DNA of 55,982 nucleotides from a virus (IMGVR_UViG_3300011442_000011:1-55982); one strand, 5' to 3'. Shown: positions 1 to 55,982, numbered from the stretch's first letter. Translations and numbers: made by a program. The notes: generated by a model from the letters alone, not told the origin.

Positions 1-69
1 CACTCGTGGAATGTGCTGGGAACTGTCCGAGACAGATTGCAGCACCTCCGGGTTTCTTTTAGGTGACTT

Positions 70-579
70 ATGAAGACATTATGTGCATCGATCATTTTGC
101 TCAGCGTCATGGTAGCCTATACCGGCGCTCAGAGCTGGACTCAGATCAGTATTAAATATCAGCAATCGTGCATGGTGAAGGACAAGCCAACACGATGGAC
201 ATTGTGTGGCCTCTTCTACGTCCAACAATACGCGCCGTCACCAGATGGCGGACCACAAGCTCTCGAGGGCTATGTGGAGTTAACGCATGAAGGCCATGTG
301 GATTTAGCAATGGGGACGATCGGTAATATTGAGCAGGCAGGCACAGGTTCTGTGAATCGCGCTATTGCTCTTACCGGCGGAATTGTCGTTTCGGGGCCAG
401 GACAGATCAATGAGGCTATAGCTCTGTCTTTATCTCCGACCAGACGTAAGGGCGGTTACTCTGGTGTAATAAACGTAAAGAATCAGATCTATATCTCGTT
501 CGACAATGGTTGGACGATTCGTCCAGATGGCGCAGACTTGATACTCTGCAGTCCTCGAAACATTTGTAGGAGCTTCTAA
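70..579 (+). CDS. hypothetical protein with N-terminal signal-peptide-like segment
   Basis: 169-aa ORF, AGGTG RBS upstream; MKT + hydrophobic stretch + TGA-Q cleavage-like site; stop overlaps next start (TAATG). Confidence 0.6.
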   Translation: MKTLCASIILLSVMVAYTGAQSWTQISIKYQQSCMVKDKPTRWTLCGLFYVQQYAPSPDGGPQALEGYVELTHEGHVDLAMGTIGNIEQAGTGSVNRAIALTGGIVVSGPGQINEAIALSLSPTRRKGGYSGVINVKNQIYISFDNGWTIRPDGADLILCSPRNICRSF

Positions 580-923
580 TGGCGCAGTTCATTCCGATCG
601 CTGGAGATATCCAAGAAGTCAAGCCAAAGAACGGTACGAAATTCGGGCTTCAGGAAGCTCAGACCATCATCGGTGGTTACCTCCAGTTAATCCCAGAAAG
701 TGACTGGGGTATGAGCAGATTTATTCGAATTCTTTGTGACGAAGAGGGAACCCTCAAGAAACTCCAGTTCAACGAACGGGCGACTACGATCCTGCACACT
801 GCGATGGCAGAGAAATTGCATGTGAGTGTTGCGCAGCTTCCTCAGCTAGTAGGGAGGCGGCTTCGCTACCTGCCACGAATTGTCGGGCCTGCGCTGGTTC
901 TTGACAAGGCAGAGAAGTTTTAA
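579..923 (+). CDS. DUF3846-like phage protein
   Basis: LQEAQTIIGGYLQ..CDEEG..L.FNERAT..IVGPAL pattern typical of DUF3846-type proteins (recognised by eye). Confidence 0.65.
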   Translation: MAQFIPIAGDIQEVKPKNGTKFGLQEAQTIIGGYLQLIPESDWGMSRFIRILCDEEGTLKKLQFNERATTILHTAMAEKLHVSVAQLPQLVGRRLRYLPRIVGPALVLDKAEKF

Positions 924-957
924 TACAAAATAAATTTTTCTGACCGCAAGAATTTCC

Positions 958-986
958 TTGCATTGCCAATACAGGCATGTTAGGAT
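958..986 (+). promoter_or_regulatory. sigma70-type promoter
   Basis: TTGCAT-17 bp-TAGGAT with extended -10 TG, in AT-rich gap upstream of 1035 ORF. Confidence 0.6.
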
Positions 987-1034
987 GTATTTACGGTAGC
1001 GGAATTAACCGCTGACATTCAAAGGGGCATTCAC

Positions 1035-1397
1035 ATGAGGACAGTCAAGTTCAATCGGATCCACAAGAACGGTTGGATCAGCTACAAGGTCCCCGGCGTT
1101 CCTGGCGCGATCTTCATCGACAAGCGGACGGTCACGCCGGAATTCCTGGCAGCGCCTCCGGCGACGATCGACGTGGAGTTCGAGGGTCTGCTTCCGGAAG
1201 GCGCGGGAGTCAGCGAGCTCCAGGCTGCGAAGAACGCGAAAAAGCAGGAAGCGGAGCAGAAGAAGGCCGAACGTGCGAAGCTCGCAGCGGAGAAGGCCGA
1301 AGCTCGTCTCGCGAAGCTGAAGGCGTCGGCCGAGAAGGCAGCGTCGTCACTCGCGAAGGCTCAGGGTCAGACCAGCTCGGCTCCCGCGACTTCGTAA
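1035..1397 (+). CDS. hypothetical protein with Lys/Ala/Glu-rich coiled-coil C-terminus
   Basis: 120-aa ORF, AGGGG RBS, GC3-rich codons like the capsid gene. Confidence 0.75.
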   Translation: MRTVKFNRIHKNGWISYKVPGVPGAIFIDKRTVTPEFLAAPPATIDVEFEGLLPEGAGVSELQAAKNAKKQEAEQKKAERAKLAAEKAEARLAKLKASAEKAASSLAKAQGQTSSAPATS

Positions 1398-1434
1398 CTG
1401 CGCTGCGCCGCGTCAACAACGCGGGGCAGTCGGT

Positions 1435-1482
1435 GACCCAATGGTGCGAGCTCCTACCTCCCGCCATTGGGTCTTTTCTTTT
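1435..1482 (+). terminator. intrinsic terminator
   Basis: GACCCAATGG/CCATTGGGTC 10-bp stem followed by TTTTCTTTT. Confidence 0.65.
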
Positions 1483-1555
1483 CTCCATAAATCTAGTTGA
1501 CATCAGATTGACTTACCTGCTAGAAAAGAAATTTTCCGATTCTAGTAAATAGGTA

Positions 1556-1584
1556 TTGCAATCTGTTTAAAACTGTGGTATCAT
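1556..1584 (+). promoter_or_regulatory. early promoter with operator-like dyad (copy 1)
   Basis: TTGCAA-tctgtttaaaactgtgg-TATCAT; 17-bp spacer. Confidence 0.8.
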
Positions 1585-1631
1585 TATTTCACTGCGGCAA
1601 TCCTGCCGTAGATACACAAGGATAGGCCGAT

Positions 1632-2789
1632 ATGAACCAAGATATTATGACGATCCATCCCGACGACGTCCTGACATTCAAAGAAATTGAAGACCATATG
1701 CGCCGCGTGGCGAAGATATATGATCTTCCGCTGCGAAACATCACGGCTTACCCGATGCCACAAACGGGCATGTCGGATCGTCTCGGTGATTGCTCGGGCA
1801 CCGGCGACATTCGTCTGGTCCTCCGTTGCACAGTTGACGGTAAGTGGTGCGATGCTCCGATGAATCCGGATACCGTCCGCACCACGGCTGCCCACGAACT
1901 CGCTCATCTGAAACACATGAACCACGGTATGGAGTTCCAGGCACTATTCAAGGAACTCGAGACCGCGATGTTTAATCAGAAAGAAAGCCATCGCGACAAG
2001 ATCATCGACAAGTTGCTGAAGCTCCAACAGGCGCGACAGGGCGAAGCTGCGCTTGGCAATCTGGAGGCAGCCCAGTCGTTCGCTGCTATGATCAACAAGA
2101 TGTTGATCGAACACGAGCTCAGCCCAACAGATCTCGACTTTGCCCGCGCTCGTGACAACGATCCGGTTGTCGAGATCGCTGTCAGCTTCACTGCCCACAA
2201 CATAAAGCTCGCAAAGTCACGCATTGCGTGGCAAGAGGAGCTCGCACAGCGGATCGCCGGCGCGCATCTCTGCAAGATCCTCATCCTCCCGGGCAGCAAT
2301 CGTCTGGTTTTCGTCGGTGTTCGTTCGCATGCGACTGTCGCCGAATACGTCTACGGCACAATGGTTCCGGCCGTCGAGAAAATGTCCAAGGCCGCAGAAG
2401 TCAAATATTGGCAGGAAACTGGCTGTGGCCGTGGTCGTGATAACAAGGCGCTTGGTTATCGTTCAGCGTGGATCGAATCTTTCAACACTCGTATCTGGGA
2501 GCGATTCGAAGAGGCTCGGCGTGCAGCGTTGAAGGATTATGCTGCCAGCAAGGGCAATTCAACGGAAACCGGTCTGATGAGACTGAACGGCGCGCTCATC
2601 AAGGCGCAGAGATACATCGACGACAAGTTCTCTGCTCGCGGTCGTGCAGCTCGTCATGCTCACGCTATCGAACACAAATACCGCAATCATCCGGAAGGAC
2701 ATGCTGCGGGGCGTGAAGCGGCCAACAACATCACTCTGGGTCGTCGCGGTCTGAACAGCCCAGCGACTCGGGGTCAACTCAAGGACTAG
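1632..2789 (+). CDS. zincin (HExxH) metallopeptidase domain + DUF2786-like domain protein
   Basis: AHELAHLKHMNHG motif; IIDKLLKL..EAAQSFAAMINKMLIEHEL resembles DUF2786. Confidence 0.7.
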   Translation: MNQDIMTIHPDDVLTFKEIEDHMRRVAKIYDLPLRNITAYPMPQTGMSDRLGDCSGTGDIRLVLRCTVDGKWCDAPMNPDTVRTTAAHELAHLKHMNHGMEFQALFKELETAMFNQKESHRDKIIDKLLKLQQARQGEAALGNLEAAQSFAAMINKMLIEHELSPTDLDFARARDNDPVVEIAVSFTAHNIKLAKSRIAWQEELAQRIAGAHLCKILILPGSNRLVFVGVRSHATVAEYVYGTMVPAVEKMSKAAEVKYWQETGCGRGRDNKALGYRSAWIESFNTRIWERFEEARRAALKDYAASKGNSTETGLMRLNGALIKAQRYIDDKFSARGRAARHAHAIEHKYRNHPEGHAAGREAANNITLGRRGLNSPATRGQLKD

Positions 2790-2799
2790 GAGTTGGACA

Positions 2800-3051
2800 A
2801 TGGCGCGGTGCAGGACGTTTCGGATCCATCCCGAAACCGGGGTGCCCGATCGTGAGATCACGGAGTTTCTCAACGAATGCGAGAAAGTATCGCTCATCAA
2901 TGTCCAAATGCATCAACTTCCGGCAGAAGGAAAGTGGGATGCACGCCTCGTGCTCATCGTGACCAAGAACGAGGAGACCATCGAAGAGTCGGGTAAGCTC
3001 CCACAATCAATTGGCAAAGTAGTCTCGACTTCGATCGCGAAGCAGAATTGA
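2800..3051 (+). CDS. hypothetical protein
   Basis: 83-aa ORF with AGGAG RBS. Confidence 0.6.
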   Translation: MARCRTFRIHPETGVPDREITEFLNECEKVSLINVQMHQLPAEGKWDARLVLIVTKNEETIEESGKLPQSIGKVVSTSIAKQN

Positions 3052-3196
3052 TTTCGTTCGTCTGACAACGGGTATGGAGGTGCGCCATGCGTTAGATATG
3101 ACTAACTAAACAATTTAATTTGGAAACGGGTCTTGTTCTGCCGGTCTTCAAAGACGGGTCACATTTGGCAGACTGAAAGACCGGCGCAGGTCTTAT

Positions 3197-3445
3197 ATGA
3201 AATCTATTACACCAGCAGTCCACAGAGACGCCATTCTTGTCACCTTTGCCAAGGACCAGCCAGAGTATAATGCTCTAGTTGGTTCTGTCGGTCCCGATGG
3301 TACGGTCATGACCGAATGGGAGTTCACCGACGAAGAGCGAAAGATTATCCTCGAAGGTGGTCGAATTCGGCTATGGCTTCTGTTTGCGATAGACGAGCGA
3401 AAAGACCGTAGGCTCACGCCAATTGCGATCGAGACAGTAAAATGA
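3197..3445 (+). CDS. hypothetical phage protein
   Basis: 82-aa ORF; FAKDQPEY..W.FTDEER.I..GG pattern seen in small phage proteins. Confidence 0.65.
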   Translation: MKSITPAVHRDAILVTFAKDQPEYNALVGSVGPDGTVMTEWEFTDEERKIILEGGRIRLWLLFAIDERKDRRLTPIAIETVK

Positions 3446-3569
3446 CTCTACGGATTTTCCTCTGTTGCGTTCGGTGTCGTCGCATCTTCGAGATGTGGAC
3501 GAAGTGGCCCATTCCAGCAGTCTGCACAAATTGTCATCCATACACACCACCAATCGTGGGACTTTGGAA

Positions 3570-3851
3570 ATGAGCTGCCTTCCTGAGGGAAAACGCTGGA
3601 TTCGTCATGACGGCAAGAAACAGAAACTCCGGAATCTCAGGAATATCTGTCGGCCTACGTTAGATTCCAACGATCCTGAGGTCCGTGTCGCGTTGCTCAA
3701 TCTGACAGAAATCGTGGCGCAGGATCCAGAGCCACAATACGCGCTCTACAGCTTGATTCGTGCTGCACAAGAAGCATCAAACGATACGGGCGTCTCAATC
3801 CAAGAGTCAATCAACTATATTGTGGATAAATACGGACAGGAAGAAAAGTAG
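3570..3851 (+). CDS. hypothetical protein (start uncertain; ORF open from 3465)
   Basis: co-oriented ORF ending immediately before promoter copy 2. Confidence 0.45.
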   Translation: MSCLPEGKRWIRHDGKKQKLRNLRNICRPTLDSNDPEVRVALLNLTEIVAQDPEPQYALYSLIRAAQEASNDTGVSIQESINYIVDKYGQEEK

Positions 3852-3852
3852 C

Positions 3853-3881
3853 TTGCAGTCAGTTTAAAACTGTAGTATACT
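3853..3881 (+). promoter_or_regulatory. early promoter with operator-like dyad (copy 2)
   Basis: TTGCAG-tcagtttaaaactgtag-TATACT; 17-bp spacer. Confidence 0.8.
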
Positions 3882-3889
3882 GGCCTTAC

Positions 3890-4216
3890 ATGAAATGCTC
3901 AGTCTGTCGTGGTGCGTGCTGCGAGGAGTTTAGTCTAGACCTCGTGATGCAACCGCCGAGCAAAGACGCTCAGCGCTGGATTGAGCTCCATGCCATAAAT
4001 ATCAAAGACGAACGTCTTCGTTTCGAGTGCCGTTGCACGGAGCTCACGCTCGAAGGTGATTGCGCAATCTGGGAAGATCGACCTATGGTGTGTGAACTAT
4101 TCATCGCTGGTGGCCCGCGATGTCTGGAAGTCGTAGGACGGCGGCGCACCACCGATCAATATCAAATGATCCGCGATAACGACGACCCACTAGTCCTCGA
4201 TGGCCAATCTGTTTGA
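3890..4216 (+). CDS. YkgJ-like cysteine cluster (CxxCxxCC) protein
   Basis: CSVCRGACC ... CRC..L...DCAIWEDRPMVC motif. Confidence 0.75.
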   Translation: MKCSVCRGACCEEFSLDLVMQPPSKDAQRWIELHAINIKDERLRFECRCTELTLEGDCAIWEDRPMVCELFIAGGPRCLEVVGRRRTTDQYQMIRDNDDPLVLDGQSV

Positions 4217-6167
4217 TTTAATCTCACCCGGCGATATAGTCGTTCCGCATGACGACTGGCGTCCGGAGTCTCCTCCATCGCTCTCTGCATTTAGTGAAAT
4301 CTTTGTTAATTTCGAGACAAATGGCCTACAATGGTGGAATGGAAATTTGCCAGTAGGCGTTGGAGTCTTTGCTGGTGATCGTTCATGGTATCTGCCATTT
4401 GGACATCAAGGTAAAGGTAATCTCGACCCTGCCGTCGTATATCGATTCTGTCAGCAAGAATTTAAAGGTAAACTGATCACTAATATCAACACTCGCTTTG
4501 ACACGCACATGGCTCGTGCGTGGGGCGAGAAGATGGGCGGGGGTGGACTAGACTTTGAGGCAATGGGTTGCCATTTGAGCGATGTTGGACATTATGTAGC
4601 ATTGCTCGATGATCATCGGATGGAGATGAATCTGGATTCAATTATTTCAGATTATCTCAAAGAAGTACCAATGAAGCGACTTGATGAAAGTCAAGGGCTC
4701 CATAGATTTTCGGCCGGGCAAGTCATGCCTCGTGCTCGTTATCAAGTGGAAATAGTGAAGCGATTGAAAGATGTTCTGTGGCCTAAGCTAACAGAGCAGG
4801 GGCTACAGCGGGTTCGCCAGCTCGAGGATGATGTAATACCAGTCGTCGTTGAAATGGAGAAGAATGGGTCACCTATTGATCTAGAGCTCCTCGATACATG
4901 GATAAAACAAGTTCATGAAGAATACTGCAAAGTGCTCATGGATTTGTATAGAGACACTGGTCTCAAGATAAACCCGAACTCTAATCCAGATCAAGCTAAG
5001 CTCTTCCAACATCTGAAGCTCCAGTTCATTGAATTCACAGATACTGGCGCACCGAGTTTTGGCGATGCAGTCATAAAAGGTATCGATCATCCAACAGTCA
5101 AGAAGCTACGACGCGCGAAGAAGCTCGCTAGTATTCATAGCAAACTCAGCAAGTATCGCCGCGTCATTGATTCAAAGGGTATCCTCCGCTACGCTCTTCA
5201 CCAACTTAGGATGACGAAAGATGAAAGGGATCATGCTGGTAGCAGTGGGACCAATACTGGTCGTTTTTCAAGCACAGAGATTGCTCCAGGCGTTGGGACT
5301 AACATCCAGCAAGTCCTCAAACCTGAAAAACAATTCCTGACATTTGGCGATGAATACTTTGTCCGTGATGTCCACATACCGGCAAGTGGCGAGTGGTTAT
5401 CTGTAGACGCAGAACAGATACAGTATCGTATCTTCGCACATGAAGCGAATTCACCACGCATAAATAAACGATATGAAGAAGATCCTTGGACCTCGTTCCA
5501 TAAGATGGTCCATAAGATGTTGCTGCCCTCTAAACCAGATCTTTCATATCGTCTTTGCAAAGATACGAACTTCGCAAAGATGTTTGCTGCTGGACCAAGT
5601 AAGATTGCGCTTATGCTTGGATTCATCACTAAAAAAGAATATGAAGAACTTCGCGCAGCAAAGGCTAATCGCAATCATCCGAAGCTCGTCAAAGTCAAAG
5701 AGATCCTCGATGTATATGCCCGAGAAATGCCGGAAGTCGATGCGGCTCTCAAGAAGGCCGAAGAGATTGCGAAGACTCGTGGTTTCGTTAGGTCAGTTAT
5801 GGGACGTCGTTCACGATTCCCTGACCAAGAACAACTCCACAAGGCTTTGAATGGTCGAATTCAGATGTCCGAAGCAGACATCATGAAAGCGAAGGCTGTC
5901 GAATTACATAGAGCTCGTAAATATACTGACTTCTTGTTACGATTTCAAGTTCACGATGAATTTGATGGAGATGCTCGAGAGCCGCACACTAAGGCACGTG
6001 TCGCGGAAGTCTTGAATGCACAATCATTTGAACTACGCATCCCGATTCTATTTGGTGTAAAGACCGGAAAGTCTTGGGGTGCGTGTGCCGCCGAAGAACT
6101 CGCAAAACTTCGACGAGAAGCCGCAGAGGCAGCGGCAGCAAATGATTCTGCTCAAGTTCCGAACTGA
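4200..6167 (+). CDS. polA: DNA polymerase, family A (proofreading domain appears degenerate)
   Basis: TGRFSS, NIQQ, motif A DAEQIQYR, motif B KDTNF, motif C QVHDE. Confidence 0.9.
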   Translation: MANLFDLISPGDIVVPHDDWRPESPPSLSAFSEIFVNFETNGLQWWNGNLPVGVGVFAGDRSWYLPFGHQGKGNLDPAVVYRFCQQEFKGKLITNINTRFDTHMARAWGEKMGGGGLDFEAMGCHLSDVGHYVALLDDHRMEMNLDSIISDYLKEVPMKRLDESQGLHRFSAGQVMPRARYQVEIVKRLKDVLWPKLTEQGLQRVRQLEDDVIPVVVEMEKNGSPIDLELLDTWIKQVHEEYCKVLMDLYRDTGLKINPNSNPDQAKLFQHLKLQFIEFTDTGAPSFGDAVIKGIDHPTVKKLRRAKKLASIHSKLSKYRRVIDSKGILRYALHQLRMTKDERDHAGSSGTNTGRFSSTEIAPGVGTNIQQVLKPEKQFLTFGDEYFVRDVHIPASGEWLSVDAEQIQYRIFAHEANSPRINKRYEEDPWTSFHKMVHKMLLPSKPDLSYRLCKDTNFAKMFAAGPSKIALMLGFITKKEYEELRAAKANRNHPKLVKVKEILDVYAREMPEVDAALKKAEEIAKTRGFVRSVMGRRSRFPDQEQLHKALNGRIQMSEADIMKAKAVELHRARKYTDFLLRFQVHDEFDGDAREPHTKARVAEVLNAQSFELRIPILFGVKTGKSWGACAAEELAKLRREAAEAAAANDSAQVPN

Positions 6168-6336
6168 AGTAGAAATAGAGCGTCTTCGTGATTTATCAGT
6201 AAGCTGGCTTGTGCGTCGGCCAGATAGAGAGATATTGCAGAAGCTCGTTGATGAACTAGAGAATCCTCGATTAGAGTGTTTTAAGTGCCATCACTGGCAC
6301 CGTGCAGGCGATTGCACAATGGAAGACTTTGGCTAA
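6142..6336 (+). CDS. small hypothetical protein (CxxCHHWH..C)
   Basis: ATG at 6142 in frame of the 6079..6336 ORF; fills gap between polymerase and nuclease. Confidence 0.5.
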   Translation: MILLKFRTEVEIERLRDLSVSWLVRRPDREILQKLVDELENPRLECFKCHHWHRAGDCTMEDFG

Positions 6337-6715
6337 GATAAACGAAGCGAATCTAAAAGGAGAGCTGTGTAAATATATCCGAGATAATTCTCGTTTCGTC
6401 GTGATACGTCACGAAGACCATTTGACCCATGGAATTCCAGATATCTCAGTGACGGGCAATAAGAAGACTGTTTGGATAGAAGTAAAATTTGGTGATCCGA
6501 AGTTTGAATCTCGTGGGATACAGGAGCTCACGATGAAGAGGCTAGCACTTGCAGGTCTAGCCTTTTATGTGGTATACTACCAACAGTTAAATGAACGACG
6601 TGTTTATATTGTTCATCCAAATGACATTGGCAAGGATTTCAGCGAATGGTCCGACTTCGTTCCAGGATTTGACCATTCTTGGGTCTTTGAAGAACTTCTG
6701 GTGGTGCTAACATGA
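6329..6715 (+). CDS. PD-(D/E)xK nuclease (VRR-NUC/Holliday junction resolvase-like)
   Basis: EANL..GIPDI..WIEVK..Q motif; start uncertain (TTG 6329 or GTG 6302). Confidence 0.75.
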   Translation: MAKINEANLKGELCKYIRDNSRFVVIRHEDHLTHGIPDISVTGNKKTVWIEVKFGDPKFESRGIQELTMKRLALAGLAFYVVYYQQLNERRVYIVHPNDIGKDFSEWSDFVPGFDHSWVFEELLVVLT

Positions 6716-7038
6716 TTCTCTCTGACCGCGATCAATTCGTTGGCGTTCACTTCACGAAAGAGGTGAAGGAAGGCATGAAGACGGCTGCAACTCGCCGAAG
6801 AATGTCTCTGAGCGCGTTCTTGGCAAAAATCGCCGAGGACTGGCTCGAGAAAGCCTCCGATGAAATTGAGGAGGTCGGAAGATCGAACAAGCGAAACGAG
6901 CAATCACATATCCGCGTTCTGCTCCGTTCGATTCCTGGGCACCAGCATTCCATCGATGCGCAAGGCCGTCCAACTTGCGGTTGTCACTATGAGGAGGATG
7001 TTCCTCTTCCTCTGACTGGAAATGCGGCCACAACTTAG
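6712..7038 (+). CDS. putative ribbon-helix-helix DNA-binding protein
   Basis: FVGVHF strand followed by helices EVKEGMKTAATRRRMSLSAFLAKIAEDWL (CopG/Arc-like). Confidence 0.6.
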   Translation: MILSDRDQFVGVHFTKEVKEGMKTAATRRRMSLSAFLAKIAEDWLEKASDEIEEVGRSNKRNEQSHIRVLLRSIPGHQHSIDAQGRPTCGCHYEEDVPLPLTGNAATT

Positions 7039-7204
7039 TCTCTATTCCGATCTAGTAGTTGATCAATATGGGCAACTACTATTTCGGGATTACAGTATAG
7101 CGATTATACAATATATTTGCGGATGCGCCTGGATCGGTCGAGATCAAGTAGCTCGTTGTAGGCACTGTCCATTTCAACTTAACTTACCGTTCTAGGAGGG
7201 TTTC

Positions 7205-7768
7205 ATGGCCCCACGGATGACCACTTTCACTGGTCGTGTAGTTAATCCTTTGGATCTGAAACCCAACGATATTGTCATCCTCGATATTGCTCATCATACG
7301 GCCACGCTAAACAGATTTCTTGGTGCGCTGAAACGACCAGTGAGCATTGCACAACATCAAGTCTACGTTTCACGTTTGTTAGATGGAACAGGCTGGGAAC
7401 GTGAAGGTTTGTTTCACGATGCGATTGAAGCGTATCTCGGCGATATGTTGAAATGGCTGAAATGTGAGCCAGAAATGAAAGCATATCGTGATGCCGAGGA
7501 GCGTGGTTGGCTCGTTGCATGTGACGCGCTAAACTTGAATCCCGACGGCTGTCCGGAACGTTGTCCTGAAGTTGAATGGGCAGATCGCTTGATGGTGCGC
7601 TACGAAGCATTCCGCGAGGCCAATAACTCCGATATGTTCGAGAGACCAAATTACCCCAAGCCGTCAGAAGACGAGATCAAGAAAGTTGGGAAGTGGGCTC
7701 CTTGGTCATGGCGCGCAGCGGAGCGAGGATTCCTCGACCATGCCCGTCTCTTAGGCTATACGGTATGA
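7205..7768 (+). CDS. HD-domain phosphohydrolase (YfbR/YfdR-like nucleotidase)
   Basis: TFTG..P.DI.I.DIAH..NRF.G..SIAQH..LFHDAIEAYLGD; AGGAGG RBS. Confidence 0.85.
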   Translation: MAPRMTTFTGRVVNPLDLKPNDIVILDIAHHTATLNRFLGALKRPVSIAQHQVYVSRLLDGTGWEREGLFHDAIEAYLGDMLKWLKCEPEMKAYRDAEERGWLVACDALNLNPDGCPERCPEVEWADRLMVRYEAFREANNSDMFERPNYPKPSEDEIKKVGKWAPWSWRAAERGFLDHARLLGYTV

Positions 7769-8316
7769 CCCTCTTAGATTCCATGCAGCATTCATTGAAT
7801 CGCGCGAAGATCGCATCAGATCGTCTGAAAAGGCAGCTCTACCTTGATATCGATGGCGTGTTCGGTGATCTGGATGGTTTCTATGAGCAGCTCTTCGGAG
7901 TTCGCCCAAACCAAGACACATACGAACCACCAGACCTCTGGACTAATATCCGCAATCACGGATTCTTCTTTCGTGACATGCCGTTGATGCCCAACGCATT
8001 CCAACTTTGGATCACAATCAAAACACAGATCCATCCAGATCCTATATTCCTGACCGGTATACCAAAACCGAATACTGGCATCACGAATGCTGCCGAGCAA
8101 AAAGCAATCTGGGTAGCTCGGAACTTCGGAGTTGATCAACAGGTCATCTGTTGTCTCTCCGAGGATAAACATTGTCACGGCAAACTCGGTGACGTATTAC
8201 TTGATGACCGTACGAAGTATGCCGGTCATTGGATCCATATAGGTGGCCTATTTGTTCACCATAGGTCAGTAGAAAGCTCCATAGTTAACCTGAAACATAT
8301 CTACAATGGCCGGTAA
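7765..8316 (+). CDS. HAD-family 5'(3')-deoxyribonucleotidase (NT5C-like)
   Basis: LYLDIDGV motif I, FLTG, K..W, LLDDR; ATGA overlap with upstream gene. Confidence 0.8.
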   Translation: MTLLDSMQHSLNRAKIASDRLKRQLYLDIDGVFGDLDGFYEQLFGVRPNQDTYEPPDLWTNIRNHGFFFRDMPLMPNAFQLWITIKTQIHPDPIFLTGIPKPNTGITNAAEQKAIWVARNFGVDQQVICCLSEDKHCHGKLGDVLLDDRTKYAGHWIHIGGLFVHHRSVESSIVNLKHIYNGR

Positions 8317-8478
8317 AGCCTGCGCGCACGATGCCGTTTTGACCCGCCTAGCGTGCCCTGTGGCGCAACCTGACCTACCGGGTAAGGGTAAGCCATACCT
8401 TATTACTGGGACGCGCCACGGGAAGTCCTGGAACTCCACCTGACATCACCATAAATTGCAGCGCGATGAAAATGTGGC

Positions 8479-8507
8479 TTGCAATCGGTTTAAAACTGTG
8501 GTATGAT
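8479..8507 (+). promoter_or_regulatory. promoter with operator-like dyad (copy 3), upstream of DNA-modification operon
   Basis: TTGCAA-tcggtttaaaactgtgg-TATGAT; 17-bp spacer. Confidence 0.8.
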
Positions 8508-8518
8508 GGGTTTCTCAA

Positions 8519-9409
8519 ATGCCAGCTAAATTCGTCTTACTTGACCATTTCTTTGCGACCGCTCGCGAACGCTATCAGATAAAGTTGAATCGGGAAGCTG
8601 GCAAACCGTGGCCCTGGACAACGGACACACATTTTCAAAACTGGCGCTTTTGTCAAGTTCATCGTGAAGATGACAAGACAACAGTGTGGTTCCGGGAAAC
8701 GATCCGCAAAGGCATCCTCGAACGATTTCCATCGTCTGGCAATTATAAACTTTTGAAGCTATTAGAGTCTACGCTCATTTTCCGCTGGTTCAATCGTATC
8801 GAAACTGGCGAAGCAATCAAAGATCTGCTCATCTACGATTGGGATACACAGGAAGCCCGTTCGCGGCTGACTGGTGTCAGTCCTGTGGTAACAGGCGCCT
8901 ACATTATCAAAGCTGGTGATGGTGTCAGCAAGCTAGAAGGGATTCTGGCCTGCATCGACGAGGCACGGCCACAGCTACCACGGATGCTTGCAGACTGGAT
9001 GGTTGAGCCACCCGAACATCGATCTCTTCGAGTTGCATGGGAAAGTATTCGCGAGCTCCATTTCATGGGCGGCTTCATGGCGTACGAAGCTGTCAGTGAT
9101 CTTCGTTGGACACCGATCCTTGATCAAGCACAAGACATAATGACGTGGGCAAACGCTGGCCCCGGATGCGCTCGAGGACTGGGTTGGGTCGTCTACAACG
9201 ATTCCGATGTTTTCTCCTGTTCAGTAGGACACCAGCGCAAGATGCTGGAATACATGCAGGAGCTCCTCGAACATAGCAAGAATCCGAATTATTGGCCTGC
9301 TGAATGGAAACAATGGGAGATGCGGGAAGTTGAGCACTGGAATTGTGAATTCGACAAATACATGCGCGCCTACGGTGGCTCGCGGCTCAAACGGCGATTT
9401 CAAGTGTAA
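8519..9409 (+). CDS. alpha-glutamyl/putrescinyl-thymine pyrophosphorylase clade 1 family (thymidine hypermodification protein)
   Basis: ER..I...R..G.P.PWT.D...WRFCQVHREDD, FRWFN, GGFMAYE...DL, AGPG..RGL, EH.NCEFDKY. Confidence 0.8.
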   Translation: MPAKFVLLDHFFATARERYQIKLNREAGKPWPWTTDTHFQNWRFCQVHREDDKTTVWFRETIRKGILERFPSSGNYKLLKLLESTLIFRWFNRIETGEAIKDLLIYDWDTQEARSRLTGVSPVVTGAYIIKAGDGVSKLEGILACIDEARPQLPRMLADWMVEPPEHRSLRVAWESIRELHFMGGFMAYEAVSDLRWTPILDQAQDIMTWANAGPGCARGLGWVVYNDSDVFSCSVGHQRKMLEYMQELLEHSKNPNYWPAEWKQWEMREVEHWNCEFDKYMRAYGGSRLKRRFQV

Positions 9410-9415
9410 AGAAAT

Positions 9416-9616
9416 ATGCTACGGATTAGATTATTCATAGAAGTAGACGTAGATCTTCACGAATTCAGAGATAAATCGGTTTTAGAAATCTCTGAAGTTG
9501 TAAAGAAAGACGCCATCAAACAAATTAATGATATTGGCTATACTGGTCGCGTCAAAGGCTTGTATATTCCGAATATGGATAACATAAGACAAGCAGTATT
9601 ACAAACTGAATTATGA
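9416..9616 (+). CDS. hypothetical protein
   Basis: 66-aa AT-rich ORF in operon; ATGA overlap with next gene. Confidence 0.55.
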   Translation: MLRIRLFIEVDVDLHEFRDKSVLEISEVVKKDAIKQINDIGYTGRVKGLYIPNMDNIRQAVLQTEL

Positions 9617-10371
9617 AGATCATCGTCCCATCAATTGGTAGAGCCGGTAAGTGCAATTCGATGAAATGGCTCCCGGAAGCCAATCGTCCGATTGTATTTG
9701 CTGTGCATAGTGATGAAGTCGAAGCATACCGGGCTGCATATCCTGGTTGCTCTATCATGCATCTCTCAGATAGCTGCCGTAAGCACACTGGCCTCGTCCG
9801 CAAAGAAATCATGGAGAGCGTTCGGGAGCCTTTCATCTTTGTCGATGATGACATTCGTGTAAGCCTCAAGGCTGTTAACAGTGTCGAGAAGATGATCGAG
9901 CAAATCGAGGAGCATGTCGGTCTCGGCGGCTTCTCGATGGCAGGGCTCGCACCGCAGCTCTTCTCGAATTACGCTGTAGACAAAGTTGAAACAATCGGTC
10001 ACGATTTCTTCGCGATTCGTAACAAGTTCGTGGCAACCGTCTATGGGATCAATCCCACCCACTTCGACGACTGTCCACTTGAAGTATTGCCAGTCTATGA
10101 AGACATTGCTCTCGTTATCCATGCAATAGAACGAGGTAATGGGACGATTGTCACTTACTGCGCAACGCACAGCAATGTCAGCCCATCGGTTGGCGGCTGC
10201 AACTCGTGGCGCAATGAACAGATCACGATCGACTGCCTGATGAAATTAGTGAATCTGTATCCGCACGTTTGTTCGATTCGGGAAACAAAGAATACGACTC
10301 ACAGCCAGAACATCGGTATCGGATTGAGGGTTGCGTGGTCGAAGATAAAGAAGCTCGAATTGCCGAGCTAG
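9613..10371 (+). CDS. GT-A fold glycosyltransferase (JGT/TET-associated GT-like) 1
   Basis: MKIIVPSIGR, FVDDD, YED, GGC motifs. Confidence 0.75.
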   Translation: MKIIVPSIGRAGKCNSMKWLPEANRPIVFAVHSDEVEAYRAAYPGCSIMHLSDSCRKHTGLVRKEIMESVREPFIFVDDDIRVSLKAVNSVEKMIEQIEEHVGLGGFSMAGLAPQLFSNYAVDKVETIGHDFFAIRNKFVATVYGINPTHFDDCPLEVLPVYEDIALVIHAIERGNGTIVTYCATHSNVSPSVGGCNSWRNEQITIDCLMKLVNLYPHVCSIRETKNTTHSQNIGIGLRVAWSKIKKLELPS

Positions 10372-10529
10372 AGCGTGGTCGACGCAATCATCTCGAAGCA
10401 TTGCGACGAGATATCGACTACGCGCTAGAACGCCCGTTCTATATTGGATTTGCAAATGCGAATTCCAATACCTATATGCGAATTGCGGAAGCTGAGGCAC
10501 AACTCAGGTTATTGAAACACGGACAATGA
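10335..10529 (+). CDS. small hypothetical protein
   Basis: GTG with GAGGG RBS; ATGA overlap with GT2 start. Confidence 0.45.
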   Translation: MVEDKEARIAELERGRRNHLEALRRDIDYALERPFYIGFANANSNTYMRIAEAEAQLRLLKHGQ

Positions 10530-11302
10530 GGATCATCATCCCGACTAAAGGCCGCATCTCTCGACAGACTACTCTGGAGAACTTGCCGAAGGCTCTGCAC
10601 GAGCAGGTTACGATTGTCTGTCCTCCAAAAGAAGCGGTCTTCCATCGGAATAACTTCCCAGCCTGTGAAGTGAGCGAGCAGCCCGACCCAGAAATGGGGA
10701 TTGCGGCGAAACGTCACTGGATAATCGAAACCGCACAGTCAGAAAAATTGGTGATGCTCGATGATGATCTTCGGTTCGCGGTTCGACGCCAAGATGATCC
10801 CGCACGTTTCCGAAAAGCTGAGGGAGAAGATATTATCCGAGCATTCGTCGAGCTAGACGCCGTCCTCTCTGAAGAAGTTCCTCATGCTGGATTCTCAGCT
10901 CGCGGCGGTGGAATCAGCGAGAAGGCGCAAGCAGGTGGATGGCAACTCGGTAAGAGGATGATGTATGTCCTCGGCTACCATGTTCCTACACTACGGAAAC
11001 ACGCAGAGTTCGGGCGAATTGGCACGCATGAAGACATGGATGTTTGTCTTCAGCTCCTAACAAAAGGATTTCCAAACAGCGTGAATTTTTCGTTCGTTGT
11101 CGACCAAGCCTTCGGGAATCCTGGTGGCTGCACGAACGAACGCACTGTCGAAAAGAACAATACTGATGTCATGAAGCTCGCGTCGTTCTTCCCAGCCTAT
11201 GTCCGAGTGACCCAGAAAGACTATGCAGGTTCAGTCCCTCGAATGGAAGTTGTCGTACAGTGGAAACGGGCAATGGAAGATGGACTTCGTAACAGGCAAT
11301 AG
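10526..11302 (+). CDS. GT-A fold glycosyltransferase (JGT/TET-associated GT-like) 2
   Basis: MRIIIPTKGR, MLDDDL, HEDMD..LQLL..G, PGGC motifs; paralog of 9613 gene. Confidence 0.8.
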   Translation: MRIIIPTKGRISRQTTLENLPKALHEQVTIVCPPKEAVFHRNNFPACEVSEQPDPEMGIAAKRHWIIETAQSEKLVMLDDDLRFAVRRQDDPARFRKAEGEDIIRAFVELDAVLSEEVPHAGFSARGGGISEKAQAGGWQLGKRMMYVLGYHVPTLRKHAEFGRIGTHEDMDVCLQLLTKGFPNSVNFSFVVDQAFGNPGGCTNERTVEKNNTDVMKLASFFPAYVRVTQKDYAGSVPRMEVVVQWKRAMEDGLRNRQ

Positions 11303-11966
11303 CGGTTCGCTTCTGCTGCCAGCAGTTTTCAAAACCGGGCCGGAGTGCCTTCAGGAAGGCGCTTACTGCGAGGTACTCGGTAAAGATGTCACGCCACGTA
11401 TCCTCTGTCTAACGACGGATGGCTACGTGATGGAGAAGCTCGAGAAGGCGGCGCGTCATCCCGATCTTCTGTGCCAAATTACAGAGTTACTAAAGAAGCG
11501 TGTTTGGTCTCGGCCATCGCAAGATTACGATGTTGCTGGTAAAAGCTATAAGGATCATCACAAGGAGCTCGGTCTTGAAGTTCCGGACTGGGCAGTGCCG
11601 ACTTCTTTCTGCATGACACATGGTGATCCAACCGCTTCAAACACACTACTCCGTAACGGCCAACTTATCCTCTGTGATCCACGTCCGCCTAGAGCCTACG
11701 TGCCACAATGCCGGGAAAGCGATATGGCACGAATCATGCAATCTTATTTTGGATGGGAAGTTGCTGCATACGGAGAGCCGATTATTCGTTATAAATTTCC
11801 AGATTTTTGGCTGAATCCTAGTATCCGGCATAAGGTCTCTTTCTGGTTGGCAGCAACAACACTTCGAATCGAGAAATTTGAGTTCTCCAAACCGAAACGA
11901 CGTGAATCCGTCGTTTCATGGTGTCGGGAGGTAAGGATTAAGTGTCTAAACGAATGTGGGCTATAA
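11280..11966 (+). CDS. APH/choline-kinase-like phosphotransferase
   Basis: GNSG loop, YVMEKL, HGDPTASN catalytic motif, ILCDPR, ESDMARIMQS. Confidence 0.75.
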   Translation: MDFVTGNSGSLLLPAVFKTGPECLQEGAYCEVLGKDVTPRILCLTTDGYVMEKLEKAARHPDLLCQITELLKKRVWSRPSQDYDVAGKSYKDHHKELGLEVPDWAVPTSFCMTHGDPTASNTLLRNGQLILCDPRPPRAYVPQCRESDMARIMQSYFGWEVAAYGEPIIRYKFPDFWLNPSIRHKVSFWLAATTLRIEKFEFSKPKRRESVVSWCREVRIKCLNECGL

Positions 11967-12637
11967 TTCCAGCAGCCGGACAATCTCAGCGATTTGCCGA
12001 TGTCGGCTATTCGACTATTAAGCCATTACTAAAAGTCCAAGACAGAAATGGACTAACGCTATCAATGCTGGCCCATGTTCGAGGAACTCTGCCCGTAGAG
12101 GACCCATATGTCCTGACGGCACTGCCAGCCGGTGTCGAAAGACCTGAAGACTACAAGGGTACGAAAACTATAGTCATAGAGACCATCGGACAAGCTGATA
12201 CGATTCGACAAGCGATTATTGGTCTCCCAGCTAACGATGCTGTCCTAATCGCTGATTGTGACATGGTCCTAGATCCAATCGATATTTTCAAGATGATCAC
12301 ACATTCGCAAATTGCGGAAGTAGTCGTAGCAGTTACACAGACATTCGACCCCAATGCCTCTCGAGTTGACCAAATCCCATTCCCAACGCGCTTCGTCGAG
12401 AAAGAACCGATTTCTCAATGGGGGATCGTTGGAATTCGCATCTTCAATTCAGTTCGGAAGCTCGAGATTGCGCTGGACATAGCAATCAGCCGAGCAATCC
12501 GTCATAGTCAAGAGCCGTATCTGTCGATGGCCATGAATGATTATCCTGGGCCGAAATATGCGCATGTCATCACAAATTTCCAGGACTGGGGAACTCCGGA
12601 GAGATTGGTGAACAGTGGCGCCAAAATCTTGGACTAA
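11954..12637 (+). CDS. sugar-phosphate nucleotidyltransferase (NTP_transferase family)
   Basis: IIPAAGQSQRF..KPLL, GQADT, IADCD, FVEKEPIS, DWGTPE. Confidence 0.85.
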   Translation: MWAIIPAAGQSQRFADVGYSTIKPLLKVQDRNGLTLSMLAHVRGTLPVEDPYVLTALPAGVERPEDYKGTKTIVIETIGQADTIRQAIIGLPANDAVLIADCDMVLDPIDIFKMITHSQIAEVVVAVTQTFDPNASRVDQIPFPTRFVEKEPISQWGIVGIRIFNSVRKLEIALDIAISRAIRHSQEPYLSMAMNDYPGPKYAHVITNFQDWGTPERLVNSGAKILD

Positions 12638-12755
12638 GTGGTTTACAACCTGTAAGCTCTGCGGAGATCCGGGCATTTGTGTCTGCTTCTCTTGTCTTCG
12701 AGCTATGCTCATTTCAGCACTAATGGTGCGATTACTTGATTGGATTTTCAAATGA
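12615..12755 (+). CDS. small Cys-rich protein (46 aa; not in ORF track)
   Basis: GTG-start ORF MAPKSWTKWFTTCKLCGDPGICVCFSCLRAMLISALMVRLLDWIFK; TGA overlaps TS start (ATGA). Confidence 0.4.
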   Translation: MAPKSWTKWFTTCKLCGDPGICVCFSCLRAMLISALMVRLLDWIFK

Positions 12756-13828
12756 AAACTCTCTTTGTGCAGAACGTCCACGAAGCTCTGCCATTCGCGC
12801 TCCGCTATCTGCACTACGAGGGCTACAATCGCGATAGTCGTAACGGCCCAGTCCGCATCTCACCAGTTCCAGTCACAACGATCTACAACAAACCGTGGCA
12901 GCGAGTCCTATTCTGGTCGCAGCGCGACGCTAACCCATTCTTCCATCTCTACGAATCGCTGTGGATGCTAGCTGGTCGTGACGATCTTGCTGGCGTCGTC
13001 AAATATGCCAAGAACATGGCGAGCTATTCTGACGATGGCCATACATTCCATGGTGCATACGGAGCTCGTTGGCGCAATTGGTTTGATTTACAACATCCAA
13101 CGGCACCTTATGATCAATTGAGAGCGATCGCTGATCGCTTACGGAAAGATCCAAATGATCGTCGTTGCATTCTACAAATGTGGGATGCTGAGACTGACTT
13201 GGATAATCCAGGCAAAGATGTTCCGTGCAATACGACCGCCACATTTCAGCGTGATCAAATCGGTAGGCTGGATTTAATAATCTTCTGCCGGTCTAACGAT
13301 ATCATCTGGGGAGCCTACGGCGCGAATGCCGTCCATTTTTCCATGCTTCTCGAATACATGGCTCTGAAAATTGGCTGTCCGATGGGACGGATGTATCAGG
13401 TGAGTGTGAACTGGCACGCCTATCTCGAAACGCTGAAGCAATGTGAACCGATCCGTAATTTGATCGATCGTGGCGATTACATTGGTAGCTACTATGATGC
13501 ATTCAAAGAACGTGTGCATCATACACCAATGGAAAATCCAGAAGAGATCGATATACACATCGCACAGATTTTGACATTAGCAGATAACGATCTATTGCAT
13601 ACCGGTTATCATATTTTTCCAAAGGGATCTTGGCCTCATGAAGTTTCGGTCTGTTTGGAAGCACACGAATATCATCGGATGAAAAGATACGGGGATGCAG
13701 ACAGGGTTCTAACTCTCGGGAGCGTAGATAACGATTGGAACCGCGCTTGTCGAGAGTGGTTGCAGCGTCGTCGCGAAAAACGAGAAGAGCCAAAGAAGCC
13801 GGAGAGCGTCGGTGGAACTTCGGTTTAA
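12752..13828 (+). CDS. thymidylate synthase-family enzyme, probable dUMP hydroxymethylase
   Basis: SRNG, RDANPFFH..E.LWMLAGR, AYG.RWR, DVPCN, RSND..WGAYGANAVHFS, NWHAY. Confidence 0.85.
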   Translation: MKTLFVQNVHEALPFALRYLHYEGYNRDSRNGPVRISPVPVTTIYNKPWQRVLFWSQRDANPFFHLYESLWMLAGRDDLAGVVKYAKNMASYSDDGHTFHGAYGARWRNWFDLQHPTAPYDQLRAIADRLRKDPNDRRCILQMWDAETDLDNPGKDVPCNTTATFQRDQIGRLDLIIFCRSNDIIWGAYGANAVHFSMLLEYMALKIGCPMGRMYQVSVNWHAYLETLKQCEPIRNLIDRGDYIGSYYDAFKERVHHTPMENPEEIDIHIAQILTLADNDLLHTGYHIFPKGSWPHEVSVCLEAHEYHRMKRYGDADRVLTLGSVDNDWNRACREWLQRRREKREEPKKPESVGGTSV

Positions 13829-14354
13829 GTCTCACTTCTACGAGCTCATGGAGCGAGGTTGTCTTGGCAACACGCTCAGGAACTGGCGAACAATCCAAGA
13901 CGCTTGGGACGCAGAGAGTCCATACTATGGATTTCGGGAAATTGGGATTGCGGGAGGGGGACTTCATTCAGTTGTGCCTCGAAGCGATCTCTTCGCAAAA
14001 TTCAACGATTGGTCGCATGCTGGTCGACGATTCATCATGGATGAAGCCGCCCCAGATACCGATGTTCAATTACAAGGTGAAATTTGTCAAGGAATCTTTG
14101 GCTGGGAAGGATACCTCGGAATTCGAACAGGTCTTCGTATGCGACCTGCAATGGCAGCAGGTTGTATGCGACCCTACAGAGGACTATCAACTAGAACCAT
14201 TGTTCGTAGCTTCTGTTGCGAAAACAGTTTCGGAGATATTGAATGTCTCTTTGATCTTTACCCAGACGCCACGATTGAGTTCGCAACATACCCATACGAT
14301 CTTGGAAAGATACCACGGCGGAATACTCTCATCTGGGAGCTGAGGAATTACTGA
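13812..14354 (+). CDS. hypothetical protein
   Basis: 180-aa ORF overlapping TS end, GGAG upstream; more protein-like than the overlapping 13735 frame. Confidence 0.65.
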   Translation: MELRFKSHFYELMERGCLGNTLRNWRTIQDAWDAESPYYGFREIGIAGGGLHSVVPRSDLFAKFNDWSHAGRRFIMDEAAPDTDVQLQGEICQGIFGWEGYLGIRTGLRMRPAMAAGCMRPYRGLSTRTIVRSFCCENSFGDIECLFDLYPDATIEFATYPYDLGKIPRRNTLIWELRNY

Positions 14355-14355
14355 T

Positions 14356-14646
14356 ATGAAGCCCGAACTCGTCACAGCAGAAATGCTGAATGCACCGCTC
14401 GTCGCTGAGATTGTAAAGCGTCGCGCAGCGCGTGTCGATGCTTTGGGCATTGATCGCTCGTTGTATAAGAAGATCTCGCTATTTCCACTATCACCACATG
14501 CAGCGGAACGTGAACGTATTTGGCGTGAGAAACGTGGTGACATCACTGAGGGCGACAAAGTAGCAGCGTGGCGAGATTTCTTCGCGATGACAGAGGACTA
14601 TGATTACAGACTTGCTCAAGCTAAAAAGGCCACTAATATGGACTGA
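14356..14646 (+). CDS. hypothetical protein
   Basis: 96-aa ORF with GAGG RBS. Confidence 0.6.
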   Translation: MKPELVTAEMLNAPLVAEIVKRRAARVDALGIDRSLYKKISLFPLSPHAAERERIWREKRGDITEGDKVAAWRDFFAMTEDYDYRLAQAKKATNMD

Positions 14647-15409
14647 CGTTGAAACACACGACGTCGGGCCACCTGAGCAATTACATATCTGTGATATCAG
14701 CTTCATAGTTCTATATCCAGCAGAGCTCCAAAAGGAACCAAAAGTCTGGGGGTCTTTGGTCAAACCCCCTAAACCGATTACAGCAGCGGCGACCGAAGCG
14801 CATCATATTACTAATGAAGAAGTCGCGAATGCGCCAACGTGGGATCAGTTAGGTGCGAATATCGCGAAAGGATTTACAGACTGTGACTTTGGAGGTTACA
14901 ACATTCGTTTCGACATGCGAGTTATCTACAGTGAAATGCTTCGCATCGGAGTTAAATGGTCTTTTGAAACTGCTAAACTGGTTGATGCTTTGCGGATCTG
15001 GCATATCGGTGCTCCGCGGACTCTATCGGATGCGGTCCGTGAATTCTGTAAGCGTGAACCGACGGAAGCTCATCGTGCAGCCGGCGATACCAGAGATGCA
15101 ATGGAAGTCGCCTTTGCAATGTTGCAAAGATTCGAGCACCTGCCCCGTGATATTGATTCCTTGCACCAATTGTCCTTTGCTGACAAAAACAAACTTGACC
15201 CAGATGGTAAAATCATCTGGATTGGTAGTGAGGCTGGATTAAGTTTCGGGAAGCACAATGGCGTCGTGCTCAAGAACATCCCGCGTGGTTATCTCGAATG
15301 GATCATGGGTGGTGGTTTTGCACCCGAGGTCAAGAAGATTGTAGGCGATGCGCTTCTGGGAATTTATCCGTCTAAAGTATCTCTACCCGAAAAGCCCAAA
15401 GATGCCTGA
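14600..15409 (+). CDS. DEDDh 3'-5' exonuclease (DnaQ/ExoX-like) with C-terminal FGKH domain
   Basis: DVET, HHIT, GYNIRFD, AHRAAGD; FGKHNG..IPRGYLEW. Confidence 0.9.
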   Translation: MITDLLKLKRPLIWTDVETHDVGPPEQLHICDISFIVLYPAELQKEPKVWGSLVKPPKPITAAATEAHHITNEEVANAPTWDQLGANIAKGFTDCDFGGYNIRFDMRVIYSEMLRIGVKWSFETAKLVDALRIWHIGAPRTLSDAVREFCKREPTEAHRAAGDTRDAMEVAFAMLQRFEHLPRDIDSLHQLSFADKNKLDPDGKIIWIGSEAGLSFGKHNGVVLKNIPRGYLEWIMGGGFAPEVKKIVGDALLGIYPSKVSLPEKPKDA

Positions 15410-16988
15410 ATCGTTAGTCAAGCTGGCTCCGCCACCAGACTTCTCGCTTTGTCGTCCAGTGCTGTTACAAGATGGCACATGGTCCACAGTGAAGGAACAT
15501 GCGAAGATAGGAGTTCGCGCAATATTGGCGAATCCTTATTTCTTCATCGGCGATGAGATGGGTGGGATGAAATCTGCCCAGACAGCCATTGCTGCGCAGT
15601 TCCTATTTCTCGCTAATAAAATTGACCGTGTTCTTATTATTTGCCCGGCCTCAGTTCGACCAGTGTGGTTCGATCGAGATATCGGCGAGATTGCGCTCCA
15701 TGCCTTCGATTCAATTCCATACAAACTTGTTCACGAATACCATGTGCGGAATTCAGCTTGGGGTAATGCACCGAAGGGCTCCCGCTTCTTACATTGGGTG
15801 ATCACGAACTATGAGTTCATTCGTCGTTCAGAGAGATTAGCTGAGCTCAAAACGCTCTGCAATCCTCGAACAATGATCGTATTCGACGAATCCAGCGCGT
15901 TGAAGAATCACAAGTCTGAGACCTACCGAGTGTCTAAGATTCTACGCATGTTGTGTTCTCAAGTCGTAGAGCTCAATGGAACTCCCGGTAAGCCGATGGA
16001 CATGTATACGCAAGCCGATATCCTCAGTCCAACAATCATGGGCTGTCGTTCATTCTATCATTATCGTGCAAGATATGCAATTATGGGCGGATGGCAGATG
16101 AAGCAGATCACACAATATCAAAATCTGGAAGACATGCAACGACGGATGGCACCCTACATTCTTCGACGTGAGAAGGATGCTTTTCGTGATTATCCAAAAG
16201 CGTTGCCGCCAGTTCAGCGAGTTGTTACGCTCAGTGATGAGACTTGGCGTATCTATAAAGAGATGCGCGAGGAAATGGTTGCATTCCTCTCACAGAATAC
16301 GATCGCAGTTGCAGCACAGGCCGCGGTTCGTTCACTCCGACTTTCGCAGCTAACCTCCGGATTCGTCGGTGGTGTCGAGGAAGAGTCCACCGAAGCTGAG
16401 CTGGAAGCGAGCGACGGCATTGTACCTCCTCGATATACCACGAAAGAAGTGAGCCGTGAGAAATTGGATTTTGTTCTGGATCTCCAAGAAGAGTGGCTTG
16501 AAAACGATCCAAATCTCAAACTCCTTGTCTGGTGTCGATTTATCCCAGAACTTAGAAGATTTTTTACAGACCATGCAGCACGATATCCCGGAATTGTGCG
16601 GGGTAGCTGTGCTGGACCCTCCATGTTTGGTCGTGGTAAGAAACTCGAACGAGCCGATGCTCTCCGTTTACTCAATCCCAAGACAGCACCTCCAGGACCA
16701 GTCACCGTTGGCGGGACCTACGGAACAGGGGCGCTCGGACTCAATTTTACGGCTTGTCATACAGTCATTAATATGAGTTGCGATTACAGCTATTATAAAG
16801 CTGCACAATCCGCGGCGCGTGTTGATCGACCTGGCCAGCTTTATCCGGTTTCCACATTTGATATCGTGGCAGAAGGGCCACGCGGTCAGAAGACGATTGA
16901 TCATATCATTGCCAAAGCTCGACGAACAAACGAAGAGTTGGCGTCTTGGACATGTTCAGCGTGGATTAAAGCGCTGACGGAGGAGTGA
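15402..16988 (+). CDS. SNF2-family helicase
   Basis: DEMGGMKS, NYE, FDESS, LNGTP, GLNFT, QSAARVDRPGQ. Confidence 0.9.
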   Translation: MPESLVKLAPPPDFSLCRPVLLQDGTWSTVKEHAKIGVRAILANPYFFIGDEMGGMKSAQTAIAAQFLFLANKIDRVLIICPASVRPVWFDRDIGEIALHAFDSIPYKLVHEYHVRNSAWGNAPKGSRFLHWVITNYEFIRRSERLAELKTLCNPRTMIVFDESSALKNHKSETYRVSKILRMLCSQVVELNGTPGKPMDMYTQADILSPTIMGCRSFYHYRARYAIMGGWQMKQITQYQNLEDMQRRMAPYILRREKDAFRDYPKALPPVQRVVTLSDETWRIYKEMREEMVAFLSQNTIAVAAQAAVRSLRLSQLTSGFVGGVEEESTEAELEASDGIVPPRYTTKEVSREKLDFVLDLQEEWLENDPNLKLLVWCRFIPELRRFFTDHAARYPGIVRGSCAGPSMFGRGKKLERADALRLLNPKTAPPGPVTVGGTYGTGALGLNFTACHTVINMSCDYSYYKAAQSAARVDRPGQLYPVSTFDIVAEGPRGQKTIDHIIAKARRTNEELASWTCSAWIKALTEE

Positions 16989-17287
16989 TGAAAACTCACG
17001 AGATCACATTGCAAGCTACAGTCCGTGCTTCGGACGATGCGGATGTCCAAGAGATCACCGCGGTTCTAAAGTCACGACTTGAGAGGTTCCCAGCTCTTTA
17101 TCAAGAAAAAGTCAAAGCAATCCGTGTTGATGCAGTCTCTGTCACAACCGAACAACCCCCAATTTCCACTGTAGTTCCCCTTGTTTGCATGATCCAGAAA
17201 GATGGTCTAGGCTCCTGGCATATCTGGCAGAACCATGATGAAATCTGTCAGTGTGGTTTGGAAAAACGCATCGTAATACACGTCTAA
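16985..17287 (+). CDS. hypothetical protein
   Basis: 100-aa ORF, GGAGGAG RBS. Confidence 0.6.
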   Translation: MMKTHEITLQATVRASDDADVQEITAVLKSRLERFPALYQEKVKAIRVDAVSVTTEQPPISTVVPLVCMIQKDGLGSWHIWQNHDEICQCGLEKRIVIHV

Positions 17288-17296
17288 AGTTTCTGC

Positions 17297-17325
17297 TTGC
17301 AATCAGTTTTAAACTGTAGTATCAT
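17297..17325 (+). promoter_or_regulatory. promoter with operator-like dyad (copy 4)
   Basis: TTGCAA-tcagttttaaactgtag-TATCAT; 17-bp spacer. Confidence 0.8.
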
Positions 17326-17402
17326 TGTTTTCGTTGGCGGCAGTTACGCCGTCATATTAAAGTCCGGACTTGGCGCTCAGGCGCACCGGCAGAAAGTCGG
17401 TC

Positions 17403-18998
17403 ATGCCCGAAACATTCAGTTGGTCAAACGAGCAAGAGCAAATCTTCGCATGGTTCTCGAAGAGCTCTACTTTCGAGCCACGCGGCGGAGAGCATCTCGA
17501 ATTCGAGAATCCCGATACCGACTACATCGAGATCGATGCAGACGGCCATCTCGTCGTCATCGCCCGCGCTGGCACTGGCAAAACCACGACCATCTTGGAA
17601 GGCGCAAAGCGCGCACCAGAGAGGTCAATCTGGGTTGCTGCCTTCGGCAAAGATATTCAGCTCGTCCTGGAAGGCAAGCTGAAAGAAATCGGTGCCCCTC
17701 CTCACATCAAAGCGAAGACAATCCATTCTGTTGGATTGAGCTGCATCAGTCGCTATCGTAGCGGAATCAAGATTTCGTTCAACTCAGACCGTGCAGATGC
17801 GCTTACCGAAAAGGTCTGTGGCGCAACGGCACCGGATGCGATCAAGCGTCTAATCACGACGCTCCACACCAAAGGTCGCGAAATGACCCCGCACGCTCGC
17901 GTGCTTGGGGATCTCACCAATATCGCGATCCAATTTGAATGTGAGCCAGATGAAGAGTGGGCGAATTCTGGCTTCCCGTTGGAATACGTCGAGCAGAAGG
18001 CTCTTGAAGCCATGGAGCTCGGCGCAAACATCCAGAACGGTGCAACCATCGACGGCAGTGATATGATCTTCCTGCCGGTGCGCAACCATTGGCTCACGAA
18101 GCAGTTCGATCTGATCGTTGTTGACGAAACACAGGACCTCACCGTTACGCAGCTCGAGATTTGTCTTGGCGTCCTGAAGGCTGGTGGTCGCATCTGCTTA
18201 GTTGGCGATCCTCGACAAGCCATCTACGCATGGCGCGGTGCAGATTCCAACTCGATGGACCGTCTGCGGGAGGAACTTCACGCGGGTGTCCTCAAGCTCA
18301 CTACAACCTACCGTTGTGGTAAGGTCATCGTCGAGTTGGCACAGCGCTTCGTACCCGACTTCAACGCTCACGAATCCAATCCGGAAGGTGATATTCAACA
18401 GATCCATACGAGCGCGCTCGTTGCAGCCGCTGGCCCCGGTGACTTCGTACTTTCCCGCGTGAATGCGCCGATTGTTGGAATTGCGATGAAGCTCCTGCGC
18501 GCAGGCAAGCGCACGAAGGTTCAGGGCAAGGACATTGGCAAGGGAATCGTCGGACTTATCCGCAAGCTCCGGGCACGCAGCGTTCCTGATCTTCTCGTGC
18601 GTATCGAGCGATGGGCCGGTCGTGAAACCGAACGTCTGACTGGCCAACTGGAAGCGGCGACCAATGGCCGGAAGAAAATGATCCAGTCCAAGATCGAGGA
18701 AATTCTCGACCGTGCTCAGATGCTGGCCGAGCTCGCGGAAGGTGCCAAGAGCATTGATGAAATGACCACTCGCATCGAGGGATTGTTCGTCGACAAGGAC
18801 AATCTCGGCGACGATGGCGTGATCACGTGCAGTAGTGTCCACAAGGCCAAGGGTCTGGAACGTAAACGGGTATTCATTTTGGCCGACACACTGCGCAACT
18901 GGAATATCGAAGAGCAGAACATCGAATACGTCGCGATCACCCGCGCGAAGCAGACGCTCGTGTGGGTTACCGACAATGGTGAACATCTTGGACGATAG
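17403..18998 (+). CDS. UvrD/Rep-family (SF1) helicase
   Basis: ARAGTGKTT, VDETQD, VGDPRQAIYAWRGA, TYRC, VHKAKGLE, YVAITRA. Confidence 0.92.
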   Translation: MPETFSWSNEQEQIFAWFSKSSTFEPRGGEHLEFENPDTDYIEIDADGHLVVIARAGTGKTTTILEGAKRAPERSIWVAAFGKDIQLVLEGKLKEIGAPPHIKAKTIHSVGLSCISRYRSGIKISFNSDRADALTEKVCGATAPDAIKRLITTLHTKGREMTPHARVLGDLTNIAIQFECEPDEEWANSGFPLEYVEQKALEAMELGANIQNGATIDGSDMIFLPVRNHWLTKQFDLIVVDETQDLTVTQLEICLGVLKAGGRICLVGDPRQAIYAWRGADSNSMDRLREELHAGVLKLTTTYRCGKVIVELAQRFVPDFNAHESNPEGDIQQIHTSALVAAAGPGDFVLSRVNAPIVGIAMKLLRAGKRTKVQGKDIGKGIVGLIRKLRARSVPDLLVRIERWAGRETERLTGQLEAATNGRKKMIQSKIEEILDRAQMLAELAEGAKSIDEMTTRIEGLFVDKDNLGDDGVITCSSVHKAKGLERKRVFILADTLRNWNIEEQNIEYVAITRAKQTLVWVTDNGEHLGR

Positions 18999-19010
18999 GA
19001 GGATAGGCCG

Positions 19011-19217
19011 ATGACTGTCAGAGAATTGATCAAAAAGCTTGAGAAGATGCCGCAGGGCCATACTGTCCTGGTAGATCTTCATAGTGAATATACGGATCAA
19101 GTCCAACTCGCTTTGATTGAGGCTTATGAGAACGGCGGCTATGTGTCAAAAGCCTACCGTCAAGAAGAAAGGCTCAAAGCCCATGGATATATCGCAATTT
19201 CATATAGGAGTGAATGA
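19011..19217 (+). CDS. hypothetical phage protein
   Basis: MTVRELIKKLEKMP N-terminus common in small phage proteins; AGGAGG RBS. Confidence 0.7.
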   Translation: MTVRELIKKLEKMPQGHTVLVDLHSEYTDQVQLALIEAYENGGYVSKAYRQEERLKAHGYIAISYRSE

Positions 19218-19220
19218 GCT

Positions 19221-19418
19221 ATGATGACTCCAGAAGAAACAAGAGCCGTTATCACTCGACTTGGCGTGATCAATCATAGTCTCTCGGTGCTCAGAGGAGA
19301 AATCGACAGTCATGTCGGTGAGCCGTACGAAACGGTCTATCGGCGCTTAGATGAGGCGTGGGATTTGATTCAGGAGGCGCGGAAGCGCCTCAAACATCCG
19401 GCTGTGATCCATGACTAA
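19221..19418 (+). CDS. hypothetical protein
   Basis: tightly packed ORF, AGGAG RBS. Confidence 0.6.
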   Translation: MMTPEETRAVITRLGVINHSLSVLRGEIDSHVGEPYETVYRRLDEAWDLIQEARKRLKHPAVIHD

Positions 19419-19689
19419 GACACAAGAGCAATTGATTGAATTCTGTGTTCTAATAGCCGCATCCGCCAAACTTTCGAATCCGATCGGCCGCGGCGTGTGC
19501 ATGGCTTCACGAATTTTCAATTCTGGTCGTGGTCGTTACAGCAGCCCGACATTTGATGATCATGACCCGGAGTTTTTCGTCAGTCGCACATTAACGCTCG
19601 ATGCCATGCGCAAGATGCATGAGGAAACTGCAGACCGATGGTTTCAACATTACTATAGCGGAGGATCACTCCGGAAGTTGGGGAGATGA
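19411..19689 (+). CDS. hypothetical protein
   Basis: overlaps upstream stop, co-oriented. Confidence 0.55.
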   Translation: MTKTQEQLIEFCVLIAASAKLSNPIGRGVCMASRIFNSGRGRYSSPTFDDHDPEFFVSRTLTLDAMRKMHEETADRWFQHYYSGGSLRKLGR

Positions 19690-19690
19690 T

Positions 19691-20092
19691 ATGATTAACA
19701 ATGGATTGAAAGTCGGCGACTTCATGGCAAGGCTGCAACGAATGGATCAGGATGAAGAGGTGAAGTTTGACTTCGTCCACTTTGGTCCGACCACATTGGA
19801 ATCCTATCGCGGCTATTACGAGGACGCCGCCCTCGGCTACGACGAATGTGGTCGGATGCATGGCTCAGGTCAATACAGCTATCCGAAGGTTCGCGAACTC
19901 CTCGAACATTTCCAGAAAACCCTCGGTCATGTATTCGAGGGATGGAAGGGTGGGAATGGTCGATCAATCACATTGGGCACCACGCTCTGGGTCGCGAATC
20001 CTGGCGAGACTGGCGATACCATCATCGTCGATGTCCAGAAGTTGCTTTATGTGACAATCATCACACGACATAACGAACAAGAAGAAATCTAG
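19691..20092 (+). CDS. hypothetical phage protein
   Basis: GGGAG RBS; SYRGYY.D.A..FEGWKGG..T.LWVA pattern of a conserved phage family. Confidence 0.7.
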   Translation: MINNGLKVGDFMARLQRMDQDEEVKFDFVHFGPTTLESYRGYYEDAALGYDECGRMHGSGQYSYPKVRELLEHFQKTLGHVFEGWKGGNGRSITLGTTLWVANPGETGDTIIVDVQKLLYVTIITRHNEQEEI

Positions 20093-20100
20093 GAGGATTC

Positions 20101-20277
20101 GTGGCACAGCTCAAGTCCTTGAAGCGTCGTTGGACCAAGAATCAACTTGCCCGCCGTGCTGCACGGATGGCGAAGAAGACGCAGACCCGCGAGTTCTATC
20201 ACAAGTGGGAACGCGAGGACCATGCGAAACGGATGTTGATCCGTGCAGCAAAAGAGAGAAAGAGGATCCATGTCTAA
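20101..20277 (+). CDS. small basic protein (58 aa; not in ORF track)
   Basis: AGGAGG RBS, GTG start, MAQLKSLKRRWTKNQLARR...; overlaps next start. Confidence 0.6.
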   Translation: MAQLKSLKRRWTKNQLARRAARMAKKTQTREFYHKWEREDHAKRMLIRAAKERKRIHV

Positions 20278-20560
20278 ATTCGAAGCACACATCACCATGC
20301 CGCGTGACAAGGCCGAAGATGTCGAGAAATGGGCTGAGATCTCCGGCTGGAAATTCAGTCAGATTGATGGCGATCCGCTGATGGGCAAGCAAGCGTATTG
20401 TTATCTGACCAACTACGACACTGATGGCAAGCGGCTACTCATGCGAACAGTGACACTCGGCTTGAATCTTCAGGAGCATGGCATTCCTGTTCTTCGTCAA
20501 AAGATCGAACAGATCATCTACGATACGAAGACAAACGTCGACGAAATCAACAAGGAGTAG
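20270..20560 (+). CDS. hypothetical protein
   Basis: GAGG RBS; MSKFEAHIT..RQKIEQIIYD. Confidence 0.7.
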   Translation: MSKFEAHITMPRDKAEDVEKWAEISGWKFSQIDGDPLMGKQAYCYLTNYDTDGKRLLMRTVTLGLNLQEHGIPVLRQKIEQIIYDTKTNVDEINKE

Positions 20561-20563
20561 TTC

Positions 20564-21883
20564 ATGAGCAGCACCGACGTTCGAGCCTTACTCGATGAAT
20601 CCATCGCGAAAGTCAGACAAGCGCAAGATCTACAAGATCAGTCCATTGCACTGCAACAGCAGGCACAAGCGACTGCCGGTGCTGGAGGCTCAGCGCCGGT
20701 CATTATGATCGAAGCAGGTGGCTCCTTGCTGTCGACTCTCGAGCAAGCCCCGGTCCCAGCAACGATCGTTGTGTCACCTGAGGTGCTAACAGACACTGGT
20801 GAAGAGGACCTAGTGATCTCCAAACCTGTGACGATCATCGGGCCAGCGATCTATGGACAGGTGGATGTCCAAGCGCCAGACGTGAAGCTGATTGGCTACG
20901 CGGTGCGCGGTAAACGTCCCGAGCGAGCATTGATGGCCACTGGTCCTCGTCTTGTGTTGCAGGGCGGTGTCTTGCAAGGGAGTATGAGTGGTCAGAGACG
21001 TGGCGTGTGGCTGCGGAGCACCGGCTTCCGTATGAGCGATAGCAGCGTGCTAGACATCTTTGGTGTCGGACAAGAGACGCAAGCCGTCGGTGGATGGTCG
21101 GGTCTACACGATGTTCTCATTGAGCGTTGCGTGCTGGAAAGCGCGAGTGAGAACATACTCATCGGTGGAGGTGGATGCCCGGTAGCAGCGGATATTCCAT
21201 CGAACGTGGTGGTCCGGAAGTCCACGCTGCGGAAACCGTTGCAGTGGCGCGGAAAAGGATACAAATGCAAGAACCTCTACGAGCTCAAGAATTGTAAGGG
21301 TGCTATCCTTGAAGACTGCAATCTGGACTATTCGTGGGTCGACGGCCAGATCGGTTATGGCATCGTGCTCACGGTGCAGAATCAGGACAAGGACCAGCCC
21401 GAGACTACGATTTCGGACGTGATCATTCGACGTAACATGCTCCGTCACTTGGCTGGTGCAGTCCAATTGGACGCACGAGATTATCGAGTAGGTGCGGCAT
21501 CAGTGCCGATGTCCAACGTCTCATTTGAGGACAATCTGTTCGAGGATATCAGTCCAGAGTGGGGCGCGAATCAGCGAACGTTCCAGTTTGCGCGTGGATT
21601 CTCCGGCCTACGGATCCTGCGGAACAGGTTTTCCGGTACGAGCATCCATTCTTTCTTCGACTTCGATGGTGAAGCGGATCTGTGGTCCAATATGATCATC
21701 GATGGCAACACATTCTACGAAGGCGCATACGGCATGAAATGCCCAGACGCAGCGCCTGGAATGCCGACGCTCGCAAAATATAGTCCAGGCTATACATGGA
21801 CGATGAATGGCGTGATCCGCACGGTGCCGAACAATCCGAACGGTATCATTTATCCACCAGGAACAATTCTGATGACAGCGTAA
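20564..21883 (+). CDS. right-handed parallel beta-helix (pectin lyase-like) protein
   Basis: periodic xVxIxxNxF repeats; KNLYELKN..ILEDCNL..SW.DGQ.GY.IVLTV.NQD; AAGGAG RBS. Confidence 0.75.
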   Translation: MSSTDVRALLDESIAKVRQAQDLQDQSIALQQQAQATAGAGGSAPVIMIEAGGSLLSTLEQAPVPATIVVSPEVLTDTGEEDLVISKPVTIIGPAIYGQVDVQAPDVKLIGYAVRGKRPERALMATGPRLVLQGGVLQGSMSGQRRGVWLRSTGFRMSDSSVLDIFGVGQETQAVGGWSGLHDVLIERCVLESASENILIGGGGCPVAADIPSNVVVRKSTLRKPLQWRGKGYKCKNLYELKNCKGAILEDCNLDYSWVDGQIGYGIVLTVQNQDKDQPETTISDVIIRRNMLRHLAGAVQLDARDYRVGAASVPMSNVSFEDNLFEDISPEWGANQRTFQFARGFSGLRILRNRFSGTSIHSFFDFDGEADLWSNMIIDGNTFYEGAYGMKCPDAAPGMPTLAKYSPGYTWTMNGVIRTVPNNPNGIIYPPGTILMTA

Positions 21884-21888
21884 CTGAC

Positions 21889-21917
21889 TTGCGTCAACGT
21901 TTTAAACGTGGTATACT
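21889..21917 (+). promoter_or_regulatory. promoter with operator-like dyad (copy 5)
   Basis: TTGCGT-caacgttttaaacgtgg-TATACT; 17-bp spacer. Confidence 0.8.
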
Positions 21918-21944
21918 GGCCGTTCACTAGCAGCAGAGGAGCTG

Positions 21945-22586
21945 ATGGGAAAAAAGGGCAAATACGCACACGTAATTGATCTTCTTCCACGGTCCCTCGG
22001 GACAGAGCCAGATTTTCAGGCGAAGGTCAATGGCGTCAAGGCTGCAATCCTCGAACCGAGGGCTCAGAACGATCCTGGCCCATTCACCGAAGAGTTCACA
22101 GCCAGCTCCGATAAAGAGTTGAGCATGGACGCGCTTGACGATTTGCTCCTCGAAGTGACAGCGCTTCTGAAGGTGATCAACGACGCACTCATCTGCACTG
22201 TTGACGGCCAGCGTTACGCCTCAACCTTCGCCCGTCGATATCGGAACGTCCGCGTGGTCAAGGCCGCTCTCGAAGCGCAAGAAAAGATCACGAATGTGGT
22301 CGAAGAGGCCTACAAGCAAGTTCTGGCGGAGCAGTACGAAGCTGAAGGCACGACCAACATCGCGCTCGAGGATGGCGGTTCGGTCCGCACGCAATACGAG
22401 CCTCACGCCACAGTCAACGACAAACGGGCAAATCGCATCTGGGCGGTCGAGAATGGGCTCGAGGATTCGTTGGCGCTGCCGTGGCAGACTGTGAATGCGA
22501 TCGCGAAGGAATTGCTGTTGAAAGGTGAGGAGCCACCAGCAGGCGTGGAACTCACAGCGCGAGTGAAAGTCGTGTATACGAAATAG
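21945..22586 (+). CDS. conserved phage replication-module protein
   Basis: GAGGAG RBS; coiled N-part and W..ENGL..W.T.NA..KE.L..GEEPP.GV C-terminus. Confidence 0.7.
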   Translation: MGKKGKYAHVIDLLPRSLGTEPDFQAKVNGVKAAILEPRAQNDPGPFTEEFTASSDKELSMDALDDLLLEVTALLKVINDALICTVDGQRYASTFARRYRNVRVVKAALEAQEKITNVVEEAYKQVLAEQYEAEGTTNIALEDGGSVRTQYEPHATVNDKRANRIWAVENGLEDSLALPWQTVNAIAKELLLKGEEPPAGVELTARVKVVYTK

Positions 22587-22587
22587 A

Positions 22588-22770
22588 GATTGCCACCGGG
22601 CGATGCGACACGTCGATAAGGTCGGCGGCTAGTCGACCGCCAGTCTTGAGCTCCAGGATGAGTGGCAAGCGGGGTGACTCCCGTAGGAGCCTGTGCAATC
22701 CGGACAGACTAGGCGTCGGTAAAAGCCCGACTTAATAGCCGGAGCGTAGAGCATAAGCCTAGTGCTTTTA
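22588..22770 (+). ncRNA. candidate structured RNA A
   Basis: ORF-free gap with several nested/crossing stems (see findings); family not recognised. Confidence 0.4.
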
Positions 22771-22774
22771 GATT

Positions 22775-22981
22775 ATGAAACGACCGGCAGGTTTTTGGGT
22801 GATCTGTGAGAAGTGCGGCTTACACCGATTTTGGGATACAGGCTCAAGTCCCGGGAAGCGGCTTGCAGATGATCCGTGTCCAGAATGCAAAGGTCGTTGC
22901 TGGAAATTCCGTTCAGATAAGGGAGCGTTGATTGCCTCGCAGTATCCAGCGCCCCGGTTCGAAAGGCGAAAATTTGTTTGA
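22775..22981 (+). CDS. zinc-ribbon protein
   Basis: CEKC...CPEC. Confidence 0.55.
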   Translation: MKRPAGFWVICEKCGLHRFWDTGSSPGKRLADDPCPECKGRCWKFRSDKGALIASQYPAPRFERRKFV

Positions 22982-23138
22982 TGTCATAGAACGCTCAGAA
23001 GTTCAGGAAAATCCTGCGATCTGTGAGCATCGACGTGAAAGGAGGTCTGAGACAGTGTGGCCGGGTGAGACGCTCTCCCGTCTTACTATGACGTGTGAAA
23101 TGTGCGGCCGAGCGCGTGGACGGTATCCAGGAGAATAG
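22974..23138 (+). CDS. small hypothetical protein (start uncertain)
   Basis: CEH...CEMC; overlaps upstream stop. Confidence 0.45.
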   Translation: MFDVIERSEVQENPAICEHRRERRSETVWPGETLSRLTMTCEMCGRARGRYPGE

Positions 23139-23199
23139 ACCACTGCTTTAGGGTCTCAGAGGTCTATCGTTAGGAAGATCCTCAAACACGGAGTAACGA

Positions 23200-24000
23200 A
23201 TGGCTGAAAAGCAGAACAAGAACGCATTGGCAACGACCGGGCCAAACGATCTGATGAAGATCGAAGGTGTTGTGGCGGAGCGCCCTGATGAAGTCAAGGT
23301 GGGAGACCGCACCGGCACCGAGAACATCACACGCGACGACATGCAGATGCCGCGACTCAGCATCGCGCAGTCGCTCAGCCCGGAACGCGATGAGAGCGAC
23401 CCGAAGTTCATTGAGGGGTTGATTGAAGGCAATATGTTCAACAACCTCACGAAGCAGATCTATGGCAACGGCCCGGTGCCGTTCATCATCGTTCGTTCGG
23501 ATCGACCGCGTTGGGTGGAGTTCGTTCCACGTGAACTTGGCGGTGGCGTGAAAGATCCCAACGTCCCGGCCAACGATCCGCGGACCGCATTCCAGGCTGA
23601 CGGCAAGCCACCGATCGCGACGAAGTTCTACGATTTCGTGATCATGCTCCTCCCCTCACGGGAAATCGTTTCCGTCTCCTTCAAGGGCACCGGCCTGAAG
23701 ATTGCACGTCAGCTCAATGCGTTGATCGCCATGCGCGGAACGGCGGTGTTCACCGGCGTTTACGCGCTCAGTACGATCATGACGAAGAACGCAAAGGGGC
23801 GATTCGCAATCCCGCAGGTCAAGAACGCCGGCTTCGCCAGTGGCGAACTCCTCGATTACGCGAAGAAAACGTTCGCAGCGGTCGCCGACAAAGCGATCAA
23901 GTTCGAGGAAGAGCTCCCGGCGGATGCGGATACGTTCGACGCGGAAGTGCTCGAACGTGAAAGTGTCGCCGCGCAGACGGGTAACGTTCAGGGGATGTAA
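23200..24000 (+). CDS. putative single-stranded DNA-binding protein
   Basis: GGAG RBS, GC3-rich codons, MPRLSIAQSLSPE motif and acidic C-terminal region; function inferred. Confidence 0.6.
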   Translation: MAEKQNKNALATTGPNDLMKIEGVVAERPDEVKVGDRTGTENITRDDMQMPRLSIAQSLSPERDESDPKFIEGLIEGNMFNNLTKQIYGNGPVPFIIVRSDRPRWVEFVPRELGGGVKDPNVPANDPRTAFQADGKPPIATKFYDFVIMLLPSREIVSVSFKGTGLKIARQLNALIAMRGTAVFTGVYALSTIMTKNAKGRFAIPQVKNAGFASGELLDYAKKTFAAVADKAIKFEEELPADADTFDAEVLERESVAAQTGNVQGM

Positions 24001-24005
24001 CAATT

Positions 24006-24261
24006 CGCCAGTGGCTCGTTGTCGGTAGCCCTAGTCGGTGAGATAATCACCGCAGACACTACTGGGAAGAGGGGCGACGCAATAACGGTAGATATTCCCT
24101 TCAGTGGGACCCTGAACTGCCCTAGTATGCCAACCAAAATTCCTCGGCGAGCCACTGGCGTTCGTAACCGTCCGTGAAAGTTGCCGGTAGCCGTCGGTTG
24201 ATCCGACGGTCGGCGAACGTCACGGCGCAGGGGTCACGCAATCCATGGGTTGCGTGGCCCC
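24006..24261 (+). ncRNA. candidate structured RNA B
   Basis: 16-bp closing stem 24006-24021/24145-24160, internal hairpins, then two long hairpins. Confidence 0.5.
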
Positions 24262-24281
24262 GAACCTTATAGGAGCAGATC

Positions 24282-24710
24282 ATGACTAAGGGGACACATT
24301 GGACGCCTGCAATGAAGCGCAAGGCGACACGAACTCGGAAGCGCAATGCAGCGAAAATCGCTGCGGTGCGAGCAGAGCGCGAACGGAAGAAAGCAAAGGC
24401 AGCGAAAGAGGCTGACTCACTCTATCAAGAGCATCTCGCTGGGATCGATCACGAAGTGGAAGAAATGGCGAAGCAAGAGGCGGCACGTAACGTCAAGCCG
24501 ATTCTTACTGAGACAACCATCCAGCGTTGGAACGATCGCAGCAATATCGAGATTCGACGGCAGCTCAACGCGCAGAATGGAATTGAATCGATGCTACGTT
24601 TTGAGATCAATCACATCGATGATACACGCGGAGAGCTGATGGGAAAACTGAAAGAAAGTGAGCAGATCCGCGATGGGCTGAACGCTGTTCTGAATTCACG
24701 GCGTGCGTAG
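24282..24710 (+). CDS. hypothetical basic coiled-coil protein
   Basis: AGGAG RBS; 142 aa. Confidence 0.7.
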   Translation: MTKGTHWTPAMKRKATRTRKRNAAKIAAVRAERERKKAKAAKEADSLYQEHLAGIDHEVEEMAKQEAARNVKPILTETTIQRWNDRSNIEIRRQLNAQNGIESMLRFEINHIDDTRGELMGKLKESEQIRDGLNAVLNSRRA

Positions 24711-24714
24711 AGAT

Positions 24715-25015
24715 CGACCTGTGAGTAAGGCTCGCTAAGCCCGAGGCCAGAACGTCCGGTGACCGTGATCCATCCGGCAACAAAACGCGGTTCAGATCGT
24801 GGCACTAAGCTATTCGGGCAGAGAACTAAGGACGCTCATAGGTTGTGAGGTTTTCCCGGATCTTCCCTCGTATACGAAAAAGATCCGGGTCGAGTTTGAG
24901 CTGCGCAGAGGGTGCCCTTCCTACCCGTCCCAAGTGAGGTCGGTTCCGCTCTCTTCTACCGATTCCAGAAAAGAGAGTTGGGTCTTCCCGGTTCGTCCTA
25001 TCCCCACGAACCGGG
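24715..25015 (+). ncRNA. candidate structured RNA(s) C/D
   Basis: rod-like stem 24716-24726/24834-24844 then three hairpins with C-rich loops. Confidence 0.4.
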
Positions 25016-25025
25016 TGCAAATTTA

Positions 25026-25140
25026 TGGACCTTGCCCAAGCTGGAAAGCGTAGCCATGATTCTCGTCAGGCCCGAGGTCCTAGGAGCCGGAGGCGCAACG
25101 AAATCAATATGCCGGGTTCAATTCCTGGGAGGTCCACCCA
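25026..25140 (+). ncRNA. non-canonical tRNA-like element ending in CCA
   Basis: TGGACCTT/GAGGTCCA acceptor-like stem, CCGGG-TTCAATT-CCTGG T-arm, C-CCA end; interior too long for a standard tRNA. Confidence 0.55.
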
Positions 25141-25629
25141 ATGAAAATCAAATTACGTGAAGTTAGGCTCTTAGATGAGGCTTTACAGCGACTACGTCCA
25201 AAATTTTTATATGACATACAGCAAGCTGTCGCAGAAGCCTTAAAGCGAGAGACTCGACCGAAACGCTCTCTGATGCTTTGCAATCATGCCAATGAAGTTC
25301 CGGCGGTTTGCACCTGTCCGCCGGAATGTGAATGTCACGATACCGATATGGCCCCATGTAGAAAGTCAAAAGATGTCATCATTCTGACCGCGGAGCAGAA
25401 TTTTATCAGGAAGATGCACAATGCACTGTTCAGCGGCAAAGTAATTCCAATTCCGAATAGTGATCATTTTGGTACAGTGATCAAACTCGAGGAACGAATA
25501 GATCTTGGTATCATCAGTTGTCGAATAACAATGCAACCGATCCATGAGAGGCCACATGCCAGAAACCGCAATCGTCATAAGAATACAAGAAGAAATCGTC
25601 GCACGCGCTCAGGAAAGAAAAGAACATGA
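25141..25629 (+). CDS. hypothetical protein with Cys cluster
   Basis: GGAGG RBS (within tRNA-like 3' end); CNHANEVP.VCTC..EC.C. Confidence 0.6.
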   Translation: MKIKLREVRLLDEALQRLRPKFLYDIQQAVAEALKRETRPKRSLMLCNHANEVPAVCTCPPECECHDTDMAPCRKSKDVIILTAEQNFIRKMHNALFSGKVIPIPNSDHFGTVIKLEERIDLGIISCRITMQPIHERPHARNRNRHKNTRRNRRTRSGKKRT

Positions 25630-26032
25630 TATGTTTGGCTTCGAAGCTGGGGAATATCTGAACTGCCTCGACTACGAGCATCTCAAGCCTTTCCTCAAAG
25701 CAGATCTAACTGCAGAAGAAACTGAAGTCGCAAAGGCAATGCAAGTCATGCCTCTGGAAGCGATTGACCTTACTGCCAAGGAATATATGGCATTCTGGCT
25801 CGAGAAGATCGAGAACGAACGTGGACTCTCGGTTTGTCGGGCCACGGCGCATTATATCGCCTGGAAGTGGCTCTTGGGCCACGAGGACTCTGACACATTC
25901 CCCGGTTCGATCAACGGTGGCGATGGCGGTTGGTATCAGCGCACAGCCTACGAATACATCAAGAGACAAATGGACAGTGGCGAATGGGATAAACTCAACG
26001 CCGCGGCTCGCGAAAAGGCTGTTCGGAAGTAG
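25556..26032 (+). CDS. hypothetical phage protein
   Basis: GAGG RBS; YMAFW.EK..NERGLS..R...HY.AW.WLLG pattern. Confidence 0.7.
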   Translation: MPETAIVIRIQEEIVARAQERKEHDMFGFEAGEYLNCLDYEHLKPFLKADLTAEETEVAKAMQVMPLEAIDLTAKEYMAFWLEKIENERGLSVCRATAHYIAWKWLLGHEDSDTFPGSINGGDGGWYQRTAYEYIKRQMDSGEWDKLNAAAREKAVRK

Positions 26033-26218
26033 TTTCACCCACTCCATGCGCAAAGCTGCCAAAACGCGCCAAATGCGCGGTATTTTGACCCACCTGGGAG
26101 GCCGTAGGCGGCATTTTGACCTTGCCCCTAATACCCTAGCATGGGGAGCGTTTTTCGCCAATACAGGGCAACGTGGAACGCCGAGCTTGTAACTTGTTGT
26201 AAACAAAGGGTTTAACGC

Positions 26219-26554
26219 ATGGCAGAGCAAGGTTCAAAAGGTCCGCGTTCATTGGTACTGGTAAGCACTACCCTGCCCCGTCAATATGAACTTGAATTAG
26301 AGGCAAAAGGCTATAGAGCTCAATATACGATTATCCTTGACCAAGCGGGTTCTCGATATATTGCCTACTATGCAAATCCCCGAACCAAGCGAATAGTTGA
26401 GATTCAGCGACCCAATTCGCGCAAACAGAAACTCGCGGAAAAGAATCATGCAAAGCTGAAGCGTCTAGGCTGGCGTGTTTCAGCAATCTTCCTCGAACAG
26501 CTTAACTTAAAGTTTGCAGCCGATGCATGGTCTCGGATATTTGCGGACTTGTAA
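26219..26554 (+). CDS. DUF559/Vsr-like endonuclease-fold protein, probably degenerate
   Basis: RAQY..YIAYYA..KRIVEIQ..LKRLGWRVSAIF. Confidence 0.5.
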   Translation: MAEQGSKGPRSLVLVSTTLPRQYELELEAKGYRAQYTIILDQAGSRYIAYYANPRTKRIVEIQRPNSRKQKLAEKNHAKLKRLGWRVSAIFLEQLNLKFAADAWSRIFADL

Positions 26555-26577
26555 TCAGTTTTAAACTGTGGTATATT
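26549..26577 (+). promoter_or_regulatory. promoter with operator-like dyad (copy 6)
   Basis: TTGTAA-tcagttttaaactgtgg-TATATT; 17-bp spacer. Confidence 0.8.
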
Positions 26578-26583
26578 ACTGGC

Positions 26584-26934
26584 ATGAAATATGCAAACCT
26601 TTTCACACGTCGTGGGGCGCTAGGTGATAAGGCGCTCTTGCATCTTAGCAAGATCTACGAGACAAGAAGAGAGGCGGAGCACTACAGCGACGTTATACCC
26701 GATGCAGGCTGGGAATTCGTTACGACACTAGAGATTCGTAACACATTATCGGAACAACGTCAAGATGCAATCTACGCATTATTCACAGACCGAGACAAAA
26801 GATGGCCAGTCTGCATCTGCGGTGAAATTGCGCAGCAGCATCCGTTGAACAATCGTGACAAATGCAGACAGTATCGGCCTAGTAAGCCACTCACTCCATT
26901 GCAACAGGCGCTTACAGACGAACGAGGTCAGTAA
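26584..26934 (+). CDS. hypothetical protein (likely leaderless)
   Basis: ATG begins 7 nt after -10 hexamer; C.CG..H..C motif; TAATG overlap with ligase. Confidence 0.6.
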   Translation: MKYANLFTRRGALGDKALLHLSKIYETRREAEHYSDVIPDAGWEFVTTLEIRNTLSEQRQDAIYALFTDRDKRWPVCICGEIAQQHPLNNRDKCRQYRPSKPLTPLQQALTDERGQ

Positions 26935-27788
26935 TGTTCTTTCCACTGATGATGGCCCGGCCTCTGAAGTCCGATTTCATTCTTGAGCCGGATCAATGGG
27001 CGGCTGAAGAGAAGTTTGACGGGATCCGCATTCTTGCGCATGTCGAGGGAAAATCCGACGACCTCTTCATGGATAAGAAGGTCACTCCGTGGTCCCGCTA
27101 TGGCATCATTCATCCACTACCGACCCACATCCTCGAAGTGCTCGCAAAGTTACCAGATGGTTGGTACGACGGTGAGATATTCGTACCCGGTAAACGTTCC
27201 TACGGCACAACGGAAATCAAGAACCAATCCGAAATGATTTTCGTGATCTTCGACATACCACACCCGCCTTCCTTTGCACAGCCTGATTTAAGCTACGATC
27301 TTCGACGTCTAGGATTATTACATCTTGCAGAGAAATACGGGCTTTACAATTCAGTCTGTATCGCGGCCTCCACACAAGTTAATACCTGGGACGAAATCTA
27401 CGCACTTCGAGATGCAGTCTGGGCGCGCGATGGTGAGGGATTGATTCTCAAGCAGCGCGATTCAATCTATCAGATTGGGAAGCGGCCGAAGACGTGGCTC
27501 AAGATCAAAAAACTTCAGCATGCGACGCTAACAGTGACCGGATTTGTAGCCACGAAAGGTCTGATCATTGATCGTGGGCCTTGTGCGATTGTTCTGCTGC
27601 GTGATGACGAAGGAAACGAAACCGCGGTGAAGACCAAGAATGACGCAGAGTGTCTTCGCCTTGCGAAGCTGCATAGCCAGACACAAGTTCACCCTGAAGT
27701 GGGCCGTCGGCTGTGTATCGAATATCAGGAACGAACGCCGGACGGTAACTACCGGCATCCGCGATGGGATCGATGGGAGGATGAATAA
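26934..27788 (+). CDS. ATP-dependent DNA ligase
   Basis: EEKFDGIR, YDGEI, IFDI, EGLILK, WLKIK, OB-fold YRHPRW. Confidence 0.92.
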   Translation: MFFPLMMARPLKSDFILEPDQWAAEEKFDGIRILAHVEGKSDDLFMDKKVTPWSRYGIIHPLPTHILEVLAKLPDGWYDGEIFVPGKRSYGTTEIKNQSEMIFVIFDIPHPPSFAQPDLSYDLRRLGLLHLAEKYGLYNSVCIAASTQVNTWDEIYALRDAVWARDGEGLILKQRDSIYQIGKRPKTWLKIKKLQHATLTVTGFVATKGLIIDRGPCAIVLLRDDEGNETAVKTKNDAECLRLAKLHSQTQVHPEVGRRLCIEYQERTPDGNYRHPRWDRWEDE

Positions 27789-28012
27789 TGTTTCCGATTG
27801 GCACACATATCAGAACGACATGGAACGATAAAGAGCACGGCACCATCGTAGGTTACGGTGCGATTTGCTGGCCGCACAGCGAGAATTTCAGTGGTGATGG
27901 TGGAGTCATGCATCCGGTCTATCTTGTCCAGATGAACGGTGTGCCGGGGAGCAATTCTCGCGAACGTGCCTGTGTCGCATTTCGTGCAGACCGTGTTGAA
28001 GAGGTGAAGTAA
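27788..28012 (+). CDS. hypothetical protein
   Basis: GGAGG RBS, TAATG coupling. Confidence 0.65.
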   Translation: MFPIGTHIRTTWNDKEHGTIVGYGAICWPHSENFSGDGGVMHPVYLVQMNGVPGSNSRERACVAFRADRVEEVK

Positions 28013-28254
28013 TGCCGATATTCAAGAATCGTTCACAGCACGTCAAGGTCTTTCGGCCCGGCGGATTGCGTTATGCCGAGGGTCGTGCAATTACAGTCAA
28101 TTATGCGATTGCCTCAGCACTCGCGAATTTCTACATGGAATTCGGTGAAGTTCCAAAACAGTCGTATACTGTATTTGAGGTGATTGGTACGACTGGCCAG
28201 TGGATTGCGCAGGTATTTGAAGTGAAGGAAGATCCGAGCAAGGAGCCATTTTAG
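28012..28254 (+). CDS. hypothetical protein (last + strand gene)
   Basis: GAGGTG RBS, TAATG coupling. Confidence 0.6.
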   Translation: MPIFKNRSQHVKVFRPGGLRYAEGRAITVNYAIASALANFYMEFGEVPKQSYTVFEVIGTTGQWIAQVFEVKEDPSKEPF

Positions 28255-28344
28255 GTGAGGGCCGCGAGTCCGAGCATCGAGTGCCAGAGGCCGGGGCAGC
28301 CTCTGTTCCCAGCAACGATCTCGAATTGCGCGACCCTCACCTAA
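28251..28344. repeat. inverted repeat at convergence of the two transcription arms
   Basis: TTAGGTGAGGGCCGCG (28251-28266) / CGCGACCCTCACCTAA (28329-28344), 15/16 match. Confidence 0.75.
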
Positions 28345-28352
28345 TTGTCAGC

Positions 28353-28547
28353 CTAGCTCTGCGGATGCGCCGCGAGCCAAGCCTCGTCTTTTGCCAACGA
28401 CGAAGCGCCCGCCACTTGATATGCAGAGATCACTTCCTCATCGGATGGTTGCGGAAGATCCGGATTGTTTCTCTTGAACAATTCCTTCGCAAGCTTGATG
28501 GCTTGCGGAAGGAGCTGAATCGCGATGTTCACGAGTAGTGGATTCAT
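28353..28547 (-). CDS. small hypothetical protein in lysis-like cassette
   Basis: GAGGAG RBS; amphipathic 64 aa. Confidence 0.7.
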   Translation of the reverse strand: MNPLLVNIAIQLLPQAIKLAKELFKRNNPDLPQPSDEEVISAYQVAGASSLAKDEAWLAAHPQS

Positions 28548-28577
28548 GTCAATCTCCTCAGCTTGATGTCCAGTTGA

Positions 28578-28997
28578 CTACGGAATCTGCGCAAGAATCG
28601 TCTTCGCCAGTGCGATATATGGCGAGAGGAGTTTCTGCGTATTCTCGGACAGGTTCTTGATGGTTTCGTCGAGTCCCGTCGTAACTGTAGTTTTCCAACC
28701 GGCTGGCATCGCCATGATTGTCTTGATGGCCGATTGATGATAGAGCACAACCTTCCTCGTGTCTTCCGTAGATACGAGCGGTGGAGTCTGCTCATTCGCC
28801 GAAATCGTGATGTCGCGCAGCAGGTCGAGAGACTTGATTACCTGCGTGTTGACATATGCGATCTTTGCTTGCGGCGAGAGATTCGGCGGCACGTTCGACG
28901 AACATGCTGCGATCCCGAAACTCATCACGAGGGTCGTGATGAAAATCAATCCCAGAATCGCATTCTGTTTCCGACTGAAGCACAGCAACTGCGTCAT
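28578..28997 (-). CDS. putative lipoprotein (possible spanin-like component)
   Basis: hydrophobic segment + IAAC lipobox; GGAGG RBS. Confidence 0.6.
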   Translation of the reverse strand: MTQLLCFSRKQNAILGLIFITTLVMSFGIAACSSNVPPNLSPQAKIAYVNTQVIKSLDLLRDITISANEQTPPLVSTEDTRKVVLYHQSAIKTIMAMPAGWKTTVTTGLDETIKNLSENTQKLLSPYIALAKTILAQIP

Positions 28998-28999
28998 TT

Positions 29000-29341
29000 C
29001 TATCCTCCCTGATGTCTGTATTTGAGACGACGTTTCCGTTCTTCTTCACTCCAAACTTCACGACGATCGCTTTGTGTTGGAATCAATTTCTGATGTCTGT
29101 ATTTGAGACGACGTTTCCGTTCTTCTTCACTCCAAACTTCACGACGATCGCTTTGTGTTGGAATCAATTTACCGCCGAGAAATGTTGCGATAACCGTAGA
29201 AATCTCAAGGAGGATCTTCCCCACAAATTCAGGAGTATAAATCGCATTCCAGGATTGAAGCTTTGTGATCTCGTTACCCGCGAGACCACACATCATTCCT
29301 AGGGCGGCAAAGAATACTACGTATCCGGTGAAAGTCCTCAA
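29000..29341 (-). CDS. putative holin
   Basis: two hydrophobic helices, highly charged C-tail, GGAGGTG RBS, position after tail genes. Confidence 0.55.
   Translation of the reverse strand: MRTFTGYVVFFAALGMMCGLAGNEITKLQSWNAIYTPEFVGKILLEISTVIATFLGGKLIPTQSDRREVWSEEERKRRLKYRHQKLIPTQSDRREVWSEEERKRRLKYRHQGG
29009..29170. repeat. exact 81-bp tandem duplication (2 copies)
   Basis: 29009-29089 identical to 29090-29170; duplicates KLIPTQSDRREVWSEEERKRRLKYRHQ. Confidence 0.95.
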
Positions 29342-29352
29342 TAGTCACCTCC

Positions 29353-30882
29353 TTAGTGGATGTCTCCGACGACCGTATACGCGCGCATCGAATTCATCAC
29401 ACCGGGGAGCAAAAGGTCTTCACCGGAGTCGAGATCTGTTTCGATAACTAATTCTGCGAGTTCTGTATCGTAAACCCTTACCGTGCAAGGCCATGTCGCA
29501 CGAAGATGCGCCATGTTCTTGATGCCTGCTGGAGTGCAGACGAAATGCGCTCCTTCGATTGCACAGTAGTTCTTGTTGACTCCACGTTCGTTTGGATTAA
29601 TGGAATCGCCTTCCCAGAACTCTTGCGAGGGTAGTGGATGTTGCTGTAGTGGCGGACGCCAACCATCATTCGCTTTACGCCAGCCCTCTACTCCAATCGG
29701 GAGAATTGAATCAGCTTTTCGGACAACACGCATGACTGCATCGATGCCAGGCATTTCCCAGAGATTCGCAGTGCGGTGTCCACCTCCAGCGTTATTGTTC
29801 GGGATACCGTAGACGCCTGCTGCATTGTGAATAACATAGGAACCTGCACCACATATGATCCCGACAAGTCGGTCGTGAGCCAGCTGGAGTGGGTTCGAGG
29901 ACGGGGACACACTGGAACCGGGACCTTTTGGCTCGCCTTGCGAACATGGTCCGGGGAATTGCTTGACATCCCAAGGTTGACGGACGAAGCGCCAGTCCAG
30001 ATCTCCGTAGCTGCGGTCAAGATGGACAGTTGTCATATTGGAGCAGCCAAGCGCAAGTTCGTTATACTGCTCCATAGTCGGAGGATTCAAGCAAGACGAA
30101 ACTGTGAGCACGCCAGTTGCCATGAGTCGCCTTGACATCTCCCGGACTATGCCTACATCCGGAAGGTTATTAAACGACTCATTAACCGCTTCAGCATAGA
30201 GTATCTTATGCTTACGGTCTCGGATAACATTACATACAAGATCCGTAGTATGAAGAGGGTCCCAATGACCGCCACCCCAGATAGTAGCAATAGTCCGCAT
30301 ACCACACTGGTCATACGTCCAATCAATGAGCTCCGCGAGAACTTGCTGATAGTCCGGCCATGTTGGATCATTTTCATTTCCCGGCCAGCCTACCGCGCAG
30401 AGAATTCGATTGGCGTCAACCTGATAGCTTGCAGCCCATTCGATATTCTTCTTTATTCGGTCATTCTCGAATTTCCAACCCCTCGGTGCCCAGAACAGAG
30501 TTTCACCGAGCGGATAGAAAAATCCTTCGTTATCTTGAAATGAGCGGCCCGCCGCACGGACGATGCCGCTACGTACGAAAGGGCGGCTACCCGCCTTTTC
30601 CAATGTTCCCATATCGCTTTCGAATGCGACTGAATTAGTGACTGGATTGATGCTCGTGAGACGTAGGATTCCATGTTCCTCTCGAGCAATATAACCATCG
30701 GCTTCGAGATAACGGGTGCAACCAACTCCATTCGGGACACTGTCTGGAATTGTGACGACGAGCGCTGGAAGATCAGCAACTGTATCGTGAACTGCTTCCA
30801 TGATTTCACCGTTATCGCTACGTAGGCGCATACGTCCGATAACTCCCAGTTCTTTTGGTGTCAGAAAATAAACATATCTCAT
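29353..30882 (-). CDS. clan GH-A-like (TIM-barrel) glycoside hydrolase
   Basis: F.DN.G.F.PLG.T start, EAVNES acid/base-like motif, later H..R and GEP; substrate unknown. Confidence 0.55.
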   Translation of the reverse strand: MRYVYFLTPKELGVIGRMRLRSDNGEIMEAVHDTVADLPALVVTIPDSVPNGVGCTRYLEADGYIAREEHGILRLTSINPVTNSVAFESDMGTLEKAGSRPFVRSGIVRAAGRSFQDNEGFFYPLGETLFWAPRGWKFENDRIKKNIEWAASYQVDANRILCAVGWPGNENDPTWPDYQQVLAELIDWTYDQCGMRTIATIWGGGHWDPLHTTDLVCNVIRDRKHKILYAEAVNESFNNLPDVGIVREMSRRLMATGVLTVSSCLNPPTMEQYNELALGCSNMTTVHLDRSYGDLDWRFVRQPWDVKQFPGPCSQGEPKGPGSSVSPSSNPLQLAHDRLVGIICGAGSYVIHNAAGVYGIPNNNAGGGHRTANLWEMPGIDAVMRVVRKADSILPIGVEGWRKANDGWRPPLQQHPLPSQEFWEGDSINPNERGVNKNYCAIEGAHFVCTPAGIKNMAHLRATWPCTVRVYDTELAELVIETDLDSGEDLLLPGVMNSMRAYTVVGDIH

Positions 30883-30891
30883 CTGAGCTCC

Positions 30892-31761
30892 TTACCAGAA
30901 AAATCCACCACCGATACTTGTAACAACGAAGTTAGCACTGCTCGTGAATGTATGAAGCCAATCGCTGCCAACTGTAGAAATTGAGCCACCCGTTGCGATT
31001 GCATAGCCTTTCTTGAAGCGAATGTAGACTACACCAGATGCGCCATTCCCACCATTAAATCCGTAGGTTCCAAAGATCGGTGCTCCGCCTCCACCGCCGC
31101 CAGTATTCGCAGTTCCGTCAGAAGCGTCAGCTGCGCCACCACCTCCACCAGAGCCCTGTCCACCATTTCCACCAGTGACGTTAGAACCATCTCCACCAGT
31201 CCCACCGCCACCGTTTACTTCACCAGAGCCGCCGCCACCGCCGCCATATTTAAGTGATGATCCGGTAATGTCAGAAGTAATACCAGCACCACCGAAGCCG
31301 CCGACGTTAGTTGCGTCTTGTTCAGCATTCCGTCCGTTAGCACCTGCTCCGCCACCACCGCCACCAAGAATTCGTTCAAAGGCTGGATCACCATTTTGAA
31401 CACGACGACCTTTGCCGCCGTTTCCACCTTGAGAGCCAGTTCCACCGTTTTCATCGATATCAAATCCAGTGACTACCCAATCACCTGCACCACCGCCGCC
31501 TGTTCCTCCATTGAGACCCGCGCCACTCGTTCCTTTTCCGCCGCCGCCACCGTTACATGTGAATCCGAATGCAGACGAGTTATTTCCAGTTCCTCCATCA
31601 CCAGAGCCACCCGCAACGCTTGCACCGACGACTATCGAATAAGTCCCCGGTGCAAGATCTAGCGTCGTATCGCTGACGAAACCGCCGCCACCACCGCCAC
31701 CGGCATCACTCCCGCCAGCGCCACCGCCAGCAACGATAAGTCTGCGAAAGAGGCCAGCCAT
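30892..31761 (-). CDS. glycine-rich tail/virion protein
   Basis: VAGGGAGG..GGGGGGG, ANTGGGGGG, GASGVVYIR, HTFTSS. Confidence 0.8.
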   Translation of the reverse strand: MAGLFRRLIVAGGGAGGSDAGGGGGGGFVSDTTLDLAPGTYSIVVGASVAGGSGDGGTGNNSSAFGFTCNGGGGGKGTSGAGLNGGTGGGGAGDWVVTGFDIDENGGTGSQGGNGGKGRRVQNGDPAFERILGGGGGGAGANGRNAEQDATNVGGFGGAGITSDITGSSLKYGGGGGGSGEVNGGGGTGGDGSNVTGGNGGQGSGGGGGAADASDGTANTGGGGGGAPIFGTYGFNGGNGASGVVYIRFKKGYAIATGGSISTVGSDWLHTFTSSANFVVTSIGGGFFW

Positions 31762-32390
31762 TATGCCTCTTGTGCAGCTCCAATCAAATAGTGCGCAACG
31801 CCAGCTTTGTACATGAAAGCCAGATGCAACACTTTATTGATAACTGTAGTTGTCGGTAATGCAACGCCTCCGGGTTGATAAGAAGTCCCCCAGGATAAAG
31901 ACCGTGCAGTTCCGTTATCTTTGATACGGAAGAAGAAACGATAGCCATCAGGACCTGGATTCGCCATGTTATTGACTGTTAGACCTGCTGCAAGTGCAGT
32001 ATATTCATAGATCTCAAATGCGTTATTATCTGGCGTTAGAGACGATGCGGAAGCGGCAGTGCTGAGACGGCCACCGGGCTGGAATGTCGCAATTGTGCCA
32101 TCACTACGCAAAAAGTAACCAGCAGTGCCGATCGCATTTGGCAATTCCCAACTGGCCCATTCGAGACCATTTCCAGCGTTGTTCACACGCCAGAATCGAC
32201 GAGCTGCGCCGATTGCAGTCCGGGCAAGCGCGGTTGATCCACCACCAGTGATCATATCATTCGCAGCTTGGGAGGCAATTGCAATGCCACCGCCACGGAG
32301 TTCAACCATGTTCAACTGAACTTGATTGTTCCAAAACGATGCTGTCATCAATTGCCCAGCGATAACAGGATCTGGTGTCGTCCAAGCCAT
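31761..32390 (-). CDS. tail fibre protein
   Basis: MAWTTP..V.AGQL.TA..WN start; RIKDNGTARSLSWG..Y..GVALPTTTV C-domain. Confidence 0.75.
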   Translation of the reverse strand: MAWTTPDPVIAGQLMTASFWNNQVQLNMVELRGGGIAIASQAANDMITGGGSTALARTAIGAARRFWRVNNAGNGLEWASWELPNAIGTAGYFLRSDGTIATFQPGGRLSTAASASSLTPDNNAFEIYEYTALAAGLTVNNMANPGPDGYRFFFRIKDNGTARSLSWGTSYQPGGVALPTTTVINKVLHLAFMYKAGVAHYLIGAAQEA

Positions 32391-32398
32391 TATGACCT

Positions 32399-32815
32399 CT
32401 AGTCGGGTAAGCCGTGGTCGCGATTTTCTCGTTTCAGTGTTTCGATGTCTTCGCCCTTTTGTGGGAGAAAATTACGATTCCACTCTAATCGTTTCTCTAG
32501 GACAGCCTCGATAGCTACGAAGTTCGAGGGAATAATTACGTTCGTGTGGATACGGCCACACTCCATGCAACCAGCCATTTTCCAATCTGGATGCACCATG
32601 TTTGCAGCACCGCATTCACAGATAATAATCCATTTATTGTTGCTGATATATGCAAGAATTGGTGTCGTGATGTCATCCGGAAATTGTGGCTTCCGGCCAG
32701 TCCGAGCCTCCCGAAATTCCATAGTCTTCGCTATGAGATTTCGATAAGCCTCGGGTGTCACAAGGGTGAGCCCAAATGGGTTATATTCGTGAAAGTCTGC
32801 AGGTCTTAGAATCAT
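32399..32815 (-). CDS. tail-region protein with CxC/CxxC motifs
   Basis: WIIICECGAA..CMECG..RNF; between tail tip and fibre genes. Confidence 0.7.
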   Translation of the reverse strand: MILRPADFHEYNPFGLTLVTPEAYRNLIAKTMEFREARTGRKPQFPDDITTPILAYISNNKWIIICECGAANMVHPDWKMAGCMECGRIHTNVIIPSNFVAIEAVLEKRLEWNRNFLPQKGEDIETLKRENRDHGLPD

Positions 32816-35040
32816 ACAAATCCAAAATAAGTGTGGTCCCCAACTTCACCATGACTAGCAATACCCATCTGCCAGACTTCACTGAAGAATGATGTTGCTG
32901 CAAGACCCAATGTGCAAGTAATCCAAACAGGCTCCGCAACTTCAAGTTGGACGCTCTGAATGAATAGTGCTGCGGCGATAAGCCCTGTTACTGTCTCAGT
33001 GACAACTATCTTCTGGCCGATCTGACCTGATAGTGCAGCGAGCATATGGGCGTCTTGATAGTTCGCCTGGAATGTGAGCGAAAATGCTTGATTACCAAGC
33101 AGCTCAAATTGGAATCGAATATAGTCTGCAATTCCCTTCGCGACATTATAATTGTTTTGATACTTCAAATCGATATCAATATCACGTTCACCATATGATT
33201 GAACGCTTATGGATTCTACCGTGATCGGAGAGAAATCGTAGAGTCCTTTTCCTCGAATTTGCAACTTCGTTAGGAATACAGCGCCAGCATCGTTATTTGT
33301 GATTGTGAACTTCGTCGTAGATGCAAAACAATCACCAGTTGGATTTGCTACAGATCCAGTGGTAACTGTAACCTGTGCAGTTTTATTCGTACCACTATCG
33401 TCAGCTAACGTATTCGCAGTCCAATCAGTTCCAGAAACTGGCGTGACCTGTGCTGTGCCACCAATCTTAACACTAGGCTCTGAGGTCTTGTAGTAATCGC
33501 CCCAAACGATGATGGTCTGTCCGGGAGAGATTACTGGTGGATCACCAGTTTGTGCGAAGAGGACTGTGGTAGCTAACGCATCTATTGTTTTTGGATGATA
33601 CGTCGCACGAACATGATTAAAGACACCATCGAGTGTTGTCGGAACTACTAGTCCGACCATATCATCATTGAATGTAAAAGATGTCGCAACTAATTGCCTA
33701 GCATTACGATTTTCATAACGATAGACCCCGTCTGGCCCCATATGCCCAAATCCAATGGAGCTCATGATCAGATCGAATAGTGGATTGTAAACTCTATCAC
33801 CAGCACCGAGCTCAGCAAATGCAAATGGAGAAAGATCTAAGCCAGTATCGAGATTCAGGCCTAGCGGTTGTGTCGTTGGGATGAGCGCTTCGAGAGCTGT
33901 CCGTTGTAGGACATCCTCATTTTGATTTGTCTGGAGTTTCACATTGCGCAAATCATTTTCAAGAAGATCATCCATCAAATCATGAACACGAATTCTCACA
34001 AGCTGAGATGCGTATCGACCTGGGATCGGATCAATAGCAGCAATTTTGCCGATGAAACGCTGATAGTCAGTTCCACTGTAAGTGAAGACGACTCGCGTGA
34101 GCACGCCGTAGTTAAAACCAGAACGATGGCTCAAATGACTCGGAGAATAATAGCCTTGTGTTGAAGCTGAGTTACCCGCATGATTTTTCAAATTGAAAGT
34201 GAGGATTCCAAGATCGGCCATCCTATCTTTTGGACCATTGGCACTAATTCCCCATTTCAAATTGAGCTTAGCAGAATGTGCATCAAGATCGCTAGAAATA
34301 TCAGTCCATAGAGAAGAATTACGCAGAGCAGTAATCTCTGTGGACGACAGTTCTTTTGCATAATAGATCAGATCATCCATGGAACCAATAAAGCGAAGCG
34401 GTGTCCCAGCCTCATCTAATCGTCCGATATACGCATTGGGTGAGGTTCCTCCAATTGTGCCAGCGGCAGCAGTGGCTGATTGGACATTCGTTCCGTTCAC
34501 CCAGATCTTTACTTTATTCGCGCCAGTTGTTCCATCCCATGTGAAGGCGCAATCGTATTCATTGCCGTCTGCGTAACCTGCAGAAGTTACAAAATCCCAG
34601 AGCGTTGTGCCACCAGATGTGAAAGCAAAAAAGCGGAGTTTCCCAGTGGTCTGCTCAAATGAAATTCCATAGCCACGATTTGCGTTATTGAATTTCGCAT
34701 AGATGACGCGTTGGGCTGCGACTGATGCACACTTCAACTTAGAAACATACAGCGAGAATGCTGTTGCTCCTGGTTCGAGAGTTGTGGGGTCGCCAAGCGC
34801 AATCTCACTAGTGGACCCACCGAATGTGAAGCCACCACCACCTTCTGGATTTCCGTTCAGAACACCTTTCGTAATATCACCAGTTATGGTCCCATGCGTA
34901 ACGAGCATTGTATCTCGAGCAGAAGTCCCGGAACGTTCAGACATTCGCCACCAACTGATAGGAGTGGCGTTATATGCCTTTTGTCGAAATGACCCACCGA
35001 GGGCCATCTCGATTTTCATCGTTGGACTAACAACACCCAT
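32812..35040 (-). CDS. tail tip/hub protein with N-terminal LamG (concanavalin-like) domain
   Basis: FTWDG..KIWVNG..YIGR..FIGSMDDL..Y.KELS..EI; directly after tape measure. Confidence 0.8.
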   Translation of the reverse strand: MGVVSPTMKIEMALGGSFRQKAYNATPISWWRMSERSGTSARDTMLVTHGTITGDITKGVLNGNPEGGGGFTFGGSTSEIALGDPTTLEPGATAFSLYVSKLKCASVAAQRVIYAKFNNANRGYGISFEQTTGKLRFFAFTSGGTTLWDFVTSAGYADGNEYDCAFTWDGTTGANKVKIWVNGTNVQSATAAAGTIGGTSPNAYIGRLDEAGTPLRFIGSMDDLIYYAKELSSTEITALRNSSLWTDISSDLDAHSAKLNLKWGISANGPKDRMADLGILTFNLKNHAGNSASTQGYYSPSHLSHRSGFNYGVLTRVVFTYSGTDYQRFIGKIAAIDPIPGRYASQLVRIRVHDLMDDLLENDLRNVKLQTNQNEDVLQRTALEALIPTTQPLGLNLDTGLDLSPFAFAELGAGDRVYNPLFDLIMSSIGFGHMGPDGVYRYENRNARQLVATSFTFNDDMVGLVVPTTLDGVFNHVRATYHPKTIDALATTVLFAQTGDPPVISPGQTIIVWGDYYKTSEPSVKIGGTAQVTPVSGTDWTANTLADDSGTNKTAQVTVTTGSVANPTGDCFASTTKFTITNNDAGAVFLTKLQIRGKGLYDFSPITVESISVQSYGERDIDIDLKYQNNYNVAKGIADYIRFQFELLGNQAFSLTFQANYQDAHMLAALSGQIGQKIVVTETVTGLIAAALFIQSVQLEVAEPVWITCTLGLAATSFFSEVWQMGIASHGEVGDHTYFGFV

Positions 35041-38000
35041 TATGCTTTCGCCATTGCGCTCATCGTTGCTTTCGCCAGTAGATTCGGAATTGTAAACTGG
35101 AAGTCTCTCCGAAGACCCTCTACTTCAGAAGCAACTTTATCAAGTTTCAGTTCTGTTTGTTTCGAGACCCCACCTCCGCCTTTTGCAGCTTCACCGAAAT
35201 GGACACGTTCTGGGCGACCAGTTTCACCTGCCAAGAACATTGTCGGTCGAGATACGATATACTCGCCACCGAATGCCTGTTCCGAAGGTGGAGGCTCGTC
35301 TGGACTTGGATAGTTTGGAGCCGGTGGCGGCGGAGGAATATTTCGCATCCCATCACCAGCCCGTCTAATCGCATCGACCAATTCATTCATCTTATTAACA
35401 AGAGCGCTGAGCCCTTCTAGGAGCTTCTCGTTAGCAGTCTTACCGATGTCCTCCCAGATACCAAGTTCCTTAGATTGGTCGATTAACATTTGCAGATTTG
35501 CATCCAATGGGATGCCGAGTTCTTTCGCGCGCTGTTCTGCCTTATGCAGAAGATCTTGCATGAGTAACAAGGCATCTTTCGTAGTCCCTCCGAAGCTCGC
35601 GACTTGGGCTTGGAGCTGCACATACATATCGTATGCACTGCGCTGCATCGCATCAAATGTGTCTTTATTCAACATCCCCAATTTTGCCAAGATATCCATT
35701 GAAGAGATCAGTGCATCGATTCCAGCAACTAGCGTTGGATTCTTTGCAATGACCTGATCAACGATCATCAGCATATTGAGGAATGCGTCATCGACAGGGA
35801 TCTTAAGGCGCTTGTAAGCCTCAATCAACTCCTGTATACCATCATGATTCATTTGTATTGCTTCGCGCAATGAATAACCAGCTTCGAGTGCTGCATTGAT
35901 TGAAGCAACAGCGATGATTCCAAGATCTCGCAACTGCTCTTTTGTCTCGGGTATGATTGCTTTCGCGATAGCTGAGAAATTCGTTCCCAGCTTCTTGATC
36001 ATTTCCACAACTTCATTCATCTGTTCTTGATGATGTTTCAATGTAGCATCTAGTTCTTTAGTAGCAGCCTCCCATTCTTTCGTGTTTTTTGCAGCGAGTA
36101 GATGTTGGGTGATGAGCTCGCCAGTAGGCCCAAGAATCTTTACTAAACTTGCATGGAGAACATCTAGACCTCCGCGAGCAGCAATAAAAGCATCACGGAG
36201 ATCATTAGTTTTTCTCGCTTCTTGGCCAGCTTTGATCCAACCATAGACCGCACCAACTCCAGCGCCAATTGCAGCGCCCCACGGTCCAAAAACAGAACCG
36301 ACTGCTGCGCCTTGCATTGCGAATTTCGCAGCACTGACCGCAGCCTTATCAGAGGCTGGAATGAATTCAGCGAGCATTCCAAGCATCTGTCCGAATGCCA
36401 ATGTGTGCGCATTCTTAACGCCACTGCCCCAGATATCGATAATTGCCTTTAGATTACGGAGCACACCAGCAGTCATCGTTGCCCATTTATCACCGACGAC
36501 TTCGAGAGCGCCAACTACAAGATCCAAATTGTCGCGCCAATTCCGAGTTCCGTCGGCAAGATGTTGTGCATCTTGCCACATTTTCTTGAATTTCGCAAGC
36601 GTCTCAGCGCTGAATTTATCACTATACGCTAACATCTCATCATAGATACGCTTAGCGTCATTTGCGTGCGCTTGCTGCGCAGCAGACGAATGTGACCATA
36701 CTTCTTTGTATCTTTCAACGGCATTTTCAATTCCACGGAGGCCAGTCTGATCTAACCAATTCGCATAGTCAATCCAAGCCTTATGTTCGCTCTCGATAAA
36801 ATCGAGATGCGCCTTTTCCATCACTTTATACTGACGTTCCACCTCCGCAATAGCCCGCTCACCATTGAAATCAAGGAAATAAGCCTTTGTCTTCCAACGC
36901 TCAGCTTCTAATCTAAGATCCTCATCGATATTATCTTTAACTGCTTTGTTATAGCGTTTCAGAGCCTCGGCTTGCTCTCGAATTGAAGCGATATTCTCAT
37001 TACCAGCCTCTGTCACTTTGCCAAATGCATCAACGACGCGCTGTAATTCAGGTGTAAGTTTCTGACCTTGTGCCTGAAGGAGCTGCGCTTGCTTAGCGAT
37101 GCGTTCGAGGACTTCTGGCGGTAGCTTGCCAGCCTCACCAAGCTCACGCATCACAGTCTGAAGGTCCTGCATGTCCTTGATAAGACCAACACCGCTGATC
37201 TGATCTTTCAGACGTTTCAGAGCTTCAGCATTTGCATCGAGCGCGGGGCCAACTTCACCAGCACGACGTTTTGTATTCTCTTGGACTGAATTCCATAGAT
37301 CTTGGTCAGTTGCAGCTTGATCGACCAGACCGAGCCATCGCTGTAATTTCAGACTAGCATATTCAATATGGTCTGATATGCCAATCCAATCACCGATCAT
37401 TGGGCCAATCTTCCAACCGGCCCAGACTGCTATGAGAAATCCAAGAACATGCGCTAAGCCAAGTAAGACTGTTCCAGCTGTCGTGCTAGCAGCGTTCAAC
37501 GCCCAAACACCAATCGTGTTCATGGCCACCGAATTCGTGAACGCTTGCCAGAGGCCAATGACAATCGGAAAACCACGGGCGATATTGCCAAAGGCTTGCA
37601 ATAAAGATCCGAATGCAATAAGGAGCGGGCCGGTGGCCGCAAGAAGTGCAAAGAATGCGATGACTACGAGCTGTGTTGTTGAGCTCAGCTCACCGAAAGA
37701 TTTAACAACACTATTTATGATTGGAATGAAACCATTGAGAAGCTCAAGAGTCTTTTTGAATACTGGCATCAGCGAAACGCTCAACGAGATGAACGTCCCC
37801 TCAATACCAGCCTTCAGCTGATTCCACATGAACTCTTGCGTAGGCGTAATCTGCTCAAAGGCAGTTCGAAGTTCGCCAGTTGCGCTGGCCATCCGCTGAA
37901 CTTCTTCTGTATAGGTCTTAGCCTGAGCTCCGGTAACTGACAAAATATTTTTCAGAGCTTCAAGTCGACCAACGACATCGATCAGATTGTGCTCTTGACC

Positions 38001-38855
38001 TTTGAACGCATCTTTCAATTCAAGAAGCGTTGCAGCAAGACCCTTTTCTTTGATCTCAGCACGCAACTGAGCATAGGACATATTCACAGTCTTAAGGGCA
38101 TCCTCACCACGCTTTGTTTCTCGTGCGAGCGCCGCAAAGACTGATGCAAGAGATGTGACTGCTTCAGAAGCTGGGACACCAACCTTCGTGACAGTTGCAA
38201 TATTTGCGGCGACCTCCTCAAAACTGATTCCTAATTGTGCAGCAAAGGGAACTACATTAGCGAGAGTTGGCGCGAGCTCTTTGGCTTCTGCACCGCCATC
38301 GCGAACCGCACGTGTCAAGATATCGCCAGCTTTAGCCGCATCTATATTTGAAGATCCGTATGAATTGATTACTGCGGTCAGCGCGCCGGCGACATCTTTT
38401 GCATCGCCCATTCCTGCAGCCGAGCCCATCGCTGCAACTTCAAGAATCTCTAAACCAACTGATGTATCTCGCGTGGTCGACGAAACTTTATACATCGCCT
38501 CCGCCAGCGCATTTGGCCCAATGCCAGTCGCCGGACCAAGTTCGAGGATACGGTCTCGGACTCCGCCAAGTTCCTCTTTAGAAACTCCTGCTAACGACAC
38601 TAGTCGTGTCGTAGCAGCTTCAAATTCACCGCCAAACTTGAATGTCGCAGCGGTTGCCGCAACGATTGGAACTGTGAAGGCAGAGGACATCAGAACCCCT
38701 GCCTCACGGAAACCACGACCGAGGAGTGTTAATTGGTAAGCAGCGGTAGAAGTTCCACCACCGAATTGAGTGACATTCTGCGCAGCTTGATTAAGCGCAG
38801 GTGACATCTCGTCTCGCAACCGCAAGACTGCTAAGAGATCGCCTACGCTAATCAT
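35040..38855 (-). CDS. tape measure protein (TP901-type)
   Basis: 1271 aa, Ala-rich helical, TP901-like core, C-terminal AFGG..V.RPT.FLAGE.G.PE. Confidence 0.92.
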   Translation of the reverse strand: MISVGDLLAVLRLRDEMSPALNQAAQNVTQFGGGTSTAAYQLTLLGRGFREAGVLMSSAFTVPIVAATAATFKFGGEFEAATTRLVSLAGVSKEELGGVRDRILELGPATGIGPNALAEAMYKVSSTTRDTSVGLEILEVAAMGSAAGMGDAKDVAGALTAVINSYGSSNIDAAKAGDILTRAVRDGGAEAKELAPTLANVVPFAAQLGISFEEVAANIATVTKVGVPASEAVTSLASVFAALARETKRGEDALKTVNMSYAQLRAEIKEKGLAATLLELKDAFKGQEHNLIDVVGRLEALKNILSVTGAQAKTYTEEVQRMASATGELRTAFEQITPTQEFMWNQLKAGIEGTFISLSVSLMPVFKKTLELLNGFIPIINSVVKSFGELSSTTQLVVIAFFALLAATGPLLIAFGSLLQAFGNIARGFPIVIGLWQAFTNSVAMNTIGVWALNAASTTAGTVLLGLAHVLGFLIAVWAGWKIGPMIGDWIGISDHIEYASLKLQRWLGLVDQAATDQDLWNSVQENTKRRAGEVGPALDANAEALKRLKDQISGVGLIKDMQDLQTVMRELGEAGKLPPEVLERIAKQAQLLQAQGQKLTPELQRVVDAFGKVTEAGNENIASIREQAEALKRYNKAVKDNIDEDLRLEAERWKTKAYFLDFNGERAIAEVERQYKVMEKAHLDFIESEHKAWIDYANWLDQTGLRGIENAVERYKEVWSHSSAAQQAHANDAKRIYDEMLAYSDKFSAETLAKFKKMWQDAQHLADGTRNWRDNLDLVVGALEVVGDKWATMTAGVLRNLKAIIDIWGSGVKNAHTLAFGQMLGMLAEFIPASDKAAVSAAKFAMQGAAVGSVFGPWGAAIGAGVGAVYGWIKAGQEARKTNDLRDAFIAARGGLDVLHASLVKILGPTGELITQHLLAAKNTKEWEAATKELDATLKHHQEQMNEVVEMIKKLGTNFSAIAKAIIPETKEQLRDLGIIAVASINAALEAGYSLREAIQMNHDGIQELIEAYKRLKIPVDDAFLNMLMIVDQVIAKNPTLVAGIDALISSMDILAKLGMLNKDTFDAMQRSAYDMYVQLQAQVASFGGTTKDALLLMQDLLHKAEQRAKELGIPLDANLQMLIDQSKELGIWEDIGKTANEKLLEGLSALVNKMNELVDAIRRAGDGMRNIPPPPPAPNYPSPDEPPPSEQAFGGEYIVSRPTMFLAGETGRPERVHFGEAAKGGGGVSKQTELKLDKVASEVEGLRRDFQFTIPNLLAKATMSAMAKA

Positions 38856-39177
38856 TGGACTCTTGCGCCTTTAGCTTTCTTTCCATTTCTTCGCGCGCGA
38901 GCTCGAAATGGATCTGACGAACACGCTCAATTCCTGGCGTATTCGGGCGTTTACTGGCGTCCTCTATCTTCTGGCTTTCTTCGTATTGCTCCTTAGCTCG
39001 TGCGTAAAAGCGAAGATCCAAAATTCTGAACAGCAGTCCACCGACATCATTGTCAATTGCCTCGATTGCCTCTGTAGGTAGACAGTTGAATTCTTCGCAA
39101 ACGATGCTAATCAGCCACTCTTCAGGCGCTTCGTCGTTTCCGTTTAGGAACCGATGGAAGCGCTTGAGGCGTTTTTT
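38848..39177 (-). CDS. tail assembly chaperone -1 frameshift extension (gpGT-like)
   Basis: A AAA AAC slippery site 39177-39171; -1 frame open to TAG at 38850-38848. Confidence 0.75.
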   Translation of the reverse strand, partial: KKRLKRFHRFLNGNDEAPEEWLISIVCEEFNCLPTEAIEAIDNDVGGLLFRILDLRFYARAKEQYEESQKIEDASKRPNTPGIERVRQIHFELAREEMERKLKAQESND

Positions 39178-39584
39178 GCGTCACTCTTCGTTTCAGGACG
39201 ACTGAACTTGAATATTGCTTCCGCGATGTATTTCGCGGTCGGTTCGTCAAGCTCGTCCAGGCCGTTGGTCACGCCATCTTTGCTGATCGCAACTGGTGGA
39301 ACCTTGTAGGTCCACGAGACGACACCGAGTCGCAACAGCGTATCGCGATCATAGCTGTTGATGTCAGCCTCTTGCGTATCCTGCATACGCTTGAGTTTGT
39401 CGGTATCGTTATCTTGCAGGGCACGCAGAAGTTCAGCGCCGAGTTCCTTCATGAACCCGACGCCTTCACTCTGACGAGCCTTCTGAGCTTCACGAAGATT
39501 CTTGTGGCTCAGTTTGCGGATGACGACTGTTTCGTTTTCTCCTGGGATGAGAAGATCTGTTGTGATGTTCGTGACCAACGCCAT
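39144..39584 (-). CDS. tail assembly chaperone (gpG-like)
   Basis: between tail tube and tape measure; GVVSW.Y..LDE.T; AGGAGG RBS. Confidence 0.8.
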   Translation of the reverse strand: MALVTNITTDLLIPGENETVVIRKLSHKNLREAQKARQSEGVGFMKELGAELLRALQDNDTDKLKRMQDTQEADINSYDRDTLLRLGVVSWTYKVPPVAISKDGVTNGLDELDEPTAKYIAEAIFKFSRPETKSDAKNASSASIGS

Positions 39585-39628
39585 GCTAATCCTCCTATTA
39601 GAGTAGCCCCGTTACTCTCAGACGACGC

Positions 39629-40057
39629 TTACGACCAGACGCCCGTTGACTTCTGGCGGACGGTTGCGGTGTATTCGGTCAAGCCATCGCGCTTGAGCCC
39701 GACTTCGTACTTGGCGAGATGCACGGTGATCGTGAAGGTCTTGCCAGTAGCAGCAAGGATCACGAGCACACGCCCCACACTCGCGGGTGAAATGTCGCCC
39801 GCAGCGATCTGGAAAACAACGTGCGGGCCTGTCAGCGCGTTGTCGTCGAAAAAGCCACCGATCGGAATGTCGGCCACCTTTGTCAAACCGATTGGCGTAT
39901 GTGATTCCGTGCTGACGCCAAACGGATTTGACTGCTGTGTGATTGATTCGATTGACAAGCCGCCAATCGTGGTCACGAATGGAGTAATGATCCGAGCCGT
40001 GCCGCCCGGTGCATCATCGATTGTGACGGTGACTTCTGATGGTGAATGCTTTGCCAC
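39629..40057 (-). CDS. tail tube protein (short paralog)
   Basis: GTG start with AAGGAG RBS; upstream of chaperone; shares motifs with 40068 gene. Confidence 0.7.
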   Translation of the reverse strand: MAKHSPSEVTVTIDDAPGGTARIITPFVTTIGGLSIESITQQSNPFGVSTESHTPIGLTKVADIPIGGFFDDNALTGPHVVFQIAAGDISPASVGRVLVILAATGKTFTITVHLAKYEVGLKRDGLTEYTATVRQKSTGVWS

Positions 40058-40067
40058 TGTGCACTCC

Positions 40068-41069
40068 TTAGTTGTAGAAGTTGCGTGCGAAACCCGAGAA
40101 CACGTCGATGCTCCCTGAACCAGTAACGTCACCGTTGAAGCTCAAGTAGCGATCAACGATTCCGCTCGCAGTAAGCCGTTGTTTATTGTTGATTGCAGTC
40201 ACGTTTGCGAATGTGACCAATGCTGCATACGTGCTGTCATCCGGTGAGTGCATGATTTTTCCGACAAATCCAGTGAACCCGGAGAATGCTGGAACTTGCT
40301 GATATCCAACGCCACCACCGGAGGTGCTGGCATAGACAAACGTTCCGTCGTTGCCAGTCCCCGTTGATGCTGACGTATTGACGGGGACACTGAAGGTTGT
40401 CGCTGAAAGCACCGTCACGATCTGTTGACCGTTGATCGCTGGACCAGATAGCGAGTTGCCAGAGATGACTATTCGCTGTGTGCTGATCAGACCATGTGGC
40501 TTCGCAGTCGTGATGACACAGGGATTGGCCTTCGTTGAGCCAGTAATGTCTCCACCACGATTCATCTTGTCCAATGTGTTGTCCACTGGAGCATCTGGCG
40601 CGTTAGCACCGCCGGTCTTCGTATCCCAATCGGCAGTGAAGGTTGCTAAGTGTTGAACGATAACACCTTCGTCAACAGCACCCGAAACCAAATATTCCAC
40701 ATCTGCTTCGGTCATCCCTTCGTTGGCATCGAGGATCGTATATTTCTGCGAATAGGCTCCCTCGAAGCCCATGAAATGATTGCCAATGGTATTGGTCTCG
40801 ATAGCCGCGCAGACGATTCGACTGATCCCGACGACTGTGCTCAATGCACCGTGGAGCGCATCGGTTGCGGTATCGAAGAAACCCTTGCCGACGCTGAGAG
40901 CACCGCGGACTATACCAATCGGAGTATGGGACTCATTTCCAGTCCCGAATGGATGGGTCTCCTGAGTAATCGATTCTTCACCCATTGACACCGAGTCCAT
41001 GATCGACGCAGCGAGATTGTAACCGTCGACCAGGAACACTGAAAATTGCGAGCCTGCGTATTTACTCAT
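40068..41069 (-). CDS. tail tube-like protein (long paralog with C-terminal extra domains)
   Basis: ESITQ..PFG..ESHTPIG..GFFD core plus ITG.TKANPCVITT..PHGL beta domain. Confidence 0.7.
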   Translation of the reverse strand: MSKYAGSQFSVFLVDGYNLAASIMDSVSMGEESITQETHPFGTGNESHTPIGIVRGALSVGKGFFDTATDALHGALSTVVGISRIVCAAIETNTIGNHFMGFEGAYSQKYTILDANEGMTEADVEYLVSGAVDEGVIVQHLATFTADWDTKTGGANAPDAPVDNTLDKMNRGGDITGSTKANPCVITTAKPHGLISTQRIVISGNSLSGPAINGQQIVTVLSATTFSVPVNTSASTGTGNDGTFVYASTSGGGVGYQQVPAFSGFTGFVGKIMHSPDDSTYAALVTFANVTAINNKQRLTASGIVDRYLSFNGDVTGSGSIDVFSGFARNFYN

Positions 41070-41364
41070 GAGTCACTTCCTTCTGTTTCGCAGGTCCTAC
41101 AGTTTCTTCCACGAGGATCCAACCCCGATCCACGTAAAGGTCACGTGTGCTTTCCGGCATGTCGGAACAATCCTGACCTTCGGTAACCGTTTTGTAGGTC
41201 ACCAATTTTTTCTGGTCTTCAGTCAGATTGCGTCGACCACCAACGTGTTCAATAATCTGCTGACTGCGTTTATCAGCAGGATAATTGAATTCGTGTCCGG
41301 GTGCTACACGATAACTTTTTCGCACTTGAGTTCTCCGTTGAAATCGTATGCACAATTTGTGCAA
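41062..41364 (-). CDS. hypothetical protein (start uncertain)
   Basis: co-oriented, overlaps neighbours. Confidence 0.55.
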   Translation of the reverse strand: MHKLCIRFQRRTQVRKSYRVAPGHEFNYPADKRSQQIIEHVGGRRNLTEDQKKLVTYKTVTEGQDCSDMPESTRDLYVDRGWILVEETVGPAKQKEVTHE

Positions 41365-41495
41365 ATCAAATACGTGTCACCAAATCCACCAGATGCCACA
41401 CGTTTATTTGGAGGAGCTCCACATTTCGGACAAGGAGAATCCTTCAGTGACTTGATGGACTTTCCATTCGGATCAACAAGAAGTGATTCGGCCAT
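41304..41495 (-). CDS. zinc-ribbon protein
   Basis: CPKC...CTNC; AAGGAG RBS. Confidence 0.6.
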   Translation of the reverse strand: MAESLLVDPNGKSIKSLKDSPCPKCGAPPNKRVASGGFGDTYLICTNCAYDFNGELKCEKVIV

Positions 41496-41887
41496 TATGA
41501 CGGCTCCTTATAGAGATACACATTAAATCCAAATCGATGTCGATTTTTCTCATCACGTAGCTGAATCGCAAACGGTGCTTGTTGTGGAGTTACCGTTAAA
41601 TACTGCACACCACTCTGAGGACCCGGTTGAATTGCGGCTAGCGCCCTATAAGCGATCTCAGCTTTGGTTCGAGGAGTTACCGGATCCAATGGTGCTCCAC
41701 GAAACATAATCTGTAGTGCAGGCTTTTCATATCCGATGCCAACCACGCCGAAACGACCCTCTGGATGTTGACCAGGATATTCGTAGATACAACCAACTTC
41801 ATCTGGCTCATCAGGCATCGCATGTTTCTTCAATAGCCCGAGAGTTCCTAGAGCATTGAGAAACGAATACATCTCTTCGATGGTCAT
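41495..41887 (-). CDS. tail terminator-like protein
   Basis: MPDEPD..IYEYPG..E.PALQI.FRG..DEKNRH.F.FN; synteny. Confidence 0.7.
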   Translation of the reverse strand: MTIEEMYSFLNALGTLGLLKKHAMPDEPDEVGCIYEYPGQHPEGRFGVVGIGYEKPALQIMFRGAPLDPVTPRTKAEIAYRALAAIQPGPQSGVQYLTVTPQQAPFAIQLRDEKNRHRFGFNVYLYKEPS

Positions 41888-42255
41888 AAACGATTCAAAT
41901 CAATTCGTCGAGCGAAGCGATCCAACATATACGGAGCGCTTTCTAATAGCGTGCTCTCGAGAAACTTTGCTTGCCCGATTGGATGATCGGCTTCAAGATC
42001 CTCGTGGACGTATACAGCATACCACATACTGAAAATCAACTGAATCGAGATATCTCGTCCATCAACTTCTGGATCGCTCAAATGAGCAGAATCACGTAGA
42101 TCACCAGTTTTACGCGGTGTTCTCCGAATCGCTTCGTTGAGCTCAATTCGGGCTTCATTCCGGAGCGCACGCTTCAATTCTCCAGGAGTTGCATCAGCAA
42201 TCCTGCGCAAATTGCGCGAACATTCCAATTGCCCTATGAGCTCTAATTCAGGCAT
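41884..42255 (-). CDS. HK97 gp10-like neck protein
   Basis: TP.KTGDLRDS..YAVYVHE..H..GQAKFLE. Confidence 0.8.
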   Translation of the reverse strand: MPELELIGQLECSRNLRRIADATPGELKRALRNEARIELNEAIRRTPRKTGDLRDSAHLSDPEVDGRDISIQLIFSMWYAVYVHEDLEADHPIGQAKFLESTLLESAPYMLDRFARRIDLNRL

Positions 42256-42641
42256 TAGCCTAAGATCACTTCAAACATATAGGGTTTATGTGTTGATGGA
42301 TCAATAACGCCATTCACATCAAGAATCGGGCCAGTGTAGCCACTCGGCAATACGATCTTATCTCGAGTGTCCAACGGTTCTTTCCGATTTGCCGCACCGT
42401 TACTCGCGAGTGGTCGAGGAATTGTCACAAGAGCTTTCTGAAGGATCTCTTCACCAGCAGCAGTGCGACGTTTCCTGACCTTTTCCTCGACAATCGCCGA
42501 GACAGTAACAGCAGAGCCAAATTGTGGCTTAGAATCAGAATCATCAGAAATCCAAGGATAGATTGTGATATCGTCCTGTGCGCTATCGGACATGCTGTCC
42601 GCTAACGCTACCGATTCACGAACCAGCTTGGCGATATCCAT
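42255..42641 (-). CDS. head closure (stopper) protein
   Basis: synteny; beta-rich; RDKIVLPSG. Confidence 0.6.
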   Translation of the reverse strand: MDIAKLVRESVALADSMSDSAQDDITIYPWISDDSDSKPQFGSAVTVSAIVEEKVRKRRTAAGEEILQKALVTIPRPLASNGAANRKEPLDTRDKIVLPSGYTGPILDVNGVIDPSTHKPYMFEVILG

Positions 42642-43082
42642 CTAGTTCTCGTCCATCGTGACATCGACATCGACAAGCCCATTGGCTGTGATATTCCAAA
42701 GAACGATTGTTCCTCCGGCTGGGATCAACAAGCCTTTATCGAAAGTCCATTTGATATAGGTGCCAATGGTTGCCGGAAATCCGACTCGACGAAAGAATTG
42801 TGCAGGGACTGTTGGTCCAGTGCCCCATGCGATCGCAGTTGTCGATTGTGGTTCGTTTTGATCGCCAGCATTTTCCATCAGGAATTTTACTGGTGTTGTC
42901 GGCGTGATGCCCTTTGCTGCTGGACGTCCAAGACCAAAAACGCTTGCAACAGCGGTTGCAAGTGTGATATTGATCTCACGAATTCGTGGGCCTTCGTTCT
43001 GTAGCGTAAGAGGCGCAATGATCTCGAGCGCCGCTGTGGCGATTGTTCCGTCTGAAGTTCTACGAGCTAGTGAAACTCTCAT
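42642..43082 (-). CDS. putative virion structural protein
   Basis: beta-rich 146 aa within neck module; GAGGTG RBS. Confidence 0.6.
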   Translation of the reverse strand: MRVSLARRTSDGTIATAALEIIAPLTLQNEGPRIREINITLATAVASVFGLGRPAAKGITPTTPVKFLMENAGDQNEPQSTTAIAWGTGPTVPAQFFRRVGFPATIGTYIKWTFDKGLLIPAGGTIVLWNITANGLVDVDVTMDEN

Positions 43083-43083
43083 T

Positions 43084-43638
43084 CTACCACCTCACGAGCT
43101 CATACGAAGTTGGTTTTCCGCCGTTGATATCGTCTATCCATGACGGAACAAGAAGACTGATGACATATGGAGGTATGACTGGTGGCTGTTGTGGATCATT
43201 TCCCTTGCCACTCGGATTCTTGAATTCCAACTTGATTGGGCCAGTTCTGATAGATGCTAAACCCTGAGCTAATTGTGAAAGTTCAGCAGTTCTATCAGAG
43301 ACCAAAAGTTCTCGAGCGAGCTCTGCGTGCGCATTCTTCCATTCTTGTGGAATTATGGTTGAATCTACAAATTCAAGTCCAGTCTTATCTAACATCGAAT
43401 TACGCGGCCAGAGCAAAGATTGCGTAGAAGTCGTGGGATATCCGGTTAATGAGATTAGTGCATCCATCCATTGTGTTGCATATACAGCGGCTCCTGCCTT
43501 TGGGTCATCATCTGCATCGAGCCATAGTGCAGACGCGGAGACAGGAACTTTAATTTCAAAATAGGCGTCTATCTCAGCAACAGTCTGATAACTGTTAGCA
43601 TTGGATGCGCCCGGTATTGCGATGACTGTTACAGACAT
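43084..43638 (-). CDS. head-tail adaptor (DnaT-like N-terminus family)
   Basis: NANSY.TVAE.DAY, Q.L.WPR, IP...KNA.AELA. Confidence 0.8.
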   Translation of the reverse strand: MSVTVIAIPGASNANSYQTVAEIDAYFEIKVPVSASALWLDADDDPKAGAAVYATQWMDALISLTGYPTTSTQSLLWPRNSMLDKTGLEFVDSTIIPQEWKNAHAELARELLVSDRTAELSQLAQGLASIRTGPIKLEFKNPSGKGNDPQQPPVIPPYVISLLVPSWIDDINGGKPTSYELVRW

Positions 43639-43677
43639 GATAGAATGTGGCGGGCCTCGCGACCCGCCACTCTCCTA

Positions 43678-44175
43678 TTACGCCGGATCTGCGACGTAGG
43701 TGAGGATGTAATCGACGTGTGTTGCTGTCGCGAGTGAACCGCCAGTCTTTCCTGCGGTCACCGCAGTGTTGGCATCGTTTGCAACGTGAGATGCACCATC
43801 TGCGAGTGCGACGATGGATGCAGTGCCTGCCGTTGCAAATGGCGTGCCGAGTCGAAGGACAGTGCTCCTGGTCATGCCCGCAATGGCTGCAATCCCAAGA
43901 GCAGCCGACGCTGCCGCTTGTGTTGCAAGCAAACGGACATCGGTTGCGCCCGACGCTGCACCACCGATGGTGATCATGATCAGATCGACGACACGCCACT
44001 TGACACCAGGAAGCGCAGGCAGAAGGGTGAATCCAGCGTTGACTTGTGCCGCGGTCACGCGCGTGCGCTGTGTCTTGGCAACACCGAATTCGACGAGCAC
44101 ACCGCCGATCCAGCGCGCTTTTGGAGAGCTCGGTGCGCTCCCCTGCGGATACATTCTTGAGTCGATACCTGCCAT
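43678..44175 (-). CDS. putative capsid decoration protein
   Basis: directly downstream of coat; Ala/Thr-rich, capsid-like codon bias; AGGAGG RBS. Confidence 0.65.
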   Translation of the reverse strand: MAGIDSRMYPQGSAPSSPKARWIGGVLVEFGVAKTQRTRVTAAQVNAGFTLLPALPGVKWRVVDLIMITIGGAASGATDVRLLATQAAASAALGIAAIAGMTRSTVLRLGTPFATAGTASIVALADGASHVANDANTAVTAGKTGGSLATATHVDYILTYVADPA

Positions 44176-44245
44176 CGGAGTCCTCCTAGGAATTTTGAAG
44201 GGAGTAAAGCTGCGCCCTACTCCCTCCAGTCAGTTGTTACTGACG

Positions 44246-45394
44246 TTACTCGCCGGCGACGATCGCACCGAATTGAGCACGCGGAGCGGCAACACCGCAG
44301 AGGATATCGTAGCTCCAACGAGTCCTCTTGTGCTGTCTGCTGACTTCCAGTCGCATCGCCAAACCGGAAATCGGATCAACCGCGGACAGGTAAGTGCCGA
44401 GGCCCATTGGATCAGCCGCAGCGAATGGTCGAGAGGCCAACGCGAGTGCGTCGCGATGGAACAGGAGGTTCTGTCTGTGAGAGGCTGCAACGAAGAGGGC
44501 TTCGCCGCCCGCAGTCGCGACCACAAGACCAGAGGTGATCACGATTGACGTCACGGTGCCGCCACCGGTCGAGCTCACAACCACATAGGTCTGCGAGCTG
44601 AGCGACGGGAAGCTGACCTTGTCGCCGGCAACGATCGTGCCAAGCGCGCCACCGGACAAGTTGACCGTTGTCGCACCGAGTGCGTTCACGCCGTTCGCAG
44701 TGTATGGAGTCGCGGAAGTGCTGACGGTGCCTGCGGTATGCCTGGTGAGGTTCTGGTCCATGAACCAGAATGCGCCGAGCTTTTCACCGATCTCACCTTT
44801 GATGATGCCCTGCGTATCACCACGATACGAAGCATCCTGGAAGGCGCGCAGACCGAGCGCATTCGCCTTCGCCTTGGAACTGACCGACATGAAGCGATTG
44901 TCCGGCGGCGCAAGCGAATCGTTCAACATCTGATCGGCAGAAAGGAACTCGCTGAGGTCGTTCGCGAATGGAGTCGTACCGGCGGTTCCGGCGTAGTTCG
45001 GGAACAGTGCCTCGGCCTTTGCGATCAGAAGTGCGTCGACCTTGTTGGCGAGCGACTTCACCGCTTCGCTGGCCTGCATTGGGATGGTGCCGTTCATCGC
45101 TTCCAGCATGTCCTTGTCGGTCATGAAGAACGGAGCTTCCCACCACTGATCGAGCAGGACAGAGGCCTTTGTCGGCTGGGTGCCAGCATCGTCCGGCGGT
45201 GTGTTCGATGGTGAGACCGCTACTGCGGTGATCGCCGAGGGAATCGGAATGTCAATCGTTGACCCTTTTTCGCCGGCGATCGTCTCGAAACCGCGATTGA
45301 CGTATCGCGGCATGACCGCCATCTGTCGCAGGGCCAAAAATCCCTGTGCAAGCAGTTTGGGAATGACTTCTGTGAGGGTATTGCTGTTTGCCAC
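44246..45394 (-). CDS. major capsid protein (P22 coat-like)
   Basis: KG.TI.IP.P, LANKVD, F.MDQN, NL.FHRDA.ALASRP, YDILCG; AGGAG RBS. Confidence 0.9.
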   Translation of the reverse strand: MANSNTLTEVIPKLLAQGFLALRQMAVMPRYVNRGFETIAGEKGSTIDIPIPSAITAVAVSPSNTPPDDAGTQPTKASVLLDQWWEAPFFMTDKDMLEAMNGTIPMQASEAVKSLANKVDALLIAKAEALFPNYAGTAGTTPFANDLSEFLSADQMLNDSLAPPDNRFMSVSSKAKANALGLRAFQDASYRGDTQGIIKGEIGEKLGAFWFMDQNLTRHTAGTVSTSATPYTANGVNALGATTVNLSGGALGTIVAGDKVSFPSLSSQTYVVVSSTGGGTVTSIVITSGLVVATAGGEALFVAASHRQNLLFHRDALALASRPFAAADPMGLGTYLSAVDPISGLAMRLEVSRQHKRTRWSYDILCGVAAPRAQFGAIVAGE

Positions 45395-45502
45395 GAAGAG
45401 CCTCCTTCAATAACATTGAAATCGGCCCTCAGGGCATCGCCTCGAATCCCTCGGGGATTCTACGCGATCGTGGTTTTGTGCGTCCACGCACGCGGTTGGT
45501 CA

Positions 45503-46267
45503 CTAGATCCCGGTTACGACTACCTCTCCCTTTGCGATTGCTTCGATGTTCTTGCCGAATTCGACGACATCCGGTTCGATCTGTCGTTTCGGAACTTGCT
45601 GATTGTTTCCGACGTTGTTCGCGCCACCGCCACGGGAGGTCCGGAAAAGATGGGATGCATCGGTCTGGAGACCGGTGCCCCATTCCTCCATTGAGATTTC
45701 TTCGGTGACGTTTTTCTTGCTAAAGATCGGACGATCCTGAGAATCGCGCGCGACAACTTTGCCGTCGACGTTTTTGAAAACTTTGGTGCCGCGTTCGATG
45801 AAATCCGACATTGCATTGTCAGCGATACCAATCTTGGCGCCGACATCACGAAGACCAGTTTCCAACTCTTTCTTTCGAAGCAGTTCCTGGGCCTTTGCTT
45901 CGGATTCGTCCTTTGCCTTGAGCTTGGCTTCGACGGGATCGACAGCGGTCTTGACCGCTTCCTTGATCAATGCGGCGATATCCTCGCTGCCTTTGACGCC
46001 ACGAGCCTCGAGCTCTTTGACTTTGGCAACGAGTTTCGTGTGTTCGACTGGATCGATACCGTCGAACTCGGCAACACGTTTCTTGAGGTTGGTGACCTCG
46101 GTATTCAGTCCGCGGTTATTGTCGCGGAATTCGGCGAGTTTCGTGTTGGCTTGCACCAACGGCTCGTAGTCACCTTCAGTCTTCAGATAGAAGCGACCAT
46201 TCCGCTCCTCGTATTCGCCGCGCAATGGCTCAGCTACATCGGACAGACTATTGATGACAAATTTCAT
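45503..46267 (-). CDS. capsid scaffolding protein
   Basis: Y.E..G.FYL, EFRDNN, coiled coil, HLF..S.GGG; upstream of coat; GAGGGG RBS. Confidence 0.8.
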   Translation of the reverse strand: MKFVINSLSDVAEPLRGEYEERNGRFYLKTEGDYEPLVQANTKLAEFRDNNRGLNTEVTNLKKRVAEFDGIDPVEHTKLVAKVKELEARGVKGSEDIAALIKEAVKTAVDPVEAKLKAKDESEAKAQELLRKKELETGLRDVGAKIGIADNAMSDFIERGTKVFKNVDGKVVARDSQDRPIFSKKNVTEEISMEEWGTGLQTDASHLFRTSRGGGANNVGNNQQVPKRQIEPDVVEFGKNIEAIAKGEVVVTGI

Positions 46268-46294
46268 GTGCCCCTCTGATTTAAGTGTAAAAGC

Positions 46295-46324
46295 ATGATA
46301 CACTACCTTTATACAGCAATGCAA
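46295..46324 (-). promoter_or_regulatory. putative promoter for scaffold/capsid operon
   Basis: minus strand TTGCAT-18 bp-TATCAT with very AT-rich upstream tract (46330-46405). Confidence 0.55.
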
Positions 46325-46406
46325 GGATAAAAACACACGAAAACAAAAATAGTTTTACATAAATGTTAGAAATTTTGATCAAATAAGATTGAATATTTAT
46401 AGATTT

Positions 46407-46739
46407 CTAGTTTAGATTCTTTTCAATCTCGTATGTTTCAATATTGGTGTGATAACGGTCACCACTGGCAAACTCGACATAGCCCTGCCAGCTGACCGTT
46501 CCCTTCTTTGAATGGATCCCACCTGCATTACTATCCGCTGCAACAGCAGTGTAGGTCAGATACCAGTCAGCATCAGGATGAATTACAGTCGCAACTTTTT
46601 CAACAACACCGGCAGGTGCCTTGAAAATCAGCTTCTTAACTGTTGCAGTGCTGATATCAATTGGCGTTCCTAGATCTTGCACCTTTGCCTTGTAGAGGGT
46701 TCCAATATCACCAACATGCACGTCAGCGGTAGTAGCCAT
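46407..46739 (-). CDS. Ig-like/BppU-N-like hypothetical virion protein
   Basis: VGDIGT..D.STAT..LIFK.P..Y..G..W.GYV; GAGGAG RBS. Confidence 0.6.
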   Translation of the reverse strand: MATTADVHVGDIGTLYKAKVQDLGTPIDISTATVKKLIFKAPAGVVEKVATVIHPDADWYLTYTAVAADSNAGGIHSKKGTVSWQGYVEFASGDRYHTNIETYEIEKNLN

Positions 46740-48478
46740 TAAAGCTCCTCGGTCCCGATAACCTTAGTTCGGATCTGGAACTCTGTCCCAGTTCTAGTTT
46801 TTCCGATTGGCAATTCATCAGTTATTTGTCTAGCAATTCCAAGATCTTCAGATACAATTCTACAAATCTGAAATTCTGTTATTACATTCCGATTAATTTG
46901 AAAAGTCGTCGTGACAAGATCTTGAATTCGTGATTCACTAAAATCTTGGACAATTGCGCGACCAAACGATGATGCATAAATTGCGCGCTTCGAGAAGGTT
47001 CGTGCGGCTGTAGCTAGAGATCTTGTTCCCTGCACCGGCTGGATATATAGATCCGGCTGCGTTGGGAGTGACGTATTATCTTGCGGTGCAAACCACGTTA
47101 GACGGGCGGCGATAATCGCTCGCTGCCATTGCAGCTTAGCAGTCGTCTTTAAAGAGGATGTTCCCTGGATCGGCTGTGTCCAAGTGCTTTCCTCAATAAT
47201 CGAATCGTAGCTATCAGACCAGAAGAGCGTAGAAGCGATTAAGCTTCGATGTGTAAATGCCTGATTATTCCGTGCCCATTGTGTTGTTCCTTGAACAGGC
47301 TGCGTCCAAGGTTCCGTTCCGGTCTCAAAATCTTGTGGAGCAAACCAACCGAAACTAGCTTTTAGGGCACGACCACGATAAATCTTCTGTGTCGTGCTAA
47401 GAGACTGTGTCCCCTGAACGGGCTGTGTCCAAGTATCAGTTTCGACAACGACTGCAGTATCAGTTGGTGCGAATACACCGTAGCGCGAAGCAATAATGGA
47501 CTGTGCACGAGTCTTCGCAATTGAAGTACTAAATGCACGAGTTCCAACAATCTGCTGAATGTAGAGCTCAGTCGTTACAAAATTCGGATCACTATTGTCT
47601 TGCGGCGCGAACCAACCGTAGCCAGAAGCTACGATAGAACGACGCCAAAATGCGCGCTGCTTTAACGCTAATTCGAGGGTTCCCTGGACATCTTGGAGCC
47701 CATGGATCTCGACAAGTGGAGCATCGAAGTCTTCAGGTGTGAACCAACCATAGTGGGCAGCAATGCCAGCTTGATTATGATTCTTATTCGCATTATACTG
47801 CCACTGCTTCGTTCCAACTGTTGGTTGGATATAGAGTTCAGTGGTGACGAAATTTGGATCACTTCCATCTTGCGGCGTGAACCAACCGTAGTTCGCTGCA
47901 ATATGTGAACGAAGTGTAAATTGTCGATTCCCACGCGCGAGGGCACTAGTTCCTTGAACAAGCTGTGTCCAAGGCTCAGTCCCAGACTCAAAATCTTCTG
48001 GAGTGAACCATCCGTATTGTGCAGCTTTGAGGGCTGTAGATCGATAAGATTGATTGGACTGTGCTAACTTTGTTGTTCCGACAATAGGCTGGATATACAG
48101 CTCAGTCGTAACAATATTTGGATCACTAAAGTCTTCTGCAGTAGTCCAACCTAATGTCGCAGCAATCTGGAAAGATCGATTATATTTTGTTTGATATGCA
48201 CGAAGAGCTCGCGTTCCCTGGATATCTTGAATAACTGTCTCTGGTTCTGCAGCGATATCTGGCGTATCAACTGCTTGGACAAATGCAAGTCCAATCGCAA
48301 TCATTGTGGCGCGTTGCCACAGTCTGGCTTTATTCTGTCGATATGGTCTTACGTCTGGACCAGTGGGCGAATCTGGACCAAGTTCAGTCGGATAGCTTGG
48401 ACCAAGAATAATATCATGACGTCCCGCTGATTGGGATGTCGGCTGTCCGCGTAAGATAATATCTTGCGGATTAGCCAT
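46739..48478 (-). CDS. tandem-repeat protein (about 10-11 repeats of 41-46 aa)
   Basis: recurrent IAA.YGWF(T/A)P(E/Q)D....(W/Y)(T/I)QP(V/I)QGT. Confidence 0.8.
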   Translation of the reverse strand: MANPQDIILRGQPTSQSAGRHDIILGPSYPTELGPDSPTGPDVRPYRQNKARLWQRATMIAIGLAFVQAVDTPDIAAEPETVIQDIQGTRALRAYQTKYNRSFQIAATLGWTTAEDFSDPNIVTTELYIQPIVGTTKLAQSNQSYRSTALKAAQYGWFTPEDFESGTEPWTQLVQGTSALARGNRQFTLRSHIAANYGWFTPQDGSDPNFVTTELYIQPTVGTKQWQYNANKNHNQAGIAAHYGWFTPEDFDAPLVEIHGLQDVQGTLELALKQRAFWRRSIVASGYGWFAPQDNSDPNFVTTELYIQQIVGTRAFSTSIAKTRAQSIIASRYGVFAPTDTAVVVETDTWTQPVQGTQSLSTTQKIYRGRALKASFGWFAPQDFETGTEPWTQPVQGTTQWARNNQAFTHRSLIASTLFWSDSYDSIIEESTWTQPIQGTSSLKTTAKLQWQRAIIAARLTWFAPQDNTSLPTQPDLYIQPVQGTRSLATAARTFSKRAIYASSFGRAIVQDFSESRIQDLVTTTFQINRNVITEFQICRIVSEDLGIARQITDELPIGKTRTGTEFQIRTKVIGTEEL

Positions 48479-48483
48479 TTAAT

Positions 48484-49065
48484 TTAGAACGGTTGGACTT
48501 CTAGGGGTTCTGGCTGGATAGTCTTGTCAGTAGCTCCGCTCCAACCGAATGAGCCAGTTGGCTCAAAATCTTGCCATGCTACCAACCAGAACGGTCCAGT
48601 GACATGTGGAGACCAGAAGATGTAGTTACCATTTACATCCGAACGAGTTTCTTCAACTAGCTCTCCAATTGAGGAGACAGACCCACCGACTGAGCCATAG
48701 GCTTGAGCTGCATTCGGCTGTGGCGTGATCGCTCGTAATCTGATAAAAATCAAATCTGTCGGACCTCCTACGATAGCATGAAGATTACCTTGATTACGAT
48801 ATAACTGCACTCGACAATTTGGAATGATATTACCAGCATCATCGCGAGTAACACCCCAGATTGCAACATGGGTTGTCGAGAATGATTGAGAACGAAATGC
48901 CAGACCACCTGATGGACCAGCCTTCTCTCCACCCATCGTTGGTCCTAGTGCCGAACGACCGCCGATCTCTCGACCTGGAGCTGCAAGAATACCCGATCCT
49001 CCAATTCGGCCATTCATGCCGCCAATGGACATCCCAGGCATTATTGAAAGACTCCGATCATACAA
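48484..49065 (-). CDS. hypothetical virion-associated protein (prealbumin-like beta domain)
   Basis: I.GVTRD..G..I.NC.VQLY..T.SD.NGNY.F. Confidence 0.65.
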   Translation of the reverse strand: MYDRSLSIMPGMSIGGMNGRIGGSGILAAPGREIGGRSALGPTMGGEKAGPSGGLAFRSQSFSTTHVAIWGVTRDDAGNIIPNCRVQLYRNQGNLHAIVGGPTDLIFIRLRAITPQPNAAQAYGSVGGSVSSIGELVEETRSDVNGNYIFWSPHVTGPFWLVAWQDFEPTGSFGWSGATDKTIQPEPLEVQPF

Positions 49066-49442
49066 AGAGCATCGCTGTTAGCACCGATCATCCAATCGAT
49101 GGTCTTACCTGCTTCACCAGTAATTGTCGTTTCAACTTGCCCATTCACAATGGCCATCGTCGCTGTCCACGAAGATGCAGATGCGCTATTGGAATGAGCA
49201 AGTTGAACTACTGCACCGACGATTGCTGTTGCCCCGGCTAACTTCTTGACAAGACAACGAAACTCCCAATATGACTGACCAAGATTGTGGTCATTCGCAA
49301 AGACAAATGCGCTAAACATCCCACAGGCATCATCAGTGATCTGTGGTGGCTCGCTCGTATGGACGATCGGCGTTGCATTCGTCGTCCGATTGCATGGCGG
49401 AAACGTCTGATTAGCTCGAGCGAGATTTGTGCAGGACACCAC
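49041..49442 (-). CDS. hypothetical protein
   Basis: GGGAGG RBS; beta-rich. Confidence 0.6.
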   Translation of the reverse strand: MVSCTNLARANQTFPPCNRTTNATPIVHTSEPPQITDDACGMFSAFVFANDHNLGQSYWEFRCLVKKLAGATAIVGAVVQLAHSNSASASSWTATMAIVNGQVETTITGEAGKTIDWMIGANSDALCMIGVFQ

Positions 49443-49449
49443 ATCCTCC

Positions 49450-50016
49450 CTAGTTCAGGATATCGATCTGGTAGCAATGCACTGTGAGTGAACCAGTTGC
49501 AACGGTCTGCGTGAAGAATACGTCAATGATCGAAGCGGCAGTGTTGTCCATACCGCCGCCAACTGCCGGTGCGCCGACAGGGGCGAGAAGGGATCCGTTT
49601 CCGCCCGCAGTATTCGCCGGAGCACCGACAACTGCTTCCGATTGGAAACTCGCACCATGCGGAAAGAAGGTTGTTGACGTTGAGTTGCCGACCGCACGGC
49701 AGACAAGACGACACTCGAAATACCACGGCACCGTCGTTTTTGCGACGATGTTCAAATTGAGCGCGCCGCTATCGTAAACTACCGTCGAACCCGCCGCGCC
49801 CATACGGATATCGAAGCGTGCAGTGCCGGGCGTTGTTACGACGCACGAGATTCTTCCTGACAATCGAAATGCAATGACACGACCGATGTAGAAGAAGTTG
49901 TTCGGTAGTGTGATCTTGTTCGCTGTCGGGATGCAGGAATTCGCTGATGCCGCTGTTAGCGTCGGTCCATCAGTCACCCCACTGACGATTGTCTCCTGCC
50001 ACGTTTGCATACTCAT
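49450..50016 (-). CDS. putative virion structural protein
   Basis: MSMQTWQE start with GGGAG RBS; Thr/Ala/Gly-rich. Confidence 0.7.
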   Translation of the reverse strand: MSMQTWQETIVSGVTDGPTLTAASANSCIPTANKITLPNNFFYIGRVIAFRLSGRISCVVTTPGTARFDIRMGAAGSTVVYDSGALNLNIVAKTTVPWYFECRLVCRAVGNSTSTTFFPHGASFQSEAVVGAPANTAGGNGSLLAPVGAPAVGGGMDNTAASIIDVFFTQTVATGSLTVHCYQIDILN

Positions 50017-50257
50017 GCGGTTTCTCCCTCGTCCCAACATCGATCGGGACTTCCAAAGTCAACTGACCAGTAACAGGATTCCGTGTCCAATGGACTTCAG
50101 CAACTCGGAAAACTGAATTGCAAGCCGGACAATGGACAACACCGCCGGGCGACCCAGCGAAGAGCATCGGAGTTCTTGCTGGACATGGACAAATCATCAC
50201 AGCTGTGAAAAGTGATCCTTCAATCCGTGGTGCCTTCAAATCGATGATTACGGCCAT
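49970..50257 (-). CDS. zinc-ribbon protein
   Basis: CPC...CPAC. Confidence 0.55.
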   Translation of the reverse strand: MAVIIDLKAPRIEGSLFTAVMICPCPARTPMLFAGSPGGVVHCPACNSVFRVAEVHWTRNPVTGQLTLEVPIDVGTREKPHEYANVAGDNRQWGD

Positions 50258-50550
50258 ACTGCTGTATCCTTATGAAATGGACATCTATGCCTGTTATCGC
50301 CTGCTATTGTTCCGTGTGTTTGGCCTTCTTTCTCGACACCACACAACGGCAATCCACAAAGTTGTCCTCCGGGCATCACAGCATCGCAAATTAATCTTGC
50401 GAATCTGCGACACTGTTCACCGTATGCCGGATTGTCAGTCGAGAAACGAGGTGCAGCACACTCCGATGTGGGCTGCCCTCGTGGCCCGGTTGGTCCTCGA
50501 ACCGTCGAAAAGACAAGCTGGTCACCATCGTGATTACGATATAGCGGCAT
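50248..50550 (-). CDS. Cys-rich hypothetical protein
   Basis: GGAG RBS; C..C..LCD..CG..LC..CPFH. Confidence 0.55.
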   Translation of the reverse strand: MPLYRNHDGDQLVFSTVRGPTGPRGQPTSECAAPRFSTDNPAYGEQCRRFARLICDAVMPGGQLCGLPLCGVEKEGQTHGTIAGDNRHRCPFHKDTAVWP

Positions 50551-50574
50551 GCCCCGATCTCCGCTAAATCGTAA

Positions 50575-51054
50575 TTACGCTTCGCTGAATTCGCAGAGCG
50601 GTTCGAAGACTACCGAAGTTCCGTTGAACTTCGACGCGACTTCGAAGTTGCCTGTCGCCGCAGCAGCGCCCGGAAGCAACTGAACTGCATGATCCTGATC
50701 GAGCGCAACCCATCCACCCTGTCCGCCGGTCTGCGCGACGCCGACAGTGATCTGGGTGAGCGGTGTGCCGCCAGGAGTGATTGCAGAATTGTCGTCGGTC
50801 CAGGCCGTCTGCGCAGCTTGCGCGTTCGGATTGCGCTTGGTCGGCGTTTGTGAGGTTCCGCCCGAACCGGCTGTGGTCGGACGAATCCCGTAGAGAACGC
50901 CACCTCCGGCAACACCGTGACGTGCTGCGCCATAGAGGCCCATGATGCGGCACATCATCTGGTTCGCAACCGTCGCGGCACGAAGGTGTGTGCTCAGCGT
51001 GTTTGCTGAGCCGTTTGACGTGCATGGTTTCTTGACGTCGTAATACAGCGGCAT
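50575..51054 (-). CDS. putative virion structural protein
   Basis: AAGGA RBS; capsid-like codon bias; beta-rich. Confidence 0.7.
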   Translation of the reverse strand: MPLYYDVKKPCTSNGSANTLSTHLRAATVANQMMCRIMGLYGAARHGVAGGGVLYGIRPTTAGSGGTSQTPTKRNPNAQAAQTAWTDDNSAITPGGTPLTQITVGVAQTGGQGGWVALDQDHAVQLLPGAAAATGNFEVASKFNGTSVVFEPLCEFSEA

Positions 51055-51086
51055 ACCTGTCCTTTCAATGCGCCACGATTGGCGAG

Positions 51087-51350
51087 TTACGAACCTCTAA
51101 TGATTCTTTCTTCGTCCTCGGGAACTGGAAGCAACGGCGGTTGTCCAAACTGAAAGACGCATTTATTGCACAGATACGAGACGAATGGAACCGAGTCTCT
51201 CATTACAAACCCACCCTCGACCCCACAATTGACACAATAGATCTTTTCCATGTTACCGAGCGTCTTATGTCGAATCTCACCTGTCGAATGCCGCGCTCGA
51301 GAGTCCGGCAAAATTCTTGCGAATGAATCCCATAATTTATCGAATGGCAT
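51087..51350 (-). CDS. zinc-finger hypothetical protein
   Basis: ATG coupled to portal stop (TAATG); YCVNCG...LCNKC. Confidence 0.65.
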   Translation of the reverse strand: MPFDKLWDSFARILPDSRARHSTGEIRHKTLGNMEKIYCVNCGVEGGFVMRDSVPFVSYLCNKCVFQFGQPPLLPVPEDEERIIRGS

Positions 51351-52807
51351 TATTTCACAGCTCCTGCGGCCGGCTTCGGAGCTCCACCTTCCGCTCCAGG
51401 TTTCGGAGGTGGCGCACCGATGAAGTCTGGATCCGCATCGATATCTTTCAATTCTTCTTCGTAGCCAACACCTTCTCGTGTCCAACCAGTTTGCACCAGA
51501 CGGGAATAGAAGGTCTTATATGAAATCGTGTTTGCCTGCAAAGCCAGTAAGAGCGCTCGAATCTGATCAGCGGTTAAACTCTGATCGTAGAACACTTTAT
51601 TCAGATCAACATAGGTGTCTTGGACATCCTTTGGTTCTGCTTCCTTTCCAAGCCACCATGCATGAGTCTTTAATGAAAATGATAGCTGTTGCTCCACCAC
51701 TTGAGCCAACATGCGAAGGGTAGCGTAATCACTCGAATGCCGCATACTAACTGAGAGAGCAGTTTCAGCATAGTGCGGAGCCTCTTCAAGAAGTCTGGCA
51801 CCGAGTGTAGCCATCATTCGTTGCATGTCTTGAATATCAGTCCGGATAGCACCGAGACCTCGTCCGGTGAATTCCAGCATACCCGCGCGACCATTTGTGT
51901 CAAGCGCCCACGCGGTCCCGCTACCGATCTTGAGTTTCTTGTTCGTATCGTTTTGTCCTGACACCCACGGTGTCGGTAAGGCAGTAAAATGAAGTCCATG
52001 TTTCAAATCCGCCGATGCGCGATAATGGGCGAGGTTGACATCTACCAGATCCAGGATCGGCGGAGCACCAAGGACCCACGGTAATGTGAACGGAATAAAA
52101 TCCAACGGTCTTCCAAGACGAAGAGGCGTAAGGATACTGCCAGGAATATATTCCCGTTGGCTCTTATCGATGATTCCTTCCTGCCCCGGCTTCTCGTTAT
52201 AGATCTGCTGTGTATAGACACCACTTGTGCTCAAGCGAAGAACACGATATCGTTCTTTCTGTTCAATGGCAAATTCATCACCAGCCTTGGAGTCCTCGAC
52301 GCATTCGCGGAGAACTACCATGCTGAGTTCTCGATCGCCACCATATGACGTAAATTTCCAATTGATGATATCTTCAGCTTTATACAACAGCCAATATGGG
52401 CGAGGCTTTGTAACTTCCTCGCTTGCCATATCGACCAAAACACCAGTTCGACCAGTGATCAATTCCTCACGAGTAGCATTCAAAGCAAATGATGCCAATG
52501 GTTCGTTGGTGAGCGTGACATCTTTGATTTGCTCTTCCATCTCCGAGCTGTTGACCTTGATCGCAGGATCTTTCTGAAAGATTGCACCTGACAGACCAGC
52601 TACAGTGCGACTGGCCGCATTGTAGAAAAGAGCTCGAAGTTTATATTCCTGATACTTAGTATTGTCGTCTTTATGGCTATCGAGCATCGGAAGATATTTG
52701 GAGCCCTTCTGCTTGACCGCATCGCTCCCTTCAGAGCAATCTCGGCAGCGCTCCCATTGCTCGGCGCGATTATCGTAGACTTTATGCGTTGTCGCGACAC
52801 CAGCCAC
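51350..52807 (-). CDS. portal protein (DUF4055-type)
   Basis: YLP..Y..Y..RA.FYN, GR.GVLVD, Y.AEDIINW, NLAHYR.SAD..H.LH....P, LGARLL. Confidence 0.9.
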   Translation of the reverse strand: MAGVATTHKVYDNRAEQWERCRDCSEGSDAVKQKGSKYLPMLDSHKDDNTKYQEYKLRALFYNAASRTVAGLSGAIFQKDPAIKVNSSEMEEQIKDVTLTNEPLASFALNATREELITGRTGVLVDMASEEVTKPRPYWLLYKAEDIINWKFTSYGGDRELSMVVLRECVEDSKAGDEFAIEQKERYRVLRLSTSGVYTQQIYNEKPGQEGIIDKSQREYIPGSILTPLRLGRPLDFIPFTLPWVLGAPPILDLVDVNLAHYRASADLKHGLHFTALPTPWVSGQNDTNKKLKIGSGTAWALDTNGRAGMLEFTGRGLGAIRTDIQDMQRMMATLGARLLEEAPHYAETALSVSMRHSSDYATLRMLAQVVEQQLSFSLKTHAWWLGKEAEPKDVQDTYVDLNKVFYDQSLTADQIRALLLALQANTISYKTFYSRLVQTGWTREGVGYEEELKDIDADPDFIGAPPPKPGAEGGAPKPAAGAVK

Positions 52808-52810
52808 GAT

Positions 52811-54379
52811 TTAACCCCACGAAATTTCCATTTCAACAACACCACGATGAAGACGCTTCGGTGCTGCTGCGAGCATGAGTGCCTCAGCTCTGTTTGGCGA
52901 AGGAATGGGTTTCCCTCGAGAATCTTTACGTTTGTCGGAGATCTTTATCTTACCATTGCTGAGGCGCTCGTACCGAATTCCACAGAGCTCCGCAGCCAAA
53001 TCCTCATCATATTGATCAATATCAATTAAGCCAGATTCAAAGAGGCTCCGGACATTCCACCAGAGCTCAGCTTTGAGATTAGCAAATCTCTCGTCGGATG
53101 CACTGTCATCCTCAGTAGCACCTTCACCGACGTTGATACCGATAAACGGCTTATTGAGCTCCTGGCCTCGATTAACGATGCCCCATCCAATTCCAATCTT
53201 ATCGACTTTGACGCAGCTTGCGCCAGTCGTTCGCAGATCGTCGATGATTTTCCCGCACTGAGACATTGTATCGGGATCAGTGTCACTCCGGATGATCCGA
53301 TATACGAGACCCTTCCGCTGGCACACGGCTGAATCGTCACCACCCCCGCCAATGTCAGCACCAAGTTCGTTAACAACGATATCTCCATCCTTCTTCGGCT
53401 TCATCGAATCCGATAGATCACGAAGCTGTGCGGCAACTATCCATTGGATCGGGATGAGACCACCCGCTGTGGTCTTCTCAGGAAATACCCCAAGAATCTT
53501 GGAGCACCACATCGCGTTCGTATCGCGAAGTGCCTCTTCCGGAGTTTGATCGTCCGGAGGAATACATTTCGTTCCTTCATCGTTCCACTTCCATCGAGGT
53601 GCCCATTTTCGTCTTTTCTCCTCAACGTAGATCTTGCCGATTAGCTGTCGAGAAACTTCTTGTGGGCAGGCCTCACCAGTAAAATTAGGACTATCAAATG
53701 CAGAAATGCTAACGACTGCCCAACCACTCCCGGGTTTTGACGCTTCGTAGAATTCGCCATTGGGATCATCCGGATTCCCAATCATTACTATCTTTGAGAG
53801 ATCGTTTGCGATTAGTGACTCAGCAGCTTCGTGGATAAGACCTCGAACACCATTAGCTTCGTCAATAAGGACAAGAACGCGGCTCGCATGAATGCCTTGG
53901 AAAGCAGCAGGGTCATAATCATCGGGTTTCCTCCCGAATGCCACCAACTCTTCTTTACCGTTGACTGGCATATACCATTCTGTCTGATTGACGCGACCCG
54001 GGAGCTTGCCCTTCGTGTAAGCCCTCCCAATCTCTCGCCACAGAATGGCTTTGACCTGCTGTGCAGTCGGCGCTGTGGTGACCACAAACGCGGTCCCCGG
54101 CGGAAACGCATCAAGCCACCAAGCAGCGATCCGGCCTGCCAACCAAGACTTCCCAACTTCATGGCACGACTTTACAATTGTACGACGATTGGCTTCAACT
54201 GTTTGTAAAACGAGTCGCTGCTTGCTCCACAGATACTCATGGATCCGTTCCTCGACCCACTGCTCGGGGAGGTCTTGCCAATCCCTCTTCTTGAGCTCAA
54301 GCTCAATTGCAGCGAGCTCTTCGATCGGGTCTGGCTCTTGCGGTTCCTCGTTCGAGGGTTTAACTAACTGAAGGCTCAT
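52811..54379 (-). CDS. terL: terminase large subunit
   Basis: SCHEVGKS Walker A, LIDEA Walker B, IGNP, GADIGGGGDD nuclease, SPNRAEAL. Confidence 0.92.
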   Translation of the reverse strand: MSLQLVKPSNEEPQEPDPIEELAAIELELKKRDWQDLPEQWVEERIHEYLWSKQRLVLQTVEANRRTIVKSCHEVGKSWLAGRIAAWWLDAFPPGTAFVVTTAPTAQQVKAILWREIGRAYTKGKLPGRVNQTEWYMPVNGKEELVAFGRKPDDYDPAAFQGIHASRVLVLIDEANGVRGLIHEAAESLIANDLSKIVMIGNPDDPNGEFYEASKPGSGWAVVSISAFDSPNFTGEACPQEVSRQLIGKIYVEEKRRKWAPRWKWNDEGTKCIPPDDQTPEEALRDTNAMWCSKILGVFPEKTTAGGLIPIQWIVAAQLRDLSDSMKPKKDGDIVVNELGADIGGGGDDSAVCQRKGLVYRIIRSDTDPDTMSQCGKIIDDLRTTGASCVKVDKIGIGWGIVNRGQELNKPFIGINVGEGATEDDSASDERFANLKAELWWNVRSLFESGLIDIDQYDEDLAAELCGIRYERLSNGKIKISDKRKDSRGKPIPSPNRAEALMLAAAPKRLHRGVVEMEISWG

Positions 54380-54686
54380 CAGCGACCAAACTAACTCGAC
54401 GGATACCGGACATAAAGTCTGGCGGATCTACTCCGCCGGTTTGAACAATTTCAAAACTGACTTGCCCCGGTAGCTGTGAGAAGATAGTTCTGGTCGAACG
54501 GCCGCACTCGGCACAGGTATGTTCTTGGGAGAGAACTGCCTGTGTCTCGAGGATCTTGAAAATTGCAAAGTCCGGTGCTGCACAGAATGGACACGGCGCG
54601 TGCATGGTCGTTTCAAGACCAAATCCGCTCATCCGTTGATTCTTGAAGAAGCGGGCGTTATATTCTTGAAATGTCAAAGGGATCAT
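54360..54686 (-). CDS. zinc-ribbon protein
   Basis: CPFC...CAEC. Confidence 0.6.
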   Translation of the reverse strand: MIPLTFQEYNARFFKNQRMSGFGLETTMHAPCPFCAAPDFAIFKILETQAVLSQEHTCAECGRSTRTIFSQLPGQVSFEIVQTGGVDPPDFMSGIRRVSLVADEPSVS

Positions 54687-55054
54687 GACTTTCCAGGTTC
54701 GACCTGAGTGCCTGCCTTATCGACGGGCACCATGAAATATGGTCTCCGATAGAAATAACCAGGATAGCCGAATTTGATCCGTTTTTCGTTGGTGAGCTTG
54801 ACGAGTTCAATCATCTGTTCCTTCGACAGATGCATGTAGTAGAACTTCTGATGAGCGCCGATGTAAGCCTTATAATCTTTATCCGTTGGGATCAGCTCAT
54901 CGCCTTTCTTCACTCGACGCATGAACTCGTCTGGATGGAGGGACCCGCACCACGAACACGTTTTGTCAGCGCGCCATTGATCTGAATCCGGTGCAGTGTG
55001 AACGACTGATAGGGGCAACTCATCTCGTCGTGGGCAAAGAAAGGGCTCTATCAC
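54683..55054 (-). CDS. hypothetical phage protein
   Basis: GGGAGG RBS; CPRR..CSWCGSLHP..TDK.YK.Y..KFY..H. Confidence 0.7.
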   Translation of the reverse strand: MIEPFLCPRRDELPLSVVHTAPDSDQWRADKTCSWCGSLHPDEFMRRVKKGDELIPTDKDYKAYIGAHQKFYYMHLSKEQMIELVKLTNEKRIKFGYPGYFYRRPYFMVPVDKAGTQVEPGKS

Positions 55055-55065
55055 TGGGATCCTCC

Positions 55066-55497
55066 CTAGTTGACGAGTGTAGTCGCGGGCGCTAATTCTT
55101 GTGTCTCCTTTGATGGTGAAACATCCAGAGCGTTATCCATCCCTTTATTCAGCTTAGCGCGAATTCGTTCAGCGAGGAGCAGAGCCCGTTCCGCGAGTTG
55201 CTCGCGACTGAGCTCGGTCAGGTCTAGATTGGTGCTGTTGACATCAACCGTGCTGCGCGGCCCGAAGCCCGATCTATCGAGCACGATCTGAGCGGCCTTC
55301 ACCGCATTGCCATAGTCCGCGTAGATCATCGCATCCTCGAGCGTAGCAAATGCGAGATCCACTTTCTCTTGCAGGGTTCGCTTTCCTGTGGCCAGCGACG
55401 TGCTCGAGAGGACTTCTCGATTACGCGACCGCTTCAGTGGCTCAGCCTTAGGAGCTGATATAGGTGACCCTTTGAACTGATCAAAAACACTCGGCAT
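55066..55497 (-). CDS. terS: probable terminase small subunit
   Basis: first gene of packaging operon; AA..VLDR.G.GP..DL..LS.EQL helical motif. Confidence 0.6.
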   Translation of the reverse strand: MPSVFDQFKGSPISAPKAEPLKRSRNREVLSSTSLATGKRTLQEKVDLAFATLEDAMIYADYGNAVKAAQIVLDRSGFGPRSTVDVNSTNLDLTELSREQLAERALLLAERIRAKLNKGMDNALDVSPSKETQELAPATTLVN

Positions 55498-55522
55498 AAG
55501 TTTGAGGCGAGGGCTTGATTAC

Positions 55523-55551
55523 AGGCTACCATTACTCAACAGCAAATGCAA
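55523..55551 (-). promoter_or_regulatory. putative promoter of packaging operon
   Basis: minus strand TTGCAT-17 bp-TAGCCT with extended -10 TG. Confidence 0.5.
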
Positions 55552-55982
55552 GCGATTTTTTATACGAGTTTGCAGTTTTAAAAAGTTTTAATTGGGACTA
55601 GGCGTCGGATAGTTGTCGCGCGGTGCGGGTCGGATTTGATTGGGAAGGTGGTCTAATGGCGCGGGCGGCGGGTTTAAAAGAGTTTTAAAGGTCGCCCAAA
55701 TCAGGACGGATCACGGGGAGGGACGATCGCGCGTGTGTCCGTTGGATTTGAGGGGGGTACCCCCATCGGTGTCAATTTCACATGGCGCGGATTGATGCGA
55801 TGCTAGGCTGGCATGGCTGAGGAATGACGGAGGCGGGACGTCCGTGGCCTATGCACTGGCACAAGCCACGGACGTGGAAGATGGGATACTATGGTATGGG
55901 CGTAAGCGGACACGGTTCGTATTGCAGGTAGTGATCCTCCTCCCACGTGCGTGTCCCGTCAGGGTGCCAGTATCCCCTCGGC

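Follow-up and report, generated by a model that had tools for sequence, protein, structure and literature searches.

In the T2/T6 pathway, which leads to glucosyl- and gentiobiosyl-5hmC, a thymidylate synthase (TS)-family hydroxymethylase makes a hydroxymethyl pyrimidine before replication, and DNA glycosyltransferases (GTs) add a first and a second sugar, a scheme similar to the one we propose for a locus in a viral contig of 55,982 bases from an uncultured phage (the whole stretch is referred to as the window). The enzyme that adds the second sugar in the T6 type belongs to TAGT and shares about 24% identity with GT2, one of the two GTs of the window. Unlike the window, however, T2/T6 use dCMP rather than the dUMP predicted here as the substrate (with Asp at the 177 position of the hydroxymethylase), do not have a PF18723 protein, and take UDP-glucose from the host as donor without phage sugar-activation genes.

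In the Afh pathway of phages RB69, DLP3, and HY126, which leads to arabinosyl-5-hydroxycytosine, the acceptor base likewise derives from a TS homolog and the donor from a phage APH-fold kinase and an NDP-sugar pyrophosphorylase, and several DNA GTs build mono- to tri-saccharides (PMC13326640 sections 24-27). Kinase and pyrophosphorylase are fused in AfhE, whose product is UDP-arabinose (PMC13326640 section 27), and are accompanied by AfhF, a HAD phosphatase, and by an arabinose-5-phosphate isomerase, whereas in the window the two are separate genes, the HAD enzyme is of nucleotidase type, and a search for an arabinose-5-phosphate isomerase (SIS) found none. Further, the Afh TS homolog carries Asn169 and Asp177 and the Afh GTs are GT-B-like, in contrast to Asp169, Asn177, and GT-A enzymes in the window.

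The thymidine hypermodification systems of M6, PaMx11, ViI, and PhiW-14 share with the window a TS-type dUMP hydroxymethylase (44% identical), a PF18723 protein (46% identical in PaMx11 gp50), a nearby HD phosphatase, and the same genome region adjoining polA. These phages need a P-loop 5-hmdU DNA kinase and a PF18724 transferase and attach amino acids; the window encodes GTs instead. Base J of kinetoplastids resembles the predicted product of the window in that 5hmU of the DNA carries a sugar at its hydroxymethyl oxygen, but there thymine is oxidized in DNA by a Tet/JBP dioxygenase before JGT acts, whereas a search for Tet_JBP in the window found none, 5hmdU would be synthesized at the nucleotide level, and the prediction includes a donor made by the phage and perhaps a further sugar. 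Glycosylated thymidines, TS homologs, and GT and nucleotide-sugar genes are also described, in the accessible part of PMC12686479, for SP-15, YerA41, and Carin-5; unlike the window, these are phages of 145-222 kb whose base contains phosphate, as described by analogy to SP-15, and sequence searches found no close similarity of the window to any of the three.

Two further likenesses are of gene content. In the Alphaproteobacteria phage PhiJL001, gp19 (PF18723), gp22 (a TAGT-type GT with 29% identity to GT2), and gp24 (a TS homolog) lie close together near polA as in the window; in contrast to the window, neither a second GT nor an APH-fold kinase or nucleotidyltransferase turned up in BLAST and jackhmmer searches of this phage, which has an Nmad5 protein instead. 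[quoted passage not shown] The core set of TS, aGPT-Pplase1, nucleotidase, and glucosyltransferase is thus already known from pelagiphages and PhiJL001, and the gene combination, which a sequence-only reading of the window did not recognize from characterized pathways, has been seen before. We consider it fairly probable that in the window 5hmdU is made before replication and then glycosylated on DNA, with a donor from the kinase and the nucleotidyltransferase acting as a split analogue of AfhE.

Gene organization and conservation

All eight genes called by the sequence-only reading at 7205-13828 were supported by family, profile, or structure matches and are real, and their order is conserved at 44-66% protein identity in other contigs. 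This order (polA, orf137, orf108, HD, HAD, PF18723, GT1, GT2, kinase, NTPt, TS, orf180, exo) is shared with five longer metagenome contigs, and was found complete in L024, L027, and L028. Two complete viral contigs of ~77 kb (L015 and L018) have a looser version and, at about 30% identity to the window, retain PF18723, GT, kinase, NTPt, and TS. Among 14 distant viral loci with a kinase homolog, these two are the ones in which profile searches found a TAGT, a nucleotidyltransferase, and PF18723 (2/14), while the kinase occurs alone in 8/14, a distribution that counts against the pathway proposed here.

The conserved syntenic block starts with a family A DNA polymerase (4200..6167, + strand; PF00476 E 6.7e-28), which is syntenic and 51-59% identical in L024, L027, and L028. 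At the other side of the eight genes, a conserved 180-aa protein (orf180; 13812..14354, + strand), without a match in family searches, is 39-45% identical in L025, L027, L028, and L029, and its gene is always immediately downstream of the TS gene in the lineage of the window.

The genes, once described as contiguous, do not all adjoin: the row is interrupted by 202 nt at 8317-8518, by 154 nt at 10372-10525, and by about 115 nt at 12638-12751. The promoter previously assigned to the PF18723 gene, a site in the 202-nt gap (8479..8507, + strand; TTGCAA-17-TATGAT with TG), is a consensus match only, and promoter-like sites are in no excess in the region over shuffled sequence (8 found vs. 10.5 expected). 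A 66-aa ORF between the PF18723 gene and GT1 (9416..9616, + strand) is of doubtful standing, with no family match and no homolog in any related locus. The contig is ~72% complete and its kinase recurs with identical sequence on a contig of 73,475 bases, so genes could be missing from it. Pfam scans covering 40 ORFs of the window revealed no dCMP deaminase, dUTPase, or dNMP kinase, an absence that counts against the favored reading.

PF18723 protein and APH-fold kinase

The gene at 8519..9409 (+ strand) encodes a PF18723 protein (HMUDK_hel, formerly aGPT-Pplase clade 1; Pfam E 3e-33, 115.7 bits against a cut-off of 25), a homolog of which is annotated as [quoted passage not shown] in its source record. 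It is 46% identical to PaMx11 gp50 and 42% to PhiJL001 gp19, and its AF2 model (pLDDT 94.8) has a helix-hairpin-helix DNA-glycosylase-like fold that matches PaMx11 gp46 (8z2m) and QNG1 at a VIA Z of 10.2 and HhH glycosylases at Z 6-9.3. Its most likely ligand is a 5-substituted uracil flipped out of the DNA helix. The role in thymidine hypermodification that had been ascribed to aGPT-Pplase families in general is established for clade 2 (amino-acid:DNA transferases) only; M6 reconstitution yielded the gp54/gp51 product even without the clade-1 homolog gp55 (PMC8989533, accessible part). A role specific to glycosylation is in turn weakened by L018, in which the ortholog of the window protein lies near the TS gene and a second, divergent paralog lies beside the GT.

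In the window, the PF18723 protein acts without the P-loop 5-hmdU DNA kinase that accompanies it in M6, PaMx11, and SP10. Neither this kinase nor a clade-2 amino-acid:DNA transferase was found: scans for PF18724, PF18748, and AAA_33 returned no match resembling a kinase or transferase from the window, G001, or G002, with a positive PaMx11 control, and the sole Walker A motif of the window belongs to a UvrD-type helicase. The only kinase of the locus is a small-molecule kinase of the APH/choline-kinase fold (11280..11966, + strand; called from 11223), whose true start is probably the ATG at 11280, giving 228 aa. Family searches found no match for it; its assignment comes from an AF2 model (pLDDT 93), for which Foldseek ranked choline kinase, fructosamine-3-kinase, maltokinase, and APH highest among PDB structures (E from 1e-4), and from 21 homologs (45-100% identity) in which the motifs HGDPTxSN and DPRPPR are invariant.

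It could be asked whether this kinase is a new 5hmdU DNA kinase, with PF18723 replacing the phosphate by a nucleophile in a clade-2-like manner and the GTs decorating the product. Such a role would fit the fusion of PF18723 to a P-loop kinase in SP10 gp186 (PMC5889632 Table 3, the part consulted), the adjacency of the two genes in PaMx11, and the structural match to gp46, in which EVETILC, containing the metal- and base-contacting Glu243, Thr244, and Cys247, aligns, though weakly (hhalign probability 0.3%), with EVEHWxC of the window protein. At the positions where gp46 binds glycine through Trp146 and Lys150, however, this weak alignment places Phe186 and Glu190 of the window protein. Moreover, the kinase always adjoins a nucleotidyltransferase (and also a HAD enzyme in L006, L015, and L016), viral kinase-nucleotidyltransferase fusions are known, the substrates of AfhE are sugar phosphates, and PhiJL001 has PF18723, GT, and TS without such a kinase. 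We consider a 5hmdU DNA kinase unlikely.

Nucleotidyltransferase and donor synthesis

The kinase gene is directly downstream of GT2 in all 11 metagenome loci having upstream sequence, and is followed immediately by that of a sugar-1-phosphate nucleotidyltransferase in 8 of the 9 having downstream sequence. In the window, this gene (11942..12637, + strand) matches NTP_transf_3 just below the cut-off (E 1.9e-5), and a profile of 13 members (A4) gave 52 PDB matches in the NDP-sugar pyrophosphorylase superfamily (best 4evw, E 1e-10, then GlmU); its Atlas structural neighbors are NTP_transferase proteins. Structural matches of the kinase in the Atlas include a viral cluster of proteins 616 aa long, 92% of whose members carry NTP_transferase and 11% APH. 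The window kinase and RB69 gp52 have in common an HGDPxxSN...DPR motif (a local match, hhalign probability 64%), and by analogy the kinase and nucleotidyltransferase may be a split counterpart of AfhE. A trio of kinase, HAD, and NTP-transferase recurs in L006, L015, and L016; unlike these, the window lineage has no HAD gene between the other two, which counts against the favored reading.

With choline kinases as best structural matches, a non-sugar substrate for the kinase is possible. The donor would then be CDP-choline, CDP-ethanolamine, or a CDP-polyol, comparable to LicA plus LicC, and the decoration a phospho-alcohol. Besides the choline and ethanolamine kinases at the top of the Foldseek matches, the nucleotidyltransferase also matches IspD-type cytidylyltransferases (E 4e-5 and weaker), and phosphate is a constituent of the hypermodified thymidines in SP-15, YerA41, and Carin-5 (PMC12686479, accessible part). 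Against this, its best matches are the NDP-sugar pyrophosphorylases and GlmU, and Pfam scans found no LicD or CDP-alcohol type phosphotransferase. All transferases encoded in the module are of the GT-A type and carry a DXD motif, and such enzymes use NDP-sugars as donors. A CDP-alcohol donor thus seems quite unlikely, and of the two kinds of decoration proposed from the sequence, the sugar is retained while the polyol-phosphate is made less likely by the nucleotidyltransferase profile.

Glycosyltransferases

Both GTs exceed the cut-off of TAGT (PF20691, 27.5 bits) and match phrog_842. GT1 (9613..10371, + strand; 32.2 bits) is a lineage-specific paralog, 66% identical in L024, L025, L027, and L028 and missing from single-GT loci, and GT2 (10526..11302, + strand; 71.7 bits, E 1e-19; phrog_842 E 1e-43) is the universal one. 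The two are 20% identical (E 2e-9) and share a DDD motif, invariant in 10/10 GT2 sequences (A3 alignment). We propose that GT2 is the base-proximal transferase and that GT1 adds a second sugar. In the literature as far as consulted, the second glucose in T6-like phages is added by a TAGT (PMC13390438), and metavirome GT-A enzymes act on 5hmC, with GT pairs building di- and trisaccharides, while phage GT-A enzymes resemble JGT in structure (bioRxiv 2023.12.21.572611). The TAGT-type acceptors in this cited literature are 5hmC or glucosyl-5hmC, not 5hmU, which counts against glycosyl-5hmdU.

The GTs, kinase, and nucleotidyltransferase might instead target host surface glycans or virion proteins, leaving at most plain 5hmdU in the DNA. 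In a metavirome survey, about 65% of GT-containing viral contigs have no nearby base-modification gene, and TarP and LPS transferases are among the structural relatives (bioRxiv 2023.12.21.572611 sections 8-9, as accessible). Here, however, the GTs sit between PF18723 and the TS homolog within a block of replication and nucleotide metabolism, the GT-PF18723-TS linkage is kept at 30-66% protein identity across lineages, and both belong to TAGT, in which the members tested have DNA as their target and which is shown to glycosylate hydroxymethylpyrimidines there, so that a target other than DNA is rather improbable.

Predicted hydroxymethylase and phosphatases

For glycosylated 5hmdU, the acceptor would come from the TS homolog (12752..13828, + strand; called from 12740, with the ATG at 12752 the likely start; phrog_5131 E 6e-104). 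Its nearest phage homologs, 44% identical, are those of M6-like and PaMx11-like phages, both 5hmdU-based, and it is 43% identical to PhiJL001 gp24. Aligned with MilA and with a TS by HMMER, it has Asp143 (not Leu), Cys146, Asp169, and Asn177, as do 7/7 related loci examined, PaMx11 gp51, and PhiJL001 gp24, while RB69 gp48 (5hodCMP synthase) has Asn169 instead of Asp. With the meaning of these positions taken from sections 24 and 28 of PMC13326640, the residues predict a dUMP hydroxymethylase. A cytosine-derived base, whether T-even-like glycosyl-5hmC or RB69-like glycosyl-5hoC, is very improbable, for although MilA (CMP hydroxymethylase) is the best PDB match of the TS homolog (E 6e-17) and TAGT and AfhE-like enzymes were characterized in cytosine pathways, Asn177 stands here against Asp in MilA and the T4-type enzyme, Asp169 against Asn in 5hodCMP synthases (same sections), the nearest phage TS homologs are from 5hmdU-based phages, and PF18723 accompanies 5hmdU systems.

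Upstream of the PF18723 gene lies an HD-type phosphatase (7205..7768, + strand; phrog_318, “deoxyribonucleoside 5′ monophosphate phosphatase”, E 8e-30) with a visible FHDAIEAYLGD motif and no match in a Pfam scan, 48-59% identical in L024, L027, and L028. It is followed by a HAD 5′(3′)-deoxyribonucleotidase of NT5C type (7765..8316, + strand; called from 7693; phrog_2643 E 1e-25), whose start is likely the ATG at 7765, in an ATGA overlap with the HD stop codon. A profile of four lineage members (A5) matched 11 PDB sequences, 10 of them 5′(3′)-deoxyribonucleotidases and one a designed protein (best E 3.6e-9); the enzyme is of deoxyribonucleotidase type and unrelated to RB69 gp51.

Proposed pathway

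Taken in order, the TS homolog would convert dUMP to 5-hydroxymethyl-dUMP, as its residues suggest, and the HD and NT5C-type HAD phosphatases, judging from their families, may clear away dTMP or dUMP that would otherwise compete. With the help of host kinases and the family A polymerase of the phage, 5hmdU would presumably enter the DNA, where GT2 would move a sugar from an NDP-sugar to the 5-hydroxymethyl oxygen, giving a base-J-like 5-(glycosyloxymethyl)uracil, to which GT1, in the lineages having this paralog, could add a second sugar. The GT steps are proposed from family membership, the distribution of both paralogs, and the T6 and metavirome precedents. The NDP-sugar donor would be made, via a sugar 1-phosphate, by the APH-fold kinase and the nucleotidyltransferase.

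The initial proposal of 5hmdU carrying one or two sugars whose donor the phage makes itself thus survives as the favored reading, which we infer from the TS residues, the TAGT-family GTs, and the AfhE-like pair. If it is true, thymine would be replaced by hydroxymethyluracil bearing one or two sugars, a base predicted here from gene content.

Gene Content of the Module

The module comprises eight genes on the plus strand, and Pfam, PHROGs, fold prediction and profile searches bore out the eight gene calls of the sequence-only reading. The first two encode an HD-type dNMP phosphatase (7205-7768; phrog_318, E 8e-30; no Pfam match) and a protein of the HAD 5'(3')-deoxyribonucleotidase type (ORF 7693-8316), whose likely start, ATG 7765, lies on the HD stop codon in an ATGA overlap. 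The HAD assignment comes from PDB profile matches: a profile derived from this protein matched 11 PDB sequences, 10 of which are 5'(3')-deoxyribonucleotidases (best E 3.6e-9). These two genes are followed by those for the PF18723 protein (8519-9409; Pfam, 115.7 bits), two glycosyltransferases above the TAGT (PF20691) cut-off (referred to as GT1, 9613-10371, and GT2, 10526-11302, respectively), an APH-fold kinase (247-aa ORF 11223-11966, with a 228-aa core from ATG 11280; fold match of the AF2 model), a nucleotidyltransferase (11942-12637; 13-member profile searched against the PDB), and a TS homolog (12740-13828; phrog_5131, E 6e-104), which was also the sole match in an NCBIfam scan, under every cut-off. 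A 66-aa ORF on the same strand (9416-9616) has a relative in no related locus.

Two details of the sequence-only reading did not hold. The genes had been described as contiguous, but three intergenic gaps of 115-202 nt are present. The promoter assigned to the PF18723 gene is a consensus match only (8479-8507), and such sites are no commoner in the region than in shuffled sequence. If this promoter-like site were real, its -10 element would end 11 nt before the PF18723 ATG (8479-8521 for site and start codon together), and the PF18723 mRNA would thus be leaderless or nearly so, without a Shine-Dalgarno sequence.

The window is an entire IMG/VR virus record, linear, 55,982 bases long and estimated to be 72% complete, in which early and replication genes occupy the plus strand to about 28 kb and structural genes the minus strand beyond. 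A megablast search found no near-identical relative of the region among 50,697 deposited phage genomes, and a kinase identical to that of the window was found on a 73,475-base contig. Directly after the TS homolog lies a gene for a 180-aa protein without a family match (13812-14354), which has counterparts of 39-45% identity in the related loci L025, L027, L028 and L029 and may belong to the pathway. Elsewhere, the window encodes a 385-aa protein with matches to YgjP-like/WLM metallopeptidases (E 5e-6 and 5e-5) and DUF7168 (E 4e-11) at 1632-2789, and an ATP-dependent DNA ligase (PF01068, E 1e-13) at 26934-27788, at the end of the plus-strand block.

Predicted Hydroxymethylation of dUMP

According to sections 24 and 28 of PMC13326640, ThyA position 177 reflects the substrate (Asn for dUMP, Asp for dCMP) and position 143 the reaction (hydroxymethylation where the residue is acidic, methylation where it is Leu), and Asn at position 169 is given in section 28 as a mark of 5hodCMP synthases. 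We aligned the TS homologs with MAFFT in E. coli ThyA numbering, together with T4-like dCMP hydroxymethylase, RB69 gp48, PaMx11 gp51 and PhiJL001 gp24. Asp143, Cys146, Asp169 and Asn177 occur in the window and in all seven related loci aligned, and likewise in PaMx11 gp51 and PhiJL001 gp24; the catalytic Cys (Cys146 in E. coli ThyA) is therefore present throughout these loci. Position 143 is Asp in the window, PaMx11 gp51 and T4-like dCMP hydroxymethylase, and Leu in E. coli. Asn177 was confirmed by HMMER alignments to MilA, where Asp takes its place, and to a bacterial TS. The 5hodCMP-synthase signature of Asn169 plus Asp177 is absent from the window (Asp169, Asn177), whereas RB69 gp48 shows Asn169 in the same alignment. 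The closest phage TS homologs are those of M6-like phages (44% identity).

Judging by these residues, the TS homolog resembles a dUMP hydroxymethylase, with 5hmdUMP as the predicted product. The Tet/JBP thymine dioxygenase of the base J pathway was not found, as there is no PF12851 match within the window. The residue pattern and the lack of such a dioxygenase together lead us to predict that the hydroxymethyl group is placed on the nucleotide, i.e., that the TS homolog would hydroxymethylate uracil at the nucleotide level, ahead of replication.

Absence of the Amino-Acid Branch

The 5hmdU-making half of the module is common to the M6 and PaMx11 systems. In M6, PaMx11 and ViI, a P-loop kinase phosphorylates 5hmdU in DNA and a clade-2 transferase then swaps the phosphate for an amino acid, as described in PMC8989533, but this step is missing from the module. 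Neither the window (about 72% complete) nor the complete viral contigs behind loci L015 and L018 has a match to PF18748, AAA_33 or PaMx11 gp49 for the P-loop 5-hmdU DNA kinase, or to PF18724 for the clade-2 amino-acid:DNA transferase; the PF18724 positive control, PaMx11 gp46, was matched at E 3e-29. Protein searches with PaMx11 gp49 and gp46, in which the PaMx11 positive control was recovered, found neither gene in the window, the two complete contigs or PhiJL001. All 402 stop-to-stop frames of at least 60 aa in the window were searched with phmmer, which likewise found neither gene, and scanned for Walker A; the sole Walker A motif of the window is that of a UvrD-type helicase. The kinase and amino-acid branch is thus absent from the module, in a window about 72% complete.

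A Putative Sugar Donor Pathway

The sugar-adding and donor-making half of the module is instead common to cytosine systems. For DNA arabinosylation, RB69, DLP3 and HY126 turn arabinose 5-phosphate into UDP-arabinofuranose with AfhE, in which nucleotidyltransferase and kinase are fused, and the HAD phosphatase AfhF (PMC13326640, section 27). As in this Afh pathway, the module has an APH-fold kinase and an NDP-sugar pyrophosphorylase-like enzyme that may act together, but here they are split, with the kinase (11280-11966) and the nucleotidyltransferase (11942-12637) encoded by separate overlapping genes.

The 247-aa kinase ORF has no family match, and PDB searches with the kinase, as a single sequence or a profile, gave nothing meaningful, nor did tblastn against phages give a match. 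The model of its 228-aa core (pLDDT 93) resembles choline kinase, fructosamine-3-kinase, maltokinase and aminoglycoside phosphotransferases, and the motifs HGDPTxSN and DPRPPR do not vary among 20 aligned homologs. An HGDPxxSN...DPR motif is shared with the kinase half of RB69 (gp52), at a probability of 64% and E 7e-5 over 29 columns. For the nucleotidyltransferase, a PDB search with the single sequence gave nothing meaningful, but the 13-member profile yielded 52 PDB matches, with NDP-sugar pyrophosphorylase best (E 1e-10) and GlmU among them. Its sole match among phages is Synechococcus phage Bellamy (24% identity; two records of the same genome), and BLASTP gave no match to RB69 gp53.

In almost all loci, these two genes are neighbors and overlap. 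In the Atlas, a viral cluster of 616-aa proteins that match the kinase structurally has NTP_transferase in 92% of its members and APH in 11%, and viral HAD-NTP_transferase fusions match the nucleotidyltransferase. Further, a HAD gene lies between the kinase and nucleotidyltransferase genes in loci L006, L015 and L016. Because of this adjacency, the Atlas fusions, the HAD trios and the AfhE/AfhF parallel, we consider that the kinase and nucleotidyltransferase most likely make a sugar donor; they would supply an NDP-sugar. Other structural neighbors of the nucleotidyltransferase in the Atlas include fusions to DHBP_synthase in viral clusters (229 members) and to the RuBisCO large chain in a bacterial cluster (82 members).

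The parallel with the Afh pathway is partial. The window has no HAD gene between the kinase and nucleotidyltransferase genes, and its own HAD protein is of the nucleotidase type, unlike the dedicated sugar-bisphosphate phosphatase of the Afh pathway, AfhF. That this protein might serve as an AfhF-like sugar phosphatase was rejected, as its profile matches deoxyribonucleotidases only and it has no likeness to RB69 gp51. The arabinose-5-phosphate isomerase (SIS) of the Afh pathway was not found either, with no PF01380 match in the window against matches in all 14 control genomes.

Two Glycosyltransferases

Against the TAGT cut-off of 27.5 bits, GT2 scores 71.7 bits and GT1 32.2 bits, the match of the latter spanning residues 1-82 only. 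The two are distant paralogs (20% identity, E 2e-9). A DXD motif of the GT-A type, for metal and NDP-sugar, is present in both, as MLDDD invariant in all 10 GT2 sequences and as VDDD at the aligned place in GT1. A PDB search with the single GT2 sequence gave nothing meaningful. A GT2-type enzyme is present in every relative with a single glycosyltransferase (L015, L018, L032, PhiJL001 and MW202897), and GT1 is confined to the lineage of the window, in which no other module protein is as well conserved (66% identity). Precedents for a two-step addition exist: T6 TAGT attaches a second glucose (PMC13390438), and section 7 of bioRxiv 2023.12.21.572611 describes metavirome pathways in which two glycosyltransferases have fixed positions in the glycan. 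By analogy, we propose that GT2 acts first and GT1 second on the hydroxymethyl base in DNA, so that GT2 would add the base-proximal sugar and GT1 a second sugar.

Conservation of the Gene Order

With the kinase or GT2 as single sequences, scans of viral contigs retrieved no relatives, but scans with a kinase alignment did retrieve some, and the same alignment found 12 loci in metagenome contigs. GT2 is directly upstream of the kinase in all 11 metagenome loci with upstream sequence, and the nucleotidyltransferase directly downstream in eight of the nine with downstream sequence. Loci L024, L027 and L028 share the order polA, orf137, orf108, HD, HAD, PF18723, GT1, GT2, kinase and nucleotidyltransferase, at 44-66% protein identity, which in L027 and L028 continues with TS, orf180 and an exonuclease. 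L025 and L029 carry partial copies. PF18723 is missing from the 1 kb ahead of GT1 in L025, where the contig begins within a homing-endonuclease-like gene; this AT-rich stretch (L025:1-1050), by eye a homing endonuclease with repeated AP2-like motifs, stands at the position that PF18723 occupies in the sister contigs. Overall, at least five independent contigs preserve the module of about 6.6 kb, and since its order is kept, it is not a chance assembly.

A more distant set comprises 14 viral loci with kinases about 30% identical to that of the window, eight of which have the kinase alone in the fetched sequence. L015 and L018, on complete contigs of about 77 kb, keep PF18723, one GT2-type glycosyltransferase, the kinase, the nucleotidyltransferase and TS. 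In L006, L012, L016 and L017, TS and polA lie a few kb upstream, and there is no detectable TAGT. In two of these, a trio of kinase, HAD and NTP-transferase genes occurs (L006:9004-11002 and L016:8701-10725), with TS and polA upstream and TAGT not detected. The L006 trio is flanked by ORFs of 412 aa (L006:7769-9007) and 335 aa (L006:10995-12002) without a Pfam match, which could be unrecognized transferases. Between the TAGT gene and the kinase in L015 is a 222-aa ORF (L015:8321-8989) whose N-terminal part weakly matches Sulfotransfer_3 (E 1e-5, below the cut-off), which hints that some relatives may modify the sugar further.

A simpler version of the module is found in PhiJL001, a phage sequenced in 2004, which has a three-gene core of PF18723, a glycosyltransferase and TS, and which Lohr et al. 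reportedly dealt with in 2005. Its gp23 (L001:7836-8435) is an Nmad5 protein (PF18757, E 2e-16) encoded between the glycosyltransferase and TS genes, the position of the kinase and nucleotidyltransferase in the window.

The PF18723 Protein

The aGPT-Pplase and TAGT families are said to have been defined by Iyer et al. in 2013. The PF18723 match in the window (115.7 bits against a cut-off of 25) covers profile positions 4-274 of 281, and one source names a homolog [quoted passage not shown]. The family is large: of 3,143 candidates, 2,699 proteins reach E 1e-5 or better. The window protein has an ortholog in PaMx11 gp50 (46% identity), encoded between the P-loop kinase and TS genes, and a positional counterpart in M6 gp55. 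The current Pfam name of the domain, HMUDK_hel, is explained by its fusion to the P-loop kinase in SP10 (PMC5889632, Table 3). In the reconstitution described in section 16 of PMC8989533, lysates yielded the M6 gp54/gp51 product without gp55.

A PDB search with the single PF18723 sequence gave nothing meaningful. For the predicted model (pLDDT 94.8), VIA gave PaMx11 gp46 (8z2m) as the best structural match (Z 10.2, 216 residues, rmsd 4.2), with the queuine-salvage glycosylase QNG1 also at the top, followed by helix-hairpin-helix (HhH) DNA glycosylases. The best 23 matches are all HhH glycosylases, QNG1 or PaMx11 gp46, with Z of 6.1-10.2, which is moderate for an all-helical protein. Foldseek matched the model to MjOgg with a probability of 0.99 but E 0.08. 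We take this as moderate evidence for an HhH DNA-glycosylase-like fold. In the gp46-DNA structure, Glu243 and Thr244 bind the metal that sits on thymine O4, and the base is clamped by Cys247. A weak hhalign alignment (probability 0.3%) places the invariant EVEHWxC of PF18723 on EVETILC of gp46, and the glycine-binding Trp146 and Lys150 of gp46 on Phe186 and Glu190. The PF18723 protein thus probably binds a flipped 5-substituted uracil in DNA, with a second substrate that is different or none. The predicted complex of GT2 and kinase with PF18723 as partner (score 0.00 against a mark of 0.32) speaks neither for nor against binding.

The complete contig of L018 encodes two PF18723 paralogs (L018:2247-3209 and L018:7336-8172). 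The first, the ortholog of the window protein, adjoins a dCTP-deaminase/dUTPase-like gene, a Pyr_excise-like gene and TS, and the second, divergent copy is directly upstream of the glycosyltransferase, kinase and nucleotidyltransferase genes. As the window's ortholog is the copy near TS and the divergent one is by the glycosyltransferase, this arrangement argues for a main role of PF18723 in connection with 5hmdU DNA generally, and not with glycosylation.

Overall Interpretation

In the surveyed literature, phage DNA glycosylation has been worked out for cytosine derivatives, and the well-understood thymine routes attach amino acids. The glycosylated phage thymidines of SP-15, YerA41 and Carin-5 come from much larger, unrelated phages (PMC12686479). 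Section 9 of a metavirome survey reports many GT-A contigs beside ThyS, with "APH phosphotransferase" among the neighbors (bioRxiv 2023.12.21.572611). No chemically identified glycosyl-5hmdU from such a module was found in the main texts searched, a set that did not take in Iyer et al. (2013) and Lohr et al. (2005).

The sequence-only reading had proposed that 5hmdU is made and then decorated with sugar, and this finds partial support in the TS residues, the glycosyltransferase families and the donor-gene parallel. The explanation that we favor, with some but by no means full confidence, is glycosylation of a hydroxymethylpyrimidine in DNA as in the cytosine systems, but on uracil, with its own donor synthesis and a PF18723 partner. 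A further-reaching proposal, which we regard as rather doubtful, is a thymidine not described before, 5-(glycosyloxymethyl)-deoxyuridine with a rare phage-made sugar and a second sugar, in which glycosylation would require PF18723 as a base-flipping enzyme independent of the kinase; if true, it would at last give a function to aGPT-Pplase clade 1, with its thousands of members.

The sequence-only reading did not recognize the gene combination from characterized pathways. Its core set of TS, aG/PT-PPlase1, 5'-deoxynucleotidase and glucosyltransferase is already known, as a gene-content observation, from HTVC023P-type pelagiphages (PMC9599517). To this, the present analysis adds the conserved seven-enzyme module with two glycosyltransferases and a split AfhE-like donor pathway, together with the absence of the kinase and amino-acid branch and a residue-level case for dUMP as the substrate.

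At about 6.6 kb, the module is small as well as conserved, and it lacks the kinase and amino-acid transferase step, all of which recommends it as a clean system for study. Hypermodified phage DNA withstands restriction enzymes and CRISPR nucleases, and hypermodification enzymes have become tools for labeling and sequencing modified bases. The module could identify a glycosylated 5hmdU in a phage and the sugar activated by the kinase and nucleotidyltransferase, and could show what the very common PF18723 protein does.
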